Below are positions 1-64,000 of a stretch of DNA of 64,000 nt, piece by piece. The stretch is from Promethearchaeota archaeon (GTDB lineage: Archaea > Asgardarchaeota > Lokiarchaeia > Sigyniarchaeales > SOKP01). A program made the position numbers and the translations under genes. The stretch is from assembly GCA_016839555.1 (NCBI GenBank), contig JAEOUA010000010.1:128001-192000 (forward strand). Direction: 5' to 3'. The notes under the pieces were generated by a model. The model did not search any database. It worked only from the letters and a program-made list of their open reading frames with translations, and was not told the origin of the DNA. How positions within the stretch are numbered: position 1 is the first letter of the stretch; each line of letters opens with the position of its first letter.

Positions 1-2287
1 TAGGGATCATCCTTTTGCTATCACTGATATTAATCCCGTTTTGGCTTTTGATACCTATTCACTTAAGTTTTGTGCTGAAATTATTAAGAATTCCGGATTA
101 AATGAAGATATTTATAATGTTATTGATCAAATAAAATTACCCGAAGATTATAAAGAATCTTTCGTTCAAATAATGGATAGTACGGGCTTGACAACTGAGG
201 ATATAATAAATGAACTAAACAATTCTCGCAAAATATTTAATTCTTGGGTTAATCACATTGATGATTTAATGAATAGTTTGAAAAAAGTAAAGAAAAATAT
301 CACACCTAATATGTTGATTGATTATTGTTATGAGTTTATAGAAGAGAATAAAAATAAAGCAGATGAGTACATAGAAAAGGGGATCTATTTCATTAAGGAT
401 AATATTTTAAAAAATACGAAGAAAGGGAGTATAGAACAAAGGAATGAATTAATAGAAATTTATAATAATGAAATCGAAATTCAAGAGCTAAAAAATAAAC
501 TTCAAAAGATAGAAAATGATACGACTAAAATTTTCGGTGGAAAGCATCCTTATAATAAATTAATTTCTAAGGTGAATTCACTTCTTGCCAATCAATTAAA
601 TCAAGATAAAGAAATAATATCAGACATCATAAATAGTCTTGATTATTTGGTAGACACACAGAAAGTTGAAAATGTAAAATTTGTTTTAAATAAAATTGAT
701 AATTTTAGAAAATTATTCGAAAATAGTAATGAAGTAAAAAAATTAGAAGAGAATTTAAGTAATGTATTCGAATATGAGAGATTTAAAGAACTTTATATCA
801 AGTTAGACGCTCTTAACAATAAATTTTTAAAGTTAGAGCAATATTCTCATATAAAGGGTTTACTAAAAACTGCTTCCAGCCAAGAACCAATATTTGGAAA
901 ATCTAAGATTGAATGCAAATATAAAGCATATAATCTACTATTAGAGGCTTTAGTGGAAACATATTCAGTTATATACGAAGATTTTTTTGGTAAATTCTCT
1001 TTTGAAGATACTAAAGGTCTATTTTTTTCTGATGTAAAGGTAACTATTAATCTCGGAAAAATTTTTAATTATCAGTATAATATTGTAAAAAAAGCATTCC
1101 AGTTTAAAACGGGATTAGATAGATTAAAAGATGTTTTCGAAAATATTGAAAAATACTCAAATAAATTTGATTATATTGATTTAAACTACGCTATGAATTA
1201 TTTGAGAAAATTTAAAAAACATAATGAGTACATTGGCTCTGAATTGATAGAATATCTTTATAAGAAAGAAAATTTAAAGAAATTTTTTGATTATATTATT
1301 AACTATTTCAGTAAAAAATCGAAAATAAAAGATTTACAAGAGTCAATTAAAATATTATATACCAACACTCTAAAATATATTAAAGGATCTGGAAAAGTGC
1401 CTTTTTTTCCTAAAGATTTAAGAGTTTTGAAAGATGAACAACTCCTCATTTTACACGGTATACTAGAAAATGTTCAAAAATCTGACAAATCTTTTTATAT
1501 TAAAGGAAATCATCCTGATAAAAATCATCCATCAAATAAATACAATTTAAATAATCTCTCAGAAAAAAAAATTGAAAAATTAATAGAAAACATTAATGAG
1601 ATTGAAAGTTTTTTCAGAAAGGATATAAGTTTTCTATTTAAAAAACTTTCTTATGAGGCTGAAAATTTGAGACCACTTGAGGAAATTATTGATGAAGTTC
1701 ATGATGAGTTAAAAGAAAGCATTAAACAAGAAGTAGAAAAATATTCTTTAAGTGAATATGATTTTAAGGATATAAACAAGATCAGGATTATGGCATTATT
1801 AAATCGAACTGAATATGAATTACCTCTTGATATTAAATTATATTTAATCAATCAAGGGCGCTATAACAGAGCAACAATAGAAAACTTAATAAAAGCATCT
1901 ACAAAAATAAGCGAATTATTTAAATTAATAATAAATAGAGCCGTTTTAAAAGATCCAGTATTAAAGGCCCTTTTAAATATACAATTAAAGTTTGAAGAAA
2001 ATGGAACTGCCATTCTTCCCTACAAATTAACAATTACTTCTGAAATTACAACACAGAATAAATTTGCGATATTTGGAAAAAATTCTCTATGGGAAAATCA
2101 ACATTATCTTAAAGGATTTAAATTATCTGAGGAAGAGAGTCATAAAAAGACATATGAACAAGTTTTAAAAACTAAAGTTAATCTAAAAATATCAGAAGAA
2201 TTAAAACCCTTAATGAATATTCTTAATAAATATTCGAGAGAGATTCATACGGGATTTAACAAGGTTTATAAAAAACTATTTGAATAG
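1..2287 (+). CDS. Large hypothetical, largely helical/coiled-coil protein, 5'-truncated by the window edge
   Basis: The frame is open from position 2 (RDHPFAITDINPVLAF...), so the TTG at 41 is probably not the true start. Lys/Glu/Asn-rich; no recognisable motif. Confidence 0.7.
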   Translation, partial: RDHPFAITDINPVLAFDTYSLKFCAEIIKNSGLNEDIYNVIDQIKLPEDYKESFVQIMDSTGLTTEDIINELNNSRKIFNSWVNHIDDLMNSLKKVKKNITPNMLIDYCYEFIEENKNKADEYIEKGIYFIKDNILKNTKKGSIEQRNELIEIYNNEIEIQELKNKLQKIENDTTKIFGGKHPYNKLISKVNSLLANQLNQDKEIISDIINSLDYLVDTQKVENVKFVLNKIDNFRKLFENSNEVKKLEENLSNVFEYERFKELYIKLDALNNKFLKLEQYSHIKGLLKTASSQEPIFGKSKIECKYKAYNLLLEALVETYSVIYEDFFGKFSFEDTKGLFFSDVKVTINLGKIFNYQYNIVKKAFQFKTGLDRLKDVFENIEKYSNKFDYIDLNYAMNYLRKFKKHNEYIGSELIEYLYKKENLKKFFDYIINYFSKKSKIKDLQESIKILYTNTLKYIKGSGKVPFFPKDLRVLKDEQLLILHGILENVQKSDKSFYIKGNHPDKNHPSNKYNLNNLSEKKIEKLIENINEIESFFRKDISFLFKKLSYEAENLRPLEEIIDEVHDELKESIKQEVEKYSLSEYDFKDINKIRIMALLNRTEYELPLDIKLYLINQGRYNRATIENLIKASTKISELFKLIINRAVLKDPVLKALLNIQLKFEENGTAILPYKLTITSEITTQNKFAIFGKNSLWENQHYLKGFKLSEEESHKKTYEQVLKTKVNLKISEELKPLMNILNKYSREIHTGFNKVYKKLFE

Positions 2288-2547
2288 AAAAACTATAATT
2301 TCACTAAAAGATATTTTGATTGTTTATTTAATTCATTTTTTAATATTATACTAATAGATAAGTGGAGAGTGAAATCGCTTTCTAATTATGGATTTGGATT
2401 ATTTTATTAAAAATATTTATATAGATCTTCATAAAACTAAAAATTTAATATAAAATTCTTCTATTATTATGCAAAAAAGGATTAAATTTTTTATTATATT
2501 ATTTTAATTTCTATTAGTTATAAAAAGATTGCTTATAGTTTAAAAAG

Positions 2548-3663
2548 ATGGCAAACCGAACAATTGTAATGGATATAGGTGCATATAGCTCAAAAGTCGG
2601 ATTTGCGGGAGAAGATACCCCAACACTTGAATTTTTTACAAGAGTAGGAAAACCGAAATATCAAGAATTAGATAAAAAATTTATGAAATTAGACCAAGAA
2701 TTATATGTGGGAGACGAAATACAATCAGTGGGTTTATACAAAATTTTTAATCCCATCCAAAAAGGTAAAATCGTGGATTGGAATTATTTTAGGAAGATAA
2801 TCGATTATTGTTTTTATAATTTAAGGGTTGATCCTACTCTTGTAAATGTTCTTTTTGCCATTCACCCTCTCTTTCCTTCTAAAGATAAAAAACGATTGTT
2901 CGAATTATTTTTAGAAGAAATTCAATGCCGAGCATTTTATCCGATTTTGGAAACGATGCTTATTTTATATTCAGGGGGGTTTCAAACGGGACTAATAGTT
3001 GAAATTGGTGAAAGTAGCACAAGAATAGTTCCTATATATAAGGGCTATATAATTGATCATGCTATAGAGGTTTTAGAGATAGGTGGTAAAGTTTTAACAA
3101 AATATATGGGAGAGGTAATTGAGAACAGTACTGGGTTTAGCCCTGATACTTCTATAAGAAGGGAAATCATGCGAGCACTTAAAGAGAAGGCTTGCTTTAT
3201 ATCATTAGACTATAAAGAAGATTTACGAAGAAGTAATCAATATAAAAAGGAATATTATTTACCTGACGGTTCAACTATCACTCTAAGTAAAGAAAGGTTT
3301 ATGGTTCCCGAATTATTATTTAATCCCAAATCAGGTTTTGAGTTTAAACCATTACATGAAGCAGTATTGGATGTATTAGAGAAATGTGATGTCAACATAC
3401 GACCGAAATTGTTAAAAAAAATCTTTTTATCAGGAGGTTCCTCAATGTTTCCCAATCTGAAATCCCGCTTATATCAAGAATTAGAATTAGAATTAGCAAG
3501 AAGAAAGAAAGAAAACCTTGGCATCAAAATTATTGCCCCTCGCGAAAGAAGAAATTCTGTATGGATCGGAGGTTCTATATTAGCCATTCTTCCTGAATTT
3601 TCTGAGAAATGGATCACAAGGGCTTCTTATTTTAGAAATGGAATACCCCAAGAATTATTATAA
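2548..3663 (+). CDS. Actin-family protein (divergent Asgard actin-related protein)
   Basis: IVMDIGAYSSKVGFAGEDTP resembles actin [20 protein letters not shown]. Also YVGDE, VPIYKGY, LKEKACFISLDY, YYLPDG, ERFMVPELLF, LSGGSSMFP and NSVWIGGSILA; 371 aa. Confidence 0.95.
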   Translation: MANRTIVMDIGAYSSKVGFAGEDTPTLEFFTRVGKPKYQELDKKFMKLDQELYVGDEIQSVGLYKIFNPIQKGKIVDWNYFRKIIDYCFYNLRVDPTLVNVLFAIHPLFPSKDKKRLFELFLEEIQCRAFYPILETMLILYSGGFQTGLIVEIGESSTRIVPIYKGYIIDHAIEVLEIGGKVLTKYMGEVIENSTGFSPDTSIRREIMRALKEKACFISLDYKEDLRRSNQYKKEYYLPDGSTITLSKERFMVPELLFNPKSGFEFKPLHEAVLDVLEKCDVNIRPKLLKKIFLSGGSSMFPNLKSRLYQELELELARRKKENLGIKIIAPRERRNSVWIGGSILAILPEFSEKWITRASYFRNGIPQELL

Positions 3664-3818
3664 AACTTGACTTCTATTAATTTTGATTTAATAAAACCTA
3701 AGTTTTTATTATGCTACTAAATCATATTAAAGCCTAAGATCAAAGATAATATCGTGGTATTATATTTAATTTAATAAAACTGATTATTTAATTTTTATAA
3801 TATAAGGTTAGAATTTAT

Positions 3819-4211
3819 GTGAAAAAAATAATGGAAAATTTAGATAATATTGATTTGAATCCCAGGCAAATAATGAAAAAATATTATAAGCCTGATTATG
3901 GTCCTCTTTTTAATAAAATTAAAAATATTCGAGCTCCCGTAAAAAATAAAATTTTAGAAACACTTTTAGATGGCAAATGGCATTCAGAATTAGAGATTAT
4001 TAGAATTGCAAAAAGAGAACAACAATATATTGGATCCGTAACCATATCTACTATGATTCATTCATTAAATAAGGTTTTAAAAAACGATTATATTGAAAAG
4101 CAAGTCATTGAGGGGAAAATGTATTACAAATTATCTGACAATTATGTTGGATTAACAAGAGCCGCCTATTCAAGATATAAACATAAAACCCTTGATATTA
4201 ATGATATTTAA
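3819..4211 (+). CDS. Small basic protein, possible winged helix-turn-helix
   Basis: KILETLLDGKW...ELEIIR...IGSVTISTMIHSL...YIEKQ...YYKLS pattern. Its stop overlaps the topA stop in a TTAA palindrome. Confidence 0.55.
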   Translation: MKKIMENLDNIDLNPRQIMKKYYKPDYGPLFNKIKNIRAPVKNKILETLLDGKWHSELEIIRIAKREQQYIGSVTISTMIHSLNKVLKNDYIEKQVIEGKMYYKLSDNYVGLTRAAYSRYKHKTLDINDI

Positions 4212-6388
4212 CTTTTTTTAACGCATTTATTATTTTTTATGGTATAGTCTTTACAGGATGAACAAAAACCTTTTCCTGAAATTTTTTGATCTAGGCCTTT
4301 ATTCCAGCAATAAGGACACATGTAATATTGAAAAGACTTATTACTTTTATATGTGTAAATTTTAAATACATTGAATCCGCATTCTGAACAAAATGCATTC
4401 TTTAATATATATATTCTACCTTTATTAGGAAGATTCAGATATTTTTTTGGACATTGTTCATTTAAACACACTAAAAATCTTTTTTTATTTCTAGTAATTA
4501 TTAATTTCATTTTTGCTTGATGGCAGTGAGGACAATTTGCTGAGGTAATATCTTTATTTCTAGCATAATCAAATTGGAATTTTTTCGTATCTAAAGATGT
4601 GATTTTTGATTCAAGAATTTTTTTATTGGCTAGAAAATTATCGAATAATTTTAGAAAAATGGTTCTCATTGCTTTTATAACAGAATCTTTACTCTTTACA
4701 CCCTCTTTAATATCATTTAATAATGTTTCAATCATTTGAGTGAATTTAGGGTTAAGAAATGGCAACCACACTTTAATTAAATTTTCTATTAAAAATATCC
4801 CTAACTCAGTAATTTCATATCTTCTTTTATTCTTTATTATTAACCCCCGGTTTTCTAATGTTTGTATAATTACTGGACGAGTTGATTTCGTTCCTAAATT
4901 ATTTTTTTCCATCAGTTGTAATAAAGAAGTATCACTGTAAAATGGAAGTGGTTTTGTCTCCTTTTTATTTAAATCGATACTTTTAATTGGCAATGTATTT
5001 TTCTTTATTTCTATTAGAGGACTATATTTTTTTTTCAAAAAAGGTGCGATACTCAAAAAACCCTCAGAGATCAGAGAAACTAAGGAGGAATTAAAAATTT
5101 CATCTTTTATAGATAATTTTAGATTGACTTTAGATTCCATTGCTTTTTCCCCAAATAAAGCCAAATAATTTCGTGATAAAAGATCATATACTTTTACTTG
5201 GAGATCATTCTTTAATTGTGGATTATCTAATTCAAGACTTTCAAGAGGGGTTATTGGTGGATGATCGCCTGCATCTTTTTTACCTTTTGTGGGTTGGAAT
5301 CGATTATTTTTTAATAATTGTAAAGAATAATTACCATAACTTGAATGATTACCAAATTTCTGAATAATTTCCTGATGATTAAAGCTATTTTTATAGATAT
5401 CACTATCTGTTCTAGGGTATGTTATGATTTGATTAAGATATAAATCACTCATAATCTTTAGCGCAAGGTTAGCACTAATATGAAGCTCTCTAGTTAATAA
5501 TATGAGGGCTTTAGAGGTATTTAATGGCGTGGGCGGATTTAAAACCTTCGTCTTTTTTGCTTTATTGATAATATAAGCAATCGATTCATTTTTTATTTTA
5601 TCATAAATATCTTTTGCATGCTGATATTGATTTTGGTCGAATGGGTTTGATTGATGATATCCTTTAAATTCATACTGATCATAAGTAAATATTCCATCGA
5701 TAGTAAAATAGGGTACGGGAGAAAAGTCTTTAATTTCTTTATCTCTTAAATAGATTAAATAAAGCAAGGATGTTTGGACTCTTCCAATGGATACAAATTT
5801 TCGATTGATTTGGGTGAGTAAGGGTCTTAAGGTATTTGTAACTTCTCTCGTGGCTGAGAATCCTATTATAGCATCAATCAAGGCTCTGGCTTCTCCAGAT
5901 TCTGCCCAATTCCATTTTGGCTGTATTTGATTGTTAAATTTTTTTAAAATTTCATTTTTTTGTAAAGAGCTGAGCCACATTTGAGATATATTGATATTTT
6001 CATTTTCATTTTTTATAAATGGTAACGCATCGAATAATCCAATATTGCATCCCTCAATATCCGCATCAGTTCCAATAACACATTTATTAGATTTTTTTGC
6101 ATATTTTTTAAGGGCCTGAATATATGGATAAGCATATGATTTCGGTTTCTTTCTGATTGCTGAAGGATTAGTAATAATTTCCCTTGGATTTGATCCCGTC
6201 CAACTTTTATATTCTTTTGAATTTCTATGCTCTAAAATATGACCTCTTAAGGGAATAACATAGAGATTTTTGTTTATAACTTCGTATATTTCGATAAATT
6301 TATTTTCTTTTATTGTTCTTGTTGAACCTAATGATTCTGCAATTGCTTTTGCTGCTTTTTTTTTCTCAGCTACTATTAAGGTTGCCAT
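4208..6388 (-). CDS. topA: Type IA DNA topoisomerase with C-terminal Cys4 zinc fingers
   Basis: TOPRIM LIVAEK, GHI and GTDADIEG; SIGRVQT; active-site ITYPRTDS; DHPPITP; LGTKSTR; C-terminal CPHC/CSEC/CPYC/CSSC. Confidence 0.95.
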   Translation of the reverse strand: MATLIVAEKKKAAKAIAESLGSTRTIKENKFIEIYEVINKNLYVIPLRGHILEHRNSKEYKSWTGSNPREIITNPSAIRKKPKSYAYPYIQALKKYAKKSNKCVIGTDADIEGCNIGLFDALPFIKNENENINISQMWLSSLQKNEILKKFNNQIQPKWNWAESGEARALIDAIIGFSATREVTNTLRPLLTQINRKFVSIGRVQTSLLYLIYLRDKEIKDFSPVPYFTIDGIFTYDQYEFKGYHQSNPFDQNQYQHAKDIYDKIKNESIAYIINKAKKTKVLNPPTPLNTSKALILLTRELHISANLALKIMSDLYLNQIITYPRTDSDIYKNSFNHQEIIQKFGNHSSYGNYSLQLLKNNRFQPTKGKKDAGDHPPITPLESLELDNPQLKNDLQVKVYDLLSRNYLALFGEKAMESKVNLKLSIKDEIFNSSLVSLISEGFLSIAPFLKKKYSPLIEIKKNTLPIKSIDLNKKETKPLPFYSDTSLLQLMEKNNLGTKSTRPVIIQTLENRGLIIKNKRRYEITELGIFLIENLIKVWLPFLNPKFTQMIETLLNDIKEGVKSKDSVIKAMRTIFLKLFDNFLANKKILESKITSLDTKKFQFDYARNKDITSANCPHCHQAKMKLIITRNKKRFLVCLNEQCPKKYLNLPNKGRIYILKNAFCSECGFNVFKIYTYKSNKSFQYYMCPYCWNKGLDQKISGKGFCSSCKDYTIKNNKCVKKS

Positions 6389-6536
6389 AAAGGTAAGGAT
6401 TTGGTTTTGAATTCAAAATTTGAGATTTTCAATATAATAAATTTATTATTTATATAAAAATAATACACCTATCATAATTTCTAATTATATTAAAATAAAA
6501 AATGGGTTTGAAAAATTCCTCTATTAATTCTAATTT

Positions 6537-7598
6537 TTATTTCCAAGTTTCTTTAAAAATTCTTAACCAATTTTTATAAGCAATTTTTTCTAATGATGTT
6601 TTTGAATATCCTCTATCTTTAAGTACATCAATTAAATTTGGATAATAGGATACATCTTTAATCAACTTGGGCATTTCTGTGCCATCAAAATCGGAACCAA
6701 ATGCTATATGGTTAATGTTTATCCTTTGAACAATATAATCTATATGATCCACGATAAACGATAAACTCATATTTTTATCAGGCATAGAGGAGGGCAATAA
6801 ATTAATGGGATCAAAATATATTCCAATTAATCCATCTGAATCCCCAATTATATCAATCTCTTTATCTGTAATATTTCTCGTAGACTTACATATATTAAAA
6901 ACCCCTGTATGTGATACAATGAGAGGAGCTGTAGAAAGTTTAGCAACATCCATAAACCCTTTTTCATTTATGTGTGCCAAGTCAATCATAATTCCTAATT
7001 CATTGCATTTTTTTATAAGATTTTTACCATAATTTGTTAGTCCTGAACCAATATTTGGTGTGTGGGGAAATTTAAAAGGAACCCCATAGCCAAACTCGTT
7101 TGGTCTACTCCATACGAGTCCTAGAGCCCTCAATCCCTTATCATAATAATTTTCCAAATTTTTAAGATCTTTTCTAATTGCTTCCGCTCCTTCAAAATGT
7201 AAAACTATACTAAATTTATTTTGAGTAATACAATTTGTTATTTCATCGTAATTCCTAATTATTTTAATGATTCCATTAGCTTGCTTTTCTAAATTATAAA
7301 GATTTTGTATTATTGAATTTGTAAAATCTTTAGCATATTTATGGTCAATTGGAGGATTCATTTTTACTTCGTAACCATTATTTGTAAACTGCAAACGAGG
7401 GTTCGAAGCACTTTCTAAATTTATGTTTTGATTAGGAACATTGATTGAAAAAATACCTCCTATTAACCCTCCTTCTTGGGCCCGGATAAGATCAATATGA
7501 CCATAAGTGCTTTTATTTAAAAAATTTTGCTTTTTACTCTTTCCCTGTTTATATAGTTTGACTAGAGTATCATTGTGCCCATCAAAAATAGGAATCAT
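6537..7598 (-). CDS. Membrane dipeptidase family (peptidase M19)
   Basis: IFDGHND, HIDLIR, HFEGAE, IDLAH, VSHT, GSDFDG and NWLR motifs. Confidence 0.92.
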   Translation of the reverse strand: MIPIFDGHNDTLVKLYKQGKSKKQNFLNKSTYGHIDLIRAQEGGLIGGIFSINVPNQNINLESASNPRLQFTNNGYEVKMNPPIDHKYAKDFTNSIIQNLYNLEKQANGIIKIIRNYDEITNCITQNKFSIVLHFEGAEAIRKDLKNLENYYDKGLRALGLVWSRPNEFGYGVPFKFPHTPNIGSGLTNYGKNLIKKCNELGIMIDLAHINEKGFMDVAKLSTAPLIVSHTGVFNICKSTRNITDKEIDIIGDSDGLIGIYFDPINLLPSSMPDKNMSLSFIVDHIDYIVQRININHIAFGSDFDGTEMPKLIKDVSYYPNLIDVLKDRGYSKTSLEKIAYKNWLRIFKETWK

Positions 7599-7870
7599 TT
7601 GTTTAATACCTTTAAATTATTAACTTTTTTATATTTTTGAAAGTAAATTTTTATCATATTAATTATAAGCGTTTCTGCTTTACAAATTTTTTAGTGTTAA
7701 GTTAAATGATTTATGCAATAATTTATTAAACAAAAATAGTATCATCTAATCATTTAGGAGTAAAATTTTAGTAAATATAAATAGAATGAAAAAAGCCCGT
7801 ATGAAAATATTAGTAGAATTTTTTCAATTTTACTTTTAATACGGTTTTTAAATTGCAATAACTTCTACAC

Positions 7871-9424
7871 TTAAAGATCAATTTCTTTAATTTCTCTTTT
7901 TAGGATGGTAAATATAAATGTAGTACCTACACCTAAAATACTTTCAAATTTTATTTCCCCCCCAAATAGCTCCACTAATCTTTTTGTTAAAGGCAATCCT
8001 AATCCCGTTCCATTGGTAGAACGTACGTAAGTGGAATCAATTCTTTTAAATTCTTTAAAAACTAAGTCAAAATCTTCTCTTGCGATTCCTATTCCCGTAT
8101 CTTTTACTTTAAAAATCCATTGATCATGTTTTTCCTTTATTATTAATATAATTGTCCCTTCCATAGTAAATTTAATAGCATTATTTAAGAGGTTATAGAG
8201 AATTTGTTTTAATCTAATAGGATCAACGAAAATAAGTTTTTCATTTTCTACCCCTTTGAATTTAATTTTTAAATTTTTTTTTCTATATAATGGTTTAAGA
8301 GATGAGAGAATTTGAGTTATTATTGTGTTTAATGAACATTTTTGATAATTTAATATAGTCTTCCCTGCTTCAATTTTAGAAATATCAAGAATTTGTTTTA
8401 TCATATCAAATTGATGGTGAGCTGAGGATTTAATATCTTTAATAAATTCCAATTGTTTTTCATTTAATTTTCCGTACGCTCCCTCTAAGAGTAAATCTGT
8501 AAAACCTATTATTGCATTTAATGGGGTTCTCAATTCATGCGACATAGTTGCCATAAATTCTGTTTTAAACTGAGAAGATTTTAAGATTTGATCTAAATAA
8601 AGCTTTTGCTCATTGAGAAGTTTATTCAATCTTTTTGTTCTATTTTCAACTTCTTGTTCTAATTTTTCCTTAAATCGTTTCTCTAGGATTTCTACTTTCT
8701 TTTTTTCAGTTATATCTTGAAAAATAAATTGAATTAAGATATTTTCTCCCGCTTTTACCAAAGATGCTTGAATATTTACCCATATATTATCTTTATTTTT
8801 AGTTCTAATTTTAAGTTCAACAGGTTTGGGAAATTTTCCCTTAAATGAAGCTTTAAAAATATTTTTATAGAAAGGTTTAATTTCTATTGGAAATAACTCT
8901 TTTAATTTAAAAATAGATCTGTTAATTATATCCTTTTTATTAAAACCTAATAATCTTTGTGTTGTTATATTAGCATCAATTACAATTCCTTTAAAATTAA
9001 GAATTAAAATTGCATTCGGAGAATTTTCAAACAAAGTTTTATATCTTTCTTCAGCAATTCTTCTTTTAGTAATATCCTGTAAAACTAAAAAATATCTCAT
9101 TTTACCCATATTATCATAGTAAGATTTGCCTGTATATTCAAATGAAATCCATTTATTATTAATATCTTTGATTTTAATAGTTTTTCTTTTATTTTCAGGT
9201 TTAAATCTATTTTTCAATTGATTAATAACTTGTTCCTTATTTTCTTCATCAATATAATTAATCAAGGAATTTCCTAATAATTGATTCTTATTATAACCTA
9301 ATTTTTCATATAAAACATTCTTATTTATATATTCAATTTTGAATTGATCATTGAGATTAAATACTAAATCATTAATATTATTCAAAATAGTTTTATATTG
9401 TTTTAAATTGTTAGATGATGACAT
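7871..9424 (-). CDS. Soluble PAS-PAS sensor histidine kinase
   Basis: Two PAS repeats ending QDIT; H-box MSHELRTPLNAI; N-box NLLNNAIKF; G1 DTGIGI; G2 GTGLGL. Confidence 0.95.
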   Translation of the reverse strand: MSSSNNLKQYKTILNNINDLVFNLNDQFKIEYINKNVLYEKLGYNKNQLLGNSLINYIDEENKEQVINQLKNRFKPENKRKTIKIKDINNKWISFEYTGKSYYDNMGKMRYFLVLQDITKRRIAEERYKTLFENSPNAILILNFKGIVIDANITTQRLLGFNKKDIINRSIFKLKELFPIEIKPFYKNIFKASFKGKFPKPVELKIRTKNKDNIWVNIQASLVKAGENILIQFIFQDITEKKKVEILEKRFKEKLEQEVENRTKRLNKLLNEQKLYLDQILKSSQFKTEFMATMSHELRTPLNAIIGFTDLLLEGAYGKLNEKQLEFIKDIKSSAHHQFDMIKQILDISKIEAGKTILNYQKCSLNTIITQILSSLKPLYRKKNLKIKFKGVENEKLIFVDPIRLKQILYNLLNNAIKFTMEGTIILIIKEKHDQWIFKVKDTGIGIAREDFDLVFKEFKRIDSTYVRSTNGTGLGLPLTKRLVELFGGEIKFESILGVGTTFIFTILKREIKEIDL

Positions 9425-9741
9425 GGAGTTTATTTTTTTATTCTAATATTATTATTTAAATTTCACTTTGATAATACTTGATATTATTTGTTTATTTGAT
9501 AATCTATTTAATAGTAAAATTTTTCTTTATAAAGTTTAGTTATTCAAAATTCGGATATAAATGGAATATCTTCTAAATTAGAAAGAAAGAGAAAATAATA
9601 AGTTCAAATTTATTTCTAATTTGTAAGAATGCAATATATTCTAGATTTCAGAAATTGACTTAGTAGTATTAGACTTAAATTATAATAAACACAGTATTAA
9701 GAGAAAGGTAAAAATTATTCCTAATTTTTTTTTTCCAATTA

Positions 9742-10986
9742 TTAATAGTTAAATTGCTTTAATCGATCAACTGTAGTATACAATCGTTTGCCTCCTCTGC
9801 GGAGATAATCCATTGCCTCTTCTATTCCCTCAATAGTCAAATTATACATAGGGATAAGGCTGGAAATTATCCTTCTGGTCCAAGGTTGCCATTCGAATCT
9901 AATAAGTTCTGGATTAAGCCAGACGGTATTATTCTTAAAATGATCTTTAATTTCTCTTAAATAATAGATGCCCGGCATTTCATTTCGATGATAATAGTAT
10001 ATTGATCCATATCGTTCGGTAAGTTCCCATGAGGCCATGGCAGCATCGCCAACTATTACAATTTTGTAATTCTTATCGTATTTTTTAAGAAATTCATCAA
10101 AATCGATGGCTTCTTCGGGATTTCTCTGAGCATTTTCATAAAGAGTTTCATAAATACAATTATGAAAATAGTAATATTTAAATTTCTTCCAATGGGACAT
10201 GTTATTGGCTGCAGAAAAGAGCTTATTTACTAAATGAGCATATGGCGTCATCGAGCCACCCACATCCATTAATAAAAGCAGCTTTACATTATTTTTTCTT
10301 CGCTTTTCAAATACAATTTCAATATCTCCCCCGTTTTTTGCAGTTTTATCAATGGTTTTATCAATATTAAGCTCATCTAACTTACCGATTTCTTCCAATT
10401 TTCGTAGCCGCTTAAGAGCTACTTTAATTTGTCTCGTATCTAATACAATATCCTTGCGATAATCTCGAAATATCCTTTTTTGGGCAATTTGTACTGCCAT
10501 GCGCATTCCTGAGCCCCCACCTAGTCTCATTCCCATCGGATTGCGTCCTGAATGCCCGAATTGGGCTTCACCTCCAGTACCTATCCATTGATTCCCAAAA
10601 TTATGCTCTTCATCTTGTTTTTGCATTAGCTCCTCAAAATGTTGTTGAAGTTCTTCTATGTTAAAATTCATTTGCAAAAATTCTTGTAGTTCTTTTCGAT
10701 ATTGTGGATCAATTTCATCTAAATCTAATGGCTTTTCTAACCAATCCCAGATTTGTTGCTTAATATCATCCGGAAATTTTAATTGGGCATCCTTAAAAAA
10801 ATTCGCAAATGCTATATCATATACATCAAATTGATGCTCATTTTTGCAGAAAATCGAACGAGAAATATAATAAAATTGTATCATATTGCTAATTAAACCT
10901 TTATCGAGCGCTTCCATTAGGGTCATGTATTCTATAAGGCTTACAGGTAAGCGCTCTTTAAGGTAGTAAAAGAATTCAACAAACAA
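9742..10986 (-). CDS. VWA-domain (CoxE-like) protein, MoxR partner
   Basis: MIDAS LLMDVGGSM, WIGTGG, YFHNCIYE, VGDAAM and WLNP motifs. Lies directly downstream of the MoxR gene; TTG start. Confidence 0.9.
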   Translation of the reverse strand: MFVEFFYYLKERLPVSLIEYMTLMEALDKGLISNMIQFYYISRSIFCKNEHQFDVYDIAFANFFKDAQLKFPDDIKQQIWDWLEKPLDLDEIDPQYRKELQEFLQMNFNIEELQQHFEELMQKQDEEHNFGNQWIGTGGEAQFGHSGRNPMGMRLGGGSGMRMAVQIAQKRIFRDYRKDIVLDTRQIKVALKRLRKLEEIGKLDELNIDKTIDKTAKNGGDIEIVFEKRRKNNVKLLLLMDVGGSMTPYAHLVNKLFSAANNMSHWKKFKYYYFHNCIYETLYENAQRNPEEAIDFDEFLKKYDKNYKIVIVGDAAMASWELTERYGSIYYYHRNEMPGIYYLREIKDHFKNNTVWLNPELIRFEWQPWTRRIISSLIPMYNLTIEGIEEAMDYLRRGGKRLYTTVDRLKQFNY

Positions 10987-11064
10987 CTTTTTATTTTCAC
11001 ATCCCCATTTTCGCTTTATTTCTAATTATAGAAATAGGTTTTTAATTATTACATCAATAATAAA

Positions 11065-12008
11065 TTATGTTGGAAATTTGAGCTTATCCAAGGCAACCTC
11101 TAAGTCTTTTTCCTTTTTTATTAGGGTGCCTAAAAATGGAAAGCTATTCTTAAATTTCTCTATTGAGATGCCGCTTTTGAGCAATACTCCAATCCAATCT
11201 AATAATTCTGAAGTGGAGGGCATTTTACGTAGATTTGTAATTGCTCTTAGTTGGTAAAATTTCTTAATACATTCATTTAAAAGGTTATCTTTCAAATTAG
11301 GATAATGGATCTTACAGATCTCCCTCATGAACTCTTTATCTGGAAATTCAATGTAATGAAAAACACATCTTCTTAAAAACGCATCGGGTAATTCCTTCTC
11401 ATTATTGGATGTAATTATAACAATAGGTCGATGTTTAGCTTTGAAAAATTCATCTGTTTCCTTTATATAAAATTCCATTACGTCTAATTCCTGAAGCAAA
11501 TCGTTCGGAAATTCTATTTTCCGTAGAATATAGTCAGTTATATTCTATATCGGCTTTATCGATTTCATCGATAAGAAGAACGACTTGCTCCTCAGATACA
11601 AATGCTTGTCCTAACGGTCCGAGCTCGATATAATCATGGATGTTATTTACATCCCTCTCCTCGCTACCAAACCTACTATCGTTTGATCTCCAAGTTATAA
11701 TTTAACTTTGAATTAATCTCTTAATAGTATCATATTGGTAGCAGCCAAAAATTGCTTCACTGGTCGATTTAATGTTCCATATTATCAATCTTTTACCTAT
11801 GGCTTCTGCTATTGCATGTGCAAGGAGAGTTTTTCCCGTTCTGGTAGAAATTAACATATTAAAATCTATTTCCAGGCTCTCCTTTTACGAGCAATGGTCG
11901 AGCTAAGGCTATTGACACATTTACTATGTTTTGTAGCTGCGGATCTGCGATATATTTTATGTTTGCGGTATTTACATTTCCTTCGAATTGATTAAAGGTT
12001 TGACTCAT
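11065..12008 (-). CDS. MoxR-family AAA+ ATPase, 283 aa after removal of three predicted BHB introns; exons complement(join(11065..11517,11549..11682,11713..11838,11870..12008))
   Basis: Manual translation from ATG 12008: MSQTFNQFEG...RPLLVKGEPG^TGKTLLAHAIA...WNIKSTS...YQYDTIKRL^NDSRFG...GPLGQAF...LLIDEIDKAD^IEFPNDLLQELD...ITSNNEKELPDAFLRRC...PSTSELLDW. 944 - 92 = 852 nt = 283 aa + stop, with no other lesions. Confidence 0.9.
11518..11548 (-). other. Predicted 31-nt relaxed BHB intron 3, just after Walker B of moxR
   Basis: mRNA reads GCCG-AU^A-UAGAAUAUA-ACUGAC-UAUAUUCUA-CGGA-AA^A-U. Perfect 9-bp inner stem; helix 3 of 4 pairs; in-frame UGA. Excision gives GCC GAT ATA GAA TTT (ADIEF). Confidence 0.8.
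11683..11712 (-). other. Predicted 30-nt BHB/BHL-type intron 2 of moxR
   Basis: mRNA reads GAUU-AA^U-UCAAAGUUA-AAUUA-UAACUUGGA-GAUC-AA^A. Helix GAUU/GAUC (one G-U); inner stem 8 of 9 pairs; outer ACUAUU/GAUAGU; in-frame UAA. Excision gives AGA TTA AAC GAT (RLND). Confidence 0.8.
11839..11869 (-). other. Predicted 31-nt BHB intron 1, inside the Walker A motif of moxR
   Basis: mRNA reads C-CUGG-AA^A-UAGA...UCUA-CCAG-AA^C-G. Central 4-bp helix CUGG/CCAG with two 3-nt bulges; exon-exon stem AAGGAGAG/CUCUCCUU; in-frame UAA. Excision gives CCT GGA ACG GGA AAA (PGTGK). Confidence 0.85.
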
Positions 12009-12368
12009 ATTTTTTAAAATTATAGAAAAATTAAATATTTTTTTACTTTCTCTTAAAGAATCATTAATAATTTAATTAAATATGAAAATCGATTATAGCT
12101 AATCGATAGAAATTAAAACAGCTTTCAAAAAAATAAAGAAAAACAATTAAATGGATTTCTTAAAAAAAGATTTAGAGCCATTCCACAATTGGTGAGCAAT
12201 CTAATCTTTCCAAGTGTTTAAGGTTGACTTATATTACCACTATTTTTGGGTTCTTTTATGAATATAAATACTTGGTGAATCCAATCTATTTGCTAAAACA
12301 ATAAAAAGAAAAAAAAAGAGATTAAGATTTATATGTATTTGATAAATCTTCAAATTTTTATCAAAACT

Positions 12369-13472
12369 TTAAGTTGATAGTCCACCATCGTTTATAGTCC
12401 ACTTTTTAGTAGTCTCAAGGTAATTATGGGCATGTTGAGCATCGCTGCTATATTGTACACTGCCTACCCCAAGAGTGACACTTTCTTGCAATGTTGTTAA
12501 ATTTGACCATCCAATGAGCAAGCTATCATAATTCTCAGGTGTTAATGCACTATAGTTGAACATTGCGGTCATATCTGTGACGCTTGACACATTCCAGCTA
12601 CTAATATCCTGGTTAAAAACACCAGCACCAAAGAACATATAGCTCATATCCTCAACTTTTGACACGTTCCAGCTACTAATATCCTGGTTAAAATCATAAG
12701 CACTACCAAACATGCTACTCATGGTTGTCACACTCGATACGTCCCAATTCCCAATATCTTGATTGAACGTATTAGCACCTGTAAACATGCTACTCATGGT
12801 TGTCACACTCGATACGTCCCAATTCCCAATATCTTGATTGAACTTATTAGCATAAAAGAACATAAAGTTCATATCTTCGACATTCGAGACATCCCAGCTA
12901 TTCATGCTTGGTACGGTATCAAGAGTAGAGCAATGCCGAAACGCAAAAGATAAATCAGTTGTTCCTGTTAAATCCAAAATGTCCGTTGCTGTAATATTAA
13001 GATTAGAGCACCCATAAAAGTAGCCACCTGAATTTCCTAATCGTAAAGAACCCCATTGCTTAATTTCAAGCAGTTTATCTTTATCTCCTCCGTAATGAAA
13101 TCTCCAGCCAATAATTTTTCCAGTGATACTAATGGTATATACACCTTCTGAAGCATATGTGTGATTTACTTCAGATTGGTTCCACTTCATGATCGTGGCA
13201 TTAGTCCCATCACCCCAGTAAACAGTAAAATTATATTCTCCAAATTCTTCCAAAGGTAATTGCACTTCATCGGGATTAGTTGTCCCAGATTTTGAAGTAT
13301 TCCATACTGAGATAAATGCGTTTTCTGGTACTTGATCCCCTCCGGGAGGTAATAAGAATAAATTGCCTTCCTCTGCTTCTCGCGGCCAGAAAGCGATTGA
13401 TAACCCAATAGCTACTCCACCCACTATTAACACAGCGATAATTACCACTGCAAGTGTTTTTTTACTAATCAT
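12369..13472 (-). CDS. Membrane-anchored BspA-type/DUF285 repeat surface protein with a PKD-like segment
   Basis: N-terminal hydrophobic anchor; VYWGDG..HTY..GVYTISITG; 25-aa repeats FNQDIGNWDVSSVTTMSSMF. Confidence 0.88.
   Translation of the reverse strand: MISKKTLAVVIIAVLIVGGVAIGLSIAFWPREAEEGNLFLLPPGGDQVPENAFISVWNTSKSGTTNPDEVQLPLEEFGEYNFTVYWGDGTNATIMKWNQSEVNHTYASEGVYTISITGKIIGWRFHYGGDKDKLLEIKQWGSLRLGNSGGYFYGCSNLNITATDILDLTGTTDLSFAFRHCSTLDTVPSMNSWDVSNVEDMNFMFFYANKFNQDIGNWDVSSVTTMSSMFTGANTFNQDIGNWDVSSVTTMSSMFGSAYDFNQDISSWNVSKVEDMSYMFFGAGVFNQDISSWNVSSVTDMTAMFNYSALTPENYDSLLIGWSNLTTLQESVTLGVGSVQYSSDAQHAHNYLETTKKWTINDGGLST
12585..12905. repeat. 75-bp period intragenic tandem repeats encoding DUF285 units
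   Basis: 61 identical nt at 12708-12768 and 12783-12843; ttccagctactaatatcctggttaaaa at 12592 and 12667. Confidence 0.9.
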
Positions 13473-13832
13473 CTCGGATCACCTATTAAATAATACTAAC
13501 TTAATTATAAACCTAGCTAAAAATATTTTTGATTATAGTGTACTTATCTTGTAATTTTTTATGGAAAAAGTATAATTTTTCGAATTTTATAAGCTGGTAG
13601 ATTTATCTTTTTATACAAAAAAATTTAAATTTTTAAGAATATAAAACAAAATCACTACTAAAAAAATTGGGATATAAAAAGAGGTTAAAACATATATATT
13701 ATTTTAGTTAAATCTAAAGATTCATTATTAGCTCAATTTTAGATGAAAGAAGATTTTTTATAATTAATAGAATTTTAAAAGAAAGTGTAAAATAATAAAG
13801 AAAAAGAATTTAATAGGTTTTATAAAAAATAC

Positions 13833-14186
13833 TTAGAGCCATTCTACTGTAGATGAGCAGCCTAATCCTTCTTGATCTTTAATTCTTCCATAAACAAGGA
13901 ACGAGGCACCCTCATAACCACATTCGGGGCATTTATTTTTTGCTACTAATTCTACTAAGTCATCAATCACAACAGCATGGTTAACTGAGGCAGATACACC
14001 AAAAGGAGTAAGTACTTCTAGAAAGCCTTTCTCACCGACATCTTCTATGGGATCCAGAGATTCTAAATCTCTAATAATAATTCGAGCTTGAGGCGGTGTG
14101 TGAAAAATAAAATCTTGATATTTATCCGACCAATGGCTGCCAAAAAATCTTTTCCTTCCAATTCCCTTATTAAATTCCAGAACCAT
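13833..14186 (-). pseudogene. C-terminal fragment of a LuxE-like acyl-protein synthetase
   Basis: FGSHWSDKYQDFIFH...RD...L.P...GFLEVLTPFG...DD...CPECG...GR...GCSS matches the C-terminus of 49408-50601; the N-terminal two thirds are absent. Confidence 0.7.
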
Positions 14187-14298
14187 TTTCAGTTAAGAAA
14201 AAAACTAAAACTGGCACCATAATTTGATGGTAATTTTAAACAAATTTCATTTTAAATGGTTAAATCTATACCATCAATCCAACATAAAATAGGCAGAT

Positions 14299-14643
14299 TT
14301 ACATTTGTTTAATAATCTCTTTTAAAATTAATTCACCTGTTGCTCCAATCATAACTCCATTTTTGACCATAATATACCCCTCGATTTTTATCTCTTTTTC
14401 TAAAAGCTTTCCATCTTTAAAAAATAATAAGGTAGGAACACTTGTTATGCCTAATGATGTTACTAAATCAGGTTGCTGATAAAGGTCAATTTGAATTAAA
14501 TTAATTAATCCTTTATCCCGAAATTTTTCAAGTAGCGGAGATAGAATTTTACATGGTTCGCACCATTCAGAAGAAATATCAACAATTAGTTTTCCTTTTT
14601 TAGCTCCCTCTATCCCAAATTTTTTAAGATCTTCGAGTTCCAT
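14299..14643 (-). CDS. Thioredoxin-family protein
   Basis: WCEPC active site; GITSVPTLLFFKDG. Confidence 0.9.
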   Translation of the reverse strand: MELEDLKKFGIEGAKKGKLIVDISSEWCEPCKILSPLLEKFRDKGLINLIQIDLYQQPDLVTSLGITSVPTLLFFKDGKLLEKEIKIEGYIMVKNGVMIGATGELILKEIIKQM

Positions 14644-14666
14644 AAATAATTCAATTCTTTATGTAA

Positions 14667-15404
14667 TTAAAGTTTATTTCCGCAATAATGACAATATATT
14701 GCTTCTTTAAGATTTTCCGCGCCACATTTTTCGCAAATCATAAATTCTTTATCTGGTTTTTCTTTCGACATTTCTTCATATTTATCATATAGAGTATTAA
14801 GCTTTTTTCTTTTAAGATTAAGTTTATATTTATTGATATTTTTTCCAATCAATTCTATTATGCTATTCCATTTATCCCATTTAACGGAAGGTAATTTAAG
14901 AATAGATTCATTGCTCTTTGGATTAAATATAGATTTTCGATCTTCTATTAATACATTTTCATTCCCTTTTTCAAGATTAAATTTAAGGTCATTTAATTGT
15001 TTTTTAAGCTTTCTTTTTTTGATAAAATTACTCTTTGCTTTCTCTACTAAATAATTTATGAAATCCTCTTTTAATATAATCAAATTATTTTCATTAGATC
15101 TAAAGCACTTTTCATCCATTAAAATATTAGCCGCTACAAATTCCTTTCTTTCTTTAATTTTTTCCTCGATTTTTCGTTTTAATTCCTCTATTTTTAAATT
15201 AATTTCATTAGCATTTATATTTTGAGAAAAATTGTTTTTTATTTTCCTCTTTTCATTATTTATATTACTCCATCTTGGTCTCCTATAATTGCTAGGAGGA
15301 TGTTGAATATTTGGCTGGCGAATTATATTATTATAAAGAGCATATCGAAGAACTGTTCTATTATTTAAGCAATAAGAATTACGGTTATGTCCCCTTCTTC
15401 TCAT
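14667..15404 (-). CDS. Hypothetical coiled-coil protein with a C-terminal zinc ribbon
   Basis: CEKCG...YCHYCGNKL at the C-terminus. Start moved to ATG 15404 (MRRRGH) because GAGGTG lies just upstream. Confidence 0.65.
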   Translation of the reverse strand: MRRRGHNRNSYCLNNRTVLRYALYNNIIRQPNIQHPPSNYRRPRWSNINNEKRKIKNNFSQNINANEINLKIEELKRKIEEKIKERKEFVAANILMDEKCFRSNENNLIILKEDFINYLVEKAKSNFIKKRKLKKQLNDLKFNLEKGNENVLIEDRKSIFNPKSNESILKLPSVKWDKWNSIIELIGKNINKYKLNLKRKKLNTLYDKYEEMSKEKPDKEFMICEKCGAENLKEAIYCHYCGNKL

Positions 15405-15552
15405 CTTAATTATACACCTCTTTTTAATTTTATTTTTAAAATTAAATTTAGATTTTTTCAAATAATGAATAATCATTCAATATTATTAAATCTTATTGTA
15501 TCAAAAAAAACGTTCTAAAACAAATAGCTCATGAGAAAAAAGGTGTTATATT

Positions 15553-16077
15553 TTAGGAATTAATAATTTGATTAGTAAGTCTCGATAAGTCTTTCATTGC
15601 CTCTGTGTCTTCTTTAACATCTCCTTTATGAAGTCCATAACCAATTACTCCAGGAATTTTTTTAACCTTTAAACGAGATAAATATTCTTCCATCTCGTGG
15701 ATTCCTGCCCCAATATCCCTTCTTCCTACAATAATATAAGAACCGATTTTTCCCATAAGCTGCCCTTTTCTGAGATGCCAAGTTCTTTCCATAAAGGCTC
15801 TTAAGCGTGATGCGATACCTCCCATAAAAATAGGCGAAGATAAAATAATTACATCAGTTTCTTTGAGCTTTTTATACATCTCTTGCATATCATCTTTAAT
15901 AGAACACTCATCATTTTCCACGCAATAATAACATTCTTTACAAGGACTAATTTCGTAATCTTTTAAAAAAATAATTTCTACCTCATTACCCTTATTTAAT
16001 TTTTTAGCTAAATCTTCTAAAAGGTATGCTGTATTTCCATCTCTTCGAGGTGAACCTAGGATTCCTAATATTTTCAT
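15553..16077 (-). CDS. Iron-sulfur flavoprotein / flavodoxin-family protein
   Basis: GSPRRDGNT, CKECYYC...C..KDDM, SPIFMG. Confidence 0.9.
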   Translation of the reverse strand: MKILGILGSPRRDGNTAYLLEDLAKKLNKGNEVEIIFLKDYEISPCKECYYCVENDECSIKDDMQEMYKKLKETDVIILSSPIFMGGIASRLRAFMERTWHLRKGQLMGKIGSYIIVGRRDIGAGIHEMEEYLSRLKVKKIPGVIGYGLHKGDVKEDTEAMKDLSRLTNQIINS

Positions 16078-16216
16078 ATCTTTTATCTAAACTTTATTTT
16101 TCTCCTTTTTATCTAAATAAGTAAGGGGTATATATATATTTTATGAATGATTATTCAATATGAAATAACAAATAATATTTTTAATTCTACCTTATGACAA
16201 TATAGGAAAATCAAAC

Positions 16217-17008
16217 ATGCCGCCTATACCAAAAAGAAAAATTGTCTGTTTTGCTGGTAAAGGAGGAGTTGGAAAATCTACTTCAGCCATTTTATTCTTA
16301 AAATATCTTAATTCAAAATATCCTGATCTCAGAAAAATAATAATCGATGCGGATCCTGACGCAAATATTTTAGATCTTCTTAATAAATCGCTAAGTTTTT
16401 ATGATACAATAGGAGGAAAAATAGCTACTTTGCATAAACAGCTTGCAAGAAAAGCATTACCCCCGAATACTTCAGAAAAAACTTTAATTGAGAATCTAAT
16501 ATTTCAGAGTATAATAAAATTTGACAATTATGACCTAATTGTGATGGGGCGAAGGGAGGGGGAAGGATGTTATTGTTCCGTCAATAATATTCTAAAAAAT
16601 ATAATTAACATATTTGAAGATATTTATGATATAGTAATTATCGATTCTCCTGCAGGACTAGAGTTTTTTGCGCGCAAAACTTCTACCAATGTAGATGATT
16701 TGATTTTAGTTGTTGATACCAGTAAGATGAGTTTTCATACTATTCAGAGATTAATGACTATAAAAACAGAATTAAGTCTAAAATTTAAAAAAGTGTGGGT
16801 TTTAGTCAATAAATTCTCTCTGGAAAATAAAGAAACTTTCCTTGAAAGAATTAAAGAATTTTCCAATGGTGAAGCAAAATTACTCGGTTTTTTAGCTAAA
16901 GACACAACGATTCAAGAGTTCAATTTATTGCAGAAATCTTTACTTGATTTGCCAGATAATAATCCTCTATATCAAGATTTTAAATCTTTTGCTGCTAAAA
17001 TAATATAA
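16217..17008 (+). CDS. cooC: CooC-like nickel-insertion ATPase (CODH/ACS maturation)
   Basis: GKGGVGKS, IDADPD, GEGCYC metal-binding motif, DSPAGLE. Confidence 0.85.
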   Translation: MPPIPKRKIVCFAGKGGVGKSTSAILFLKYLNSKYPDLRKIIIDADPDANILDLLNKSLSFYDTIGGKIATLHKQLARKALPPNTSEKTLIENLIFQSIIKFDNYDLIVMGRREGEGCYCSVNNILKNIINIFEDIYDIVIIDSPAGLEFFARKTSTNVDDLILVVDTSKMSFHTIQRLMTIKTELSLKFKKVWVLVNKFSLENKETFLERIKEFSNGEAKLLGFLAKDTTIQEFNLLQKSLLDLPDNNPLYQDFKSFAAKII

Positions 17009-17133
17009 ATCATTAAGAAAAACCCTTTACATTAAAGTATTAAAAATCCATGAGTTATATATCTTTTATTTGAAAAACTTATATTATTTCATTATCTAAA
17101 AATAAATATAATGTCAAATTCAAAAGGAAAATT

Positions 17134-17472
17134 ATGAAATTTAATTTAAAGGATAATTGTATCAATTGCGGTAAAAAGGAATTTTATTACGGCCCAAAAC
17201 TCAATAAAAATATTAAGGGTGTATATCTTGGTATGGGATTTTTGGGGCCAAAAGAAGAAAATAGAAAAGTAGGTCCTGGAAGAAAACATAAAGAAATCAT
17301 ATTGGTGGTAAACGGGAAGATTAAGATTATTTCCAAAAATGCGGAAATAGTCTTAGAGGAAGGAGAAGTTTATTTTATACCCGATGGGCAGAAAATTAGG
17401 TTAAGTAATTTGGTGAAACAAAGATCTTACTTTATCATCGCAGGAGGGCATACGAAACATCATAGCCATTAA
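17134..17472 (+). CDS. Cupin-fold protein
   Basis: H.EIILVVNGKI...LEEGEVYFIPDG motif; His-rich C-terminus. Confidence 0.7.
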   Translation: MKFNLKDNCINCGKKEFYYGPKLNKNIKGVYLGMGFLGPKEENRKVGPGRKHKEIILVVNGKIKIISKNAEIVLEEGEVYFIPDGQKIRLSNLVKQRSYFIIAGGHTKHHSH

Positions 17473-17496
17473 AAAAGGTTTAAAATTGAAAGTGTT

Positions 17497-18948
17497 TTAG
17501 TTTTCTTTCTCCTTAAATTGTTTCATATAATACCAATCTTTTAAATCTTCAAGTGTGGTATGCTCAACATGAGTTAAAAGATCATTTTTCGCATCTTTTT
17601 CGATTTTTTTGAATAATGCATTATATATATCCTCATTTTTATCTATAATATTATTATTCCAACTCGGATCTTTCTTTAAATCGAATAATTTTCGATTTTT
17701 TTTATCATTTGATGTAATCAACGCAAAATTATCATCTTTATACAATGTACACACACTAAATCCGCATGTTATATAATCACGGGATTCTATAAGGTGATCT
17801 TCTTCCTCAGTAAAAATAGAAAGATCTCTCCCTTCAAAGATTTTCGGACTTTCTTTTCCTAAAAATCCAAAAATAGTAGGTAAAATATCATGATCATATA
17901 CGTAAGTTCTTTTAATTCTCTTTGGACCATTTAAATTTCCAGGTGGTTTTATCATAAATGGAATATCCACAAGTTCAGGATACATTGCTAGCGGTATCTT
18001 TCCTATAGCATTATGTTCTCCTATACTATGCCCATGGTCGCTAATAAAGAAAATTAATGAATCCTCATACAAATCTAGTTCTTTTAACTCATTAATGAAT
18101 TTGCCAAACCAATGATCACATAAAGTAACTTCACCAGCATAATGCGCTCGCATGCATTTGATTTCATCATCTGTAATATTTTTTAGTCGCTCAATATAAA
18201 CTGGTTGTATCAATTTGGGACCGCAATATTCGGAATCTAAATATTTTTCCAAATATTCTTCAGGAGGATCCCAAGGTTCATGGGGGTCAAATTCATCTAT
18301 AATACAAAAGGTATTTTCAAATCGTTTTGTATCATTGATAAATTCTATTGCTTTTTCAAATGTTTGAGCAGGGAAATAATTTTCCTCTTTGTCTCTATCT
18401 TGAACATTAGCAAAATATCTTTCAAGAAGATATTTTTGGTATTTTGCTAAAGCCCGTCGTCTCCTTCCGTCCAAAGTATGACTGTTCATCAATTCTTTAA
18501 TTTCCTCATCATTCATACGTATTTTTGCGCGCGTTTTATCCATTTCGTGTCCCCTTATCCAATTCCATTGATCAAATCCAATATGGAAATTCATATTTGG
18601 TTTAAATTGATGGTATGTGCTTGTGATAAAGGCTGTTATATAGTCAAAATCCTTCATGTATTCCCCGATTTGTTTGTGATGCGGAGGAATCGGGTCCCAT
18701 CCAGGATCAAAAACTCCATCATCGGTTCGGAGTTTTGGTTTCTCATGATTAAACGGAAAAGTTCGAATGCCTGTATGAATTGCTCTCCGCACTGGGATTG
18801 TTGGTAAAGATTCAGGATATGCTTTATTAAAAACTAAACAATCATTCGCAAATTTATCAAAATGAGGCGTTTGTATCCAATCATTCCCATATGTCTTTCC
18901 GGTATGATCCTTTCTCAGAGTATCAAAAATTATAAGAAAAATCCTCAT
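17497..18948 (-). CDS. Sulfatase-like (alkaline phosphatase superfamily) hydrolase with Thr at the nucleophile position
   Basis: IFDTLRKDH, PTIPVRR, FDPHEPWDPP, YAGEVT..D, ISDHGH. Confidence 0.85.
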   Translation of the reverse strand: MRIFLIIFDTLRKDHTGKTYGNDWIQTPHFDKFANDCLVFNKAYPESLPTIPVRRAIHTGIRTFPFNHEKPKLRTDDGVFDPGWDPIPPHHKQIGEYMKDFDYITAFITSTYHQFKPNMNFHIGFDQWNWIRGHEMDKTRAKIRMNDEEIKELMNSHTLDGRRRRALAKYQKYLLERYFANVQDRDKEENYFPAQTFEKAIEFINDTKRFENTFCIIDEFDPHEPWDPPEEYLEKYLDSEYCGPKLIQPVYIERLKNITDDEIKCMRAHYAGEVTLCDHWFGKFINELKELDLYEDSLIFFISDHGHSIGEHNAIGKIPLAMYPELVDIPFMIKPPGNLNGPKRIKRTYVYDHDILPTIFGFLGKESPKIFEGRDLSIFTEEEDHLIESRDYITCGFSVCTLYKDDNFALITSNDKKNRKLFDLKKDPSWNNNIIDKNEDIYNALFKKIEKDAKNDLLTHVEHTTLEDLKDWYYMKQFKEKEN

Positions 18949-19055
18949 AATTAAAGATTAGATTATAAAAATATAAATTTAAATTCTATTTTATACCTTG
19001 ATTTTATCTAATTTTATTTATAATCATAAATATGATATTTAAATTGAAAACTTTT

Positions 19056-20192
19056 CTAACTTAAGGAACTATTAGTTTTTTTATTCGATATTAGTTTTTT
19101 CGACAAATATCCTCTAATCTTATAATATTTGAATTCTGTAATATAAGCAACTCCTAATGAAGCAATATTCACAAGAACATATGAAAAAATAAGAGCAACG
19201 ATATCATTCAAATAATTCATAAATATCGGTAAAATTAGATTCAGAAATGAAAAATGTAATAAATAAAAGGTAAAAGAATAGTTTGCCATGAATATTATAC
19301 TTTTTTTTACTTTTTCGGGATATTTAAGTTCAGTATATTGAGAAAATACAAATATACATAAAATTGTTCCAGTAAAAAACAAAAAATATACAATACCAAA
19401 TGGATCCTGATGGGTTATAAGCCTAATCATGGCCAATATAAAAAATAAAATTGCTAAAACTACGCTAATATATCTAATCCTTTTTTTAATGGTGTCCTTA
19501 TTTGAACTTTTTACAATTGCTGCATCTAATTTGTTCATTAACAATATAAAAGCAACTCCAAAACACCAAATGACTACACATATGATTTTATGCCATATAC
19601 GTAAACCAAAAATTACAACTACTAATAGAAATCCAAATAGAGCAAGGATAATGAAATAGAGATATTTTTTTTTAGTAGTTCTGGTCCCTAATAGAAGCCA
19701 GCCAAAGACCATATAGAGGAACCAAATAGGCGGTAATGCCCATAATTGATGAGCAGTTCCAAATGTATAAATACCAAGCGCAGAATCGTTTAAAAAAAGT
19801 AAGGTAATGATAAATGAGACAATATTATAAGAATTTGATATATCTTTTCCACCAAAGAAATTTAACCATACAGCATCAAGAAAAATTATGATAATCAATA
19901 CTAATAAAAGGCTCGGATAAACTCTTGAAAATCTATTAATAATAAATTCTTTAAAATCATAAGTTTCTCTTTTCATTTTCTTGAAAACGTTATGAGAGAT
20001 TAATAATCCGCTCATTAAAAAAAGAAATATTAAGCCAGGAGTACCGATAAATTCTCCTGTTCTAAAGAAGCCCAATCCTTGAATTCCGTGGGCAAATCCT
20101 ATTAATTGTGCCGAAAGGATTCTAATTATGTAAAGATTTATAGAAGCAGTTTCCGAAAACTCAAATTTATAATTATCATCCATAAATAGCAT
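19056..20192 (-). CDS. Acyltransferase-3 family (OafA/GumG-like) membrane O-acyltransferase
   Basis: R-x10-H in TM1, FLMSG, RFSRVYP, about 10 TM segments, SFTFYLLH. Confidence 0.85.
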   Translation of the reverse strand: MLFMDDNYKFEFSETASINLYIIRILSAQLIGFAHGIQGLGFFRTGEFIGTPGLIFLFLMSGLLISHNVFKKMKRETYDFKEFIINRFSRVYPSLLLVLIIIIFLDAVWLNFFGGKDISNSYNIVSFIITLLFLNDSALGIYTFGTAHQLWALPPIWFLYMVFGWLLLGTRTTKKKYLYFIILALFGFLLVVVIFGLRIWHKIICVVIWCFGVAFILLMNKLDAAIVKSSNKDTIKKRIRYISVVLAILFFILAMIRLITHQDPFGIVYFLFFTGTILCIFVFSQYTELKYPEKVKKSIIFMANYSFTFYLLHFSFLNLILPIFMNYLNDIVALIFSYVLVNIASLGVAYITEFKYYKIRGYLSKKLISNKKTNSSLS

Positions 20193-20331
20193 TTGATAAT
20201 TTTTTATTTCATTAAAATTTTACAATTTTTATTGATATTTATTTACTTTAAAATTTTTGATAAAATATAATATTTTTAATATGAAAATTATTATTTTCGT
20301 CCCTTAAAGATTGGAATTTTGTTTTCTTAAT

Positions 20332-21462
20332 TTAACTCTCTAATTTGAATTTTTTTAGTAAGTAATAATAAATGCGATCTGCCTTCATTTCTGTGAAATA
20401 AGCGACAATTAGAGAGATTAGATTAACTAATATAAATAAAATAAAGAAAACTAAAATATAATTAAGATATTTCCTTAGAAATTCCATTAAAAGATTGTAT
20501 ATTGAAAAATGTAATAGATATAATGTAAGTGAATAATTTGACATAAAAATTATACCCTTTTTTAGCTTTTCAGGATAACTAATTCTAGTATACTGTGAAA
20601 AAACTATAATACAAAAAATTACACCAATTAATAATAAATAATATAAGGTATCAAAAGGATCATTGTGAAAGTATAATCTTATATAGGCTAAAATAAATAA
20701 AATTAAAGCATTAGCAACGCAAAACACTTTTATTTTTTTTTTTATATTATTTTCTTTTTTATCTTGATTTTCCATAATAAATTCTGATTTCTTATCAATA
20801 TATAAATCCATTTTATTTATAAAATATGAAAAGAACACCCCTAAAAACCAAATCAATGAATAATGTATTTTAATCCATATGTGATATCCCATAATTACAA
20901 GGATTAACGGAAAAATAAACAATATTAAAAGAATATAATAAATGTATTTTTTTTTTACAGTCCTTTTTCCTAATAAAAGCCATCCAAAAAATAAATAGCT
21001 CCACCAAAATAATGGAAAAGGCCATAATTGACGAGCTGAGCAAAAGGCGGTATATCCAATTGCAGAATCATTTAAGAAAAGTGCTGTAAAAATAAAAGTC
21101 AGAATATTACATGCGTTATATAAATCCTTTCCCCCCAGAAATACAATCCAAAAAGTATCAATAAAAATGATTAAAATAAGTACTAGCATGAGGTTAGGAT
21201 ATATTCTTGAGAATCTTCTTAAAAAATACTTCTTAAAATCATAATTTTTTTTCTTTATTTTTCCAAATGTTGAATAGGACACAAGTAATCCGCTTATTAA
21301 GAAAAAGAACATTAATGCTTGAGAACCAATATAATCTCCTAATTGGAATAACCCAATACCTTCGACTCCATGAGCAATTGTTATTAATTGAGCAGATATA
21401 AATCGAATAAGATATAGATTAATAGAGGCAGTTTCAGAAAATCTAAAATTATAATCTTCCAT
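20332..21462 (-). CDS. Acyltransferase-3 family protein
   Basis: R-x10-H, FFLISG, RRFSRIYP, SLTLYLLH. Confidence 0.85.
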   Translation of the reverse strand: MEDYNFRFSETASINLYLIRFISAQLITIAHGVEGIGLFQLGDYIGSQALMFFFLISGLLVSYSTFGKIKKKNYDFKKYFLRRFSRIYPNLMLVLILIIFIDTFWIVFLGGKDLYNACNILTFIFTALFLNDSAIGYTAFCSARQLWPFPLFWWSYLFFGWLLLGKRTVKKKYIYYILLILFIFPLILVIMGYHIWIKIHYSLIWFLGVFFSYFINKMDLYIDKKSEFIMENQDKKENNIKKKIKVFCVANALILFILAYIRLYFHNDPFDTLYYLLLIGVIFCIIVFSQYTRISYPEKLKKGIIFMSNYSLTLYLLHFSIYNLLMEFLRKYLNYILVFFILFILVNLISLIVAYFTEMKADRIYYYLLKKFKLES

Positions 21463-21644
21463 GAATAAAAATTAATAATTGTTTAAGGTTTTAAAATTAT
21501 ATCATTCATTTTTTAAATATCTAAATTTATTTTTATTATCCATGAATAGCATTTGATAAATTATTTCATCTTAAAATTTTTTTATCATTTAATTATATTT
21601 TTAAATTAAAACAAAAAATTCTCCAAAGATCTTTATTTTTTAAA

Positions 21645-21968
21645 TTATTTCTCCATATTGAATTTTTTGAGAAAAAATTTAGAGATATTAAACGTCTGTA
21701 CCTCTGAAAAAGAAGCTATAAGTATACTTAAAAAATTTACAGCAATGTAAACAATAATTAACAAACTTAGATTATTCATAGTATCTTTAAATGGAGCATA
21801 TAACCAAATTACTGGATAATTTAATAAATAAATAGTGAAGGAATAGGATGCTATTAAATTTATAATTTTTTTAATTTTTTTGGGATATTCAAAGGAACTA
21901 TATTGGGTGAATATAAAAAAGAAGCAAAATGAACCCGATATTAATAGATTATAGAGTATTCCAAACAT
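21645..21968 (-). pseudogene. Acyltransferase-3 C-terminal fragment
   Basis: TQYSSFEYPKKIKKIINLIASYSFTIYL...ASFSE matches paralog C-termini; N-terminus missing. Confidence 0.8.
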
Positions 21969-22318
21969 CCCAAAAAACTATTCACAGAAATTTATTTTAT
22001 ATTTCAGTCAAGGAATAAATAATCACAGAATTGACAGAATTGAACGATGTAAGGAAACGGAAACATTAGAAAAAGAGGTTTTTAGCCTTGGGTTGTTCGA
22101 TCCTAATAGAATTTTCATAATTTTAACATATGGAGTCTATAACTTAGATTGAATTTTTATATTTTTTTATTTCTAACAATATTATTTTATATTTTCATTT
22201 TTTTTCATTAATATTTTCTAAGCTTAAAATAAAATTACAAGGAATTATCTTAAAAAGATCAGAAAATTCTAATCTAAAATATAATTTATTAAGAACTAAA
22301 GATTAAACGATATATAAA

Positions 22319-23425
22319 ATGGAATATAAACATTTCAATTTTTCTGATTGCCTCTCTAATAATATTAATATAATTCGAATACTTACCATTCAAATTATAG
22401 TCATATCTCATGGGTTAGAAAATATTCATGCAATAGGAATAGCAAATCCCATAGGAGTTGCTTGTTTTAATTTATTAATGTTAATAAGTGGCTTATTAAT
22501 ATCTTATTCCACTTTAACAAAAAAGAAGGAAGAAAGCTATGATTTTAGGAAATTCTATATAAGAAGATTTTCGAGAATATACCCAGTTTTTATAACAGTA
22601 TTAATTATAATTGTCTTTCTTGATGGGTTGAATAAATATAATTTTTTCCATCATTTTGATACATTTGTTGCTACTATACTCCTTTTGAATAATTCTGCAC
22701 TTGGAATTAGTTATTATGGTGCTAACCGTCATTTATGGATTCTCCCATTGCTATGGTGGCTAACGCTTTTGTTCGGATGGCTACTTATTGGATTCAGAAA
22801 TACAAAAAAGAAATATATTTATTTTATTGTTTTGGGATTTTTTTCCATTATAGTTATAATTAATTTATATACTTGTTTTAGAACTTTTTCTCTTGCGAGA
22901 TTATATTATCTGATTGTCTGGTTTATAGGTGCCAGTTTCCCATTACTTATTAGTTATGTAAATAATTATATTGAGCGTAAATCAATTAAAGATGGAGGAA
23001 ATGAGAAAGTCAATAATAACTTAGAAAAAAAATTTAAATATGGCTTTTTATGTCTTTCAATTATCTTTTTCATTTTGTCTTCATTTTATTTAAATAATCC
23101 TTATGGGTTAATATTTAATTTATTATTTGCTAATTTCATTATCTTTTTACTGGCCTTTTCCCAATTCATTCACTTTACTTATCCCAAAAAGGTAAAAAAA
23201 GTAATAAATTCTCTAGCTAGTTATTCTTTTACGTTTTTTTTATTTCATTTGACATTATTTAATCTCTTTTTAAGCTCAAGTCAAGGATATTCAGATTTCA
23301 TATTTTTTTATATCATTGCTAATGTGCTCTCTTTTAGTATTGCACTTCTAACGGAAATGAGGGCTCCACAAATAAATAAATATCTGTTGAAAAAATTCAA
23401 TTTGGATACAAAAGTAAAAAAATAG
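22319..23425 (+). CDS. Acyltransferase-3 family protein, inverted relative to the array
   Basis: R-x10-H, LISG, RRFSRIYP. NRHLW motif shared with the 29674 and 41191 copies. Confidence 0.85.
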   Translation: MEYKHFNFSDCLSNNINIIRILTIQIIVISHGLENIHAIGIANPIGVACFNLLMLISGLLISYSTLTKKKEESYDFRKFYIRRFSRIYPVFITVLIIIVFLDGLNKYNFFHHFDTFVATILLLNNSALGISYYGANRHLWILPLLWWLTLLFGWLLIGFRNTKKKYIYFIVLGFFSIIVIINLYTCFRTFSLARLYYLIVWFIGASFPLLISYVNNYIERKSIKDGGNEKVNNNLEKKFKYGFLCLSIIFFILSSFYLNNPYGLIFNLLFANFIIFLLAFSQFIHFTYPKKVKKVINSLASYSFTFFLFHLTLFNLFLSSSQGYSDFIFFYIIANVLSFSIALLTEMRAPQINKYLLKKFNLDTKVKK

Positions 23426-23548
23426 ATTTTGAGATATTAAATAAAAAATGTTTTTTTTATAATACATGAATTATAATTATAATAAGGGAAATGAACATAT
23501 TATAAAACCATAAAAAAAAATTATTGAATAATATAAATAATATAAAAT

Positions 23549-23812
23549 TTGGGGGGAATAATGAAACGCTTTAGATTTTCTGAAACAACATCTATAAACA
23601 TAGATATACTTAGAGTTTATGCCTTTCAGACAGTTACAATTATGCTCCAAAAAATTGTTGTAGCCGATGAAGCACCAGCAATGACACGTATGGCAATTTC
23701 GTTCTTCGCAGGGCATGGAGTGATGGAAGATTTCCTCAGTCTTCCGCGATTTGTGCGTGATGCGTTTATCATGGAGTTATGGGAGGGACCTTGTGTTTAT
23801 GAATTACCTTAA
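23549..23812 (+). pseudogene. Chimeric remnant: acyltransferase-3 N-terminus fused to an acyl-CoA dehydrogenase C-terminal fragment
   Basis: FSETTSINIDILRVYAFQTV is near-identical to the start of 30919-32088. It is followed by GHGVMEDF.SLPRFVRDA...ELWEGP. Confidence 0.7.
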
Positions 23813-24009
23813 ATTTAAATACTACAAGAATCGTAATAGCAAAATAGCAAAAACAACATGGAAAAGCTCTCTATTAGCCGAATTCAGATAGCAATATGAA
23901 AAATAATAAGGTATAACTGAATTACTAAACTCTTAAAGGAAATAAACCAAATAAGCTCCATATCATACCTTTATCATTTCATATTTTCTATAAAAAATAA
24001 CTCATTGAA

Positions 24010-24525
24010 TTATGTTATCTTAATAGTTCTTTTACCAAGAATAAGCCATCCAAAAAACATATACAGCCACCAAAATACAGGTAGTGCCCATAAAGGGCGC
24101 AATGAGCCGAATCCACTTATTCCTATAGCGGAATCATTCAAAAGGAGTAGAGAAAACACAAATGATTTAAAACTATAAGCTTTAGTTGGTTTTACATCAT
24201 ACACAATAAAGATTAGATACCCATCTATCAATATGGTTAAAAAAAGCACTATTATTAATGGCGGATAAATTCGTGAAAACCTATTGACGAAGAATCTCTT
24301 AAATTCAAATTTTTTTTTATTCAATTTTGCGAATGTGCTATAAGAAATTAAAATTCCACTAATAAAAAAAAGCAATCCTAACGATGTAGCACCAAGCGTT
24401 GGTTTCTTATCAAAAGTAATAAATGCTTCTCTAGCATGAGTAAGTACAATTATTTGTATTGCAATACCACGAATTAAATTAAAATGGGTGGAGTTTGCTC
24501 GATTATATTTAAAATTATAGTCCAT
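24010..24525 (-). pseudogene. Acyltransferase-3 N-terminal fragment
   Basis: R-x10-H, FFISG, RFSRIYP and LWALPVFWW present; stops at GWLILGKRTIKIT, about half length. Confidence 0.8.
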
Positions 24526-24743
24526 TTTTGAACATTAAAGACTTTTAATTTATTTGAATTGACTTAACAAGAATTTATCTTATATTTAGCTATATTTTTA
24601 TTAATAAATTGTTATTTTCTTATACTTAAATATCTAAAATTGTATAATTATGCTTATTTTAAAAAATTGGTAACATTTGTTTTGTTTTTAGGTAATTATT
24701 GACAATATATAATTTTGCATTAAGATTTATTTTTTTTTTAATG

Positions 24744-25862
24744 TTATGAAAATTTCTTTAGAAACAACTTTTTAATTTTTGAGGCTTGCATTTCACTAAA
24801 AGAGGCAACTAAAATAGACAAAATATTGATAATGATAAATATTAACAAAAATAGGAGTACATTATTCATTTCATTTATGAATAATTTATAGAAGAAAAAT
24901 ATTGATACATGTAGCAGATATAAAGTAAAAGAATAACTGGCCATAAATCTAATGATTTTTTTTATCATTTTAGGATATTTTATTTGTGTATATTGAGAAA
25001 AAATAAGAAAAAAACAAAAGGAAGCACCTAATAATAGACTGAAATCTATTGCAAACGCATTATGATGAGAAGATAAAATAAATAAAGAAGAAATAAACAA
25101 AACTATTGAAATAAAAAGGCTAATGAAATTAAGTAATCTTCTTCTAATCTTCGATTTATTATTTTTATCGGTATTAGGGGTTTTTTTTTGAATATATTTG
25201 TTCAATTTATTCAATGAATATGAAAAAAATACACCTAAAATCCATATGATAATACTTGTTATTTTTTTTTGAAATTGATATCCAAAAATTACTGATATTA
25301 AGATTAAACAAAAAAGTGCCAATATAAAAAAATATAAATATTTCTTACTTGTGCTCCTTTTCCCTAAAATAAGCCACCCGAAAACTAAGTAAGTCCACCA
25401 AAAAATAGGCAAAGTCCAAAGTTGTCCTGAGGATCCAAAAAAAGAGTATCCAAGAGCGGAATCATTTAAAAGAAGTAAATTAAAGAAAAATGTAGGAAGA
25501 TTATAATTAAATGGTGGATTTTTTAGAACAATTACAAATTGATAAGTGTCTATAAGAGTAACAATTCCTAGAATTAATAAGAATAAGGAATATATTCTTG
25601 AAAATCTGCTTATAAAGAATTGCTTAAAGCTATAAAGTTCATTATTCATTTTTGTGAATGTTGAATAAGCTATTAAAATTCCGCTAATCAAAAACAGAAA
25701 AGTTAATCCAGAGGCTCCAGCACTATGTAACTTCTGTATGTTAAGATAACCTTCTAATCCATGAGAAATTACTATTAATTGAGCACTAATCGCTCTTATT
25801 AAATCAAGATGTATAGAAAAGGTTTCTGAAAATTGAATATTATAATCTTTATGGAGATCCAT
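24744..25862 (-). CDS. Acyltransferase-3 family protein
   Basis: LDLIRAISAQLIVISH, FLISG, RFSRIY. Confidence 0.85.
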   Translation of the reverse strand: MDLHKDYNIQFSETFSIHLDLIRAISAQLIVISHGLEGYLNIQKLHSAGASGLTFLFLISGILIAYSTFTKMNNELYSFKQFFISRFSRIYSLFLLILGIVTLIDTYQFVIVLKNPPFNYNLPTFFFNLLLLNDSALGYSFFGSSGQLWTLPIFWWTYLVFGWLILGKRSTSKKYLYFFILALFCLILISVIFGYQFQKKITSIIIWILGVFFSYSLNKLNKYIQKKTPNTDKNNKSKIRRRLLNFISLFISIVLFISSLFILSSHHNAFAIDFSLLLGASFCFFLIFSQYTQIKYPKMIKKIIRFMASYSFTLYLLHVSIFFFYKLFINEMNNVLLFLLIFIIINILSILVASFSEMQASKIKKLFLKKFS

Positions 25863-25961
25863 ATCAAAAGATTCAAGACTTTGACAAAGTAATTAATTTT
25901 TTATTTTAAAATATTAATAACTTGAATAAATTTATCAATTAAGATATCAAGAATGATATTA

Positions 25962-27095
25962 TTAATCTAAATGAAATGTTTTTAATAAATAGTTTTCAAT
26001 TTTGGAAGCTCTCATTTCTGTAAAATAAGCGATGCCTATAGCCATAATATTGCTTAAAAAATAGATTAAAATAATAAAAAAAATTGGATTAAATCGGATT
26101 TTAAATATTGCAGTAACATATCCAGCTGAATATTGTATGAGAAATAAAGAATAAGTATAGCTTGAGACAAAATTTACGGGCTTTTTAATCTTTTCTGGAA
26201 TATTAATGTTTATATATTGTGAAAAGACAATGAAGAAAAAAAGGGAAGAATTTAATAATAATAGCATTACTAGCCCATAGGGATCAAGATGAGTTAATAT
26301 TCTAATTGCCGATAAAATATATAAGATTATGGAAATTGTTAAGGCTATAAAGCTCACTTTTTTTTTCAAGATTTTGGCTCTTTTTTCTGGATTTTCCGTA
26401 TATTTTGCAGACCTTTTCTTTATATAAAGATCAAATTTATTTATCAAAAAAGAAAATAGCGCACCTAAAAACCATAAAGATAAATATTCTACTTTATTTG
26501 AAGTCCATTCTCCTAGGCAAATGAAAATTAATATAAACGTAAAGAACCCTAAAACGAAGATATATATGTACTTCTTTTTTGTATTTCTAAACCCGAGTAG
26601 GAGCCATCCAAAAAACAAATAGGTCCACCAAAATAAAGGAAAAGGCCAAAGTTGGCGTGAAGTTCCGAAACAAAAAGGACCCCACATAGATTCTTGTAAA
26701 ATTAACAAATTCCATAAAAATGTTTGAATATTATAAGAGTTAATTATGTCAGGATTCCCCAAATAACCATAAAAATACCAATCTACAGTTGCCATAATAA
26801 TAAGAGCTAAAAATAAAGCAGGGTAGATTCTAGAAAACCGCTTTACCACAAATCTTTTAAATTCATATCTCTCATCATTCATCCTTCTTAAGGTAGAATA
26901 TGAGATTAATATCCCACTCATAGCAAAAAAGACTCCTAATCCAGGCGCACCTAGCATACCCCCTTTTAATTGAGAAATTCTTCCCATTACTCCATGACCT
27001 ATGACCACTAAATGAGCGGCGATTATTCTTATAATATTTAGATGAAAGGAGGCTGCCTCTGAAAACTTAAAGTTGTAATCCAAATCAAAAAGCAC
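25962..27095 (-). CDS. Acyltransferase-3 family protein
   Basis: R-x10-H, FFAMSG, KRFSRIYP; close paralog of the next gene. Confidence 0.85.
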   Translation of the reverse strand: MLFDLDYNFKFSEAASFHLNIIRIIAAHLVVIGHGVMGRISQLKGGMLGAPGLGVFFAMSGILISYSTLRRMNDERYEFKRFVVKRFSRIYPALFLALIIMATVDWYFYGYLGNPDIINSYNIQTFLWNLLILQESMWGPFCFGTSRQLWPFPLFWWTYLFFGWLLLGFRNTKKKYIYIFVLGFFTFILIFICLGEWTSNKVEYLSLWFLGALFSFLINKFDLYIKKRSAKYTENPEKRAKILKKKVSFIALTISIILYILSAIRILTHLDPYGLVMLLLLNSSLFFFIVFSQYININIPEKIKKPVNFVSSYTYSLFLIQYSAGYVTAIFKIRFNPIFFIILIYFLSNIMAIGIAYFTEMRASKIENYLLKTFHLD

Positions 27096-27253
27096 CTAAT
27101 TTTAATTTTTAATAATGCTAACCATTTACTTTTTTAAATAAGATTTAATTTTTATATTTGAAATTCTTATAGGGTCATTATTCAATATAAAACATTTGCG
27201 ACTATAAATACTCCATTTATATTATTTTCCCTTAAAATTGAAATTTAATAGTA

Positions 27254-28378
27254 TTAAGAAGATAAATTAAATCTTTTTAATAAATAATTCTCGATTTTTG
27301 AAGCTCTAAGCTCAGTAAAATAAGCAATCCCGATTGCTAAAATATTACTTAGTATATATATCGAAATAATAAATAAGATAGCTGGAAGTTCTATTATAAA
27401 GGAAATAATATATCCTGCAGTATATTGTATTAAAAATAAAGAATATGTATAGCTAGAGACAAAATTTACGGGCTTTTTAATCTTTTCTGGAATATTTATG
27501 TTTACGTATTGTGAAAAAATTATAAAAAAGAAAAAAGAGCCATTTAACAATAATAAACATATTGTACCATAGGGATCAAGATGAGTTAATAATCTAATTG
27601 CAGATAATATATATAAGATTATGGAAATCGTCAAAGAAGTATATTTTATTTTATTTTTCAGATTATTTTTATCTTTTTCTTTGTTATTTTCTTTTTTTGC
27701 TGATTTTTCCTGAATATAAAGATCTAATTTGTTTAATATATAACCAAAAATTGCTCCTAAGAACCATAAAATTAAATAATCTAATTTGTTTGAAGTCCAA
27801 GGTCCGAGACATATAAAAATTAATATAAAAGTAAAGACTCCTAAAACAAAAATGTAAATATATTTCTTGTTTGTATTTCTAAACCCGAGTAAAAGCCATC
27901 CCAAAAACAAATACGTCCACCAAAAAAGAGGGAACGGCCATAATTGACGTGAGGTTCCGAAACATGTAGGACCAATCAGGGAGTCTTGCAAAATTAATAA
28001 ATTCCATAAAAAAGTGGGAATATTATAAGAGTTTAATATGTCAGGATTCCCAAAATAAATATAAAAAAACCAGTCTACAAATACCATAACAATAAGACTT
28101 AAAAATAAGGCAGGGTAGATTCTAGAAAACCGCTTTACCACAAATCTTTTAAATTCATATTCTTCATCATTCATCCTTCTTAAGGTGGAATATGAGATTA
28201 ATAGCCCGCTCATGCAAAAAAACACACCAAGTCCTGGCGCACCAAGTATTGCTCCACCTATTTGTGAGACTCTTCCCATTATTCCGTGTCCTATAACTAT
28301 TAAATGAGCGGAAATTATTCTTATTATGTTTAGGTGGAAGGATGCTGTCTCAGAAAAACGAAATTTATATTGAGTCAT
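27254..28378 (-). CDS. Acyltransferase-3 family protein
   Basis: R-x10-H, FFCMSG, KRFSRIYP; long identical DNA stretches shared with 25962-27095. Confidence 0.85.
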   Translation of the reverse strand: MTQYKFRFSETASFHLNIIRIISAHLIVIGHGIMGRVSQIGGAILGAPGLGVFFCMSGLLISYSTLRRMNDEEYEFKRFVVKRFSRIYPALFLSLIVMVFVDWFFYIYFGNPDILNSYNIPTFLWNLLILQDSLIGPTCFGTSRQLWPFPLFWWTYLFLGWLLLGFRNTNKKYIYIFVLGVFTFILIFICLGPWTSNKLDYLILWFLGAIFGYILNKLDLYIQEKSAKKENNKEKDKNNLKNKIKYTSLTISIILYILSAIRLLTHLDPYGTICLLLLNGSFFFFIIFSQYVNINIPEKIKKPVNFVSSYTYSLFLIQYTAGYIISFIIELPAILFIISIYILSNILAIGIAYFTELRASKIENYLLKRFNLSS

Positions 28379-28529
28379 TTGTATTAATTGTTTTTTATTA
28401 CTGTTAGAAGCTATGAATAAAAAAGAAAATCTATAAAACTTTTAAAATTTAATTATAATGTTTTTTTATAAACTAATTAATATTATTTTGCCATTCATTT
28501 GGATTTAATTATCTTTTTTTTGAATCTAA

Positions 28530-29648
28530 TTATTCTATATTAAATTTTCTTAATAGAAAATTATTAATTTTTTGGGATCTCATTTCTGTTGCGTAGGCTA
28601 TCAAGATCGACAAAAAGTTGCTGGAGAAATACCCAATAAAAAAGAGAAGCCCATTATTAATATCCCCTATAAATATTGTTAAGTAATTAAATAAAGAAAA
28701 ATGGACAATATAAAGCGTAAAGGTATAACTGGCCATAAATCTTATGATTTTTTTGAATCTTTCCTTATATTTAACTTGAGTATATTGAGAATAAATAAGG
28801 AGAAAAAAAACAAAACCAACTAAAATAACAAGATATTCAATATCATATGGCGTCAAATCTAATAGGAATAGAGATCCAATAGAACCAATTATAAATATTA
28901 TCAATGATAAGTATAAAAATATTTTATTAATTTTTTTTTGTCCGATCCAATTTTTATCTAATTGTTTCTTTTTTTGTATTATATGATTATATCTATTTAA
29001 TACGATCGTAATAAATATACCACAAACCCAGATAAAAAATAAGCCTGTATCGCCTATTCTATTTACTTTATACCATGGACCTAAATACACAGCTATGACC
29101 ATAAAAGCAAGGGTTCCCAAAATACCATAATATCTATTTTTATTCTTTAGATTCTTTTTCTCAAGCATTAACCAACCCAAGAATAAATAACTCCAAAAAA
29201 AATTTGGTAAGGTCCAGAGGTTATAAGAGGAGCCAAAATTAGGAATATTAAAAACAGAATCGTTAAGAAAAAATAAATTAAGGATGAAAATGAAAATATC
29301 ATAAGTTGCTAGCGTTTCTCCTGAAAGAATAAAAAAAAAGTCGATAATGACTAAAAAAACCATACTTAATAAAAAACTTGGATATATTCTGGAAATTCTA
29401 TTGAAAAAATATTTAGTAAACCCATAATCTTCTTGTTTTTCTTTAATTAAAAGTGAATAAGAAGTAAATATCCCACTTAAAAGAAAGATTAGAGGAAATG
29501 AGATAGAACCAAACACTCCAGGAGTTATAGGAGGTATTATTCCCATTATAGCCATTCCATGAGCGAAAGCTACATTCTGAATGGCAATAACTCTAATTAT
29601 ATCAAGATTTATTGAGGCTGTTTCCGAGAATCTAAAATCAAACTCCAT
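28530..29648 (-). CDS. Acyltransferase-3 family protein
   Basis: LDIIRVIAIQNVAFAH, FLLSG, RISRIYP. Confidence 0.85.
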   Translation of the reverse strand: MEFDFRFSETASINLDIIRVIAIQNVAFAHGMAIMGIIPPITPGVFGSISFPLIFLLSGIFTSYSLLIKEKQEDYGFTKYFFNRISRIYPSFLLSMVFLVIIDFFFILSGETLATYDIFIFILNLFFLNDSVFNIPNFGSSYNLWTLPNFFWSYLFLGWLMLEKKNLKNKNRYYGILGTLAFMVIAVYLGPWYKVNRIGDTGLFFIWVCGIFITIVLNRYNHIIQKKKQLDKNWIGQKKINKIFLYLSLIIFIIGSIGSLFLLDLTPYDIEYLVILVGFVFFLLIYSQYTQVKYKERFKKIIRFMASYTFTLYIVHFSLFNYLTIFIGDINNGLLFFIGYFSSNFLSILIAYATEMRSQKINNFLLRKFNIE

Positions 29649-29673
29649 GATATTAAAAATTAATTTTTACTTT

Positions 29674-30837
29674 TTAATAAATTCTAACTTTTTCTCTACC
29701 ATTTTTTGATAATTTTTGGGTTTTTGTCTCTAACCCAAACAATTTTAAAAGATAATGATAAATTTTCTCTGATTTCATCTCAGTAAAATATGCAATTATG
29801 AACGATAAAATATTGACATTAATATAGATAATTATAAAATAAATAACATTATCAAATGGTTTTAATAAGAAATTAAATACAGCTACATGGATCAAGAATA
29901 AGGTAAAGGAGTAACTCGCTATAAAATTTAAAGCTTTTTTAACTTTTTTTGGATATATAAAATCAGTATATTGAGAGATTATTAGAAGAAAAAAAACTGC
30001 TCCAGTTAAAAATAAATTATATACTAATTCATACGGGTTGTCAAATTTAAAGTAAATACCCCTCAATAGGGCCATAATAAATAAGAATGTGGAAATTGCT
30101 AGCGAAACGTATTTTACTTTTTTTTTTAATTGATTTTTTCTTTTCACTTCATCAAAATTATTTTTTAGAGATTTTTTTTCAATATACGTATTTAATCTAA
30201 TCATTAAAAATAAGAATACAGCACTTAATATCCATATAATTATATAATTTATTTTTTTAGTTGTTTGAGTCCCTAAACAAATTATAATGATTATTAAACT
30301 AAATAATGCCAGTATAATGATATACAAGAAATAATTTCTTTTAGTTGTCCTTAATCCAAGTAAAAGCCATCCGAAAAGCAAGTACATATACCAGAAAAGA
30401 GGCAAAAACCATAAATGACGATTAAACCCATAATAAGGAAATCCAAGTACCGAATTATTCAAAAGAATGATATTGATTAAAAATATATCAATATTTTCAA
30501 GAAACTTATATTTATTTAACCAATCAAAAAAAATGATAACTATAAATCCGATTAATAATACCGGATAAATTCTAGAGAATCTCCTCAAAAAATATCGTTT
30601 AAAATCATAGTTCTTATCCCTCTTTCCTTTAATAATTGAATAAGCAATAAGGAATCCGCTTATAAGCATCAAGAAAGTAAACCCAGAAACGCCAATAGGA
30701 TTGTCTAGAGGTATTGCTGCAATGTTTTCCAATCCATGACAAAATGCAATTGTTTGAATTGAAAAAACTCGTAAAATATTAATATGTATGGAAGCAGTAT
30801 CGGAGAGGGTGAAATTATTATTTTTCATATTAGACAA
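29674..30837 (-). CDS. Acyltransferase-3 family protein
   Basis: R-x10-H, LISGF, RRFSRIYP, NRHLW. Confidence 0.85.
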   Translation of the reverse strand: MSNMKNNNFTLSDTASIHINILRVFSIQTIAFCHGLENIAAIPLDNPIGVSGFTFLMLISGFLIAYSIIKGKRDKNYDFKRYFLRRFSRIYPVLLIGFIVIIFFDWLNKYKFLENIDIFLINIILLNNSVLGFPYYGFNRHLWFLPLFWYMYLLFGWLLLGLRTTKRNYFLYIIILALFSLIIIIICLGTQTTKKINYIIIWILSAVFLFLMIRLNTYIEKKSLKNNFDEVKRKNQLKKKVKYVSLAISTFLFIMALLRGIYFKFDNPYELVYNLFLTGAVFFLLIISQYTDFIYPKKVKKALNFIASYSFTLFLIHVAVFNFLLKPFDNVIYFIIIYINVNILSFIIAYFTEMKSEKIYHYLLKLFGLETKTQKLSKNGREKVRIY

Positions 30838-30918
30838 AATTAATAATTAATATCATCTAATAATTATTCAAATATTTAAAATCTTTAGAATTATAGTTAT
30901 GGATATTAATATTTGAGA

Positions 30919-32088
30919 TTAATCCTCCAAATTTAGCTTCTTCAATAAATATTTTTCAATATTTCTTGCTTTCCTTTCGGTAAAGGAGGCAATTAATATA
31001 GATAAAAGATTAGAAATTACATATCCTAATAAAAATAATAAGAAAGGATGAACAGTATCCCTAAACGGTAGTAAAAAATGATATGTCGGAAAATGTAGAA
31101 TATATAATGTAAAGGAATAGCTAGATAAGAATTTTGCAATTTTTTTTACTCTTGGATTAAATTTAAAGGTTGTATATTGTGAAAAAATATATAAGAACAA
31201 AATCGATAAAATTACTAACACGATATGATTTATATTGTATGTATCTAGAGTAAGAATTTGATTAAAGAGTGCTATTATATATAAAACTGCAGAAATCCCC
31301 CCATAGAATATAGGACTAGAAAAAATTCTTTTGACTAAATTTAACTCTTTATTTTCTATATGAGTTGAGATTCCTTTTTGTGGATTATTATCATTAATTT
31401 TGTATTTATCTCTCCCTTTATAATATTTATTCAATATTAAGAAAACAAAAACACCTGAAACCCATATATATAACATTTTAATATTATTGATCAAATTTTC
31501 TTTATAGAGAGGGCCACAAAATGTAAATAACATCATAAATGTAAAAAATATTAGAAAAAGATAATAATAAGCTTTTTTCTTCGTTGTTTTTTTCCCAAGA
31601 ATAATCCAACCCAAAAATAAATAAGACCACCAAAATATAGGCAAGGTCCAAAGAGGGTTTGCAGAACCAAAACTGGGCAATCCTAGTATGGATTCATTGA
31701 TTAATAATAAACAAGCTATAAAAGAGACAATATTATATGAATATATTGAGCGATCTAATTCATTAAAAGTTGCCCAATATCCATCAATAAAAATAATAAG
31801 GATTAGTGAAACTACCAAAGGGGGGTAAATTCTTGCGAAGCGATTAACAAAATATTTTTTAAAATCATAATCTTCTCTATCTAATTTATTAAAAAGTGAA
31901 AAAGTTGTTAAGAGTCCGCTTAACAGAAAGAATGTAATGATTGAGGTTTTACCTATTTCTATAGCTAGCTGCAAATCCAAAACTAAACCTAAACCATGAC
32001 CTATACAAACTGTTTGAAATGCATAGACTCTTAGTAAATCAATATTAACGGATGTGGTATCCGAAAATTTTATGGGATTGGGATTCAT
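30919..32088 (-). CDS. Acyltransferase-3 family protein
   Basis: IDLLRVYAFQTVCIGH, FFLLSG, RFARIYPP, YILHFP. Confidence 0.87.
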   Translation of the reverse strand: MNPNPIKFSDTTSVNIDLLRVYAFQTVCIGHGLGLVLDLQLAIEIGKTSIITFFLLSGLLTTFSLFNKLDREDYDFKKYFVNRFARIYPPLVVSLILIIFIDGYWATFNELDRSIYSYNIVSFIACLLLINESILGLPSFGSANPLWTLPIFWWSYLFLGWIILGKKTTKKKAYYYLFLIFFTFMMLFTFCGPLYKENLINNIKMLYIWVSGVFVFLILNKYYKGRDKYKINDNNPQKGISTHIENKELNLVKRIFSSPIFYGGISAVLYIIALFNQILTLDTYNINHIVLVILSILFLYIFSQYTTFKFNPRVKKIAKFLSSYSFTLYILHFPTYHFLLPFRDTVHPFLLFLLGYVISNLLSILIASFTERKARNIEKYLLKKLNLED

Positions 32089-32505
32089 TTTATAATAGCA
32101 ATAATTTTTAATTTTCTTAATTTTGTTCTAATATTTGAGAAAAGATCCTTATAGTAATTTATAAAGTATCTAAAAAAAATATTTTTTATTTAAGATAATT
32201 TAATTCTATTCATTATTGAGTTATTTAATTAAATTTTTTGAAATAATATTATTTTTTTTTAGATTTACTTTATATACAATTATTTTCAGTTTAATTTGCA
32301 ATTCGAGCTAATAAATTAATTAGAAAAATAATTTAATAGATTTTAAAAAGATTTTTCAATAATTTATTGGAATAGAAGCAATTAAATCTAACTTTTAATA
32401 GAACTTAACTTCTTTAAAAATTTCAATTTATTAATATTTATTTTAAGTCAAATTCATCACTTCTAAAACGCTCGATCATATTTTTTAAAAAAAAAGAAGA
32501 GATGT

Positions 32506-33162
32506 CTATTCTAACTTATATACTCCATAAGTTAAAATAATAAAGCTTATAGAAAATGCTATTCTATTAAACTTTTGACCCGCAACTAATAATAATCGCG
32601 AGATATTTAGTCCCGCAATTTCTACCATTAAAATGGTAAAAAAGAAAATACTAAATATTGCTAAGATATATCCATAAAATTTTGACATCCTTTCTTGTAA
32701 AAAGAGAGTAATTGCATAAGCCAATGCCATAAAAAAAATACAAGCATACGCAATATAAGCAAAGATCATATGAGGGGGTCTTAATATATCTGCGGGAGTA
32801 AAAATTACACCAATAAAGCAGATAGAAGAAATATACCCGAAAATTGATCCTATCATCGCAATTTTATTTTCTTTTGTCGAGTCTTGAAATAATCGAGGGA
32901 ATATATAATAGAATGGTATAAATAAAATTGCTACGGAAGAATAGGCAATTGTGAAAAAAATCATAGATATTATATTATTTACACCATTATGGGCAATTGT
33001 TCGTCCTGTATCACTAAAAGTATTTCCCCAAAAGGAATAACCAGGAATTGAGGGATCATCCATCGTGCCGCCAGCATAAAAAATCATGGCAAGGGTTATG
33101 AAAATAATATATAGAATAATTCCAATAATTTCTATTAAACACGCTTTATCCTTAGTTTCCAT
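32506..33162 (-). CDS. Multi-pass membrane protein (DUF998-like)
   Basis: YAGG...GYSFWGNTFSDTG motif and about 6 TM segments. Confidence 0.6.
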   Translation of the reverse strand: METKDKACLIEIIGIILYIIFITLAMIFYAGGTMDDPSIPGYSFWGNTFSDTGRTIAHNGVNNIISMIFFTIAYSSVAILFIPFYYIFPRLFQDSTKENKIAMIGSIFGYISSICFIGVIFTPADILRPPHMIFAYIAYACIFFMALAYAITLFLQERMSKFYGYILAIFSIFFFTILMVEIAGLNISRLLLVAGQKFNRIAFSISFIILTYGVYKLE

Positions 33163-33319
33163 ATCTTTAATCTCTTTATATTTTCTTTATAATATGTTTT
33201 TAATTGTAATTATAATTAGAATTTATTCTTTATAAAACTATAAATTTAAGAAATAAACTCAGGAATAAATTAAATATCTTATAATAAAAAAGACAAAAAA
33301 AAAAGAAAAATTTCTAAAG

Positions 33320-34507
33320 TTAATCAGGTTTTCCCAAAATCGTGACAGAGCACACAGCGTATGCTCCACCAAGATTGTGACACAATCCTAGTTCTGGATT
33401 CGGGACTTGTCTACCCTCAGCTCTCCCTTGAAGTTGCTTTGTGATCTCTTGAAGCATTCGACATCCGGTAGAACCAATAGGATGTCCAAAGGATTTTAAA
33501 CCTCCTGAGGGATTTACTGCCGTTTCTCCATCCCAATTAAATGTACCATTTCTTAATTCCTCGGGAGCCTTACCTCGGTCACAGAATTGCAAATCCTGAC
33601 AATTTAAAAGCTCTGTAATTGTAAAGCAATCATGAACTTCTGCGGCATCTATTTCCTTTCGTGGATTTTCAATACCAGCTTCTTTATATGCCATATTTGC
33701 AGCTTTTACGGTTGCTGGAAATGAGGTATAATCAGATCCCGGACCAGGTGGGGGCACCCACCATGGGAAATTGGTTTGAGCTGAAATTGCGTTTGCCTTA
33801 ACAATAATATAATCGTCACCATGCGCATAGCTGGGGGCCATTTCGGGAGAAGTTAGTATTAATGCGGCTGCTCCATCGGACATCGCGCAGCAATCAAATC
33901 TGCCCAATGGATCCGCAATCATGGGTGCGCTCATTACTGTTTCTAAGTCCACTGCTCGTCGAAAGTGTGCTTTAGGATGATGAGCACCATTTTCATGATT
34001 TTTTACTGCAACATATGCTAAGTCTTCTTTCGTCCATCCAAATTCGTGGAAACAGCGCGTAGCCGCTAATGAAAACATTGCGGGAGCTGAGGGTAATGGA
34101 TATACGGGATGGCCAAAAATTCTGAAACCAGGTAATCCACTACTGCCTTCATCCATTATTTTTTCTACACCACATGCCATAACCACATCATATGCACCAG
34201 AAGCAATCGCAAAACACGCGTTCCTGAAGGCATCCATTCCAGAGGCACAATAATTCTCAACCCTTGTGGCTGGTTTACCTCCAAACTTCATTATATCTTC
34301 GACAGTGGCGCCAGCTAATCCAGTGAAATAATAATAAATTCCAACCCAGGTCGCATCAACATCGTCCTTTTCGATTCCGGCATCTTTGAATGCACCTTGG
34401 GCAGCTTCAAATAACAAGTCGAATTGATTTTTATCCCATAACTCTCCAAATTTAGTCGCTTCACAGCCAATAATTGCCACTTTATCTCTTATTCCTTTTC
34501 TAACCAT
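33320..34507 (-). CDS. Thiolase (acetyl-CoA acetyltransferase, archaeal/SCP2-type)
   Basis: RVENYCASG, GVEK, KNHENG, SDGAAA, EVHDCFT, VNPSGGL..GHPIGSTG. Start placed at ATG 34507, behind GGAGGTG. Confidence 0.93.
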   Translation of the reverse strand: MVRKGIRDKVAIIGCEATKFGELWDKNQFDLLFEAAQGAFKDAGIEKDDVDATWVGIYYYFTGLAGATVEDIMKFGGKPATRVENYCASGMDAFRNACFAIASGAYDVVMACGVEKIMDEGSSGLPGFRIFGHPVYPLPSAPAMFSLAATRCFHEFGWTKEDLAYVAVKNHENGAHHPKAHFRRAVDLETVMSAPMIADPLGRFDCCAMSDGAAALILTSPEMAPSYAHGDDYIIVKANAISAQTNFPWWVPPPGPGSDYTSFPATVKAANMAYKEAGIENPRKEIDAAEVHDCFTITELLNCQDLQFCDRGKAPEELRNGTFNWDGETAVNPSGGLKSFGHPIGSTGCRMLQEITKQLQGRAEGRQVPNPELGLCHNLGGAYAVCSVTILGKPD

Positions 34508-34508
34508 T

Positions 34509-35969
34509 TTACTTAACACCTCCTACTATATCGGGTCTGCCACGTACGGGCCTACATTTCCAGTAATAATTTATAAATTCAGCACCTTGATGTACTCTTC
34601 GAAAAGTTAATTCTACTTCCATTCCTATTTCAACATTCTCTTCTGGTTTTTCAATTTCCGTCATATCTAACATAAGTCGACCGCCTCCATTCATATCAAT
34701 CACACACCGAGGAACTGGAGTGTTATAGTAATTACCTCCAACCAGATGATCCAAAGTATAAGTGAATATCTTACCTTTATAAGCTAACTTAACTTTTTCC
34801 ATTTGATCATCTGCTCGACACACATAGCAGGCTCTATGAAAGGTAGGATATTGAATTGCCCCACATGCTTTACATCTTACTCCATAATTTCTTAATACAG
34901 AATCAGCATCTCTCCAAAGTGTTACCGCAGAACTCTTACGGATATATCGGTCTTTGTTTAACAATTCTTTATTATCGATAAATGTATCATAATTTTTTAT
35001 TTGTATCATAGATTTTTGATGATCACGCATACCCATCCGACCTTTTCCAATGTTCCTAACACCTGATTTATCTCTTACTTGTAAGAGAATTGCATCCGCC
35101 CCATCCCCATATCCAACCATTAGCATTTTTGCATCTTCATCAGGACGTCTTAACGCACTTATAAGCAGCATAATTGGCATGGGAGTGCCAGTATTTCCAA
35201 TTTGGAAAAATAAACTGTCTTGAGCAACTCCTCGCTCAAACCCCATTTTTTTAGAAATAGTTCCATGCATTCTTGGATTATCATAATAATAACATGCACA
35301 ACTAATATCTTTTGGGCTAAGATCATTTTTTTGTAATATCTTATTCATTACAGTTGATACACTTTCGATATAAAATCGTGCATCCATTTTCACCTCAAAG
35401 GTTCGAATATATTCATCTCCTTCTCTACGTTTCCATGGACCAGTTGTGTTTTTTGAGATAGAGACTGTATCATCAATAGAAATTGGAATATTTTTTTCAT
35501 CCGCTATCAATAAAGCTGCAGCTCCATCAGCAAAGCCGTATTCCCACATAGTTGAGGGTTCAGGTTGTCGCTCATCTGATGCTATTACCAATATACTTTT
35601 TATATCATCATTGGCTTTTATTGTTTCATATGCTCTCGCAACCGCTGTGGTCCCAGCTTTTAAGGAATTTGTAAAATCAACGGATACTATATCATCTCTA
35701 AGATCTAAAACAGCAGAGAGTATTGAAGATGTATCTTTTTCAGTATATACGGGAGTCGTGGTGGCATAATATAATCCATCAACACTCTTAGGGTCAATCC
35801 CTGCTAAACAATCAAGTCCAGCTTCGACCGCCATCGTGAGACTATCTTCATCAGAGAGTGCAAATGCTTTTGTTCCTGGAACCGATGGGAAATCCCATGC
35901 TTTAGCAATCAGATTCCTTGGTAAAAGATAACGCGGTAAATAGGCGCCGTAGCTCTTAATTCCTATCAT
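34509..35969 (-). CDS. HMG-CoA-synthase-like domain fused to a DUF35 (Zn-ribbon + OB-fold) domain
   Basis: GIKSYGAYLPRY, DEDSLTMAVEA, DGAAA, IGNTG, GYGDGAD; C-terminal CKACG...CYVC, GKIFTYT, IGMEVELTFR, YYWKCRP. Confidence 0.88.
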   Translation of the reverse strand: MIGIKSYGAYLPRYLLPRNLIAKAWDFPSVPGTKAFALSDEDSLTMAVEAGLDCLAGIDPKSVDGLYYATTTPVYTEKDTSSILSAVLDLRDDIVSVDFTNSLKAGTTAVARAYETIKANDDIKSILVIASDERQPEPSTMWEYGFADGAAALLIADEKNIPISIDDTVSISKNTTGPWKRREGDEYIRTFEVKMDARFYIESVSTVMNKILQKNDLSPKDISCACYYYDNPRMHGTISKKMGFERGVAQDSLFFQIGNTGTPMPIMLLISALRRPDEDAKMLMVGYGDGADAILLQVRDKSGVRNIGKGRMGMRDHQKSMIQIKNYDTFIDNKELLNKDRYIRKSSAVTLWRDADSVLRNYGVRCKACGAIQYPTFHRACYVCRADDQMEKVKLAYKGKIFTYTLDHLVGGNYYNTPVPRCVIDMNGGGRLMLDMTEIEKPEENVEIGMEVELTFRRVHQGAEFINYYWKCRPVRGRPDIVGGVK

Positions 35970-36253
35970 TTTTGTAATAATACCCTTTTTTAAATTATTA
36001 ATTATTTAATTTAATTTTCTTATATTATGTGTTTGAATTAATTTCATTAAAAATATTTTCCGAATTTAGGTAAAAAAATTTCCAAGCAAATAATAGTTAA
36101 AAATTACCTATTCTTCAGATTTTTTTTAATGTAAAGAATAATGATAAGAGATTTCTTATATAGCGTTATTCCCAGAGATTTTAATATATAGAAATAGTAG
36201 TGAATAATAATATAAACTAAGAATATATAAAAGATTAGAAAACAGATATTTAT

Positions 36254-37156
36254 TTATATTTTACAACTGTTTATTTCTTTTTCATGAGAAATTTGGATGG
36301 TGGATTCAATGATATTAAATTTTTCATGGAGAAAATTACTGATATTATTAATTAATTTATCTTCATTCATATTATCTGTAATTTGTATATGTGTTGTTAA
36401 CACCAGTAGCTCATTGGTAATTGTCCATAGATGAGTATGATATATTTCATTTATTTCATGAAATTCATTTTTCAATTCTTTCTCAATAACATCAATATTG
36501 AGATTTTTTGGAGCCATTTCCAAAAGTATCCTACCAGAATCTCTTAAAATACCTATAGACCAAGAAGTTATGAGAGCCGCAATGAGAAAGCTTACGAGGG
36601 GATCAAGGAATAACCAACCAGTATAGAAAATAATTACAGAAACTATCATGATAGCAATGGAGGAAATTGCATCTCCCATCATATGAAAAAATACTCCCTT
36701 AATATTAAGATCCTCTTTATGGCTCCCGTGGAGAATTGAAATACTAATAATATTAACCGCAAGCCCAATGATAGCAATAGAGATCATATAAAAAATCTGA
36801 ATCTCTGCTGGGTTCAATAATCTCACTATAGCCTCATAAATAATAAACCCAACCATTACTAATAAAAAAAGACCATTAATTAGTGCGGCGAGAACTTCTG
36901 CCCGATATAATCCGAAGGTCCTATGACGACAAGAAGGTTTCCTTGCTAAATATATTGCGAAAAGACTAATACTTATCGCGAATGCATGGGTAAACATATG
37001 ACCTGCATCACTTAATAATGCTATGCTATTCGATACTATACCTCCTATGATTTCAAGAACCATAACTGAAGCAGTAATAACGAGGGAAAAAGCTAGTCTC
37101 TTTCTTTCCACTTTTCTATAGGTGAAAATCCGGTCGGGTTTTTTATGAGAAGTCAT
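36254..37156 (-). CDS. Cation diffusion facilitator (Zn/Co/Cd efflux)
   Basis: ALLSDAGHM, TFGLYRAEVL, FHMMGD, HTHLWTIT. Confidence 0.93.
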   Translation of the reverse strand: MTSHKKPDRIFTYRKVERKRLAFSLVITASVMVLEIIGGIVSNSIALLSDAGHMFTHAFAISISLFAIYLARKPSCRHRTFGLYRAEVLAALINGLFLLVMVGFIIYEAIVRLLNPAEIQIFYMISIAIIGLAVNIISISILHGSHKEDLNIKGVFFHMMGDAISSIAIMIVSVIIFYTGWLFLDPLVSFLIAALITSWSIGILRDSGRILLEMAPKNLNIDVIEKELKNEFHEINEIYHTHLWTITNELLVLTTHIQITDNMNEDKLINNISNFLHEKFNIIESTIQISHEKEINSCKI

Positions 37157-37425
37157 TTTCTAAATTTCTTTTATAATAATTCCTTATATATATGATTTCT
37201 TACCAATTTTTAATTATTATGATAATAATTCATAATATTTGTAGAAAATATTTACATTTTTTATAAGACCAATTAAATTCTAATTAATAATAATTAAAAG
37301 TTAATTTGGGAGCTGACGAAAAAACATAAAAATAACTAAAAAATGAAAACTAAATTAGATTGGAAAAGTTACAACCTATTTTATGAGAAAATAAAAACAT
37401 AATATGCTAAAAAAAATATTTTAAT

Positions 37426-37920
37426 TTAATCTCCTTGTTCAATTCTTTTCTCTAAAACGATTAAGATGGGATTAAATCCCGCTTTCGAGAAAATCTTTAT
37501 TAATTTATCTTGAGCACCATAACCAATATTTATCCTAATGGATTCACATCCCCAACTGGAGAGTATCTGGACAGCTCTATCTGCCAATATTTTCCCTACT
37601 TGCTTTCCAATATATTCTTTTTTCGTGGCCCAATTATCTAAATATCCAATATAATTCCCCAGGGTGTTTTTAACAGCTTCAAGCATTCCCATACCAATAA
37701 CTTCTCCTGTATCCTTTAGCTCCGCAATTAGAGTGATTCTTTTTAAATTTGGTTTAAATTGTCTAAGACCCGAGCTTTTTTTCCATTTTTCTTCTTCTAA
37801 CCCAATATCATATTTATCATGAAGCTGTTGGAGGATCTCGAGGGTTGCTTCATAATCAGAAGTGCGATAATTTCTAATAATAATCTCATCTTCTTCTATT
37901 ATCTCATTTTCATTAGCCAT
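37426..37920 (-). CDS. GNAT-family acetyltransferase
   Basis: IIRNYRTSDY, EVIGMG, EYIGKQVGKIL and AGF pattern. Confidence 0.75.
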   Translation of the reverse strand: MANENEIIEEDEIIIRNYRTSDYEATLEILQQLHDKYDIGLEEEKWKKSSGLRQFKPNLKRITLIAELKDTGEVIGMGMLEAVKNTLGNYIGYLDNWATKKEYIGKQVGKILADRAVQILSSWGCESIRINIGYGAQDKLIKIFSKAGFNPILIVLEKRIEQGD

Positions 37921-37941
37921 ATTTTTATACCTCTTATTATT

Positions 37942-38967
37942 TTAGTTAATATTTTTAAAACTTTCTAAATTTATTTTTTTCGCAAGTAATTTTTTATTAT
38001 CTTCCATTTGAATTAAGAAAAAGAGATATTCGTCAATATGCGGAATGATTGGACTAATGAATAGTAATTCTTCATTTGGATACCACTCTTCTATTTTTTG
38101 ATTCATGATCTCTTTTTCAAAAAACTCTTTTACATGCGTAATTTTAACAATAATATTTTCATATTTTTTGTCAGTATTATTACTTGCTAATATTTCTACT
38201 TCTTCAGAATCTTTACTAATTGAAATATCAATTATGTTAAAGGGTTTAACCAATTTCAGTTCTTTTTCAGATTTTTTCGTTGGATCAAAAATTTTAATAT
38301 TTGAAAAACTTGATTCATCACTATTTAGAATATATGAAACATCAATACCTTTTAATGCAAGAAAGGATAATGCCTTTTGTTTTTTGATAGAACTAGTATC
38401 TCGTTCTTTAATGACTGAAGAAAAAAATTCTTTGCAGTTGTTTCTAATTAATTTTTTCATTTCTTCCTTAATTTTTTCCCCTTTTTCAATAGTTTTTTGT
38501 GTTTTCGGAGTTTTAATGATTTCCTCTTTCGCTATTTCACATTCAATTAATTCATAGAGCTTTTCTTCATATTTATCTTTCACAAGTTGGGTTACTTTCC
38601 TTATTAATTCATCTCCAAATATATCTAAATCATCTGGAAGGGATATTATAACAACTACAGTCTCTGGAGTTTCTTTTTCTAATCCTGCCCTGCGTTTTTC
38701 TCTTAATGATTTGGCTAGAAATTTTTTTCCAAAAAATGTATATCCCTTATATTCGAGATCTATATGATCTAATGCTTTAGACTCTTCTATTTCAAGGAAC
38801 CAGATGGGATGGTATTTTATAGGGCGCATAAAATCTCTATTATTTTTTAAATCCTCGTTGGGACACATAAATAGAGGGATATGTCCTTTAGACTCATCGA
38901 AATACATGAGATATACATAACAAAGCTCTTCTAATGTATCTTCCATTTTAGCAGTAATTTTAGCCAA
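37942..38967 (-). CDS. Hypothetical protein with a possible N-terminal uDENN/longin-like domain
   Basis: YLMYFDESKGHIPLFMCP resembles the hhhxFDxxxGPxxxxxxP start of uDENN domains; later RRAG...ETVVVIISL. Confidence 0.5.
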   Translation of the reverse strand: MAKITAKMEDTLEELCYVYLMYFDESKGHIPLFMCPNEDLKNNRDFMRPIKYHPIWFLEIEESKALDHIDLEYKGYTFFGKKFLAKSLREKRRAGLEKETPETVVVIISLPDDLDIFGDELIRKVTQLVKDKYEEKLYELIECEIAKEEIIKTPKTQKTIEKGEKIKEEMKKLIRNNCKEFFSSVIKERDTSSIKKQKALSFLALKGIDVSYILNSDESSFSNIKIFDPTKKSEKELKLVKPFNIIDISISKDSEEVEILASNNTDKKYENIIVKITHVKEFFEKEIMNQKIEEWYPNEELLFISPIIPHIDEYLFFLIQMEDNKKLLAKKINLESFKNIN

Positions 38968-39098
38968 CCGACTCTATTCTTGTTCTTATTTTTAGTTCTT
39001 TTACATAAAGAATTAATATTTCTTAAACTAAAAATATTGTTAAAAAAATATTGGAAAAAAAATAAAATTATAAATATAATCCAAGTTAATAGTTCCTC

Positions 39099-40181
39099 AT
39101 GAAAATAACTGATATTAAGACTCATTTATTAGAATTAGATTTTAAAATAAAAATTGGTTCAATGCCCAGATTTAAGGCAACAGGATTATATATAAATATC
39201 AAAACAGATGAAAATATAGATGGATGGGGATTATCTCATTGGAATTTAAGCAATGCTGCCCAAAAACAATTTGTAGATGAAGCCTTAAGTCGTTTGATAC
39301 TTAATAAAGATCCATTTATGACCGAGGAAATATTTCATACCATCTATCATAGCAGTAATCGTATTATGTTTGGCATAGCTCAGAGTACAAGTGCCATCCA
39401 AGTTGCTCTGTGGGATATTATTGGAAAAGCAACAGGACAACCAATTTACAAATTATTAGGTGGAAGGAAAAAGAAAGTAAAAGCATATGCTTCCATGCCA
39501 AGAGGATATAAAGTGAAAGCTGCTTCGGGAGCGGTAGAGGCAGCTATAGATTTAGGAGATTTTAAAGGAGTCAAATTGAGAATTGGAAATGGAGCTAAAG
39601 AAGATGAAAAATTATTGAAAACAGTTCGGGATTCATTTCCTAAAATTAATATTATGGTTGATGCCAATTCTGCCTATGAGAGTGTTCCTGAAGCTTTAGA
39701 AATAGCAAAAATATGTGAAAAGTATGACATAACTTGGTTAGAAGAACCGATGCCCTCTGATAATTTGAATGGATTAGCTAGATTGAGAGGATTATCTCCT
39801 GTAGAAATTGCCGGAGGAGAAAATGATATGGGAATATTCAGATTTGAGGATATTCTGTCAAAAGGAACATATGATATTATACAGCCAGATGTGACTCGTA
39901 GTGGCGGCTATCTTCAACTCAGAAAGATTGATGCCATGGCAGAGGTGAAGGGAGTACGCTGCATACCCCATATTTTCGGATTTGGACATATTTTAGCCGC
40001 AAATCTTCATTTTATTATGGCGAGTCGTTGTGATTGGTGTGAATTTCCATTTATACCCGATGAATATCAGCTCCTTGAGGAACCTATTAAGGTGCAAAAA
40101 GGATATTTAAAAGCTTTAGAAAAGCCGGGCTTGGGTGTTGAAATTAATAAGCAAATGTTTGATGAAAATGTAATCTCGTAG
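39099..40181 (+). CDS. Mandelate racemase/muconate lactonizing enzyme family (enolase superfamily)
   Basis: ALWDIIGK..GQPIYKLLGG, KLRIG, MVDAN, WLEEP, AGGEN, IQPD. Confidence 0.93.
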   Translation: MKITDIKTHLLELDFKIKIGSMPRFKATGLYINIKTDENIDGWGLSHWNLSNAAQKQFVDEALSRLILNKDPFMTEEIFHTIYHSSNRIMFGIAQSTSAIQVALWDIIGKATGQPIYKLLGGRKKKVKAYASMPRGYKVKAASGAVEAAIDLGDFKGVKLRIGNGAKEDEKLLKTVRDSFPKINIMVDANSAYESVPEALEIAKICEKYDITWLEEPMPSDNLNGLARLRGLSPVEIAGGENDMGIFRFEDILSKGTYDIIQPDVTRSGGYLQLRKIDAMAEVKGVRCIPHIFGFGHILAANLHFIMASRCDWCEFPFIPDEYQLLEEPIKVQKGYLKALEKPGLGVEINKQMFDENVIS

Positions 40182-40189
40182 AATTTTCA

Positions 40190-41002
40190 TTAATTTTTAG
40201 CATACAACATATATACTCCCATTATCGTTTCCCGGGACTCTTTTCCGATACCAATTTCAAAACCTCTTTCTTTTAGAGAATCACTAATTTCCTTCAAGAG
40301 GTTTTCTCCTCCTTTGATATGTTCATGCACTTCCATAGAAATCTGCTGAATTTTATCCCAATCTTTATTATTAATGCCCTCAAGAACTTGTCTTTCATAA
40401 TTTTCAGCATCAATCTTTAACAAATTAATGGTATTAATATTATTTTCTTTGATAATATCAGAAAGAGGTCTAATAACACCATTAATTTTCTTACTTTTAT
40501 AGAGATATTTCAATATCTTTTCAACAAATTCTTTGCGCGAAGATTCTGGTACATTTCGAGCAGCTGGATAATCTTTACATATAACATCTTCATAATTTTC
40601 TAAATATTGCTCAATTTTTTTATTCCATTCAAATGGAATTGCTGCGGAATCCGCACTTACATTAGGATAATAAAAAAATTCAATTATTTCCTCTTTCTCT
40701 CCCAAACCTATATTATAATTTTTAATTGAAGCATCTATATTTTTAAGATTAGCTTCTAACACGTTAAATATTTCTGGGATTGGTTCAAAGGTAAGAATTC
40801 TTAAATTTGAGGCCTTTTGAGAAATAAATCGACTAAATAATCCTATATTTGCCCCGACATCAAAAATAGTATTATTATCTTTAATCTCTATGTTATTTTG
40901 GAGATAGATATTATCAACAAAAATCTCTTGAAAAACATACAAAGCTGTCATTCTATCTATATAATAAATACTTTCTCCATTAGGTAATGTTAATTGTTTC
41001 AT
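40190..41002 (-). CDS. FkbM-family methyltransferase
   Basis: IFDVGANIGLFS, FEPIP, LLKIDAE, MEVH. Confidence 0.9.
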   Translation of the reverse strand: MKQLTLPNGESIYYIDRMTALYVFQEIFVDNIYLQNNIEIKDNNTIFDVGANIGLFSRFISQKASNLRILTFEPIPEIFNVLEANLKNIDASIKNYNIGLGEKEEIIEFFYYPNVSADSAAIPFEWNKKIEQYLENYEDVICKDYPAARNVPESSRKEFVEKILKYLYKSKKINGVIRPLSDIIKENNINTINLLKIDAENYERQVLEGINNKDWDKIQQISMEVHEHIKGGENLLKEISDSLKERGFEIGIGKESRETIMGVYMLYAKN

Positions 41003-41190
41003 ATTAAATTTAAGTTATTATTACTATATTTTAAGACCTAAATAGTAATAACTTATCAATATTTTATATTTTTAGAATTCATATTTCTAATATATAGTGT
41101 ACTTAATGTTTCATAAATAAATAATCTTAATATCTCAGTTAAAAATATAATAAAAGCTCTACCAAGAATATTAAAAAATTTAAAATGCTT

Positions 41191-42339
41191 TTAGGGCATA
41201 CTCTTAAGAGGTTTTTGTACTTTTTCTGATTTCGGTTCTAGATTAAATTTTTTAATAAGATATCTGTTAAGCTGAGGCGCTTTTCTTTCCGTGAAATATG
41301 CTATGATAAATGAGAGCATATTTGCTATAATATGCATATAAAGAAATAGTATAAAATCGTCACCATATCCTAAAACAAGGTTATAAAGACACATATGAAA
41401 GAGAAACATCGTTAATGTATAACTTGCCAAATAATTGATTATTTTCTTAACTTTTTTGGGATATTTAAAGTTACTATATTGGGCAAAAATAAATAAAAAT
41501 AAAATTCCACTCGCTAAAAATAAATTATAAATTAATTCATAAGCAGTATGATTTTCATTAAATTGTTCTCTAATTAATGCTAAAGCAAAACACCCTAAAC
41601 CTAATATTAAAGAAAAATATCTAACTTTCCTTAACAATTTTATAGAAGATTGAGTTTTTCCATTTTTATTATCAATATTCTTAATTTTTTTCTGTATAAA
41701 TTTGTTTAATTTATCTATTAATGAAGCAAAACTGGCACCTAAAAACCAGATAATTAAAAAATTTATTTTTCTCTCAGAGCACATTCCAAAAATGATTAAA
41801 AATATAAAGAAGGCAAAAAAACCCAATAAAATATAATAAATAAATTTCTTTTTGGTTGTTCTAGAGCCTAGTATTAGCCACCCGAAAAACAAATATTGCC
41901 ACCAGAATAGAGGAAAAATCCATAAATGACGATTATATCCATAAAATTTATATCCTAACGCTGAATCATTTAATAACAAAATATTAATAAAAAATTCGAC
42001 AATATGGTCAAGAAATTTATAATGATTTATCCAATCTACAAAAACAATAAGAGTATATACAGTTAAAACCACAGGATAGATTCTAGAAAACCTTCTTATG
42101 AAAAATTTTTTAAAATCATAGTTTTTATCGTTCATACTCATATAAATCGAATGAGCAATAAGAAATCCACTGATTAACATTAAAAAGTTTAAGCAAAATA
42201 CACCTATTGAATTTGCAAAGTCGATAGCTCCGATATTTTCTAATCCATGGGAAACAGCAATAATTTGAATAGTGATTATGCGAATTATATTAATATTGAC
42301 TGAATTACCTTCAGATAATTTGAATGTATAGTTTTTCAT
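41191..42339 (-). CDS. Acyltransferase-3 family protein (dispersed copy)
   Basis: R-x10-H, LISGF, RRFSRIYP, NRHLW; resembles 29674-30837 and 22319-23425. Confidence 0.85.
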   Translation of the reverse strand: MKNYTFKLSEGNSVNINIIRIITIQIIAVSHGLENIGAIDFANSIGVFCLNFLMLISGFLIAHSIYMSMNDKNYDFKKFFIRRFSRIYPVVLTVYTLIVFVDWINHYKFLDHIVEFFINILLLNDSALGYKFYGYNRHLWIFPLFWWQYLFFGWLILGSRTTKKKFIYYILLGFFAFFIFLIIFGMCSERKINFLIIWFLGASFASLIDKLNKFIQKKIKNIDNKNGKTQSSIKLLRKVRYFSLILGLGCFALALIREQFNENHTAYELIYNLFLASGILFLFIFAQYSNFKYPKKVKKIINYLASYTLTMFLFHMCLYNLVLGYGDDFILFLYMHIIANMLSFIIAYFTERKAPQLNRYLIKKFNLEPKSEKVQKPLKSMP

Positions 42340-42608
42340 TTTAGAAAGTTTTTAATAGAAATTATGATGAGTTTTATATTTGAAATCTTTTAAAGTTTTA
42401 TAATTTATAAAAAAATAGTTTAATAATCTTAAGATAGTGCGTTAGTTTGAGAGAAAAAAATGTGATTTTGGTGAATATTTGATTATTACTATCTTAAATA
42501 GTTATATCCTATCTTTTATCTTAATCAAATGTTTTTAAGAGATTAAAATGTAAGGTAATTAATGGGAATTTTGTTTATTCATATTAATAAATAATATTTT
42601 TAAAAAGA

Positions 42609-45221
42609 ATGCAAGAGATTATTTTAAAAGATTGGGATTTAAAAAAAAAGGGAGATTCTCTAAACTTAAAAATTAAAGCCCCTGAAACTGTTTTTGAAAC
42701 CTTAATTCAAAATAAATTAATTACGGATCCCTTTTATGGTTTGAATGAAAAAAAAGCCGCTTGGGTATATCGATCTGATTGGACTTATGAAACAAAACTT
42801 AAATTAAGTAAGGAATTTTTGAATTATTCTAACATCCTATTAAGATTTAATGGATTAGATACGATTGCTGATATTTATATTAATAAAATTTTTCTTGGTT
42901 CAGTTAATAATATGTTTAGAATCTATGAATACCAGGTTAAAGATTACTTGAAAAGGGGTATTAATATAATACAGATTCAATTTCATAGTCCTGAAAAGCA
43001 TGCGATCAAGATGATTAAAAAATATGAGATAAAATTGACTACTGGAGAAGATTATAGAGCAATTCCCGGAATTCCGTATATTAGAAAAGCTCAATATTCT
43101 TTTGGATGGGATTGGGGGCCAATTTTACCCGATATAGGTATTTGGAAAAGTGTGGAATTGATAGGATACGAAAAAATTAGAATTAAATCCGTTTTTCCCT
43201 TACAGGATATTAATTTTAAAGATTTAAATAGAAAACTAAAAAAAGGAAATACATTACTCCCTATTGCGGAATCAGTATTAATCAGTTGCCAAGTCGAAAT
43301 AGAATCATCGATCGAAGAAATTGATAAATTAAATTATATAATTGCGATGGATATTAACTCAAAAGAGGGAAAAACATATCATAATGAAATAAAACTAGAA
43401 AAGGAAAACCAAATTATAGAGATAAAAATTCCTAACCCAACTTTATGGTGGACCCATAATCTTGGCGAACCTTATCTTTACGACTTATCCATATCGATCA
43501 TAAATTCTTGTGTAATTGATAAAGTTAAGCAGAAATTAGGTGTCAGGGAAATAGCATTAATAAAAAATCCCGATGAATGGGGTGAATCTTTTTATTTTCT
43601 TTTAAATCATGTCCCAATTTTTGCTAAGGGTGCAAACTGGATTCCTATTGACAGCTTTATACCACGGGGTAAAAAAAATGGGCTTTATCAAAGGAATCTT
43701 AAAGATGCTAAATCAGCAAATATGAATATGATACGTGTTTGGGGTGGTGGAATATATGAGGATGATGAATTTTATAATGTTTGTGACAAATTAGGTATAT
43801 TAGTATGGCAAGATTTTCCATTTGCATGTGCGATATATCCAATATATGAAGAGTTTTATGAAAATGTGAAGGTGGAATTTATCCAAAATATTAAAAGATT
43901 AAGATTGCATCCAAGCTTAGCCATCTGGTGTGGAAATAATGAGATTGAATATTTATGGCGTTTATTAAAAGAAAGTTCTGGGATTATCGACGAAAAAACT
44001 GAGCTAGAATATAAAAAAGGATATGTAAGATTATTTGAAGATATGCTCCCCAAAATTTTAAAAAAGTTAGATCCTACTCGACCTTATTGGCCAAGTTCTC
44101 CTTCTAATGGTTTCTGCGGACTAGATATTGGCTCGATGTATTCAAACTCTCCATCAAAAGGAGATAGTCATTATTGGTCAGTATGGCATGCGGGAAAGCC
44201 ATTTAAAGCGTATAGAACTTTCAATTCGAGATTTATATCAGAATTTGGTTTTGAATCCTTTCCTTCTATGAAATCAATTGAATCTTTTTGTCCTAAAGAG
44301 CAGTTTGATATGTTTTCTCCAATAATGGAAAATCATCAAAAAAATGATGCTGGTAATCAAAAAATTTTAGATTATATGAAGAAAAGATTTTTTATTCCAG
44401 ATAAGTTTGAAAAACAAATAATTTTATCACAAATAACTCAAGCTGAAGCCATCGAATATGGAATAGAACATTGGCGTAAAAATGAAAAAGATTTTCAATG
44501 TATGGGGTCCTTATATTGGCAATTAAATGACTGTTGGCCAGTAGCTAGTTGGTCATCGGTTGATTATTATGGACGATGGAAAGCATTACATTATTTTTCA
44601 AAACGATTTTTTTCTTCTTTATTTCCTTATGTAGAGGAGAAAAAAAATCAAGTGAAATTTGGTGTAGTTAATGATGGACCTCACTCCGAAGATCTAATTT
44701 TTATTTGGAAAATTATGAATTCAAATGGAATCATCTTATTAAAGGGCAAAGAAATTACTAAAATCGATGGTTTAGAATCAAAGGAATTAACAATTATTGA
44801 TGTTTCTGAAATTAATAAAACTAAAAAGATGAGAAAAAATAATATTATTTTTTATAAATTACAAAAAGCCTCAACAAAAAAAATAATATATAGAGGGGGA
44901 AGATTATTTGAGAATCCAAAAGATTTCAATTTAAAAGATCCTGAGATTTCATATACGATTGAACCGCTTGAAAGCAATTTAGATAATCTTAAAAAATTAA
45001 AATTACAAATAAAAACAAAACATATCTCTTTATATACGTATATTATCTCTGATTTAATAGATTTTATCGCCTCAGATAATTATTTTTCTTTAGAACCACT
45101 TGAAACAAGAGAAATTATTATTAAAATAATAAAGAAAAAATCTAATGAAAAAAGTATTTCATTAGAGGAAATATTAGAATCGTTCAATGTTGGTTCTTTG
45201 TACGATCTTATTCATTCATGA
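42609..45221 (+). CDS. GH2 beta-mannosidase
   Basis: GLDT, RKAQYSFGWDWGP, KGANWIP, RVWGGG, WQDFPFAC, WCGNNE, SEFGFES, WQLNDCWP. Confidence 0.93.
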   Translation: MQEIILKDWDLKKKGDSLNLKIKAPETVFETLIQNKLITDPFYGLNEKKAAWVYRSDWTYETKLKLSKEFLNYSNILLRFNGLDTIADIYINKIFLGSVNNMFRIYEYQVKDYLKRGINIIQIQFHSPEKHAIKMIKKYEIKLTTGEDYRAIPGIPYIRKAQYSFGWDWGPILPDIGIWKSVELIGYEKIRIKSVFPLQDINFKDLNRKLKKGNTLLPIAESVLISCQVEIESSIEEIDKLNYIIAMDINSKEGKTYHNEIKLEKENQIIEIKIPNPTLWWTHNLGEPYLYDLSISIINSCVIDKVKQKLGVREIALIKNPDEWGESFYFLLNHVPIFAKGANWIPIDSFIPRGKKNGLYQRNLKDAKSANMNMIRVWGGGIYEDDEFYNVCDKLGILVWQDFPFACAIYPIYEEFYENVKVEFIQNIKRLRLHPSLAIWCGNNEIEYLWRLLKESSGIIDEKTELEYKKGYVRLFEDMLPKILKKLDPTRPYWPSSPSNGFCGLDIGSMYSNSPSKGDSHYWSVWHAGKPFKAYRTFNSRFISEFGFESFPSMKSIESFCPKEQFDMFSPIMENHQKNDAGNQKILDYMKKRFFIPDKFEKQIILSQITQAEAIEYGIEHWRKNEKDFQCMGSLYWQLNDCWPVASWSSVDYYGRWKALHYFSKRFFSSLFPYVEEKKNQVKFGVVNDGPHSEDLIFIWKIMNSNGIILLKGKEITKIDGLESKELTIIDVSEINKTKKMRKNNIIFYKLQKASTKKIIYRGGRLFENPKDFNLKDPEISYTIEPLESNLDNLKKLKLQIKTKHISLYTYIISDLIDFIASDNYFSLEPLETREIIIKIIKKKSNEKSISLEEILESFNVGSLYDLIHS

Positions 45222-46051
45222 GGTAGGACTAAAATCAATACAATAATCAATAGAATTCCAATTAGCAGGATAAATGTTTGAATCACAGATTTTTTTAGGT
45301 TTCTTTGTTTCAAAATTTCAGGCATTAATTCGGTGGTTGCGAGGTATAGAAATCCGCCTCCCGAAAAAGCTAAAAAAAATAAGTTGAAAACCTCCACTCT
45401 TTCTACCAACAATAAAGCAAATATACCACCCAATAGAGCTGTCATTGCACTTAAAAAATTGAATATCAAAGCGTTCTTCCTTGTGAATCCACCATATACA
45501 AGGATACCATAATCTCCAACTTCTTGCGGGAGTTCATGAAACAATACTGCTAACATGATTACAATACCATTTGCAAATCCAGTTAAGAAAGCAACCATTA
45601 AAATAACCCCATCAAGAAAGTTATGCACCACATCGCCGATAAGATTCAGAAGAGCGAAATTTTTTATGTTTTTCCCTTTATATTCGAATTGAGTTGCTCC
45701 TTCTGTTTTATTATCATAACAAACTAATTGATTATCTTCTTCATGAGCATGCCCATGAAACCAGTAAATGAATCTTCCTATAATGAAAAAGAGTACATAA
45801 CCGAGCATTATAAAACCAAAAATATATCCCATATTAATTGAATACCCCTCTTGCATTAATTCTTCAAGATGATGAATAGATTCTGGAATTAAATCAAATA
45901 TAGCGGTTGCTAAAATTGTTCCTGTAGCGAAAGCCACTAAAATAAATAAAAGATTATCTAATTTTTTTTGCTTTATTGATACCATTGATAGTCCAATTAA
46001 ACTCAAGCTCCCTATAAAAATTATTGACAGAAACCCATATAGTACATTCAA
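45212..46051 (-). CDS. ZIP-family metal transporter
   Basis: FHGHAHE loop, GDVVHNFLDG, HELPQEVGD. Confidence 0.92.
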   Translation of the reverse strand: MNVLYGFLSIIFIGSLSLIGLSMVSIKQKKLDNLLFILVAFATGTILATAIFDLIPESIHHLEELMQEGYSINMGYIFGFIMLGYVLFFIIGRFIYWFHGHAHEEDNQLVCYDNKTEGATQFEYKGKNIKNFALLNLIGDVVHNFLDGVILMVAFLTGFANGIVIMLAVLFHELPQEVGDYGILVYGGFTRKNALIFNFLSAMTALLGGIFALLLVERVEVFNLFFLAFSGGGFLYLATTELMPEILKQRNLKKSVIQTFILLIGILLIIVLILVLPHE

Positions 46052-46158
46052 AATTAATCACATATTTTGATTTTATTAAATATCTTATATTCTACTTATT
46101 AATTGCTTATATTTAAGAATTCTATTTTTCTTTTATAAAAAAGAATGAAAGATTTGAA

Positions 46159-47586
46159 TTATTGAATTTCTTCTCTAAATTCATCCATATGGATTACTTT
46201 GTTTTCTAATCGAGATTTTTCAGCGGCAAATCCCATAAGATGTGATTCTAAAGAAGCCCGGGCAGAGGTTAATGCTTCTTTTTCTGAAGCATCTTCGTTA
46301 AATAATGAGTTCACAAATGATTCCATTAGTCCAGAATCTCCATCGCTATGTGCCCCAAAAGTGATATCATTTTCCCATAATAATTTCTCATGTACATATC
46401 TATGATCATAATAGAATAATCTTTCACCACCGTAAGTGAATTCTCCTAATAAAGATCCTTTTGTTCCAGAAATTCTTATCCATCTTCCATCTAAAAAAGA
46501 ATGGCCATGCATGGTCATTGTAGCTGTAATATTATTATCAAATTGTATACTTACAATCTGATGATCAGGAACATCATTATCACAATGGAATACACATCTA
46601 CCCCAAGGTCCATTTTTCAATGCTTCGATTTTTCCTTTAATAGATAAATCATCTGATATTACTGTTGCTGGCCAGAACTGCCAGTTTAAAAACTTTTTTA
46701 ATGATTTGATAAAAAAGCTTAAAAATTTTACAAATTTTCTATGTTTTAATAATAATTTACCAAGAAATCTTAACCACCACTTTTTAGAACGTTGGGTTAT
46801 TCTAATAAGAGGCTCCGCTTCTATATATAATCTTGGTGCAAACCAAGGACATTCTTCAGCAACAGGACATCCATCAAGACATCTTCCAGGTGCTCCTTTT
46901 GGTGCATTTTCTTTTCGATAAAAACTTAATTCTCCAAAGGATTGAATCCATTTTGTAGGGAATTCAACAAGCCAATATAATAAATCTAAATCATGGCAGG
47001 TTTTAGCTAAGATAATGGGACTGGAATCCTCAGCTCTTCTCCAAGTACCTCTTACGTATCCATGAGCAAAATGCCAATAAGCCACGTTTTCAGAATGATT
47101 AATATTTATTATTTTTCCTACTAAGCCTTCTCTTATAGCTTGCTTAATTTTAGAAAACATTGTAGTATAGCGAGCAACATGGCAAATTCTTAATTGTTTT
47201 TTCGCTTCTTCAGCAATATTTACTAATTTAATACAATCTTCTTTAGTTGTTGCCATAGGTTTTTCTAAAAGCACTTGATATCCTAATTTTAGAGCTTCAA
47301 GTGCGGGCTCGGTATGCATTTTATCTTGGGTGCAAATTAGACATGCTTCTGCGATTCTTCCAATTTTTTCATTCAAAAGGTCTTCCCAAGTTTCATATTG
47401 ATTTTCTCTGGGAATATTCCATTCGCTAGCAAAACCTTCCCTTCGCATTTTCCGAGGTTCTGCCACAGCTATGAATTTTATTTTATCTTTATGGTTTAGT
47501 GCCCATTGACCATAGGAATGCCATCCTCTAGCACCCGCACCAATAAGAATAGCATTAATTGGTTGTTTTTCTTTTATATTTGAAAT
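46159..47586 (-). CDS. Gfo/Idh/MocA-family oxidoreductase, probable ATT start
   Basis: The frame extends upstream of the GTG at 47466 through ILIGAGARG (Rossmann motif). Also LEKPMA and KTCHDLD. AGGTG lies 8 nt before the ATT at 47586. Confidence 0.85.
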   Translation of the reverse strand: MSNIKEKQPINAILIGAGARGWHSYGQWALNHKDKIKFIAVAEPRKMRREGFASEWNIPRENQYETWEDLLNEKIGRIAEACLICTQDKMHTEPALEALKLGYQVLLEKPMATTKEDCIKLVNIAEEAKKQLRICHVARYTTMFSKIKQAIREGLVGKIININHSENVAYWHFAHGYVRGTWRRAEDSSPIILAKTCHDLDLLYWLVEFPTKWIQSFGELSFYRKENAPKGAPGRCLDGCPVAEECPWFAPRLYIEAEPLIRITQRSKKWWLRFLGKLLLKHRKFVKFLSFFIKSLKKFLNWQFWPATVISDDLSIKGKIEALKNGPWGRCVFHCDNDVPDHQIVSIQFDNNITATMTMHGHSFLDGRWIRISGTKGSLLGEFTYGGERLFYYDHRYVHEKLLWENDITFGAHSDGDSGLMESFVNSLFNEDASEKEALTSARASLESHLMGFAAEKSRLENKVIHMDEFREEIQ

Positions 47587-47606
47587 ATCTGATACACCTT
47601 TTACTT

Positions 47607-48455
47607 TTAGATATTATATTTAGGAGTTTTTAAAGTATCCCAATCAGTTGTGATAATATAGTCAGGATGATTTCTAATAAAAGTTACTGGATAATCATAA
47701 GCTGGTTCTCCAAATAAAGCTAATCTCAGAATAGTATTTGCCCAATCATAAGGGGTTCCATTTCTACAATATAATCGAATTTTTTTCGCATTAAGTATTT
47801 GTTTCATCCCTAAAGTAAAAGCTTCCTTAGGAAAATTTTCTAAATTTCCTCCAATATTAGCTCTTATTGCATTAATAGTTCTCGTATAATTGTTTAATCT
47901 AACTTTTCTTGGATCCGAATTTTCTACTCCTTCTTCTGGCTCATTAAATGCTATATGTCCATGAATACCGATTCCTCCATAACATACATCTATTCCTCCT
48001 AAATCATCAATAATATCTGCTATTTTTTCGATATTGGTTTGATTTGGGAAAATTATATGCTCTTGGTTCAAGCAACTATAATCACCTAATAGATAAAAGA
48101 ATAATTCTTTTGCTATTTTTTTAAAACTTAAAGGATGAGTATCCTCTATTGCATCTCCTTTTTTATCACAATATTCATCCATAAAAAAGAACCAGCAATT
48201 CTCCAACGAAATCATTTCTTCATTAATAATATTTGCGAGAAGTGGATATTGCCCAATAGGACCGATAGGTAAAATTAATTTACTTATTTGGTCTTTTTCA
48301 TTACTTTTTTTAATTTCCTTAGCTATATTATTAGCGAATGTTTTATATAATACATTTAAATCTTTACAAACTATTAAATTCTCTCCTGATTTATCTATTA
48401 CTTCTTGCGGGCTTAAACTTAATATACTCTTAACTTCTTCTGATCTTCTCGTCAA
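47607..48455 (-). CDS. Glucosamine-6-phosphate isomerase/deaminase-like (NagB family)
   Basis: FFMDEY, HPLSF, GGIGIHGHIAFNEP, FTLGMKQIL, YPVT. Confidence 0.8.
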   Translation of the reverse strand: MTRRSEEVKSILSLSPQEVIDKSGENLIVCKDLNVLYKTFANNIAKEIKKSNEKDQISKLILPIGPIGQYPLLANIINEEMISLENCWFFFMDEYCDKKGDAIEDTHPLSFKKIAKELFFYLLGDYSCLNQEHIIFPNQTNIEKIADIIDDLGGIDVCYGGIGIHGHIAFNEPEEGVENSDPRKVRLNNYTRTINAIRANIGGNLENFPKEAFTLGMKQILNAKKIRLYCRNGTPYDWANTILRLALFGEPAYDYPVTFIRNHPDYIITTDWDTLKTPKYNI

Positions 48456-48461
48456 TTTAAT

Positions 48462-49238
48462 TCAATCCATCTCTAATAATTTTAAAATGTTTTTTGAAAA
48501 ATATAATTTTCTTGTATTTTCATCAATATTATAATTATCAAGCCGTATTTTATCTTGCTTTAAAATAAGTGGAATCTTAGAATAAAAAACATCTGTTCCA
48601 AATAGAAGCTTTTTAAATGCGCCCTCCCACCATAACCATTTTTTCATTCCAATATTATCTGCCCGCATGCGCCATCCATCAGGTTCTCCTGTAATATCTG
48701 AATAAATATTTGGACGCATCCTAATTAATTCAGCAGCATCTTCGTTCCAATGAACCCCTAAATGAGCTATAATTAAATTTAAATTAGGAAAGGCATTAGC
48801 AATAGGTTCTAATCGCATTGGATGCATGTTCCAGGATGAAATATTTTCTTTTTGCCCATTTTGAAAAATTGTCACTATTCCAGTATGGAATAACATTGGC
48901 ATCTGTAATTTTTCTGCTTGTTTCCATAGAGGAAAAAAAGATCTGTTATTATAAGCTTTTGTTGGAATAGAAATCTTAAGCATTTTAAAGCCTTGATTAT
49001 GTGCCTCTTCAATTTCATTTGGATTAGATCTTCCAGGACGGATAAAATAGGAACCGATTATTCTTTTCGGGTAATTTTTGAGTGCTTTTCTAACATCTTC
49101 ATTAGTTTTGCAATTAAAAATTTTTCCTAGACCACTTAAACAGCATTTATTTATTCCAAACTCATCCATAGTCTGAATTAAATTTCTCAAATAATTTGGA
49201 ACATCATAAAGATGAGCGTGAGCATCAATTATTTGCAT
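48462..49238 (-). CDS. Amidohydrolase_2 family metal-dependent hydrolase
   Basis: IIDAHAH, LFHTG, IAHLG, LFGTD. Confidence 0.88.
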   Translation of the reverse strand: MQIIDAHAHLYDVPNYLRNLIQTMDEFGINKCCLSGLGKIFNCKTNEDVRKALKNYPKRIIGSYFIRPGRSNPNEIEEAHNQGFKMLKISIPTKAYNNRSFFPLWKQAEKLQMPMLFHTGIVTIFQNGQKENISSWNMHPMRLEPIANAFPNLNLIIAHLGVHWNEDAAELIRMRPNIYSDITGEPDGWRMRADNIGMKKWLWWEGAFKKLLFGTDVFYSKIPLILKQDKIRLDNYNIDENTRKLYFSKNILKLLEMD

Positions 49239-49407
49239 AATTATTTTTTAAATAAAGTTTTTCAATTAATCTATATGTTATTAAAAATAAAAAATCACAT
49301 AATATAATAACATCATATTTTAGAAAGAGTTGAATTTGGATTTCTACAAATAAAATTAAAATAAATTGGAAAAACTAAGGAATATACATTGACCATTTCA
49401 TTATATA

Positions 49408-50601
49408 TTATAATTTATATGCATCCAAACTAAATAGGGAACTACATCCTTTCCCAATAGAAGGTGTTAATCGTCCTGTCACTCTAAAAATAGGTCCCTC
49501 TCGACCGCATTCTGGACAATAATTCCAATTTTCTACTTGTATGATATCATCTAATAAAACTGCTACTCCAGCATAACTCTTAACACCATAAGGAGTTATT
49601 AATTCTAATAAACCCGGTTGTCCTGTGTTTTTAATGGGCTCTAATGTATTGACATCGCGAGCTAATATTCGGCCATACTTTTTATCGACGTGAAAAACAA
49701 AATCATTATACCTATCTGACCAGTGAGCGCCAAATGCCAAGGGGCTTTCGGTTGCTGCAAAATTATCACAAAATTTATCCTTTGTAATATTAAACAAAGT
49801 ACACATTTGTTGTATAAATTGGCTTTTATCTACTTTATTTCCCATTTTAATTCTGCCTTTTACACCATCCCACCCTCCACCTCCCGTAATGATATAAAAG
49901 TGTCCACTCATATCGAATGTGCGTTTCCTTTTTTCATAAAAATCATTTAATACTTTATGCATCCAAAGCGGAGAATTTGCCATTATAGTCGGAATATTGT
50001 TTTTTTCAACTCTACCAAGTTCAGATTCCAATTTTTTTCCATTTATTGCAACGACAGCTCGGATTTTAAATGTTGTTATAATTTTCCAGAGGGTTCTTCC
50101 TAAAAAGAATTGCAATAAATAATGAATATTCTTTCCTTCCCAGATATCTACAATACTTTTATATAATAAGTAGGAATTTTTACCGTAGAAAGTGTGCTTT
50201 ATTTTATTGATAAATCTTTTTTTTGGGGCAAAGAGGATCAAATTTTTTACTTTTTCTTTTTCTGAAAATTCAGTAAAAACTCGATTATAACTATTCATTA
50301 AAACTTCGATATCCGATTTTAATCGTCCAACAATACTAGGATCCCCACTCGTAGAAGAAGATTCCATCCAATATTCCAGATTTTCAAATGTGTTTCCCCG
50401 CAATAGTTCTTTAAATTTATCATTAGATTGCTTGAAGAAACTCCAAGGAATATAGGGAATGTCTCCTAGATTTGATTCATTTAAGGTTTTGTCAAAATCA
50501 TATTCTACTTTTTCACATATTTTTCTATATAAATCGCATTCCTTAGCTGTTTCTCTTATTGTTGAAGATAAATTTTGAAAAAACTTTTCCTCTTCTCTCA
50601 T
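49408..50601 (-). CDS. LuxE-like acyl-protein synthetase / acyl-CoA ligase-like protein
   Basis: IPYIPWSFFK, ESSSTSGDPS, TGGGGWDG, AATES, LLDD, GR...GCS. Confidence 0.75.
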   Translation of the reverse strand: MREEEKFFQNLSSTIRETAKECDLYRKICEKVEYDFDKTLNESNLGDIPYIPWSFFKQSNDKFKELLRGNTFENLEYWMESSSTSGDPSIVGRLKSDIEVLMNSYNRVFTEFSEKEKVKNLILFAPKKRFINKIKHTFYGKNSYLLYKSIVDIWEGKNIHYLLQFFLGRTLWKIITTFKIRAVVAINGKKLESELGRVEKNNIPTIMANSPLWMHKVLNDFYEKRKRTFDMSGHFYIITGGGGWDGVKGRIKMGNKVDKSQFIQQMCTLFNITKDKFCDNFAATESPLAFGAHWSDRYNDFVFHVDKKYGRILARDVNTLEPIKNTGQPGLLELITPYGVKSYAGVAVLLDDIIQVENWNYCPECGREGPIFRVTGRLTPSIGKGCSSLFSLDAYKL

Positions 50602-50882
50602 TTCTATATCATCTATATTATTTCAATAAATATATAAGCTATTATGATTTTTATTATTATTCTTTATATGTTATTTTAAAACACTCCTCTTTTAACTTTT
50701 ATAAATATAAAATTATTTTACCTATTTAATTTAATTTTGCAACCATCAATTTATTCATTTTTAATACTTATGAATTGAGGATTATTAGTAGTTTTAACTA
50801 AATTTCCTCTTAAATAAATTAGATATTTTTATTTTAATAAGATATAATAAAAGAAAATTCAAAAATATAGATTTTTTTAGTA

Positions 50883-52184
50883 TTAATAATGTGCTGTTAT
50901 TTTTTCTCGTTTTTCCTTAACTTTACCTTTTAATAAGGGGTCATTTGTTTTTTTCATCCATGTTTTTAATCTTTTCCTTAGATCTTTTAGGATTGTTTGA
51001 TAATACGAATCATTTATTAAATTTTCTCTCTCATTAGGATCGTTTTCCAAATCATAAAGCTCTTCCGTAGGGCGTGATTCTTGAATTTTTTCTAACATAA
51101 CTTTTCCTGCAGGATCCATCGCAATATCTTTTGGAATCTGATAGAGAGTATCTAATTCTTGAAAATTTTTGATGTATTTATACTTATGATTTCTAATGCA
51201 TCGCATAGGATCATAGATCTCATGAAAAGTTTTTTCAGCATAAATTTCTGGATGAATTTGTTGAATATGATCACTTAATATCGGCAAAAAACTTTTCCCT
51301 TCAATATTTTTCGGTATTTTCCCACCAATATAATCTATTAAAGTTGGAAGTAAATCAAGGTTTGAAAGTAGACTTTCAATAACCTTTCCTCCCGTAAAAA
51401 GTTCCGAATTAGGATCATACATTATCAATAAAATCTTTAATCCTGGATCATATAGTGTACATTTCGCTCTAGGATAAGCCGCGCCGTGGTCGGTTGTGTA
51501 AATAAAAAGTGTATTTTCCATTAATCCAATATCCTCTAAATGATTTAATATTTTCCCAATTGTTTCATCCACAATTTCTATGTTACCATAAAATTCAGCA
51601 AAATCTTTCCTAATTTCTTCATTTTCAGGCAAATAAGGAGGAATTTTAACCCTACTAGAATCTACTGATTCTGACCATGCTCTATAAGGTCTATGAACTT
51701 CAATTGTCCCTATATTTAGAAAAAATGGTTTTGTATCATCCTTATGTTCTGTTAAAAATTTAAAATACTCTTTTTCCATCTGTCCGCGGGAATATTTAAA
51801 TTCCGGTCCTCTTTTACTAATTGTGTCATAACCTAGTGTTTTAGCATCCAAGCTTTCATGTTGTAAGCCTAATAAGTGTGTTGTATAACCATTTTCCTTT
51901 AAATACATCCCAAGAGTTTTGTTATCTGATGGCATTGTCCAACCAAGATTTACTAGCCCCATAAGACCATTTTGATGGGGATAAAGAGATGTTTTCATCG
52001 AACTTCTGCTAGGGCTACATTGTGGAGCGGTACAAAAATAATTAGAGAATTTTACACCCTTTTGAGCTAGATTATCAAGATTTGGTGTCTCAAGAGAATT
52101 TGGCACTTGGTCTGAATCGTAGCAACCAAGATATTGCCCTTGATCATGGGTGATAAATAAAATAATGTTTGGTTTTTCTTTCAT
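50883..52184 (-). CDS. Cys-type sulfatase (N-sulfoglucosamine sulfohydrolase-like)
   Basis: KPNIILF, APQCSPSR (CxPxR), YPHQNG, TDHG, KCTLYD, ELYDLENDP. Confidence 0.9.
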   Translation of the reverse strand: MKEKPNIILFITHDQGQYLGCYDSDQVPNSLETPNLDNLAQKGVKFSNYFCTAPQCSPSRSSMKTSLYPHQNGLMGLVNLGWTMPSDNKTLGMYLKENGYTTHLLGLQHESLDAKTLGYDTISKRGPEFKYSRGQMEKEYFKFLTEHKDDTKPFFLNIGTIEVHRPYRAWSESVDSSRVKIPPYLPENEEIRKDFAEFYGNIEIVDETIGKILNHLEDIGLMENTLFIYTTDHGAAYPRAKCTLYDPGLKILLIMYDPNSELFTGGKVIESLLSNLDLLPTLIDYIGGKIPKNIEGKSFLPILSDHIQQIHPEIYAEKTFHEIYDPMRCIRNHKYKYIKNFQELDTLYQIPKDIAMDPAGKVMLEKIQESRPTEELYDLENDPNERENLINDSYYQTILKDLRKRLKTWMKKTNDPLLKGKVKEKREKITAHY

Positions 52185-52321
52185 TACTATTAATACTTAA
52201 TTCATAGTTCATATTATATTATTTTATTTTCTAGTTTTTTTCTCTAAAACCACTTTTCAAGTTTTAAATAATTCTAAAACCTAAATTTTAAATTTTTTTA
52301 TAATTTTTTAAGAATCATAGT

Positions 52322-53149
52322 ATGGTGCAAAAACAATTAAGAATACGAAAAAAACAAAAAGTAGCGGCAAAAAAGGCAAGTGATTCAATCAAAACGGTGA
52401 TCGTTCTATGTCTTCCCCGGAGCGGGAGTAGTTTATTAGCGGGAATACTATATAGATTAGGAGTGTGGATGGGAGAACCTAAAGATATGATTAAGGGAAG
52501 GCACGCTAATATTTATGGAAATTATGAGAATCAAGACTTTTATAGAGCTAATTTAAAGATTTTAGCTCGGGCAAAGAGCACTACCCTTTCTTGGGCTGAT
52601 ATTCCTGATGATCAAAAAGTAAAGGATGCGGTGAAATATTTTAAACCACTTCTTAAAGGTTTGATAGAAAAAAATTCTAAAGAACTATGGGGGTGGAAGG
52701 ATCCTGTATGTATTTATGCAATACCATATTATGAAGATCTTATACCAAATCCTCATTATATTGCCTTAAAGCGAAATATAGACAGTGTGGTTAAATCGCA
52801 TTTGCAATCAGGAAAATTTCTTGAATGGCATAATACAATGCGCTATATGTCTCGATATATGAATATTGTTACTTTATTTCGAATTTTTATCCGGATCTCA
52901 AAATATTATATAACTAAGGGAAATCTTTTTCAAAATTATGAAGAAATTAAAAGAGTTGTAATTGAAGGGTATAGAAGGATTGACAGTTTTATTAGAACCA
53001 GAAAACATTTAAAGGTTTGTTTTGAGGAAATGATTGAAAATCCTCGCCAAACAATTAATAATATAATAAATTTTCTTGAAATCTCTCCCACTCAAAAACA
53101 GATTAGAGAAGCTATATCCTTTATCGACCCCGATGAAATTCATCATTAA
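52322..53149 (+). CDS. Sulfotransferase (PAPS-dependent)
   Basis: 5'-PSB loop LPRSGSSLL, WGWKDP, R..DSVVKS, FEEMIENP. Confidence 0.85.
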   Translation: MVQKQLRIRKKQKVAAKKASDSIKTVIVLCLPRSGSSLLAGILYRLGVWMGEPKDMIKGRHANIYGNYENQDFYRANLKILARAKSTTLSWADIPDDQKVKDAVKYFKPLLKGLIEKNSKELWGWKDPVCIYAIPYYEDLIPNPHYIALKRNIDSVVKSHLQSGKFLEWHNTMRYMSRYMNIVTLFRIFIRISKYYITKGNLFQNYEEIKRVVIEGYRRIDSFIRTRKHLKVCFEEMIENPRQTINNIINFLEISPTQKQIREAISFIDPDEIHH

Positions 53150-53269
53150 TTTTTGGAAATTAATAGTGTAATAAGAAAGATTTTTTTGAAATATTTAATA
53201 ACCATATATATTTAAATTCTAATTTTTAGAATTTTATAAATCAATCACATTAATTTTTTCTATAAAAAA

Positions 53270-53938
53270 ATGAAATATTTTTTAGATAGTGCGAAACTTA
53301 AAGAAATAAAATATGCTTATGAAAATTGGGGGATTAAAGGAGTCACCTCGAATCCAAAACACGTGAAGAGTTCCGGAAAACCTTTCTACACTGTTATTAA
53401 AGAATTTGCGGAAGAATTTGATAATATTGATTTTCCAATTTCTGTGGAAATCGATCCTCACATAAAAAATGCAAAGGAGATGATTGAACAAGCAATAAAG
53501 ATCGCAAAACTCTCACATAATTTCGTGATTAAAATTCCTTGTAATGAACAAGGATTAATAGCTACTAAAAAGCTCTCCGAACAAGGGATAAAAGTGAATG
53601 TGACTTTAGTCTTCACGGCGTCTCAAGGGATTCAAGTGGGCCGGATCGGGGCAAGATATTGTTCTCCTTTTATAGGATGGCAAGAGGCTTCTGGAGTTGA
53701 TTGCTCGTTATTTCTTTCTGATCTAATCTCTATATATGAAAGTTATGATTTTGATACAGAAATTATCGTCGCTGCGCTGCGAAATGGTAAGCAAATAGCA
53801 GAAGCAGCAGCTTTAGGAGCAGATATTGTTACTTGTGGATTTGATGTCTATAAAGATTCCTTTGAGCATCCATTTACTGATAAAGGATTAGAAATATTTC
53901 AAGATGCGTGGGATCAGACCGAAAAAGGTTTTTTATAA
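53270..53938 (+). CDS. Transaldolase / fructose-6-phosphate aldolase family
   Basis: YFLDSA, GVTSNP, Schiff-base VIKIP, NVTLVF, SPFIG, HPFTDKGL. Confidence 0.92.
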   Translation: MKYFLDSAKLKEIKYAYENWGIKGVTSNPKHVKSSGKPFYTVIKEFAEEFDNIDFPISVEIDPHIKNAKEMIEQAIKIAKLSHNFVIKIPCNEQGLIATKKLSEQGIKVNVTLVFTASQGIQVGRIGARYCSPFIGWQEASGVDCSLFLSDLISIYESYDFDTEIIVAALRNGKQIAEAAALGADIVTCGFDVYKDSFEHPFTDKGLEIFQDAWDQTEKGFL

Positions 53939-54040
53939 TAAGAAAAAATTTTTTAATTTACTTAAATTGATTTCTATTATAATAAAAAGCTTTTTTGAAA
54001 ATAATTAATTACACAGAAATAATAACTTTCCAACCGAAAA

Positions 54041-55486
54041 ATGAAAAAAGATACTTTAATTCTTGGTGGAGGTCCTTCGGGCTTAGCTGCCGCTTATGAA
54101 CTTCATAAACATAATAGGGAATTTATTGTTGTAGAAAAAGAAGAAAAAGTAGGGGGCTTAGCAAAAACACTTCATTTTGGGGACTTTAGCACTGATATTG
54201 GTCCACACCGCTTCTTTTCACAAACTCAATATCTATATGATATGATCGATTCAATGTTGGGAAAAAAGTGGAATAAAGTTAATCGATTGACTAGATTTTT
54301 AATGAAGGGACGCTATTTTTTATATCCTGTAGATTTACGAAATGTTATATTAAATTTAGGGATCGCAAGAGGTTTAAGAATTGTTATGGATTATTTGAAG
54401 CAATTCTTTTTAAATAAATTACAAAAAAAAGAAATTAGATCTTTCGAAGATATCGCTGTTAGTGAATTTGGTAGATCTCTTGCAGAATTGAATATGCTAA
54501 ATTATACAGAAAAGATATGGGGGCTTCCAACCAATATGATTTCAGCGGATTGGTTTAAGCAAAGAATCAAGGGACTCTCTATTAGAGCAATTCTAAATGA
54601 TATGCTCTTTAAAAAGATTAAACAAGGAGAAGGTCCTAAGACTTTAGTAGATCAATTTTATTATCCAGAAACTGGCACATCTCTAATTTATGAATCAATT
54701 GTTGACAGAGTCTCCGAAGGTGCAAATGGTGTGGTGAAAACATCAAGTATTCCTATAAAAATCAATCATAATAATAATAAAATCTTGAAAGTGACTATCC
54801 AAGAAAAGGGAGGAAACAAATCTTACCAAGTAAATAATCTTATATCCTCAATACCTTGGAATGAACTTCTAGAAACATTTGAACCCGCACCTCCGGAAAG
54901 CGTAATGGAAGCACTAGATCATCTAATGTTTAGATCACATGTTTCAGTATTTATCACGTTAGATAAAGAACAAGTCTTTAAAGATCAATGGTTATATTTT
55001 CCAGAAAAAGAAGTTCCATTTGGCAGAATGATGGAACCAAAAAACTTTAGTGAAAAATTAACTCCTAAAGGTAAAACTTCTTTAATGGTTGAATATTTCT
55101 GCTGGGAAGATGGAAGAAATGAAAAATATAAGGTATGGAACCTTCCAAAAGAAAAGATCTTCAAATTAACAATAAAATGGTTAGAAAAAATGGGATTCAT
55201 TAAAGAAGAAAAAGTTATTAATTGTTATATCCATAAAGAGAAGTATGCATATCCCGTATATGATTTATTTTACAAAAAATATAGAGACCATGTGAAAGAT
55301 TATTTAGGACAGTTCGAAAATCTTCAATTAATAGGAAGGTCTGGCAATTTTCGCTACAATAACCAAGACCACGCCTTAGAAATGGGTATAATTGCTGCTC
55401 GCAGTATAATTGAGGGTAAACAATATGATCTAGAAAAAATCGGTACTGAAAATAAGTATTTTGAAAGAGGATATATAACCAATTAA
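54041..55486 (+). CDS. FAD-dependent oxidoreductase (protoporphyrinogen oxidase / UDP-galactopyranose mutase-like fold) of glycan clusters
   Basis: ILGGGPSGL, VGGL, DIGPHRFF, YTEKIWG, AYPVY, GRSGNFRYNNQDH. Confidence 0.8.
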   Translation: MKKDTLILGGGPSGLAAAYELHKHNREFIVVEKEEKVGGLAKTLHFGDFSTDIGPHRFFSQTQYLYDMIDSMLGKKWNKVNRLTRFLMKGRYFLYPVDLRNVILNLGIARGLRIVMDYLKQFFLNKLQKKEIRSFEDIAVSEFGRSLAELNMLNYTEKIWGLPTNMISADWFKQRIKGLSIRAILNDMLFKKIKQGEGPKTLVDQFYYPETGTSLIYESIVDRVSEGANGVVKTSSIPIKINHNNNKILKVTIQEKGGNKSYQVNNLISSIPWNELLETFEPAPPESVMEALDHLMFRSHVSVFITLDKEQVFKDQWLYFPEKEVPFGRMMEPKNFSEKLTPKGKTSLMVEYFCWEDGRNEKYKVWNLPKEKIFKLTIKWLEKMGFIKEEKVINCYIHKEKYAYPVYDLFYKKYRDHVKDYLGQFENLQLIGRSGNFRYNNQDHALEMGIIAARSIIEGKQYDLEKIGTENKYFERGYITN

Positions 55487-55502
55487 AAAAATTGAGAAAA
55501 TA

Positions 55503-55964
55503 ATGAGTTCAGATTTAAATAAGGAACCCGAAAGAAAAATTGAAGAGGAACAACAAGAAAAAGGTCCTATTTCCACTTTTAAAGAATTTTTGTCTTATGT
55601 TTTATTTGCTGGAATTGCGACAATAGTTGATATGGGATTATTATTTTTATTAACTGAATATGCATTTCAGTTCAATTATGATTATTTAATTTCTGCCATA
55701 ATTTCATATTTATGTGGGATGATTACAAATTACACCTTAAATAAATATATTACATTTAAAAATACAAGTAAAAGAATTGCCCCTCAATTTGGAGTATTTA
55801 GTATAGTTGCATTAATAGGCTTAGGATTAAATGAATTAATCCTTTGGTTCTTTACTGAATTTACTTTTCTGACTTATATTTATTCAAAATTACTTTCAGT
55901 CGTAATAGTAATGCTATGGAGTTACCTTGGTCACAAGAAATTTACTTTTAAGCTTTTTAAATAA
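55503..55964 (+). CDS. GtrA-family protein (lipid-linked sugar flippase-like)
   Basis: Four TM segments; GIATIVD, NYTLNKYITF, SKLLS, KKFTF. Confidence 0.88.
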   Translation: MSSDLNKEPERKIEEEQQEKGPISTFKEFLSYVLFAGIATIVDMGLLFLLTEYAFQFNYDYLISAIISYLCGMITNYTLNKYITFKNTSKRIAPQFGVFSIVALIGLGLNELILWFFTEFTFLTYIYSKLLSVVIVMLWSYLGHKKFTFKLFK

Positions 55965-56075
55965 GATTTAATAATTATAGAAAGATAAGATATGGTTTAG
56001 AATATTAAATACTAAAACATAAAAAAAAACAAATTTTACAAAAGCTTAATAATTTGAAAAAGGTTAAAAAACAGT

Positions 56076-56288
56076 TTATTCCTCCTCTTCCATCATAGAT
56101 TCTATTTTTAGTTCTAATTGCTCAATTTTTTCATCAATTTTTTCAATATTTTCAAAAATTTCACAAGATTCACAGCCATGTTCATCTTTACATTGAGGAA
56201 GGGTATCGCAATTCTCTTCAAGAGCATCTCGTTCATCCATTAGTTTTTCAATTTCCTTTTCAAGCTTTTCTATACTCATCAAAACCAC
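56076..56288 (-). CDS. Small acidic coiled-coil protein with a central four-Cys cluster
   Basis: Heptad arms flank C-x5-C-x5-C-x2-C. Confidence 0.65.
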   Translation of the reverse strand: MVLMSIEKLEKEIEKLMDERDALEENCDTLPQCKDEHGCESCEIFENIEKIDEKIEQLELKIESMMEEEE

Positions 56289-56508
56289 TATTTAATTTTA
56301 ATAATGAAAAATGCTTCATTATTTAATTCTTTTTTTTATTTTAAGATTTTTTATAGCTTTTTATTACCTTCATGAAATTTGATATAATTACTTTTGAACA
56401 TTTTCTTTTAGAACCAATACTAAAAATAAGTTAATTCTAAAAAGTTTAATAAAACTTTAAATTATAAAACCAAATACATTGAAAAATATCATAATGGTAA
56501 GAATTTAA

Positions 56509-57891
56509 TTGAAATTAACTAAGCCAGATTTATACTTTATATTAGTTTTAATATTAGGTATTTTTCTGAGGATATTATCATTAATTGGTATTGAAATTGA
56601 ACCTGATTCTTACACTTATTTAGAAGGTACAATAAATATTATTAATTTTGAATATAATGCTTTACGTCCTCCCGGATTTCCTTTAACTATTGTGCCCTTT
56701 CTGTTATTAACTAATAATGGATTTTTTTCTATAAAATTAGCTTCTTTTACTTTTAGTGTCTTAACAATCATATCTTCTTATTTTATTTTTATTAAAGCCT
56801 CACTCAAACTTTTCGGGACTAATGATGAGAGAACTAATGAAAAATCTAAATATATAGGTTTGATTGTAAGCTTTTTTTTATCCTTCAATCTCTATTTTAT
56901 AAATAATTCTGGTAGGGGGTTGAGAGAAGAATTTATGGCTCTCACAGTTATTCTAATATTTTATATTATAATGGTAAAAAATAAATGTAATTTAAAAGAA
57001 AATATTTCTTTAGGATCCCTAATTTCATTTTTAACACTAACTCATCTTACGGGTGGTCTTTTTATCACCTTAGGAATCTTATTTTTTTATTTCATTTCAA
57101 AACTAAAATATTTTAAATTTAAAACAATATCATTCAGAACTCTCTTAATTATTTTTCTCTCTTTTGGAATAACTTTTGTTCTCTGGGCTTTTTTTTGTGA
57201 TATACATTTTGGGGATTCTTTAATTAATTGGCATCAACATAATAAAACATTTCAAATCAAATATGGAATTGATCTTAGTACGATTGAGAATGTTTTTAAA
57301 GCTTTAATTAATGCTTTAATTTTTGGATTGCCATCTGAATTTATATATTTAGGTGCTTTATCTTCTTTCGTTTTTATTTTTTTAGTTATTTCTATTTTAA
57401 TTAAAAATTTAGTGAAAAAACAATTTTTATTTATATTTATGATAGGTGGACTCAATTTTGCTTATTTAAGCATTTTTATGACAATTCCAAGGGTTCTAAT
57501 CTACTTTTTTCCGTTAATATTCTATCTTGGAGCAATTCCACTAGGATCAACTATAATTGAATTTAAGGAGAGAAAAAATGCTTTTCAAAAAAATATGCTT
57601 TATTTACTGGTTATATTCTTTATTTCCTATATTATTCGTGGAATAGATAGCATGGCTATTATTTTTTCATTATATCAAGTCTATAATTATGTACCTTGCT
57701 TTTGTAATTATAATGTAATCGCCAATCAATTTTATCAAGAACTTAGTATTTTTCGAATTATTCTTGATATCTTTTTTGCGATAATAATTGAATTATCCTT
57801 ATTGATATATTTAATAAGAAGTAGGTATTTGAATTACTTTTTATTAGTAGATACTTCTTACAACATTCAGAAAGATATTAATAAATCTTAA
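56509..57891 (+). CDS. GT-C fold (ArnT/PMT-like) membrane glycosyltransferase, paralog 1
   Basis: LR...PDSYTY...RPPGFP after TM1, GLREE, many TM segments. Confidence 0.7.
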   Translation: MKLTKPDLYFILVLILGIFLRILSLIGIEIEPDSYTYLEGTINIINFEYNALRPPGFPLTIVPFLLLTNNGFFSIKLASFTFSVLTIISSYFIFIKASLKLFGTNDERTNEKSKYIGLIVSFFLSFNLYFINNSGRGLREEFMALTVILIFYIIMVKNKCNLKENISLGSLISFLTLTHLTGGLFITLGILFFYFISKLKYFKFKTISFRTLLIIFLSFGITFVLWAFFCDIHFGDSLINWHQHNKTFQIKYGIDLSTIENVFKALINALIFGLPSEFIYLGALSSFVFIFLVISILIKNLVKKQFLFIFMIGGLNFAYLSIFMTIPRVLIYFFPLIFYLGAIPLGSTIIEFKERKNAFQKNMLYLLVIFFISYIIRGIDSMAIIFSLYQVYNYVPCFCNYNVIANQFYQELSIFRIILDIFFAIIIELSLLIYLIRSRYLNYFLLVDTSYNIQKDINKS

Positions 57892-57976
57892 AAGAAAATG
57901 TCTTCCCTAAAAAGTTTTAATATTGTTTTTAATTAATAGAATAAATACGGAGTGATATAACTTTTAGGTATTTAAG

Positions 57977-59359
57977 TTGATAAAATTATTCAAAAAAATA
58001 GATTCTTATTTCTTAATAATATTAATTGCTGGAATCATCTTTAGATTCCTATCCTTTTTATTTGTACCAATTGTTGATGATACTGTTTCTTATATTGAGA
58101 GCGCAAAGTTTATTATTGAATTAAATTATGAATCTTTACGACCACCGGTATTTCCATTATTAATAGTCCCTTTTCTCTTATTAACTGGTGATGGGGCAAT
58201 CTCCGCTAAGATAATATCTTTGATATTAAGTATTTTATTAATTATATCAACTTATTTTGTATTTGTAGAGGCATCACAAAAATTATTTGAAAAAGAGGAA
58301 TATAGAGAAAAGAAAGCTAGAAAAATAGGTTTAATAGTCTCTTTTTTGATAACATTTAATCTATATTTTATAATTCATAGTGGTAAGGGTTTAAGAGAAG
58401 ACTTAATAGCTTTAATTTATATCTTATTATTTTATTTTATTATGATAAAAGAACAACTGTCTTTACGGGATAATATCTCATTAGCAATTCTAATTTCATT
58501 ATTAATTCTTACTCAATTAAGTACAGGATTCTTTACAATTATTGGAATTATTTTATTTTGTATTCTTTCAAGAATTAAACGTTTTAAATTGAAATCTATC
58601 TCAAATAATAAGTTATTCGTCATTTTAAGTTCATTTGGATGCTCTTTTTTTCTCTGGTGCCTTTTTTCAGCATATAAATGGGGGGATCCGTTAGCCAACT
58701 GGAATATTCAGGGTGCATGGTTTGGAATTAAATATGGTGTGAGTATTTCCACATTTGAAGATCTAATAAGAGCAATATTACATGCTTTAACTTTTGGGCT
58801 CCCATCAATTTTTATATACTTATTTGTATTGTTTGGTTTTGTTTTTATAATAATAATGCTTTTCTTTTTCATTAAAAATCTTAAAAATGAACAAATTCTT
58901 TTCATTTTCATAATTGTATTTTTAAATTATGCCTATTTAACTATCTATGTTACGACTCCAAGGGTTATAATGTATTGTTTCTATATATTAATTTTTATTG
59001 CTGCAATTCCAATAGCAATAATTTTGATTGAATTGGAAAAAAGAGAATTATTAAAACAGAAAAAAGTGAATTATTTATTTATCATCTTTTTAGTTACTTA
59101 TATCTTAAGAGGCCTTGATACTATTTCTATTATATATTTAATATATCAAATATATAATTATATTCCACATTTCGGTAAAGTCAATACAATTATTTCTATT
59201 TTTTACCAAGAAATTAATCCCATTACGCTAACTTTAATTATAGCAATTATAATAATCAATGAAATTTCTCTTCTACTGATTTTCATAAAAAGTAAAAATT
59301 TTCTTTCTTTCAAAGTAGAAAAAAATTTTAAAGATTCTTGTAATTATGAAGAATTTTAA
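57977..59359 (+). CDS. GT-C fold membrane glycosyltransferase, paralog 2
   Basis: DDTVSY...RPPVFP, GLRED, GDPL, PRV. Confidence 0.7.
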   Translation: MIKLFKKIDSYFLIILIAGIIFRFLSFLFVPIVDDTVSYIESAKFIIELNYESLRPPVFPLLIVPFLLLTGDGAISAKIISLILSILLIISTYFVFVEASQKLFEKEEYREKKARKIGLIVSFLITFNLYFIIHSGKGLREDLIALIYILLFYFIMIKEQLSLRDNISLAILISLLILTQLSTGFFTIIGIILFCILSRIKRFKLKSISNNKLFVILSSFGCSFFLWCLFSAYKWGDPLANWNIQGAWFGIKYGVSISTFEDLIRAILHALTFGLPSIFIYLFVLFGFVFIIIMLFFFIKNLKNEQILFIFIIVFLNYAYLTIYVTTPRVIMYCFYILIFIAAIPIAIILIELEKRELLKQKKVNYLFIIFLVTYILRGLDTISIIYLIYQIYNYIPHFGKVNTIISIFYQEINPITLTLIIAIIIINEISLLLIFIKSKNFLSFKVEKNFKDSCNYEEF

Positions 59360-59425
59360 AATATTTTTAAATACATCATGTAAAGATTATTTCACATAAA
59401 ATAATTAAAATAAATATAGTAAAAA

Positions 59426-60769
59426 ATGTTTGAATTAAAAAAAATAGATAAATACTTTCTGTTTATTTTATGTATTGGTTTAATATTTCGATTAGTCGCC
59501 TTATTTAAGGTAGATGCTGCTCTTGATTCATATACTTATTTAGCAGCCGCAAAAAGTATTATTGCTTTTGATTATAATTCATTTAGAGCACCCGGATTCC
59601 CAATCTTTATGATTCCTTTTTTTTTATTTCCTCATAATTATCCTTTAATTAACGCTCCAGAATCTAAAATAGTTCTTATAATATTGAATAATCCAAATCT
59701 CATCATAACTGCTCAAATTACATCTATGTCAGCAGGTATTTTATTAATTATCTCCTCTTATTTTGTTTTTTCTAAAGCTGCAATAAAATTAAGTACTAAA
59801 GAAGGAAAAATAACTCAAAATAATGCAAAATATGTCGGATTGATTGTAAGTTGTTTAATATCATTTTCTTTGCCTTTTATAATTAATTCTGTTCAAGGAT
59901 TAAGGGAAGAATTATTGGCAGTCTTAATTTTAATTATTTTCTATTATGTTATTATTAAAGAAAAGTTAGCTTTACGTGATAATCTTTTTCTGGCTTTATC
60001 GATTGCATTATTGACCCTAACTCATCTCACGGCGGGAATCTTTATAACTGTGGGAATCATTCTATTTTTTCTAGTTTCTAAATTGAAATTCTTCAAATTT
60101 AATAACATTTCAAACTTAAAGATATTAATTTGTCTATTAGGACCCCTCATCTCATTTTTATTGTGGGGGTGGTTTTGTTATGTAAAATTTGGAGATCCCT
60201 TATATAGTCTGAAAGTTCAAAGAGATTTTTTTAAAGATACATATAACCTTGATTTATCTTCAATTAATAATATAATATCTGCTTTAATAAATGGAATAAT
60301 TAATGGTATTCCTTTAGAATTCTATTTCTTATTTATTTTCAACGGAATTGTCTTTATGTTATTAGGTTTATATGTTTTGATTAAATATATAAAGCAAAAA
60401 CAATTTCTATTTATTTTTATTATAACAGGAGTAAACTTTGCTTATCTAAGTGTATTTATGGCAATTCCAGGAGATTTAAGATTATTACTCTATTTTTTCC
60501 CGATAATAATTTATTTGGGAGCACTTCCGATAGGTATTACAATAAATGATTCAACTCATAAATCAGCAAAATTTATGAAATATTTATTAATAATATTTTT
60601 TTTAACATATTCTTTTCGGGGATTAAAAAATTTAGGTTTTTTTAGTTACCTTTTTGTAAATTATTTTTCAGAGATAATCTATTGGTTATTCTTTTTAATC
60701 AATGAAGGATCTCTTTTAATATATTTAATCAAAATTAGGAATAAATTCATATTGAAAATATTAAAATAA
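59426..60769 (+). CDS. GT-C fold membrane glycosyltransferase, paralog 3
   Basis: LDSYTY...RAPGFP, GLREE, FGDPL. Confidence 0.7.
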   Translation: MFELKKIDKYFLFILCIGLIFRLVALFKVDAALDSYTYLAAAKSIIAFDYNSFRAPGFPIFMIPFFLFPHNYPLINAPESKIVLIILNNPNLIITAQITSMSAGILLIISSYFVFSKAAIKLSTKEGKITQNNAKYVGLIVSCLISFSLPFIINSVQGLREELLAVLILIIFYYVIIKEKLALRDNLFLALSIALLTLTHLTAGIFITVGIILFFLVSKLKFFKFNNISNLKILICLLGPLISFLLWGWFCYVKFGDPLYSLKVQRDFFKDTYNLDLSSINNIISALINGIINGIPLEFYFLFIFNGIVFMLLGLYVLIKYIKQKQFLFIFIITGVNFAYLSVFMAIPGDLRLLLYFFPIIIYLGALPIGITINDSTHKSAKFMKYLLIIFFLTYSFRGLKNLGFFSYLFVNYFSEIIYWLFFLINEGSLLIYLIKIRNKFILKILK

Positions 60770-60791
60770 GAAATCTTAAAAAATAGTTAAA

Positions 60792-62150
60792 TTGGTTAAT
60801 CTTCTGATGAAAAAATTATATAAGAATAATATAGACTTTTATTTTTTAATTAGTTTATTAATTGGAACAATTCTAAGAGTTTTTATGTTCTTAAATAACT
60901 ATATAGTTCCTGATACATATCTATACTTCGATGCTACAATTGACTTGCTTAAAAACGATTATAATTCGTTTAGACCACCTGGATTTTCTATTACAATTCT
61001 TCCTTTTTTATTATTAATAGGTAGTGGTCCTTTATCAGCACGATTAACTTCTCTAAGTTTTAGTATCTTTTTAATAATCTGTTCTTATTTTGTATTTACT
61101 AAAGCTTCCTTGAAATTATTAAATAGGGACAAAAATAATAAATTAAAAGCAAAATTCGTAGGTTTCATAGTAAGTTTTTTAATATCATTTAATCTTTTCT
61201 TCATATTTAATAGTGGCAAAGGATTAAGAGAAGAGCTTTTAGCAGTTTTAATTATAATTATTTTTTATTTCACCATTATAAAGGACAAAACGAATTTAAG
61301 GGAAAATATTTATTTAGCAATTTTGGTTTGCTTATTAGCTCTTACGCATCTCTCGGCAGGAATTTTTGTGACTATCGGAATTTTCCTATTCTTCGCAGTT
61401 TCTAAATTGAAATTCTTTAAATATAATAACATTTCAAACTCAAAGATATTAATTATTTTTCTAGCCACCTCCATCTCATTTTTATTTTGGGGATTATACT
61501 CTTATTATAAATTTGGAGATTTTTTATATAATCTTCATTATCAAAATTTATGGTTTAAAAAATGGTATAATTTAGATTTGTTTTCTTCGGTTGATGATAT
61601 AATTAATGCATTACAAAATGCGGTAAAATTTGGAATTCCAACTGAATTACTATATCTTATTAGTTTAATTGGTTTTGTATTAATGATTCTGTTTTTTTTT
61701 ATGTTAATTGTTAATATTAAAGAAAGACAAATGTTTTTTATTTTTATAGTACTTTTGATTAATTTTGCTTATCTAAGCATATTTTTAGGTGTTCAAGGCA
61801 AATTAATGATTCCTAAAACTCCAGGGCATGAGCCTAGCCCAAGATTGATAATATATTTTTTTCCATTTATCTTTTATTTAGGTGCTCTCCCCCTAGGAAT
61901 TTCGTTTAAAGAATCGAAAATTATCAATTGGCAGTCAAAAAATTATTCTGAACTCTTATTAATTATTTATTTCTTATCATATCCTATACATGGCATACAG
62001 TTTTTTCTTATTAATATTTCTCTTTTGCAATCTTTTCTGATTGGTTTTAGTATATTTATTTTTTTAATAAATGAATTACCATTATTGATTTATATAATGA
62101 AAAACAGAAATAAGGACTATTATTTTCTTAAAGCATCATCTAACTATTAA
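60792..62150 (+). CDS. GT-C fold membrane glycosyltransferase, paralog 4
   Basis: PDTYLY...RPPGFS, GLREE, FGD, PRL. Confidence 0.7.
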   Translation: MVNLLMKKLYKNNIDFYFLISLLIGTILRVFMFLNNYIVPDTYLYFDATIDLLKNDYNSFRPPGFSITILPFLLLIGSGPLSARLTSLSFSIFLIICSYFVFTKASLKLLNRDKNNKLKAKFVGFIVSFLISFNLFFIFNSGKGLREELLAVLIIIIFYFTIIKDKTNLRENIYLAILVCLLALTHLSAGIFVTIGIFLFFAVSKLKFFKYNNISNSKILIIFLATSISFLFWGLYSYYKFGDFLYNLHYQNLWFKKWYNLDLFSSVDDIINALQNAVKFGIPTELLYLISLIGFVLMILFFFMLIVNIKERQMFFIFIVLLINFAYLSIFLGVQGKLMIPKTPGHEPSPRLIIYFFPFIFYLGALPLGISFKESKIINWQSKNYSELLLIIYFLSYPIHGIQFFLINISLLQSFLIGFSIFIFLINELPLLIYIMKNRNKDYYFLKASSNY

Positions 62151-62255
62151 GATCTTTTTAAACTAAAGAATAAATAAGTGTTATAAAAAGCTTTTAATTA
62201 TTTATAAAATTATTTAGAAAAATATCAGATTAAATTTAATATAAAGGTTTTTAGA

Positions 62256-63614
62256 TTGTTAAATTCCTTAGATAAAATTGATAAGTATTTTATAATAGTG
62301 CTAATAATTGGGATAATTTTAAGAATAATTTCTTTAATATTTATTCCTATAGGACCAGATTATATTTCTTATATTAATGCAGCAAGGGGTATTATCGAGT
62401 TTGATTATTATAAATATAATAGCTTCCGCCCTCCTGGTTTTTCAATACTAATTATCCCTTTTTTATTTATTACAATGAATAATTATATCTTGTCAGCTAA
62501 ATTAGTATCTTTTTCCTGCAGTATTTTATTAATTATCTACTCATATCACATATTTACCAAAGCATCTATTAAATTATATGGAAAAAATGAAAAAAAACCA
62601 AAAATAATTGGATTAATAGTTAGTTTTTTAATATCATTAAATCTTTATTTTGCTGTAAATACAGGAAGAGGCTTGAGAGAAGATTTATTAGCACTTTTAT
62701 TCATATTAGCTTTCTATTTTACCATTATAAAAGAAGAAATGGACTTAAAAGATAATATATATTTAGCTCTTTCAATCTCATTTCTTTCGCTTACTCTTCT
62801 TTCAGCTGGACTCTTCTTTGTTGCTGGAATTATCTTGTTTTTTTTAATTTCAAAATTAAAGATTTTTAAATTTAAAGGTCTAAGGATAAAAAAAGTATAT
62901 ATAATTACATTAGCTTTTATTTCTGCTTTCGCTTTTTGGGCATTATTTTCTGCGCTTTCTGTGGGAAATCCATTATACAATTGGTCAAGGCAAGGAAGCT
63001 TTTTTAAAGAAAAACATGACCTTGATTTATCAACAATGGATGGATTAATTGAGGCATTATTAAATGCCCTAATTTTGGGTATTCCTTTTGAAATATATTA
63101 TTTATTTCTCTTAATCAGTCTCGTTTTTACATTTTTAGTTTTCTATATATTATTAAAAAATTATAAGCAAAAACAAGTTTTATTAATTATTTTTATTGTA
63201 GGCATTAATTTTCTATATATTAGCATTTTTATGGCTCCGAGTAAAATAATTCTTATTCCTAACCACCCAAGAGTTATGATTTATTTCTTTCCCTTTATTT
63301 TTTATTTAGGTGCTATTCCTCTAACAAATATTTTTATAGAATTTCAAGAAAGAAAAAATAGCAATTTATTCGATATTAAACTCATATTCTACCTATTTTT
63401 AATATCATATAGCGTGCAAGGTATTCTTTATTGGTTTGATTATCATGGTTATCCCCCTCCAATCCATATCATATTATTACCTTTATATTTGATTGATGAG
63501 GTATTTCTCTGCATCATTCTAATTAAAAGCAAAAAATTGGAACATTATCTTATAAAAGAGATTGTTGATCTTAATTCCAATCAACAAAATAAATCTAACA
63601 ATATCAAGCCCTAA
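62256..63614 (+). CDS. GT-C fold membrane glycosyltransferase, paralog 5
   Basis: PDYISY...RPPGFS, GLRED, GNPL, PRV. Confidence 0.7.
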   Translation: MLNSLDKIDKYFIIVLIIGIILRIISLIFIPIGPDYISYINAARGIIEFDYYKYNSFRPPGFSILIIPFLFITMNNYILSAKLVSFSCSILLIIYSYHIFTKASIKLYGKNEKKPKIIGLIVSFLISLNLYFAVNTGRGLREDLLALLFILAFYFTIIKEEMDLKDNIYLALSISFLSLTLLSAGLFFVAGIILFFLISKLKIFKFKGLRIKKVYIITLAFISAFAFWALFSALSVGNPLYNWSRQGSFFKEKHDLDLSTMDGLIEALLNALILGIPFEIYYLFLLISLVFTFLVFYILLKNYKQKQVLLIIFIVGINFLYISIFMAPSKIILIPNHPRVMIYFFPFIFYLGAIPLTNIFIEFQERKNSNLFDIKLIFYLFLISYSVQGILYWFDYHGYPPPIHIILLPLYLIDEVFLCIILIKSKKLEHYLIKEIVDLNSNQQNKSNNIKP

Positions 63615-63716
63615 TTTGGAAATCAAACATAAATATATTTAATCAAATAAATTTTATTTTTTAAAAACAATGATATATTATAATATTGTAAAAAAATGAT
63701 TTTATAAGAGAAAAAA

Positions 63717-64000
63717 ATGCATCCAGAAGTATATTACAAATTCGAAGAAATTTTAGTTAGGAATAACATTAATGGTAAAGTTTTAGAAATTGGGGCAGTT
63801 CCAAGTAATGAATCTTTATTAGCTTCAAAAACCCTAGATAAAGCTTCAGAAAAAATTGGACTAAATATAAATAAGGCGGCGAATTATAAAGATTTCAAAA
63901 TTATAGAGGGAAATTCTAACAATATGGAACAATTCAATGATGAGACATTTGATTGTATAATTAGCAATGCTACTTTAGAGCATGACAAATTCTTTTGGAA
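63717..64000 (+). CDS. Class I SAM-dependent methyltransferase, 3'-truncated by the window edge
   Basis: Manual translation: MHPEVYYKF...KVLEIGA...IIEGNSNNM..FNDETFDCIISNATLEHDKFFW. Confidence 0.8.
   Translation, partial: MHPEVYYKFEEILVRNNINGKVLEIGAVPSNESLLASKTLDKASEKIGLNINKAANYKDFKIIEGNSNNMEQFNDETFDCIISNATLEHDKFFW

What the first reader, a model, noticed from the sequence alone, without database searches (positions are those of the whole stretch)
11065..12008. Protein-coding gene (MoxR AAA+ ATPase) carrying three tRNA-type bulge-helix-bulge introns in a probable Asgard archaeon
Seen in sequence: read from ATG 12008, the gene is a clean MoxR except for three insertions of 31, 30 and 31 nt (11839-11869, 11683-11712, 11518-11548). 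Each contains an in-frame stop, and two also shift the frame. Each folds with its flanking exon into a 4-nt helix with a 3-nt bulge on each strand. Cutting after the second bulge nucleotide in all three restores GEPGTGKT, YDTIKRLND and DEIDKADIEFPNDLL, giving a 283-aa ORF with no other lesion, next to an intact VWA partner. Established: this geometry and cut position are those of the archaeal splicing endonuclease EndA, with ligation by RtcB. Archaeal mRNA introns are rare; crenarchaeal cbf5 is the classic case. Inference: this is a functional spliced mRNA with three introns in one gene. Standard annotation would call it a pseudogene, so hidden BHB mRNA introns may be widespread in this lineage. 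That would bear on the origin of eukaryotic non-spliceosomal mRNA splicing. I cannot check the literature, so novelty is unverified.
Basis: partly seen in the sequence, partly recalled or inferred. Interest (0 to 1): 0.97.

Follow-up and report, generated by a model that had tools for sequence, protein, structure and literature searches.

The report
Three tRNA-type mini-introns in moxR
A conserved ATPase gene of an uncultured Loki-type Asgard archaeon is split by three 30-31-base inserts shaped like tRNA introns, so its messenger RNA almost certainly has to be cut and re-joined by the tRNA-splicing enzymes, something published so far for only one archaeal protein gene (cbf5).

Summary
On the minus strand, the gene 12008-11065 has three inserts: 11839-11869, 11683-11712 and 11518-11548 (31, 30 and 31 nt). 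Each carries an in-frame stop. Removing them gives an 852-nt, 283-aa MoxR-like AAA+ ORF next to an intact VWA_CoxE gene.

Each insert fits the bulge-helix-bulge (BHB) geometry, and a cut after the second bulge base restores the frame. The motif is the relaxed form, with almost no outer exon helix.

The inserts are real DNA:
- Intron 2 sits at the same site in congener G002, and intron 3 in G004.
- G001, the closest public allele (L188) and about 95 other orthologs lack all three, exactly at the predicted junctions.

Selection is on both exons and structure:
- Non-synonymous difference is about 0.1 while synonymous sites are saturated.
- Intron 2 shows three compensatory stem changes.

The genome has EndA alpha and beta subunits and RtcB. 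I verified four more such introns in other genes of this genome.

No RNA data exist for this organism, so splicing is inferred, not shown. My genome-wide counts had no power. The scan has reported the same phenomenon before in more than 100 other Asgard genomes. I found no paper beyond cbf5 and one Haloferax 5' UTR.

The parts
11870..12008 (-). Exon 1 (139 nt), from ATG 12008 to the first half of the Walker A codons (GEPG, plus 1 nt of the Thr codon)
   Evidence: aligns to residues 1-47 of the intronless orthologs
11839..11869 (-). Intron 1 (31 nt). Central helix CTGG (11875-11872) with CCAG (11844-11841); bulges aa|A and AA|c; in-frame TAA. Found only in this genome among those searched.
   Evidence: DNA contigs of a second sample (X2, 0 differences) and of a marsh metagenome from another study (X4, 13 differences, no gaps) run through it.
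11713..11838 (-). Exon 2 (126 nt), TGKT...YDTIKRL
11683..11712 (-). Intron 2 (30 nt). Central helix GATT (11718-11715) with GATC (11688-11685); bulges aa|T and AA|a; in-frame TAA. Shared with congener G002 at the same site.
   Evidence: three stem pairs changed on both sides, one on one side, none in slid controls.
11549..11682 (-). Exon 3 (134 nt), NDSRFG...DEIDKAD (Walker B)
11518..11548 (-). Intron 3 (31 nt). Central helix GCCG (11554-11551) with CGGA (11523-11520), 3 of 4 pairs; perfect 9-bp inner stem; bulges at|A and AA|a; in-frame TGA. Shared with congener G004 at the same site.
11065..11517 (-). Exon 4 (453 nt including stop 11067-11065), IEFPNDLL... to the C-terminus
   Evidence: 150 aa, 66-87% identical to orthologs in 26 relatives
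9742..10986 (-). Intact partner gene, a VWA_CoxE-type protein of 414 aa. It starts at TTG, where orthologs have ATG (MFIDFFYYL...).
   Evidence: same MoxR-VWA pair in L188 and L189

Best explanation
The gene encodes a functional MoxR-like AAA+ ATPase. Its pre-mRNA carries three archaeal BHB-type mini-introns of the relaxed HBh' form.

Proposed mechanism:
1. After transcription, the last bases of each upstream exon pair with the last bases of the intron to form a 4-bp helix.
2. This helix is flanked by two 3-nt bulges and sits on a 9-10-bp intron hairpin.
3. The heterotetrameric (alpha-beta)2 splicing endonuclease EndA cuts after the second base of each bulge.
4. RtcB joins the exons and probably circularises the 30-31-nt introns.
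5. The 283-aa frame becomes translatable only after all three removals. The unspliced message stops after 49 codons.

The introns are young. They were gained within one genus, and are possibly passed between its species by recombination.

Shown here: the DNA anatomy, the orthologous presence and absence, selection on exons and on the stem, and the presence of the enzymes. Inferred: cleavage, ligation and translation of the spliced form.
For: (1) Excision at the BHB cut positions restores one 283-aa ORF, three times out of three.

(2) Intronless orthologs equal the predicted junctions exactly.
- These are G001, 16 other relatives, 80 metagenome loci, and the closest allele, P0001/L188.
- P0001/L188 is 96% identical at protein level over exon 4.

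(3) Intron 2 recurs in G002 and intron 3 in G004, at the same sites, in independently assembled genomes.
- In intron 2, all nine differences lie in the stem.
- Three pairs are compensated on both sides, against none with slid partners.

(4) Purifying selection.
- pN is 0.08-0.13 against pS of 0.75-0.86 among the four genus members.
- The spliced protein keeps 161 of 168 columns that are at least 97% conserved in 79 orthologs.
- It is as close to 76 non-genus orthologs (0.799) as the intronless G001 protein (0.797).
- It is the only copy in the genome.

(5) Machinery.
- There are two EndA paralogs. One has the Tyr/His/Lys catalytic residues and aligns to the catalytic half of two-domain EndA models.
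- The other lacks the His and aligns to the structural half.
- One RtcB gene is present.
- Asgard EndA is reported as (alpha-beta)2 with the L1 loop. This is the type that cleaves relaxed motifs (PMC5829648).

(6) The cut rule, between bulge residues 2 and 3, and the intron size class (16-44 nt) are those of the proven cbf5 case (PMC2738675).

(7) The same architecture interrupts conserved motifs of porB, AMP phosphorylase, a CoA-transferase and RNase HII in this genome.
- In all seven introns both bulges begin with A.
- 17 of the 28 tRNA genes that ARAGORN finds carry introns.
Against: - No RNA evidence: no public RNA run holds this stretch.
- The outer exon helix is nearly absent in all three motifs.
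- The helix of intron 3 has a mismatch, and its minimum-energy fold uses a competing hairpin.
- The folds of introns 1 and 2 are no more stable than shuffled sequence.
- A loose BHB pattern is very common in this 29% G+C genome. My genome-wide scans found no excess of frame-restoring BHB sites over offset controls, so the motif alone carries little weight.
- The own protein has slightly more changes at near-invariant columns (7) than its relatives (0-4), including one radical change, D to F.
Confidence: 0.85

Rival explanations
1. Fresh pseudogene. Three small hairpin-forming insertions have inactivated the gene in this lineage, and the BHB likeness is incidental.
For: Each insert brings a stop codon. 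Loose BHB patterns are abundant by chance in this AT-rich genome. The own protein has a few more changes at conserved columns than its relatives.
Against: - There is no other lesion in 852 nt.
- The same inserts persist at the same sites in two other species whose genes are otherwise intact, across saturated synonymous divergence.
- Compensatory stem changes are present.
- Overall conservation equals that of the intronless ortholog.
- It is the only copy in the genome, with an intact VWA partner.
- Three of three inserts obey the cut rule exactly.
Confidence: 0.05
2. The inserts are skipped at translation (programmed bypassing, as in phage T4 gene 60 or the mitochondrial 'byp' elements of Magnusiomyces), not removed from the RNA.
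For: The inserts are short, hairpin-forming, and carry a stop soon after the take-off point. For intron 3 a matching take-off and landing pair exists (ATA GAA at both ends, a 7-nt direct repeat).
Against: - For introns 1 and 2 the codon before the gap and the codon before the resumption do not match (GGA against AGA; TTA against TCA), as read.
- Bypassing does not explain the 4-bp helix with symmetric 3-nt bulges, nor the conserved A that opens both bulges.
- Three hops in one message would be very inefficient.
Confidence: 0.03
3. The RNA is spliced at these sites, but by machinery other than EndA and RtcB (another endonuclease or ligase, or self-cleavage).
For: The motifs lack the outer helix, and intron 3 has a mismatched central helix and a competing fold. 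Enzyme specificity was not tested here.
Against: The geometry and cut positions are exactly those of EndA substrates (PMC2738675). The (alpha-beta)2 enzyme type present here is the one known to accept relaxed motifs (PMC5829648). 30 nt is too short for a ribozyme intron. No group I or II features or Rfam hits occur in the window.
Confidence: 0.05
4. Assembly or sequencing artefact in a metagenome-assembled genome.
For: The genome is a 12-contig assembly with 6% estimated contamination.
Against: - Logan contigs of the source sample and of a second sample carry the stretch without differences.
- A marsh metagenome from another study carries intron 1 in a diverged strain.
- Introns 2 and 3 recur in other species' assemblies.
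Confidence: 0.01

Closest known systems
BHB intron in the cbf5 (pseudouridine synthase) pre-mRNA of Crenarchaeota (Watanabe 2002; Yoshinari 2006; Yokobori 2009, PMC2738675)
   Same: - A short intron (16-44 nt there, 30-31 here) inside a coding sequence.
- A relaxed BHB motif, cut between bulge residues 2 and 3.
- The host has a hetero-oligomeric EndA.
- Gain and loss among related lineages.
   Different: - A different gene and phylum (Asgard, Lokiarchaeia).
- Three introns in one gene rather than one.
- Presence or absence differs between species of one genus.
- cbf5 splicing is shown by cDNA and in vitro cleavage; here it is inferred.
Archaeal tRNA and rRNA BHB introns, including the multi-intron tRNA genes of Thermoproteales and of Asgard archaea (PMC5829648; bioRxiv 10.64898/2026.10.13.758758)
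   Same: The same motif, the same presumed enzymes (EndA, RtcB), a similar size, several per gene, and repeated recent gains with no known route of arrival.
   Different: The host RNA is a messenger. There is no tRNA body to help recognition. Removal must be exact to the nucleotide to keep the reading frame.
BHB intron in the 5' UTR of HVO_1309 of Haloferax volcanii (PMC7714728)
   Same: An mRNA processed by the splicing endonuclease, confirmed there by circular RNA sequencing and in vitro cleavage.
   Different: That intron lies in the untranslated leader (46 nt) and does not interrupt codons. There is a single case in that genome.
Unconventional HAC1/XBP1 mRNA splicing in eukaryotes (IRE1 endonuclease plus tRNA ligase, RtcB in animals); from my own knowledge
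   Same: Non-spliceosomal removal of a short, frame-changing intron from an mRNA, by an endonuclease that leaves 2',3'-cyclic phosphate ends and by the tRNA ligase.
   Different: The endonuclease is IRE1, which recognises two stem-loops, not EndA on a BHB. It is a regulated stress switch for one message. No regulation is shown here.
Translational bypass elements (T4 gene 60; mitochondrial byps of Magnusiomyces); from my own knowledge
   Same: Short inserts with stops inside otherwise intact genes, which annotation reads as broken.
   Different: Those stay in the mRNA and need matching take-off and landing codons, which two of the three inserts here lack.

Membership tests
Archaeal BHB (splicing-endonuclease) intron | Two 3-nt bulges on opposite strands separated by a 4-bp helix | tested here: met
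   Introns 1 and 2 have 4 of 4 pairs (one G.U in intron 2). Intron 3 has 3 of 4 (G.A). All have 3-nt bulges on both strands.
Archaeal BHB (splicing-endonuclease) intron | Flanking helices h (exon-exon) and h' (inside the intron) of the strict hBHBh' motif | tested here: not met
   h' is present (8-10 bp), but h is only 0-1 bp in all three (read). The motif is therefore the relaxed HBh' form, which the literature assigns to (alpha-beta)2 and epsilon2 EndA (PMC5829648).
Archaeal BHB (splicing-endonuclease) intron | Cleavage between the second and third bulge residues yields the mature sequence | tested here: met
   The predicted junctions restore the ORF. They equal the intronless orthologs base for base.
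Archaeal BHB (splicing-endonuclease) intron | Host encodes EndA and the ligase RtcB | tested here: met
   Two EndA paralogs (a catalytic alpha-like and a His-less beta-like) and one RtcB.
Archaeal BHB (splicing-endonuclease) intron | Intron absent from the mature RNA, or circular intron detected | not testable with these tools
   No RNA run holds the stretch. The runs laid were DNA contigs only.
MoxR-class AAA+ ATPase | Single AAA+ module with Walker A and B, matching the family profile | tested here: inconclusive
   The intact ortholog passes Pfam AAA (50.6 bits) and AAA_5 (45.4). Pfam AAA_3, the MoxR model proper, reaches only 16.4 bits against a cut-off of 27. The best NCBIfam match is MadB-type ATPase, far below its cut-off. 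Public records name close homologs 'MoxR family' or 'MoxR-like ATPase'.
MoxR-class AAA+ ATPase | Adjacent VWA-domain partner gene | tested here: met
   VWA_CoxE protein directly downstream. The same pair occurs in L188 and L189.
Pseudogene | Relaxed constraint: dN/dS near 1 and further lesions | tested here: not met
   pN 0.08-0.13 against pS 0.75-0.86. 161 of 168 near-invariant columns are kept. There is no other frameshift or stop.
Translational bypass element | Matching take-off and landing codons | tested here: not met
   Matched only for intron 3 (ATA/ATA). Introns 1 and 2 are mismatched (read).

The most novel reading that the evidence does not exclude
Endonuclease-dependent mRNA splicing is routine in this Asgard lineage, and its mini-introns are still on the move. 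Under this reading:
- Dozens of protein genes need EndA and RtcB before they can be translated.
- Introns appear and disappear between species of one genus.
- They spread between related genomes by homologous recombination that carries flanking exon sequence along.

Evidence for the last point: this gene is closest to the intronless L188 allele over most of its length. Next to intron 2 it is closest to the other intron-2 bearer, and next to intron 3 to the other intron-3 bearer.

This would be a population of non-ribozyme, protein-dependent mRNA introns in the closest prokaryotic relatives of eukaryotes.
Probability: 0.4. Interest if true: 0.92.

Novelty: new member of a known kind. Interest (0 to 1): 0.78.

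Why it matters
- The papers I could search confirm BHB splicing inside a coding sequence for one archaeal gene only, cbf5 in Crenarchaeota. A 2020 study still calls it the only case besides one 5' UTR (PMC7714728).
- Here a housekeeping-type ATPase of an Asgard archaeon carries three such introns, and other core genes of the genome carry more.
- If the introns are spliced, gene expression in the closest prokaryotic relatives of eukaryotes already tolerates split protein genes. Those genes depend on a protein enzyme for intron removal.
- That bears on how intron-tolerant gene expression and non-spliceosomal mRNA splicing (HAC1/XBP1 with the tRNA ligase) arose.
- Practically, standard annotation breaks such genes into fragments or calls them pseudogenes. 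Asgard gene inventories and completeness estimates are therefore biased.
- The polymorphism within one genus offers a natural system for asking how BHB introns are gained.

Tried and rejected
**Genome-wide census**
- I scanned for BHB motifs whose excision rescues an ORF, with cut-offset controls. It had no power.
- A loose BHB pattern occurs about 0.7 times per base in this 29% G+C genome.
- Antisense frames and same-strand gene boundaries gave about 140 or more false rescues at every offset, with no excess at the canonical geometry.
- Exons of multi-intron genes are too short for my coding filters. Only 1 of the 3 moxR introns passed them.
- I therefore give no count.

**Covariance model**
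- MAFFT could not align the introns of different genes.
- A model built from the three moxR copies scored other true introns at 7-15 bits, the noise level. I did not search the genome with it.

**RNA evidence**
- No RNA holder is listed for the stretch.
- The runs laid were DNA contigs and showed no joint that skips an intron.

**Other checks that led nowhere**
- Repeat family: no intron has another copy in the genome (blastn-short), so they are not a multicopy element with a conserved sequence.
- Target-site duplication: direct repeats at the ends are seen only for intron 3 (7 nt) and partly for intron 2, not in the other introns. I rejected this as a general feature.
- First-stage candidates in top6B and argG were not resolved by my quick motif searches. 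They are neither confirmed nor refuted.
- Rfam and tRNA scans of the window found nothing.
- Thermodynamic z-scores were not significant for introns 1 and 2.

Full report
**1. What is in the sequence**

The window is G000:C10:128001-192000 of a 3.74-Mb, 12-contig genome with about 29% G+C.

On the minus strand an ORF starts at ATG 12008 and stops after 49 codons. Three more ORF pieces follow in other frames, down to the stop at 11067-11065.

Removing 11839-11869 (31 nt), 11683-11712 (30 nt) and 11518-11548 (31 nt) leaves 852 nt that translate into one 283-aa protein. It carries Walker A (GEPGTGKT) and Walker B (DEIDKAD), and has no further lesion. Each insert has an in-frame stop, and the two 31-nt inserts shift the frame.

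**2. Geometry**

In the archaeal BHB motif, the end of the upstream exon pairs with the end of the intron over 4 bp. This follows from tRNA numbering and from PMC2738675. A 3-nt bulge lies 3' of this helix on each strand, and EndA cuts between bulge residues 2 and 3.

All three inserts fit:
- Intron 1: CTGG aa|A ... CCAG AA|c.
- Intron 2: GATT aa|T ... GATC AA|a.
- Intron 3: GCCG at|A ... CGGA AA|a.

Between the bulges lies a 23-24-nt hairpin with an 8-10-bp stem.

The fit is not perfect:
- Intron 3 has one G.A in the 4-bp helix.
- The outer exon-exon helix is only 0-1 bp in all three, which makes them the relaxed HBh' type.
- Free folding returns exactly the expected structure for introns 1 and 2, but with z-scores of only -0.8 and -1.0.
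- For intron 3 (z -4.0) the minimum-energy fold uses a competing hairpin between CGGAAA and the start of exon 4.

The 4-mers that pair as well with the three C' strands make up 0.7%, 1.3% and 12.6% of the gene's own 4-mers.

**3. Are the inserts real, and where else are they?**

DNA support:
- Logan contigs of the source sample carry the stretch without differences.
- A contig of a second sample (X2) covers 11770-12200, and so intron 1, without differences.
- A marsh metagenome from another study (X4) has a diverged contig (13 differences, no gaps) that runs through intron 1.

Orthologs in relatives:
- A search of 40 relatives with the exon-4 protein found orthologs in 26.
- All those outside the genus have open frames of 279-323 aa, except two cut by contig ends (G023, G040).
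- Within the genus, G001 has none of the introns. G002 has only intron 2 and G004 only intron 3, each at exactly the same site.

Wider sampling:
- None of the 80 metagenome loci (77-87% protein identity) shows an intron-sized insert or a split match.
- The closest public allele is a JGI protein of 283 aa, 96% identical over exon 4. It sits on a 430-kb contig with the same MoxR-VWA pair, is uninterrupted, and equals the predicted spliced junctions.

So the boundaries are fixed by comparison, independently of any motif. The introns are confined to one genus.

**4. Is the interrupted gene alive?**

- Among the four genus members, non-synonymous difference is 0.08-0.13 while synonymous sites are saturated at 0.75-0.86.
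- The spliced protein keeps 161 of the 168 columns that are at least 97% conserved in 79 orthologs. Six of the seven changes are conservative and one is D to F.
- Its mean identity to 76 non-genus orthologs (0.799) equals that of the intronless G001 protein (0.797).
- It is the only copy in the genome.
- Its VWA_CoxE partner is intact and starts at TTG where orthologs have ATG.

Structure is also under selection:
- The two copies of intron 2 differ at nine positions, all in the stem.
- Three pairs changed on both sides, one changed on one side, and one mismatch is repaired. The loop, the C' strand and the bulges are invariant.
- Sliding the partners gives no compensated pair.
- The two copies of intron 3 differ only in the loop and in the last base.

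A decaying pseudogene does not explain this.

**5. Machinery**

The genome has two EndA paralogs.
- The 198-aa ORF has the Tyr, His and Lys of the catalytic triad. It aligns to the C-terminal, catalytic half of two-domain EndA models.
- The 208-aa ORF lacks the His and aligns to the N-terminal half.
- This fits an (alpha-beta)2 enzyme.

One intact RtcB gene is present.

PMC5829648 reports (alpha-beta)2 EndA with the L1 loop for Asgard archaea. It also states that only this type and the epsilon2 type cleave relaxed motifs.

ARAGORN finds only 28 tRNA genes, 17 of them with introns. This suggests many more tRNA genes are interrupted beyond its reach, as described for other Asgard lineages in bioRxiv 10.64898/2026.10.13.758758.

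**6. Not an isolated case**

Starting from first-stage notes, I verified four more introns of the same build in this genome:

| Gene | Place in G000 | Length | Motif restored or split |
|---|---|---|---|
| porB | C6:79408-79438, + | 31 nt | NTGIQ-SGGTPPY motif split |
| AMP phosphorylase | C12:205678-205708, + | 31 nt | DKHSTGGVPGNK |
| CoA-transferase | C6:53409-53438, - | 30 nt | KVE-PP motif split |
| RNase HII | C12:69954-69981, + | 28 nt | DEAGRGP |

In all seven introns the first base of both bulges is A. Each intron sequence is unique in the genome.

My attempts to count all such introns failed. The loose motif is far too common in AT-rich DNA, and frame-rescue tests are swamped by gene boundaries and antisense frames. 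Offset controls showed no excess. A covariance model had no discriminating power. I therefore give no genome-wide number.

**7. History**

Over most of its length the gene is closest to the intronless L188 allele (0.86-0.92 nucleotide identity). The picture changes in the 60-nt windows next to the shared introns:
- Next to intron 2 it is closest to G002, the other bearer of intron 2.
- Next to intron 3 it is closest to G004, the other bearer of intron 3 (0.95 against 0.85).
- The 38 nt immediately upstream of intron 3 are identical in this genome and G004.

The numbers are small. The pattern is what transfer of an intron together with flanking exon sequence would leave, so I report it as a hint, not a result.

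**8. Rivals**

- Pseudogene and artefact are dealt with above.
- Translational bypassing would need matching take-off and landing codons. These exist only for intron 3 (ATA/ATA), not for introns 1 (GGA/AGA) and 2 (TTA/TCA).
- Another splicing machinery cannot be excluded without biochemistry. The geometry is that of EndA substrates, and 30 nt cannot hold a ribozyme.

**9. What is known**

- The searchable literature confirms coding-sequence BHB splicing only for cbf5 of Crenarchaeota (PMC2738675). That paper says introns in other protein genes had only been predicted.
- A 2020 study of Haloferax adds one 5' UTR intron and repeats that cbf5 is the only other case (PMC7714728).
- Seven searches found no paper on BHB introns in Asgard protein genes.
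- Within this scan the phenomenon has been noted before: 531 notes in at least 106 other genomes.
- Some of those notes have follow-ups that report RNA-derived contigs lacking the intron exactly. These are unchecked AI notes that I did not test.
- moxR is interrupted in several other genomes too.

**10. Verdict**

This is a real, selected, three-intron protein gene of a Lokiarchaeial Asgard archaeon, and a new member of the cbf5-type class of mRNA introns. Splicing by EndA and RtcB is the best explanation (0.85), but RNA evidence for this organism is lacking.

Noticed in passing
G000:C6:79408-79438 (+); G000:C12:205678-205708 (+); G000:C6:53409-53438 (-); G000:C12:69954-69981 (+): Four more BHB-type mini-introns (31, 31, 30 and 28 nt) split conserved motifs of porB, AMP phosphorylase, a family-III CoA-transferase and RNase HII. 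In these and the three moxR introns, the first base of both 3-nt bulges is always A (14 of 14).
   Followed up: partly
window 11440-11760 (spliced CDS positions about 210-420): Mosaic similarity. The gene is closest to the intronless allele L188 overall. Next to intron 2 it is closest to G002, and next to intron 3 to G004, the other bearers of those introns. The 38 nt upstream of intron 3 are identical to G004. This may be intron transfer with co-conversion of exon flanks; the numbers are small.
   Followed up: partly
window 13836-14186 (-): This 117-aa ORF matches only the C-terminal end of LuxE acyl-protein synthetase (profile 307-385 of 391), so it is a remnant. In the close relative L188, a full 420-aa LuxE plus an RHH/PIN pair lie upstream of moxR. 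Here a DUF285 repeat protein (12369-13472, -) sits in their place.
   Followed up: partly
window 10984-10986 (-): The VWA_CoxE partner gene starts with TTG, where orthologs in relatives have ATG (MFIDFFYYL...). No ATG is available in frame.
   Followed up: partly
G000:C10:214283-214285 (-) and G000:C12:201791-201793 (+), outside the window: Two HdrA-like genes have a single in-frame TGA inside the motif ...TFPTDDCSI*ICGP / ILGP..., flanked by good coding sequence on both sides. These look like selenocysteine codons.
   Followed up: no
whole genome G000: ARAGORN finds only 28 tRNA genes, 17 of them with introns of 8-43 nt. The set is clearly incomplete for a genome estimated 92% complete, which suggests many tRNA genes are interrupted at non-canonical sites.
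   Followed up: no
window 11504-11530 (-): The 3' end of intron 3 (CGGAAA) can pair with the start of exon 4 (UUUCCG), six bases downstream. In free folding this hairpin wins over the BHB central helix. It is kept in G004 and could compete with, or time, splicing of intron 3.
   Followed up: no

Follow-up and report, generated by a model that had tools for sequence, protein, structure and literature searches.

Splicing of archaeal mRNA by the tRNA endonuclease has been reported, in the published papers that can be searched, only for cbf5 and for one Haloferax 5' UTR intron. The BHB intron of the cbf5 pre-mRNA in Crenarchaeota (Watanabe 2002; Yokobori 2009, PMC2738675) is short, is shaped like a tRNA intron, lies in coding sequence, is cut by a splicing endonuclease of the hetero-oligomeric type, and is patchily distributed among relatives; in these respects it resembles the introns analyzed here, for which cutting is predicted. 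By 2020, it was the only coding-region case reported (PMC7714728). In Haloferax volcanii, the archaeal splicing endonuclease also acts on an mRNA, at a BHB intron of the HVO_1309 5' UTR, as has been confirmed in vivo and in vitro (PMC7714728); however, this intron is located in an untranslated leader with no frame to restore, and the enzyme is homodimeric. Multiple non-canonical introns are present in Asgard tRNA genes (PMC11291895; 10.64898/2026.10.13.758758), in the same lineage and with the same enzyme type as the introns described here, and they likewise show many recent lineage-specific gains, no repeat families, and positions at which the splicing motif can form. Outside archaea, the XBP1/HAC1 mRNAs are cut in two loops by a protein endonuclease, IRE1, and joined by RtcB-type ligation, and pairing between the exons (the “zipper”) holds the halves and helps to eject the intron (PMC4687415). 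That likeness is functional only, because an unrelated nuclease acts there on twin stem-loops rather than a BHB, in a eukaryotic system regulated by stress.

The locus described here differs from cbf5 in its host gene, a MoxR ATPase, in its phylum (Asgard), in having three introns in one gene, and in a position within the P-loop. Membership in a cbf5-type group was rejected, since the host is a MoxR-like AAA ATPase gene in a Promethearchaeum-related genome and is cbf5-like in working only. A long exon-exon clamp that tracks intron presence characterizes the MoxR case; we make no statement on a clamp in cbf5.

The split MoxR gene and its neighborhood

The stretch of DNA analyzed (the window, 64,000 nt) contains a MoxR-like AAA ATPase gene of a Loki-type Asgard archaeon that is interrupted by three mini-introns of 31, 30, and 31 nt (Table 1). 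Its exons total 852 nt (283 codons plus stop), and the predicted spliced product is colinear with uninterrupted orthologs of 282 to 288 amino acids; the relatives are named MoxR family ATPase and match AAA and AAA_5. The neighboring VWA_CoxE gene is the usual partner of a MoxR ATPase, and this gene order is kept in the related genomes L123, L125, and L126. Without splicing, the reading frame gives only a 49-aa open reading frame (12008..11859), as the earlier note had claimed, and the annotation on record for the contig holds only a 137-aa fragment from exon 4; exon-4 open reading frames of 137 to 144 aa are on record for close relatives. Roughly 108 of 115 orthologs within the order have none of these introns, and close relatives have 0, 1, 2, or 3 of them. 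In this allele series, L123 and L129 have no intron, L127 has one, L125 has two, and the genome analyzed has all three.

Table 1. Positions of the split MoxR gene, its introns, and the predicted pairings (numbering of the window)
Feature	Position	Strand	Detail or basis
MoxR-like AAA ATPase split gene	11065..12008	-	ORFs, frames, spliced product vs orthologs
Four exons of the MoxR gene	12008-11870, 11838-11713, 11682-11549, 11517-11065	-	
Intron 1, 31 nt	11839..11869	-	within Walker A codons GEPG^TGKT; in-frame UAA; frame shifted
Central 4-bp helix, 5' strand CUGG (exon 1)	11872..11875	-	pairs with CCAG 11844-11841
Central helix, 3' strand CCAG (3' end of intron 1)	11841..11844	-	fold
Bulge 1, AAA	11869..11871	-	predicted cut between 11870 and 11869; register yields conserved product
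Bulge 2, AAC	11838..11840	-	predicted cut between 11839 and 11838
Inner hairpin of intron 1	11845..11868	-	UAGA 11868-11865 / UCUA 11848-11845; UU/UU internal loop; UUAA 11862-11859 / UUAA 11854-11851; loop UAUG
Closing pair of intron 1	C11876-G11837	-	
8-bp clamp, upstream strand AAGGAGAG	11877..11884	-	Lys-Gly-Glu codons; eight Watson-Crick pairs
8-bp clamp, downstream strand CUCUCCUU	11822..11829	-	Thr-Leu-Leu codons
Clamp extension, upstream strands	11887..11895	-	AUUGC 11895-91, GU 11888-87; fold
Clamp extension, downstream strands	11811..11819	-	AC 11819-18, GCAAU 11815-11; fold
Intron 2, 30 nt	11683..11712	-	between RL and ND; in-frame UAA
Intron 2 BHB	GAUU 11718-15 / GAUC 11688-85	-	central helix; bulges AAU, AAA
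Intron 2 exon clamps	UACUAUU 11729-23 / GAUAGUA 11680-74; GCUACCAA 11742-35 / UUGGUAGC 11670-63	-	
Intron 3, 31 nt	11518..11548	-	after Walker B, DEIDKAD^IEF; relaxed BHB
Intron 3 central helix	GCCG 11554-51 / CGGA 11523-20	-	one G.A mismatch
Intron 3 exon pairing	11590-78 / 11506-494; 11574-67 / 11563-56	-	13-bp clamp; local exon hairpin
VWA_CoxE-domain gene	9742..10986	-	uninterrupted, downstream of the MoxR gene; Pfam match

DNA contigs of another sample in the same study, and of two further studies, contain intron 1 gap-free, and an assembly artefact was ruled out, since contigs of three other samples carry the intron; a variant from a marsh metagenome has changes at 11839, a bulge position, and at 11857, a loop position. 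These contigs are DNA only and silent on expression, and no RNA sequencing runs containing this sequence are listed. A blastn-short search against the genome revealed no intron repeat families, as five introns of this genome each match only themselves at full length and two intron sequences from relatives have no full-length match in it; a MITE-like repeated mobile element was ruled out because the tested introns have no further full-length copies in the genome. Rfam and ARAGORN gave no matches over the window. A spliceosomal-type GT..AG mini-intron was also dropped, because no such boundaries restore the frame.

Other genes of the same genome are split as well. In the AMP phosphorylase gene and an HDAC-like gene, Pfam domains continue across the insert; in porB, motif continuity was judged by eye only, and the predicted junctions of the HDAC-like gene and porB join open frames. 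A genome scan that combined a strict BHB motif with ORF merging gave no clear excess (3621 candidates versus 3626 in the mirror-topology control), and lower ORF thresholds gave no excess over the control either; adding the clamp energy did not improve discrimination. Motif counts alone reached ~900 per intron length in both topologies, and only at 31 nt with at least 5 inner-helix pairs was a small excess seen (10 versus 2). The signal is swamped because of adjacent genes and AT-rich hairpins; the scan still yielded three convincing extra cases.

The predicted BHB motif of intron 1

Every base pair that the earlier note had listed for the helices, bulges, and closing pair of intron 1 is present. 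Two 3-nt bulges on opposite strands with a 4-bp helix between them, which define a BHB, are found both here and in G030, a genome of a second genus with a 31-nt insert at the same site, and the CUGG strand of the central helix is invariant in these two carriers; 27 of the 29 aligned orthologs lack intron 1. With cuts at AA^A and AA^C, the predicted splice product regains GEPGTGKT, and the corresponding cuts do the same in G030. Cutting after the second bulge base also works for introns 2 and 3, for a 32-nt intron of another genus (g11; see below), and for the AMP phosphorylase intron, and in G030, whose bulge is AG^C, the invariant Thr codon is obtained from the canonical cut alone. A BHB in the protein-restoring register arose in ~8 of 10,000 shuffles of intron 1, and the chance of a right-register BHB is 6e-4 to 2e-3 per intron. 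The inner flanking helix has 4+4 bp in this genome, compared with 10 bp in G030; there, the same 10 positions are all paired, and two of the pairs have changes on both strands; across the intron, 91% of cells are paired, compared with at most 52% in slid controls. The claim that the insert is an intron is thus upheld by the uninterrupted orthologs, the restored P-loop, and the compensated pairs of G030.

As modeled, the intron 1 motif is not a textbook hBHBh', because beside bulge 2 the outer helix is reduced to one C-G pair, which a 7-nt bulge separates from the next 8 bp; (alpha-beta)2 enzymes are known to accept relaxed BHB motifs of this kind as substrates (PMC5829648). Folding reproduces the structure proposed in the earlier note only in part: the minimum-free-energy structure predicted without constraints has both the 8-bp clamp and the inner hairpin, yet CCUG/CGGG replaces CUGG/CCAG. 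The BHB conformer lies 1.3 kcal/mol above this optimum and represents ~10 to 13% of the predicted ensemble. The minimum-free-energy fold of intron 2 includes the BHB central helix, with pair probabilities of 0.82 to 0.99.

Introns 2 and 3 are shared more widely. Intron 2 is also present in G002, L125, and L126, four of its pairs, including one within an exon helix, have changes on both strands, and 97% of cells are paired versus at most 45% in slid controls. Intron 3 is shared with G004 and L125 to L128, and three genomes of genus g11 have a different, canonical 32-nt intron at this site. The Ala codon at intron 3, GCC or GCA, covaries with CGG or CUG in the intron, and differences among its carriers fall at unpaired positions or retain the pairing.

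That unspliced RNA encodes only 49 aa could also mean that the inserts are dead and the gene a pseudogene, or that ribosomes hop over them during translation, as happens in gene 60 of phage T4. The 7-nt sequence AUAGAAU, directly repeated in the flanks of intron 3, would provide possible take-off and landing sites, the branch of this genome is the longest in its clade, and the protein has Phe at a position occupied by Asp in 28 aligned orthologs and by Glu in the close relative L123. However, dN is ~0.10 against genus-mates with dS saturated, which permits only an upper bound on the dN/dS ratio, and the codon differences from the intron-less L123 are 83 synonymous and 17 non-synonymous; the gene is under strong purifying selection, introns 2 and 3 with their flanks are 94 to 100% identical to L125, compared with 90% for the gene overall, and the introns are kept in diverged lineages with compensatory changes. 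Hopping would need matching take-off and landing codons, which intron 1 does not have (GGA precedes the gap, and ACG itself follows AGA), and programmed bypass of the T4 gene 60 type or that of mitochondrial byp elements was rejected for this reason; a hop in G030 would place Ala (GCG) where Thr is invariant. Both decay and hopping would also reduce the exact BHB geometry to a coincidence, and we consider them barely tenable.

Exon pairing around the introns

The 8-bp exon-exon helix claimed in the earlier note consists of eight Watson-Crick pairs, and the true clamp around intron 1 is longer; GU/AC and AUUGC/GCAAU extend it to 16 exon-exon pairs, an extension that is broken in L125, L123, and L127. 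This exon stem is well beyond chance expectation: the duplex has -28.2 kcal/mol, whereas 3000 positions drawn at random from long ORFs of this genome average -10.3 (sd 4.0), and just 0.1% of them reach such a strength. The clamp does follow in part from the amino acids, as the Lys-Gly-Glu codons are purine-rich and the Thr-Leu-Leu codons pyrimidine-rich. In favor of the 8-bp complementarity being a by-product of conserved amino acids and chance, irrelevant to splicing, intron-less L005, L007, L022, and L024 reach 6 to 7 of the 8 pairs in the same register, while G030, if it splices at all, does so with a weaker helix (6/8 pairs, two of them G-U; duplex unremarkable, z = -0.5). Resampling of synonymous codons, which preserves the amino acids, nevertheless places the intron 1 clamp at z = -3.4 (p ~0.005) under a null that was well calibrated on 250 control positions, and the downstream strand contains the Leu codon CTC, whose share among the Leu codons of the genome is 6.5%. 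Five other mRNA introns tested in the genome show the same excess, with duplexes of -17 to -24 kcal/mol (Fisher combined p = 2e-7 over six introns in four genes), and pairing goes with intron presence at the sites of introns 2 and 3, so a mere by-product is very improbable.

At the sites of introns 2 and 3, exon pairing is stronger in each carrier than in any non-carrier. All five carriers of intron 3 combine a complete distal helix (7/7 pairs) with the rare Pro codon CCG, and 3 of 31 intron-less orthologs have 7/7 pairs at that site. Intron carriers are related to one another, so these counts overstate independence. Around intron 1, the perfect 8/8 helix occurs only in this genome among 29 orthologs, and its duplex ranks as the strongest of them. 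The earlier note had inferred that exon codons may be selected to stabilize the splice substrate; this is supported by the unique helix, by a cluster of synonymous differences from L125 (below), and by the stronger carriers of introns 2 and 3. The ortholog comparison is less clean for near-complete pairing, since 7/8 pairs occur in three intron-less orthologs (L005, L007, and L022) and the other intron-1 carrier has fewer.

How the clamp arose is less certain. L125, the closest relative without intron 1, has 90.3% nucleotide identity to the gene and 82 differences, 12 of which fall in 48 nt around the intron 1 site; all 12 are synonymous (binomial p = 0.0017), and the L125 clamp retains 11 of the 16 pairs (-15.2 versus -28.2 kcal/mol). 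The intron may be spliced without any codon selection after insertion, either because it entered a permissive site that was already paired or because intron and flanks were imported together by homologous recombination. Insertion into permissive sites agrees with the fairly strong duplexes of the intron-less genus-mates L004 (-16.3 kcal/mol) and L005 (-17.0 kcal/mol, 7/8 pairs) and with an Asgard tRNA-intron preprint in which introns favor sites allowing splicing (10.64898/2026.10.13.758758). Import is suggested by the identity to L125, which declines to 0.72 to 0.81 only around intron 1, in a stretch that resembles L129 on the 5' side and L005 on the 3' side, a mosaic typical of recombination, and by the 36-nt 5' flank of intron 3, which is near-identical in carriers of two genera despite their differing introns. 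On the other hand, nearly all of the 12 differences from L125 convert non-pairs to pairs, so that any donor must already have had adapted flanks and selection would merely have moved elsewhere; intron-3 carriers differ only at unpaired or pairing-conserving positions, and the closest intron-less relatives have weak exon duplexes at all three sites. We therefore think an origin without post-insertion selection unlikely, although post-insertion selection, co-transfer of intron and flank, and insertion at already-pairing sites cannot be separated with these data. Exon pairing is in excess and is associated with intron presence; the holding function of the clamp, and selection rather than co-transfer as the source of the codon pattern, are inferred.

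Proposed splicing route and implications

The genome encodes two EndA paralogs, one with the catalytic Tyr, His, and Lys and the other without the His, as well as RtcB (score, 564 bits). The EndA paralogs match the C- and N-terminal units in the model of the fused, two-unit enzyme; the two EndA subunits lie in the regions C3:44908-45138 and C4:243079-243324, and RtcB lies at C6:295945-297252. Asgard archaea have an (alpha-beta)2 EndA with a broad-specificity L1 loop (PMC5829648). We propose, with a probability of roughly 0.7, that intron 1 is a working pre-mRNA BHB intron that is cut by EndA and joined by RtcB, with the clamp as part of the substrate; cleavage and ligation are inferred in the absence of RNA data. 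The transcript would fold so that CUGG of the exon pairs with CCAG at the 3' end of the intron, flanked by the two 3-nt bulges; a two-subunit EndA of the alpha-beta type would then cut after the second base of each bulge, and RtcB would join the exons into an mRNA that encodes a MoxR ATPase of 283 aa whose Walker A loop is intact. The other two introns of the gene would be removed by the same route.

In tRNA splicing, the tRNA body holds the exon halves together. Asgard tRNA introns, located in tRNA genes, have this body as holder, whereas in the MoxR mRNA the paired exon codons appear to take its place. The 16-pair exon stem is predicted to be part of the substrate and to close the BHB inside a long mRNA; because the central helix would depart with the intron, the exon stem alone would be left to hold the halves for ligation. 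If the clamp is part of the splice substrate, the synonymous codons of the flanks and a few amino-acid choices are tied to intron presence, and the codon pattern at intron 1 suggests that mRNA splicing by a tRNA enzyme shapes codon choice there.

More tentatively, and with clearly less support than the proposal for intron 1, Loki-type Asgard archaea may gain and lose tRNA-type mini-introns rapidly in protein genes, with intron and clamp co-adapted and possibly spread by homologous recombination. Spread of intron and clamp as one unit would account for same-site introns across genera, near-identical flanks, and the local divergence peak at intron 1.

Gene callers split or truncate such genes, so intron-aware annotation of Asgard genomes is needed. 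Three such introns occur in one ordinary gene of the closest prokaryotic relatives of eukaryotes, and sister strains have two, one, or none; the gain and loss of introns in protein genes may thus be directly observable in Asgard archaea. An mRNA has no tRNA body, and coding sequence seems to have been recruited as the holder, with rare codons and even replaced amino acids as the price; if this is true, RNA structure would constrain the synonymous sites around each intron.

Architecture of the split MoxR-like gene and predicted fold of intron 1

Aligned with uninterrupted orthologs of 282-288 aa, the MoxR-like AAA ATPase gene of this genome (3.74 Mb, 12 contigs, 29.6% G+C; relatives are Promethearchaeum/Loki-type Asgard archaea) contains three inserts, and its four exons total 852 nt, or 283 codons plus stop. 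A VWA_CoxE gene adjoins it downstream. Relative to genus-mates, dN is ~0.10 and dS is saturated, and of the codon differences from L123, an intron-less ortholog of a close relative, 83 are synonymous and 17 are non-synonymous; judged from sequence divergence, purifying selection acts on the gene. A 137-aa exon-4 fragment (window 11065-11499) is the sole record that could be traced to this contig, exon-4 ORFs of 137-144 aa are on record for close relatives too, and 90%-identity clustering (cluster of P0001) groups exon-4 fragments with full-length 283-aa intron-less relatives; the split gene is therefore hidden by standard gene calling. The upstream neighbour encodes a 367-aa protein in which a membrane helix at the N-terminus is combined with a weak PKD match and with DUF285 units in repeat (219 bits). 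This family is characteristic of surface proteins from Mycoplasma and Listeria and is not expected in an Asgard archaeon. Neither a tRNA gene (ARAGORN) nor an Rfam family match was found in the 64 kb (window 1-64000).

Features of the split gene, related inserts and splicing endonuclease genes (plain numbers are window positions)
Feature	Position	Strand	Remarks
MoxR-like AAA ATPase gene	12008..11065	minus	named after relatives and alignment to orthologs
Intron 1	11869-11839	minus	31 nt, in Walker A
Intron 2	11712-11683	minus	30 nt
Intron 3	11548-11518	minus	31 nt, after Walker B
Upstream neighbour	12369-13472	minus	
Alternative site-3 intron	L114 G118:C3, L115 G086:C26, L117 G119:C182		equivalent to window 11549/11517
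AMP phosphorylase insert	G000:C12:205678-205708 (L121)		DKHS/T/GGVPGNK
HDAC-family insert	G000:C10:447293-447264 (L122)		DLHTG/D/GN
porB insert	G000:C6:79408-79438		
EndA, 198 aa	L001 G000:C3:43408-46638		catalytic Tyr, His, Lys present; aligns to C-terminal unit of fused two-unit model
EndA, 208 aa	L002 G000:C4:241579-244824		without catalytic His; aligns to N-terminal unit of fused two-unit model

On the minus strand, window 11884 to 11822 reads AAGGAGAG-C-CUGG-AAA-UAGA-UU-UUAA-UAUG-UUAA-UU-UCUA-CCAG-AAC-G-GGAAAAA-CUCUCCUU, and the bulge-helix-bulge (BHB) elements described in the earlier note, namely the helices, bulges, closing pair and 8-bp exon-exon helix, are all present at the coordinates given there. 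This exon-exon stem, or clamp, extends further through GU/AC and AUUGC/GCAAU to 16 pairs. As in tRNA introns, the exon end and the intron 3' end form a 4-bp helix, and 3' of each central-helix strand lies a 3-nt bulge. The unspliced frame does stop after 49 aa, as had been claimed, whereas the predicted cut after the second bulge base would give CCU GGA ACG GGA (PGTG) and regain GEPGTGKT. A right-register BHB arises in only 0.08% of intron-1 shuffles (0.06-0.24% for other canonical cases; 0.2-0.3% for intron 3, with one mismatch allowed). RNAfold of 11892-11815 (-19.5 kcal/mol, z = -2.85) retains the 8-bp exon-exon helix and inner hairpin but replaces CUGG/CCAG by CCUG/CGGG; enforcing the BHB core costs +1.3 kcal/mol, and the core-pair probability is ~0.10-0.13. 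Which of these modelled folds forms in vivo is not known, and either is possible. The introns are single-copy sequences, and intron 1 is covered without gaps in DNA contigs of a further sample from the same study and of two studies of marsh metagenomes, one of these other-sample contigs having two listed intron-1 differences, at bulge 11839 and loop 11857.

Related inserts and the encoded splicing enzymes

From 154 genomes of the order, 115 orthologs were obtained, 7 of them interrupted: that of this genome (introns 1, 2 and 3), G002 (intron 2), G004 (intron 3), G030 (intron 1), and G118, G086 and G119 of another genus, g11 (alternative intron at site 3). A graded series of close relatives, taken from public assemblies beyond this set, comprises L123 and L129 without introns, L127 and L128 with intron 3, and L125 and L126 with introns 2 and 3. 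The carriers are dispersed on the gene tree, and therefore several gains, losses or transfers are needed. In G030, from another genus, the site-1 insert is 31 nt long with AGC as bulge 2, and no cut other than the canonical one gives the Thr codon common to all orthologs. Over 23 intron-1 pairs in these two genomes, 91% of cells pair, against at most 52% with slid partners, and two inner-helix pairs are altered on both sides. For intron 2 compared with G002, 97% of cells pair against at most 45% for slid controls; four pairs are altered on both sides, including one in the exon-exon helix (Ile ATT/Asp GAT to Val GTC/Asp GAC). Site 3 carries a 31-nt relaxed intron in this genus and a different, 32-nt canonical BHB intron in the three g11 genomes (central helix GCAG/CUGU or CUGC, 9-bp inner stem); the third base of the Ala codon (GCC or GCA) is matched by intron CGG or CUG. 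The site-3 5' exon flank of the g11 carriers is nearly identical to that of this genome, their genes being otherwise diverged.

Three further genes of this genome are split by strict 30-31-nt BHB inserts, and mRNA introns, their splicing being inferred, are therefore a genome-wide feature. For AMP phosphorylase and the HDAC-like gene, the intron is confirmed by a Pfam domain that continues across the insert, and the HDAC-like intron is flanked by a perfect 12-bp exon-exon helix; the porB intron is supported solely by motif continuity judged by eye. Two paralogs of the splicing endonuclease EndA are encoded by separate genes, and RtcB is also encoded. Asgard archaea are reported to have an (alpha-beta)2 EndA with a broad-specificity L1 loop (PMC5829648); the predicted pair fits this type, presence of the loop itself not having been shown.

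Strength of the exon clamps and their relation to intron presence

The best exon-exon duplex within 36 nt per side was compared with synonymous codons resampled by this genome's codon usage, a null that is calibrated (mean z 0.00, sd 0.95 at 250 random ORF positions). At site 1, this genome ranks 1/29 orthologs (-24.6 kcal/mol, z = -3.4, p ~0.005), and G030 is unremarkable (-13.7 kcal/mol, z = -0.5). This genome and G002 rank first and second of 30 at site 2 (-19.4 kcal/mol, z = -5.6; -18.3 kcal/mol, z = -3.5), and G004 ranks 1/30 at site 3 (-12.6 kcal/mol, z = -2.4). With 48-nt flanks and without the core, the mean over 3000 control positions is -10.3 kcal/mol (sd 4.0); the duplexes of introns 1, 2 and 3 reach -28.2, -23.6 and -23.8 kcal/mol (equalled by 0.1%, 0.5% and 0.4% of controls), and those of porB, AMP phosphorylase and HDAC-like introns reach -19.7, -17.4 and -17.2 kcal/mol (2.5%, 5.3% and 5.9%). 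Fisher's combined p for the six is 2e-7. Exon pairing played no part in choosing the AMP phosphorylase and HDAC-like introns; the porB p-value is not independent of the test because that intron came from a list ranked by exon-duplex energy, and the five remaining p-values combine to ~1e-6.

Among close relatives, carriers range from -18.9 to -23.6 kcal/mol at site 2 and from -17.3 to -23.8 at site 3, against -7.2 to -14.8 and -6.3 to -12.8 in non-carriers; at site 1 the single carrier, this genome, has -28.2, against -14.2 to -22.4. The five site-3 carriers, which represent two genera and two different introns, all show 7/7 distal-helix pairs, the Pro codon CCG, which is rare, and a palindromic hairpin in the Ile-Asp-Glu-Ile-Asp codons; of 31 intron-less orthologs, just 3 reach 7/7. 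At site 1, pairing in the same register is complete (8/8) in this genome only, with 7/8 in the intron-less orthologs L005, L007 and L022, 6/8 in G030 and 3-6 in most others, so the amino acids contribute part of the complementarity; the Lys-Gly-Glu codons are purine-rich and the Thr-Leu-Leu codons pyrimidine-rich. The clamp pairing may have been there before insertion.

In L125, the closest relative without intron 1, the gene as a whole is 90.3% identical; near introns 2 and 3, which both genomes have, identity is 0.94-1.00, and around site 1 it is just 0.72-0.81. Within 48 nt around site 1 lie 12 of the 82 differences (binomial p = 0.0017), all synonymous, including Leu TTG to CTC, Glu GAA to GAG, Thr ACA to ACG, Pro CCA to CCT and Leu TTA to TTG; of the 16 clamp pairs, 11 remain in L125 and 9-11 in non-carriers overall. 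The clamp may have arisen by selection after insertion, or may have been carried along with the intron by recombination; the stretch around site 1 looks mosaic, its 5' side resembling L129 and its 3' side L005.

Unusual residues occur just upstream of intron 2 (window 11742-11735, 11778-11776 and neighbouring exon-2 codons): Phe in place of the Asp of 28 aligned orthologs (Glu in L123), Gln in place of the Met of most orthologs (Thr in L123), and Ile and Lys in place of Val and Gln. The Gln codon CAA is part of the intron-2 8-bp clamp GCUACCAA/UUGGUAGC. Non-synonymous sites here may be shaped by RNA structure, or constraint may be relaxed.

A proposed role for the exon clamp

The earlier note inferred that exon codon choice may be selected to stabilise the splice substrate, and would have given this up had orthologs lacking the intron shown the complementarity just as often. 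They do not, though some of them have part of it; codon pattern and intron are therefore linked, and this supports the inference and argues that intron 1 is used. The observation is thus confirmed and its reading supported, the main weakness being the lack of RNA data, which leaves splicing inferred. Once both cuts were made, the central helix would depart with the intron, and the exon-exon pairs alone would be left to hold the mRNA halves for RtcB ligation. In tRNA splicing, the tRNA body keeps the halves together. Functionally, the clamp is analogous to the exon zipper of XBP1 (PMC4687415).

Coding-region BHB introns in the literature searched are limited to crenarchaeal cbf5, alongside a Haloferax 5' UTR intron (PMC2738675; PMC7714728). 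Asgard archaea are reported to have abundant tRNA introns (PMC11291895; preprint 10.64898/2026.10.13.758758), and that literature yielded nothing on mRNA BHB introns in Asgard archaea or on exon clamps. Not hitherto reported there for Asgard archaea, the introns of the split MoxR gene, with splicing inferred, are supported as a variation on known BHB mRNA splicing.
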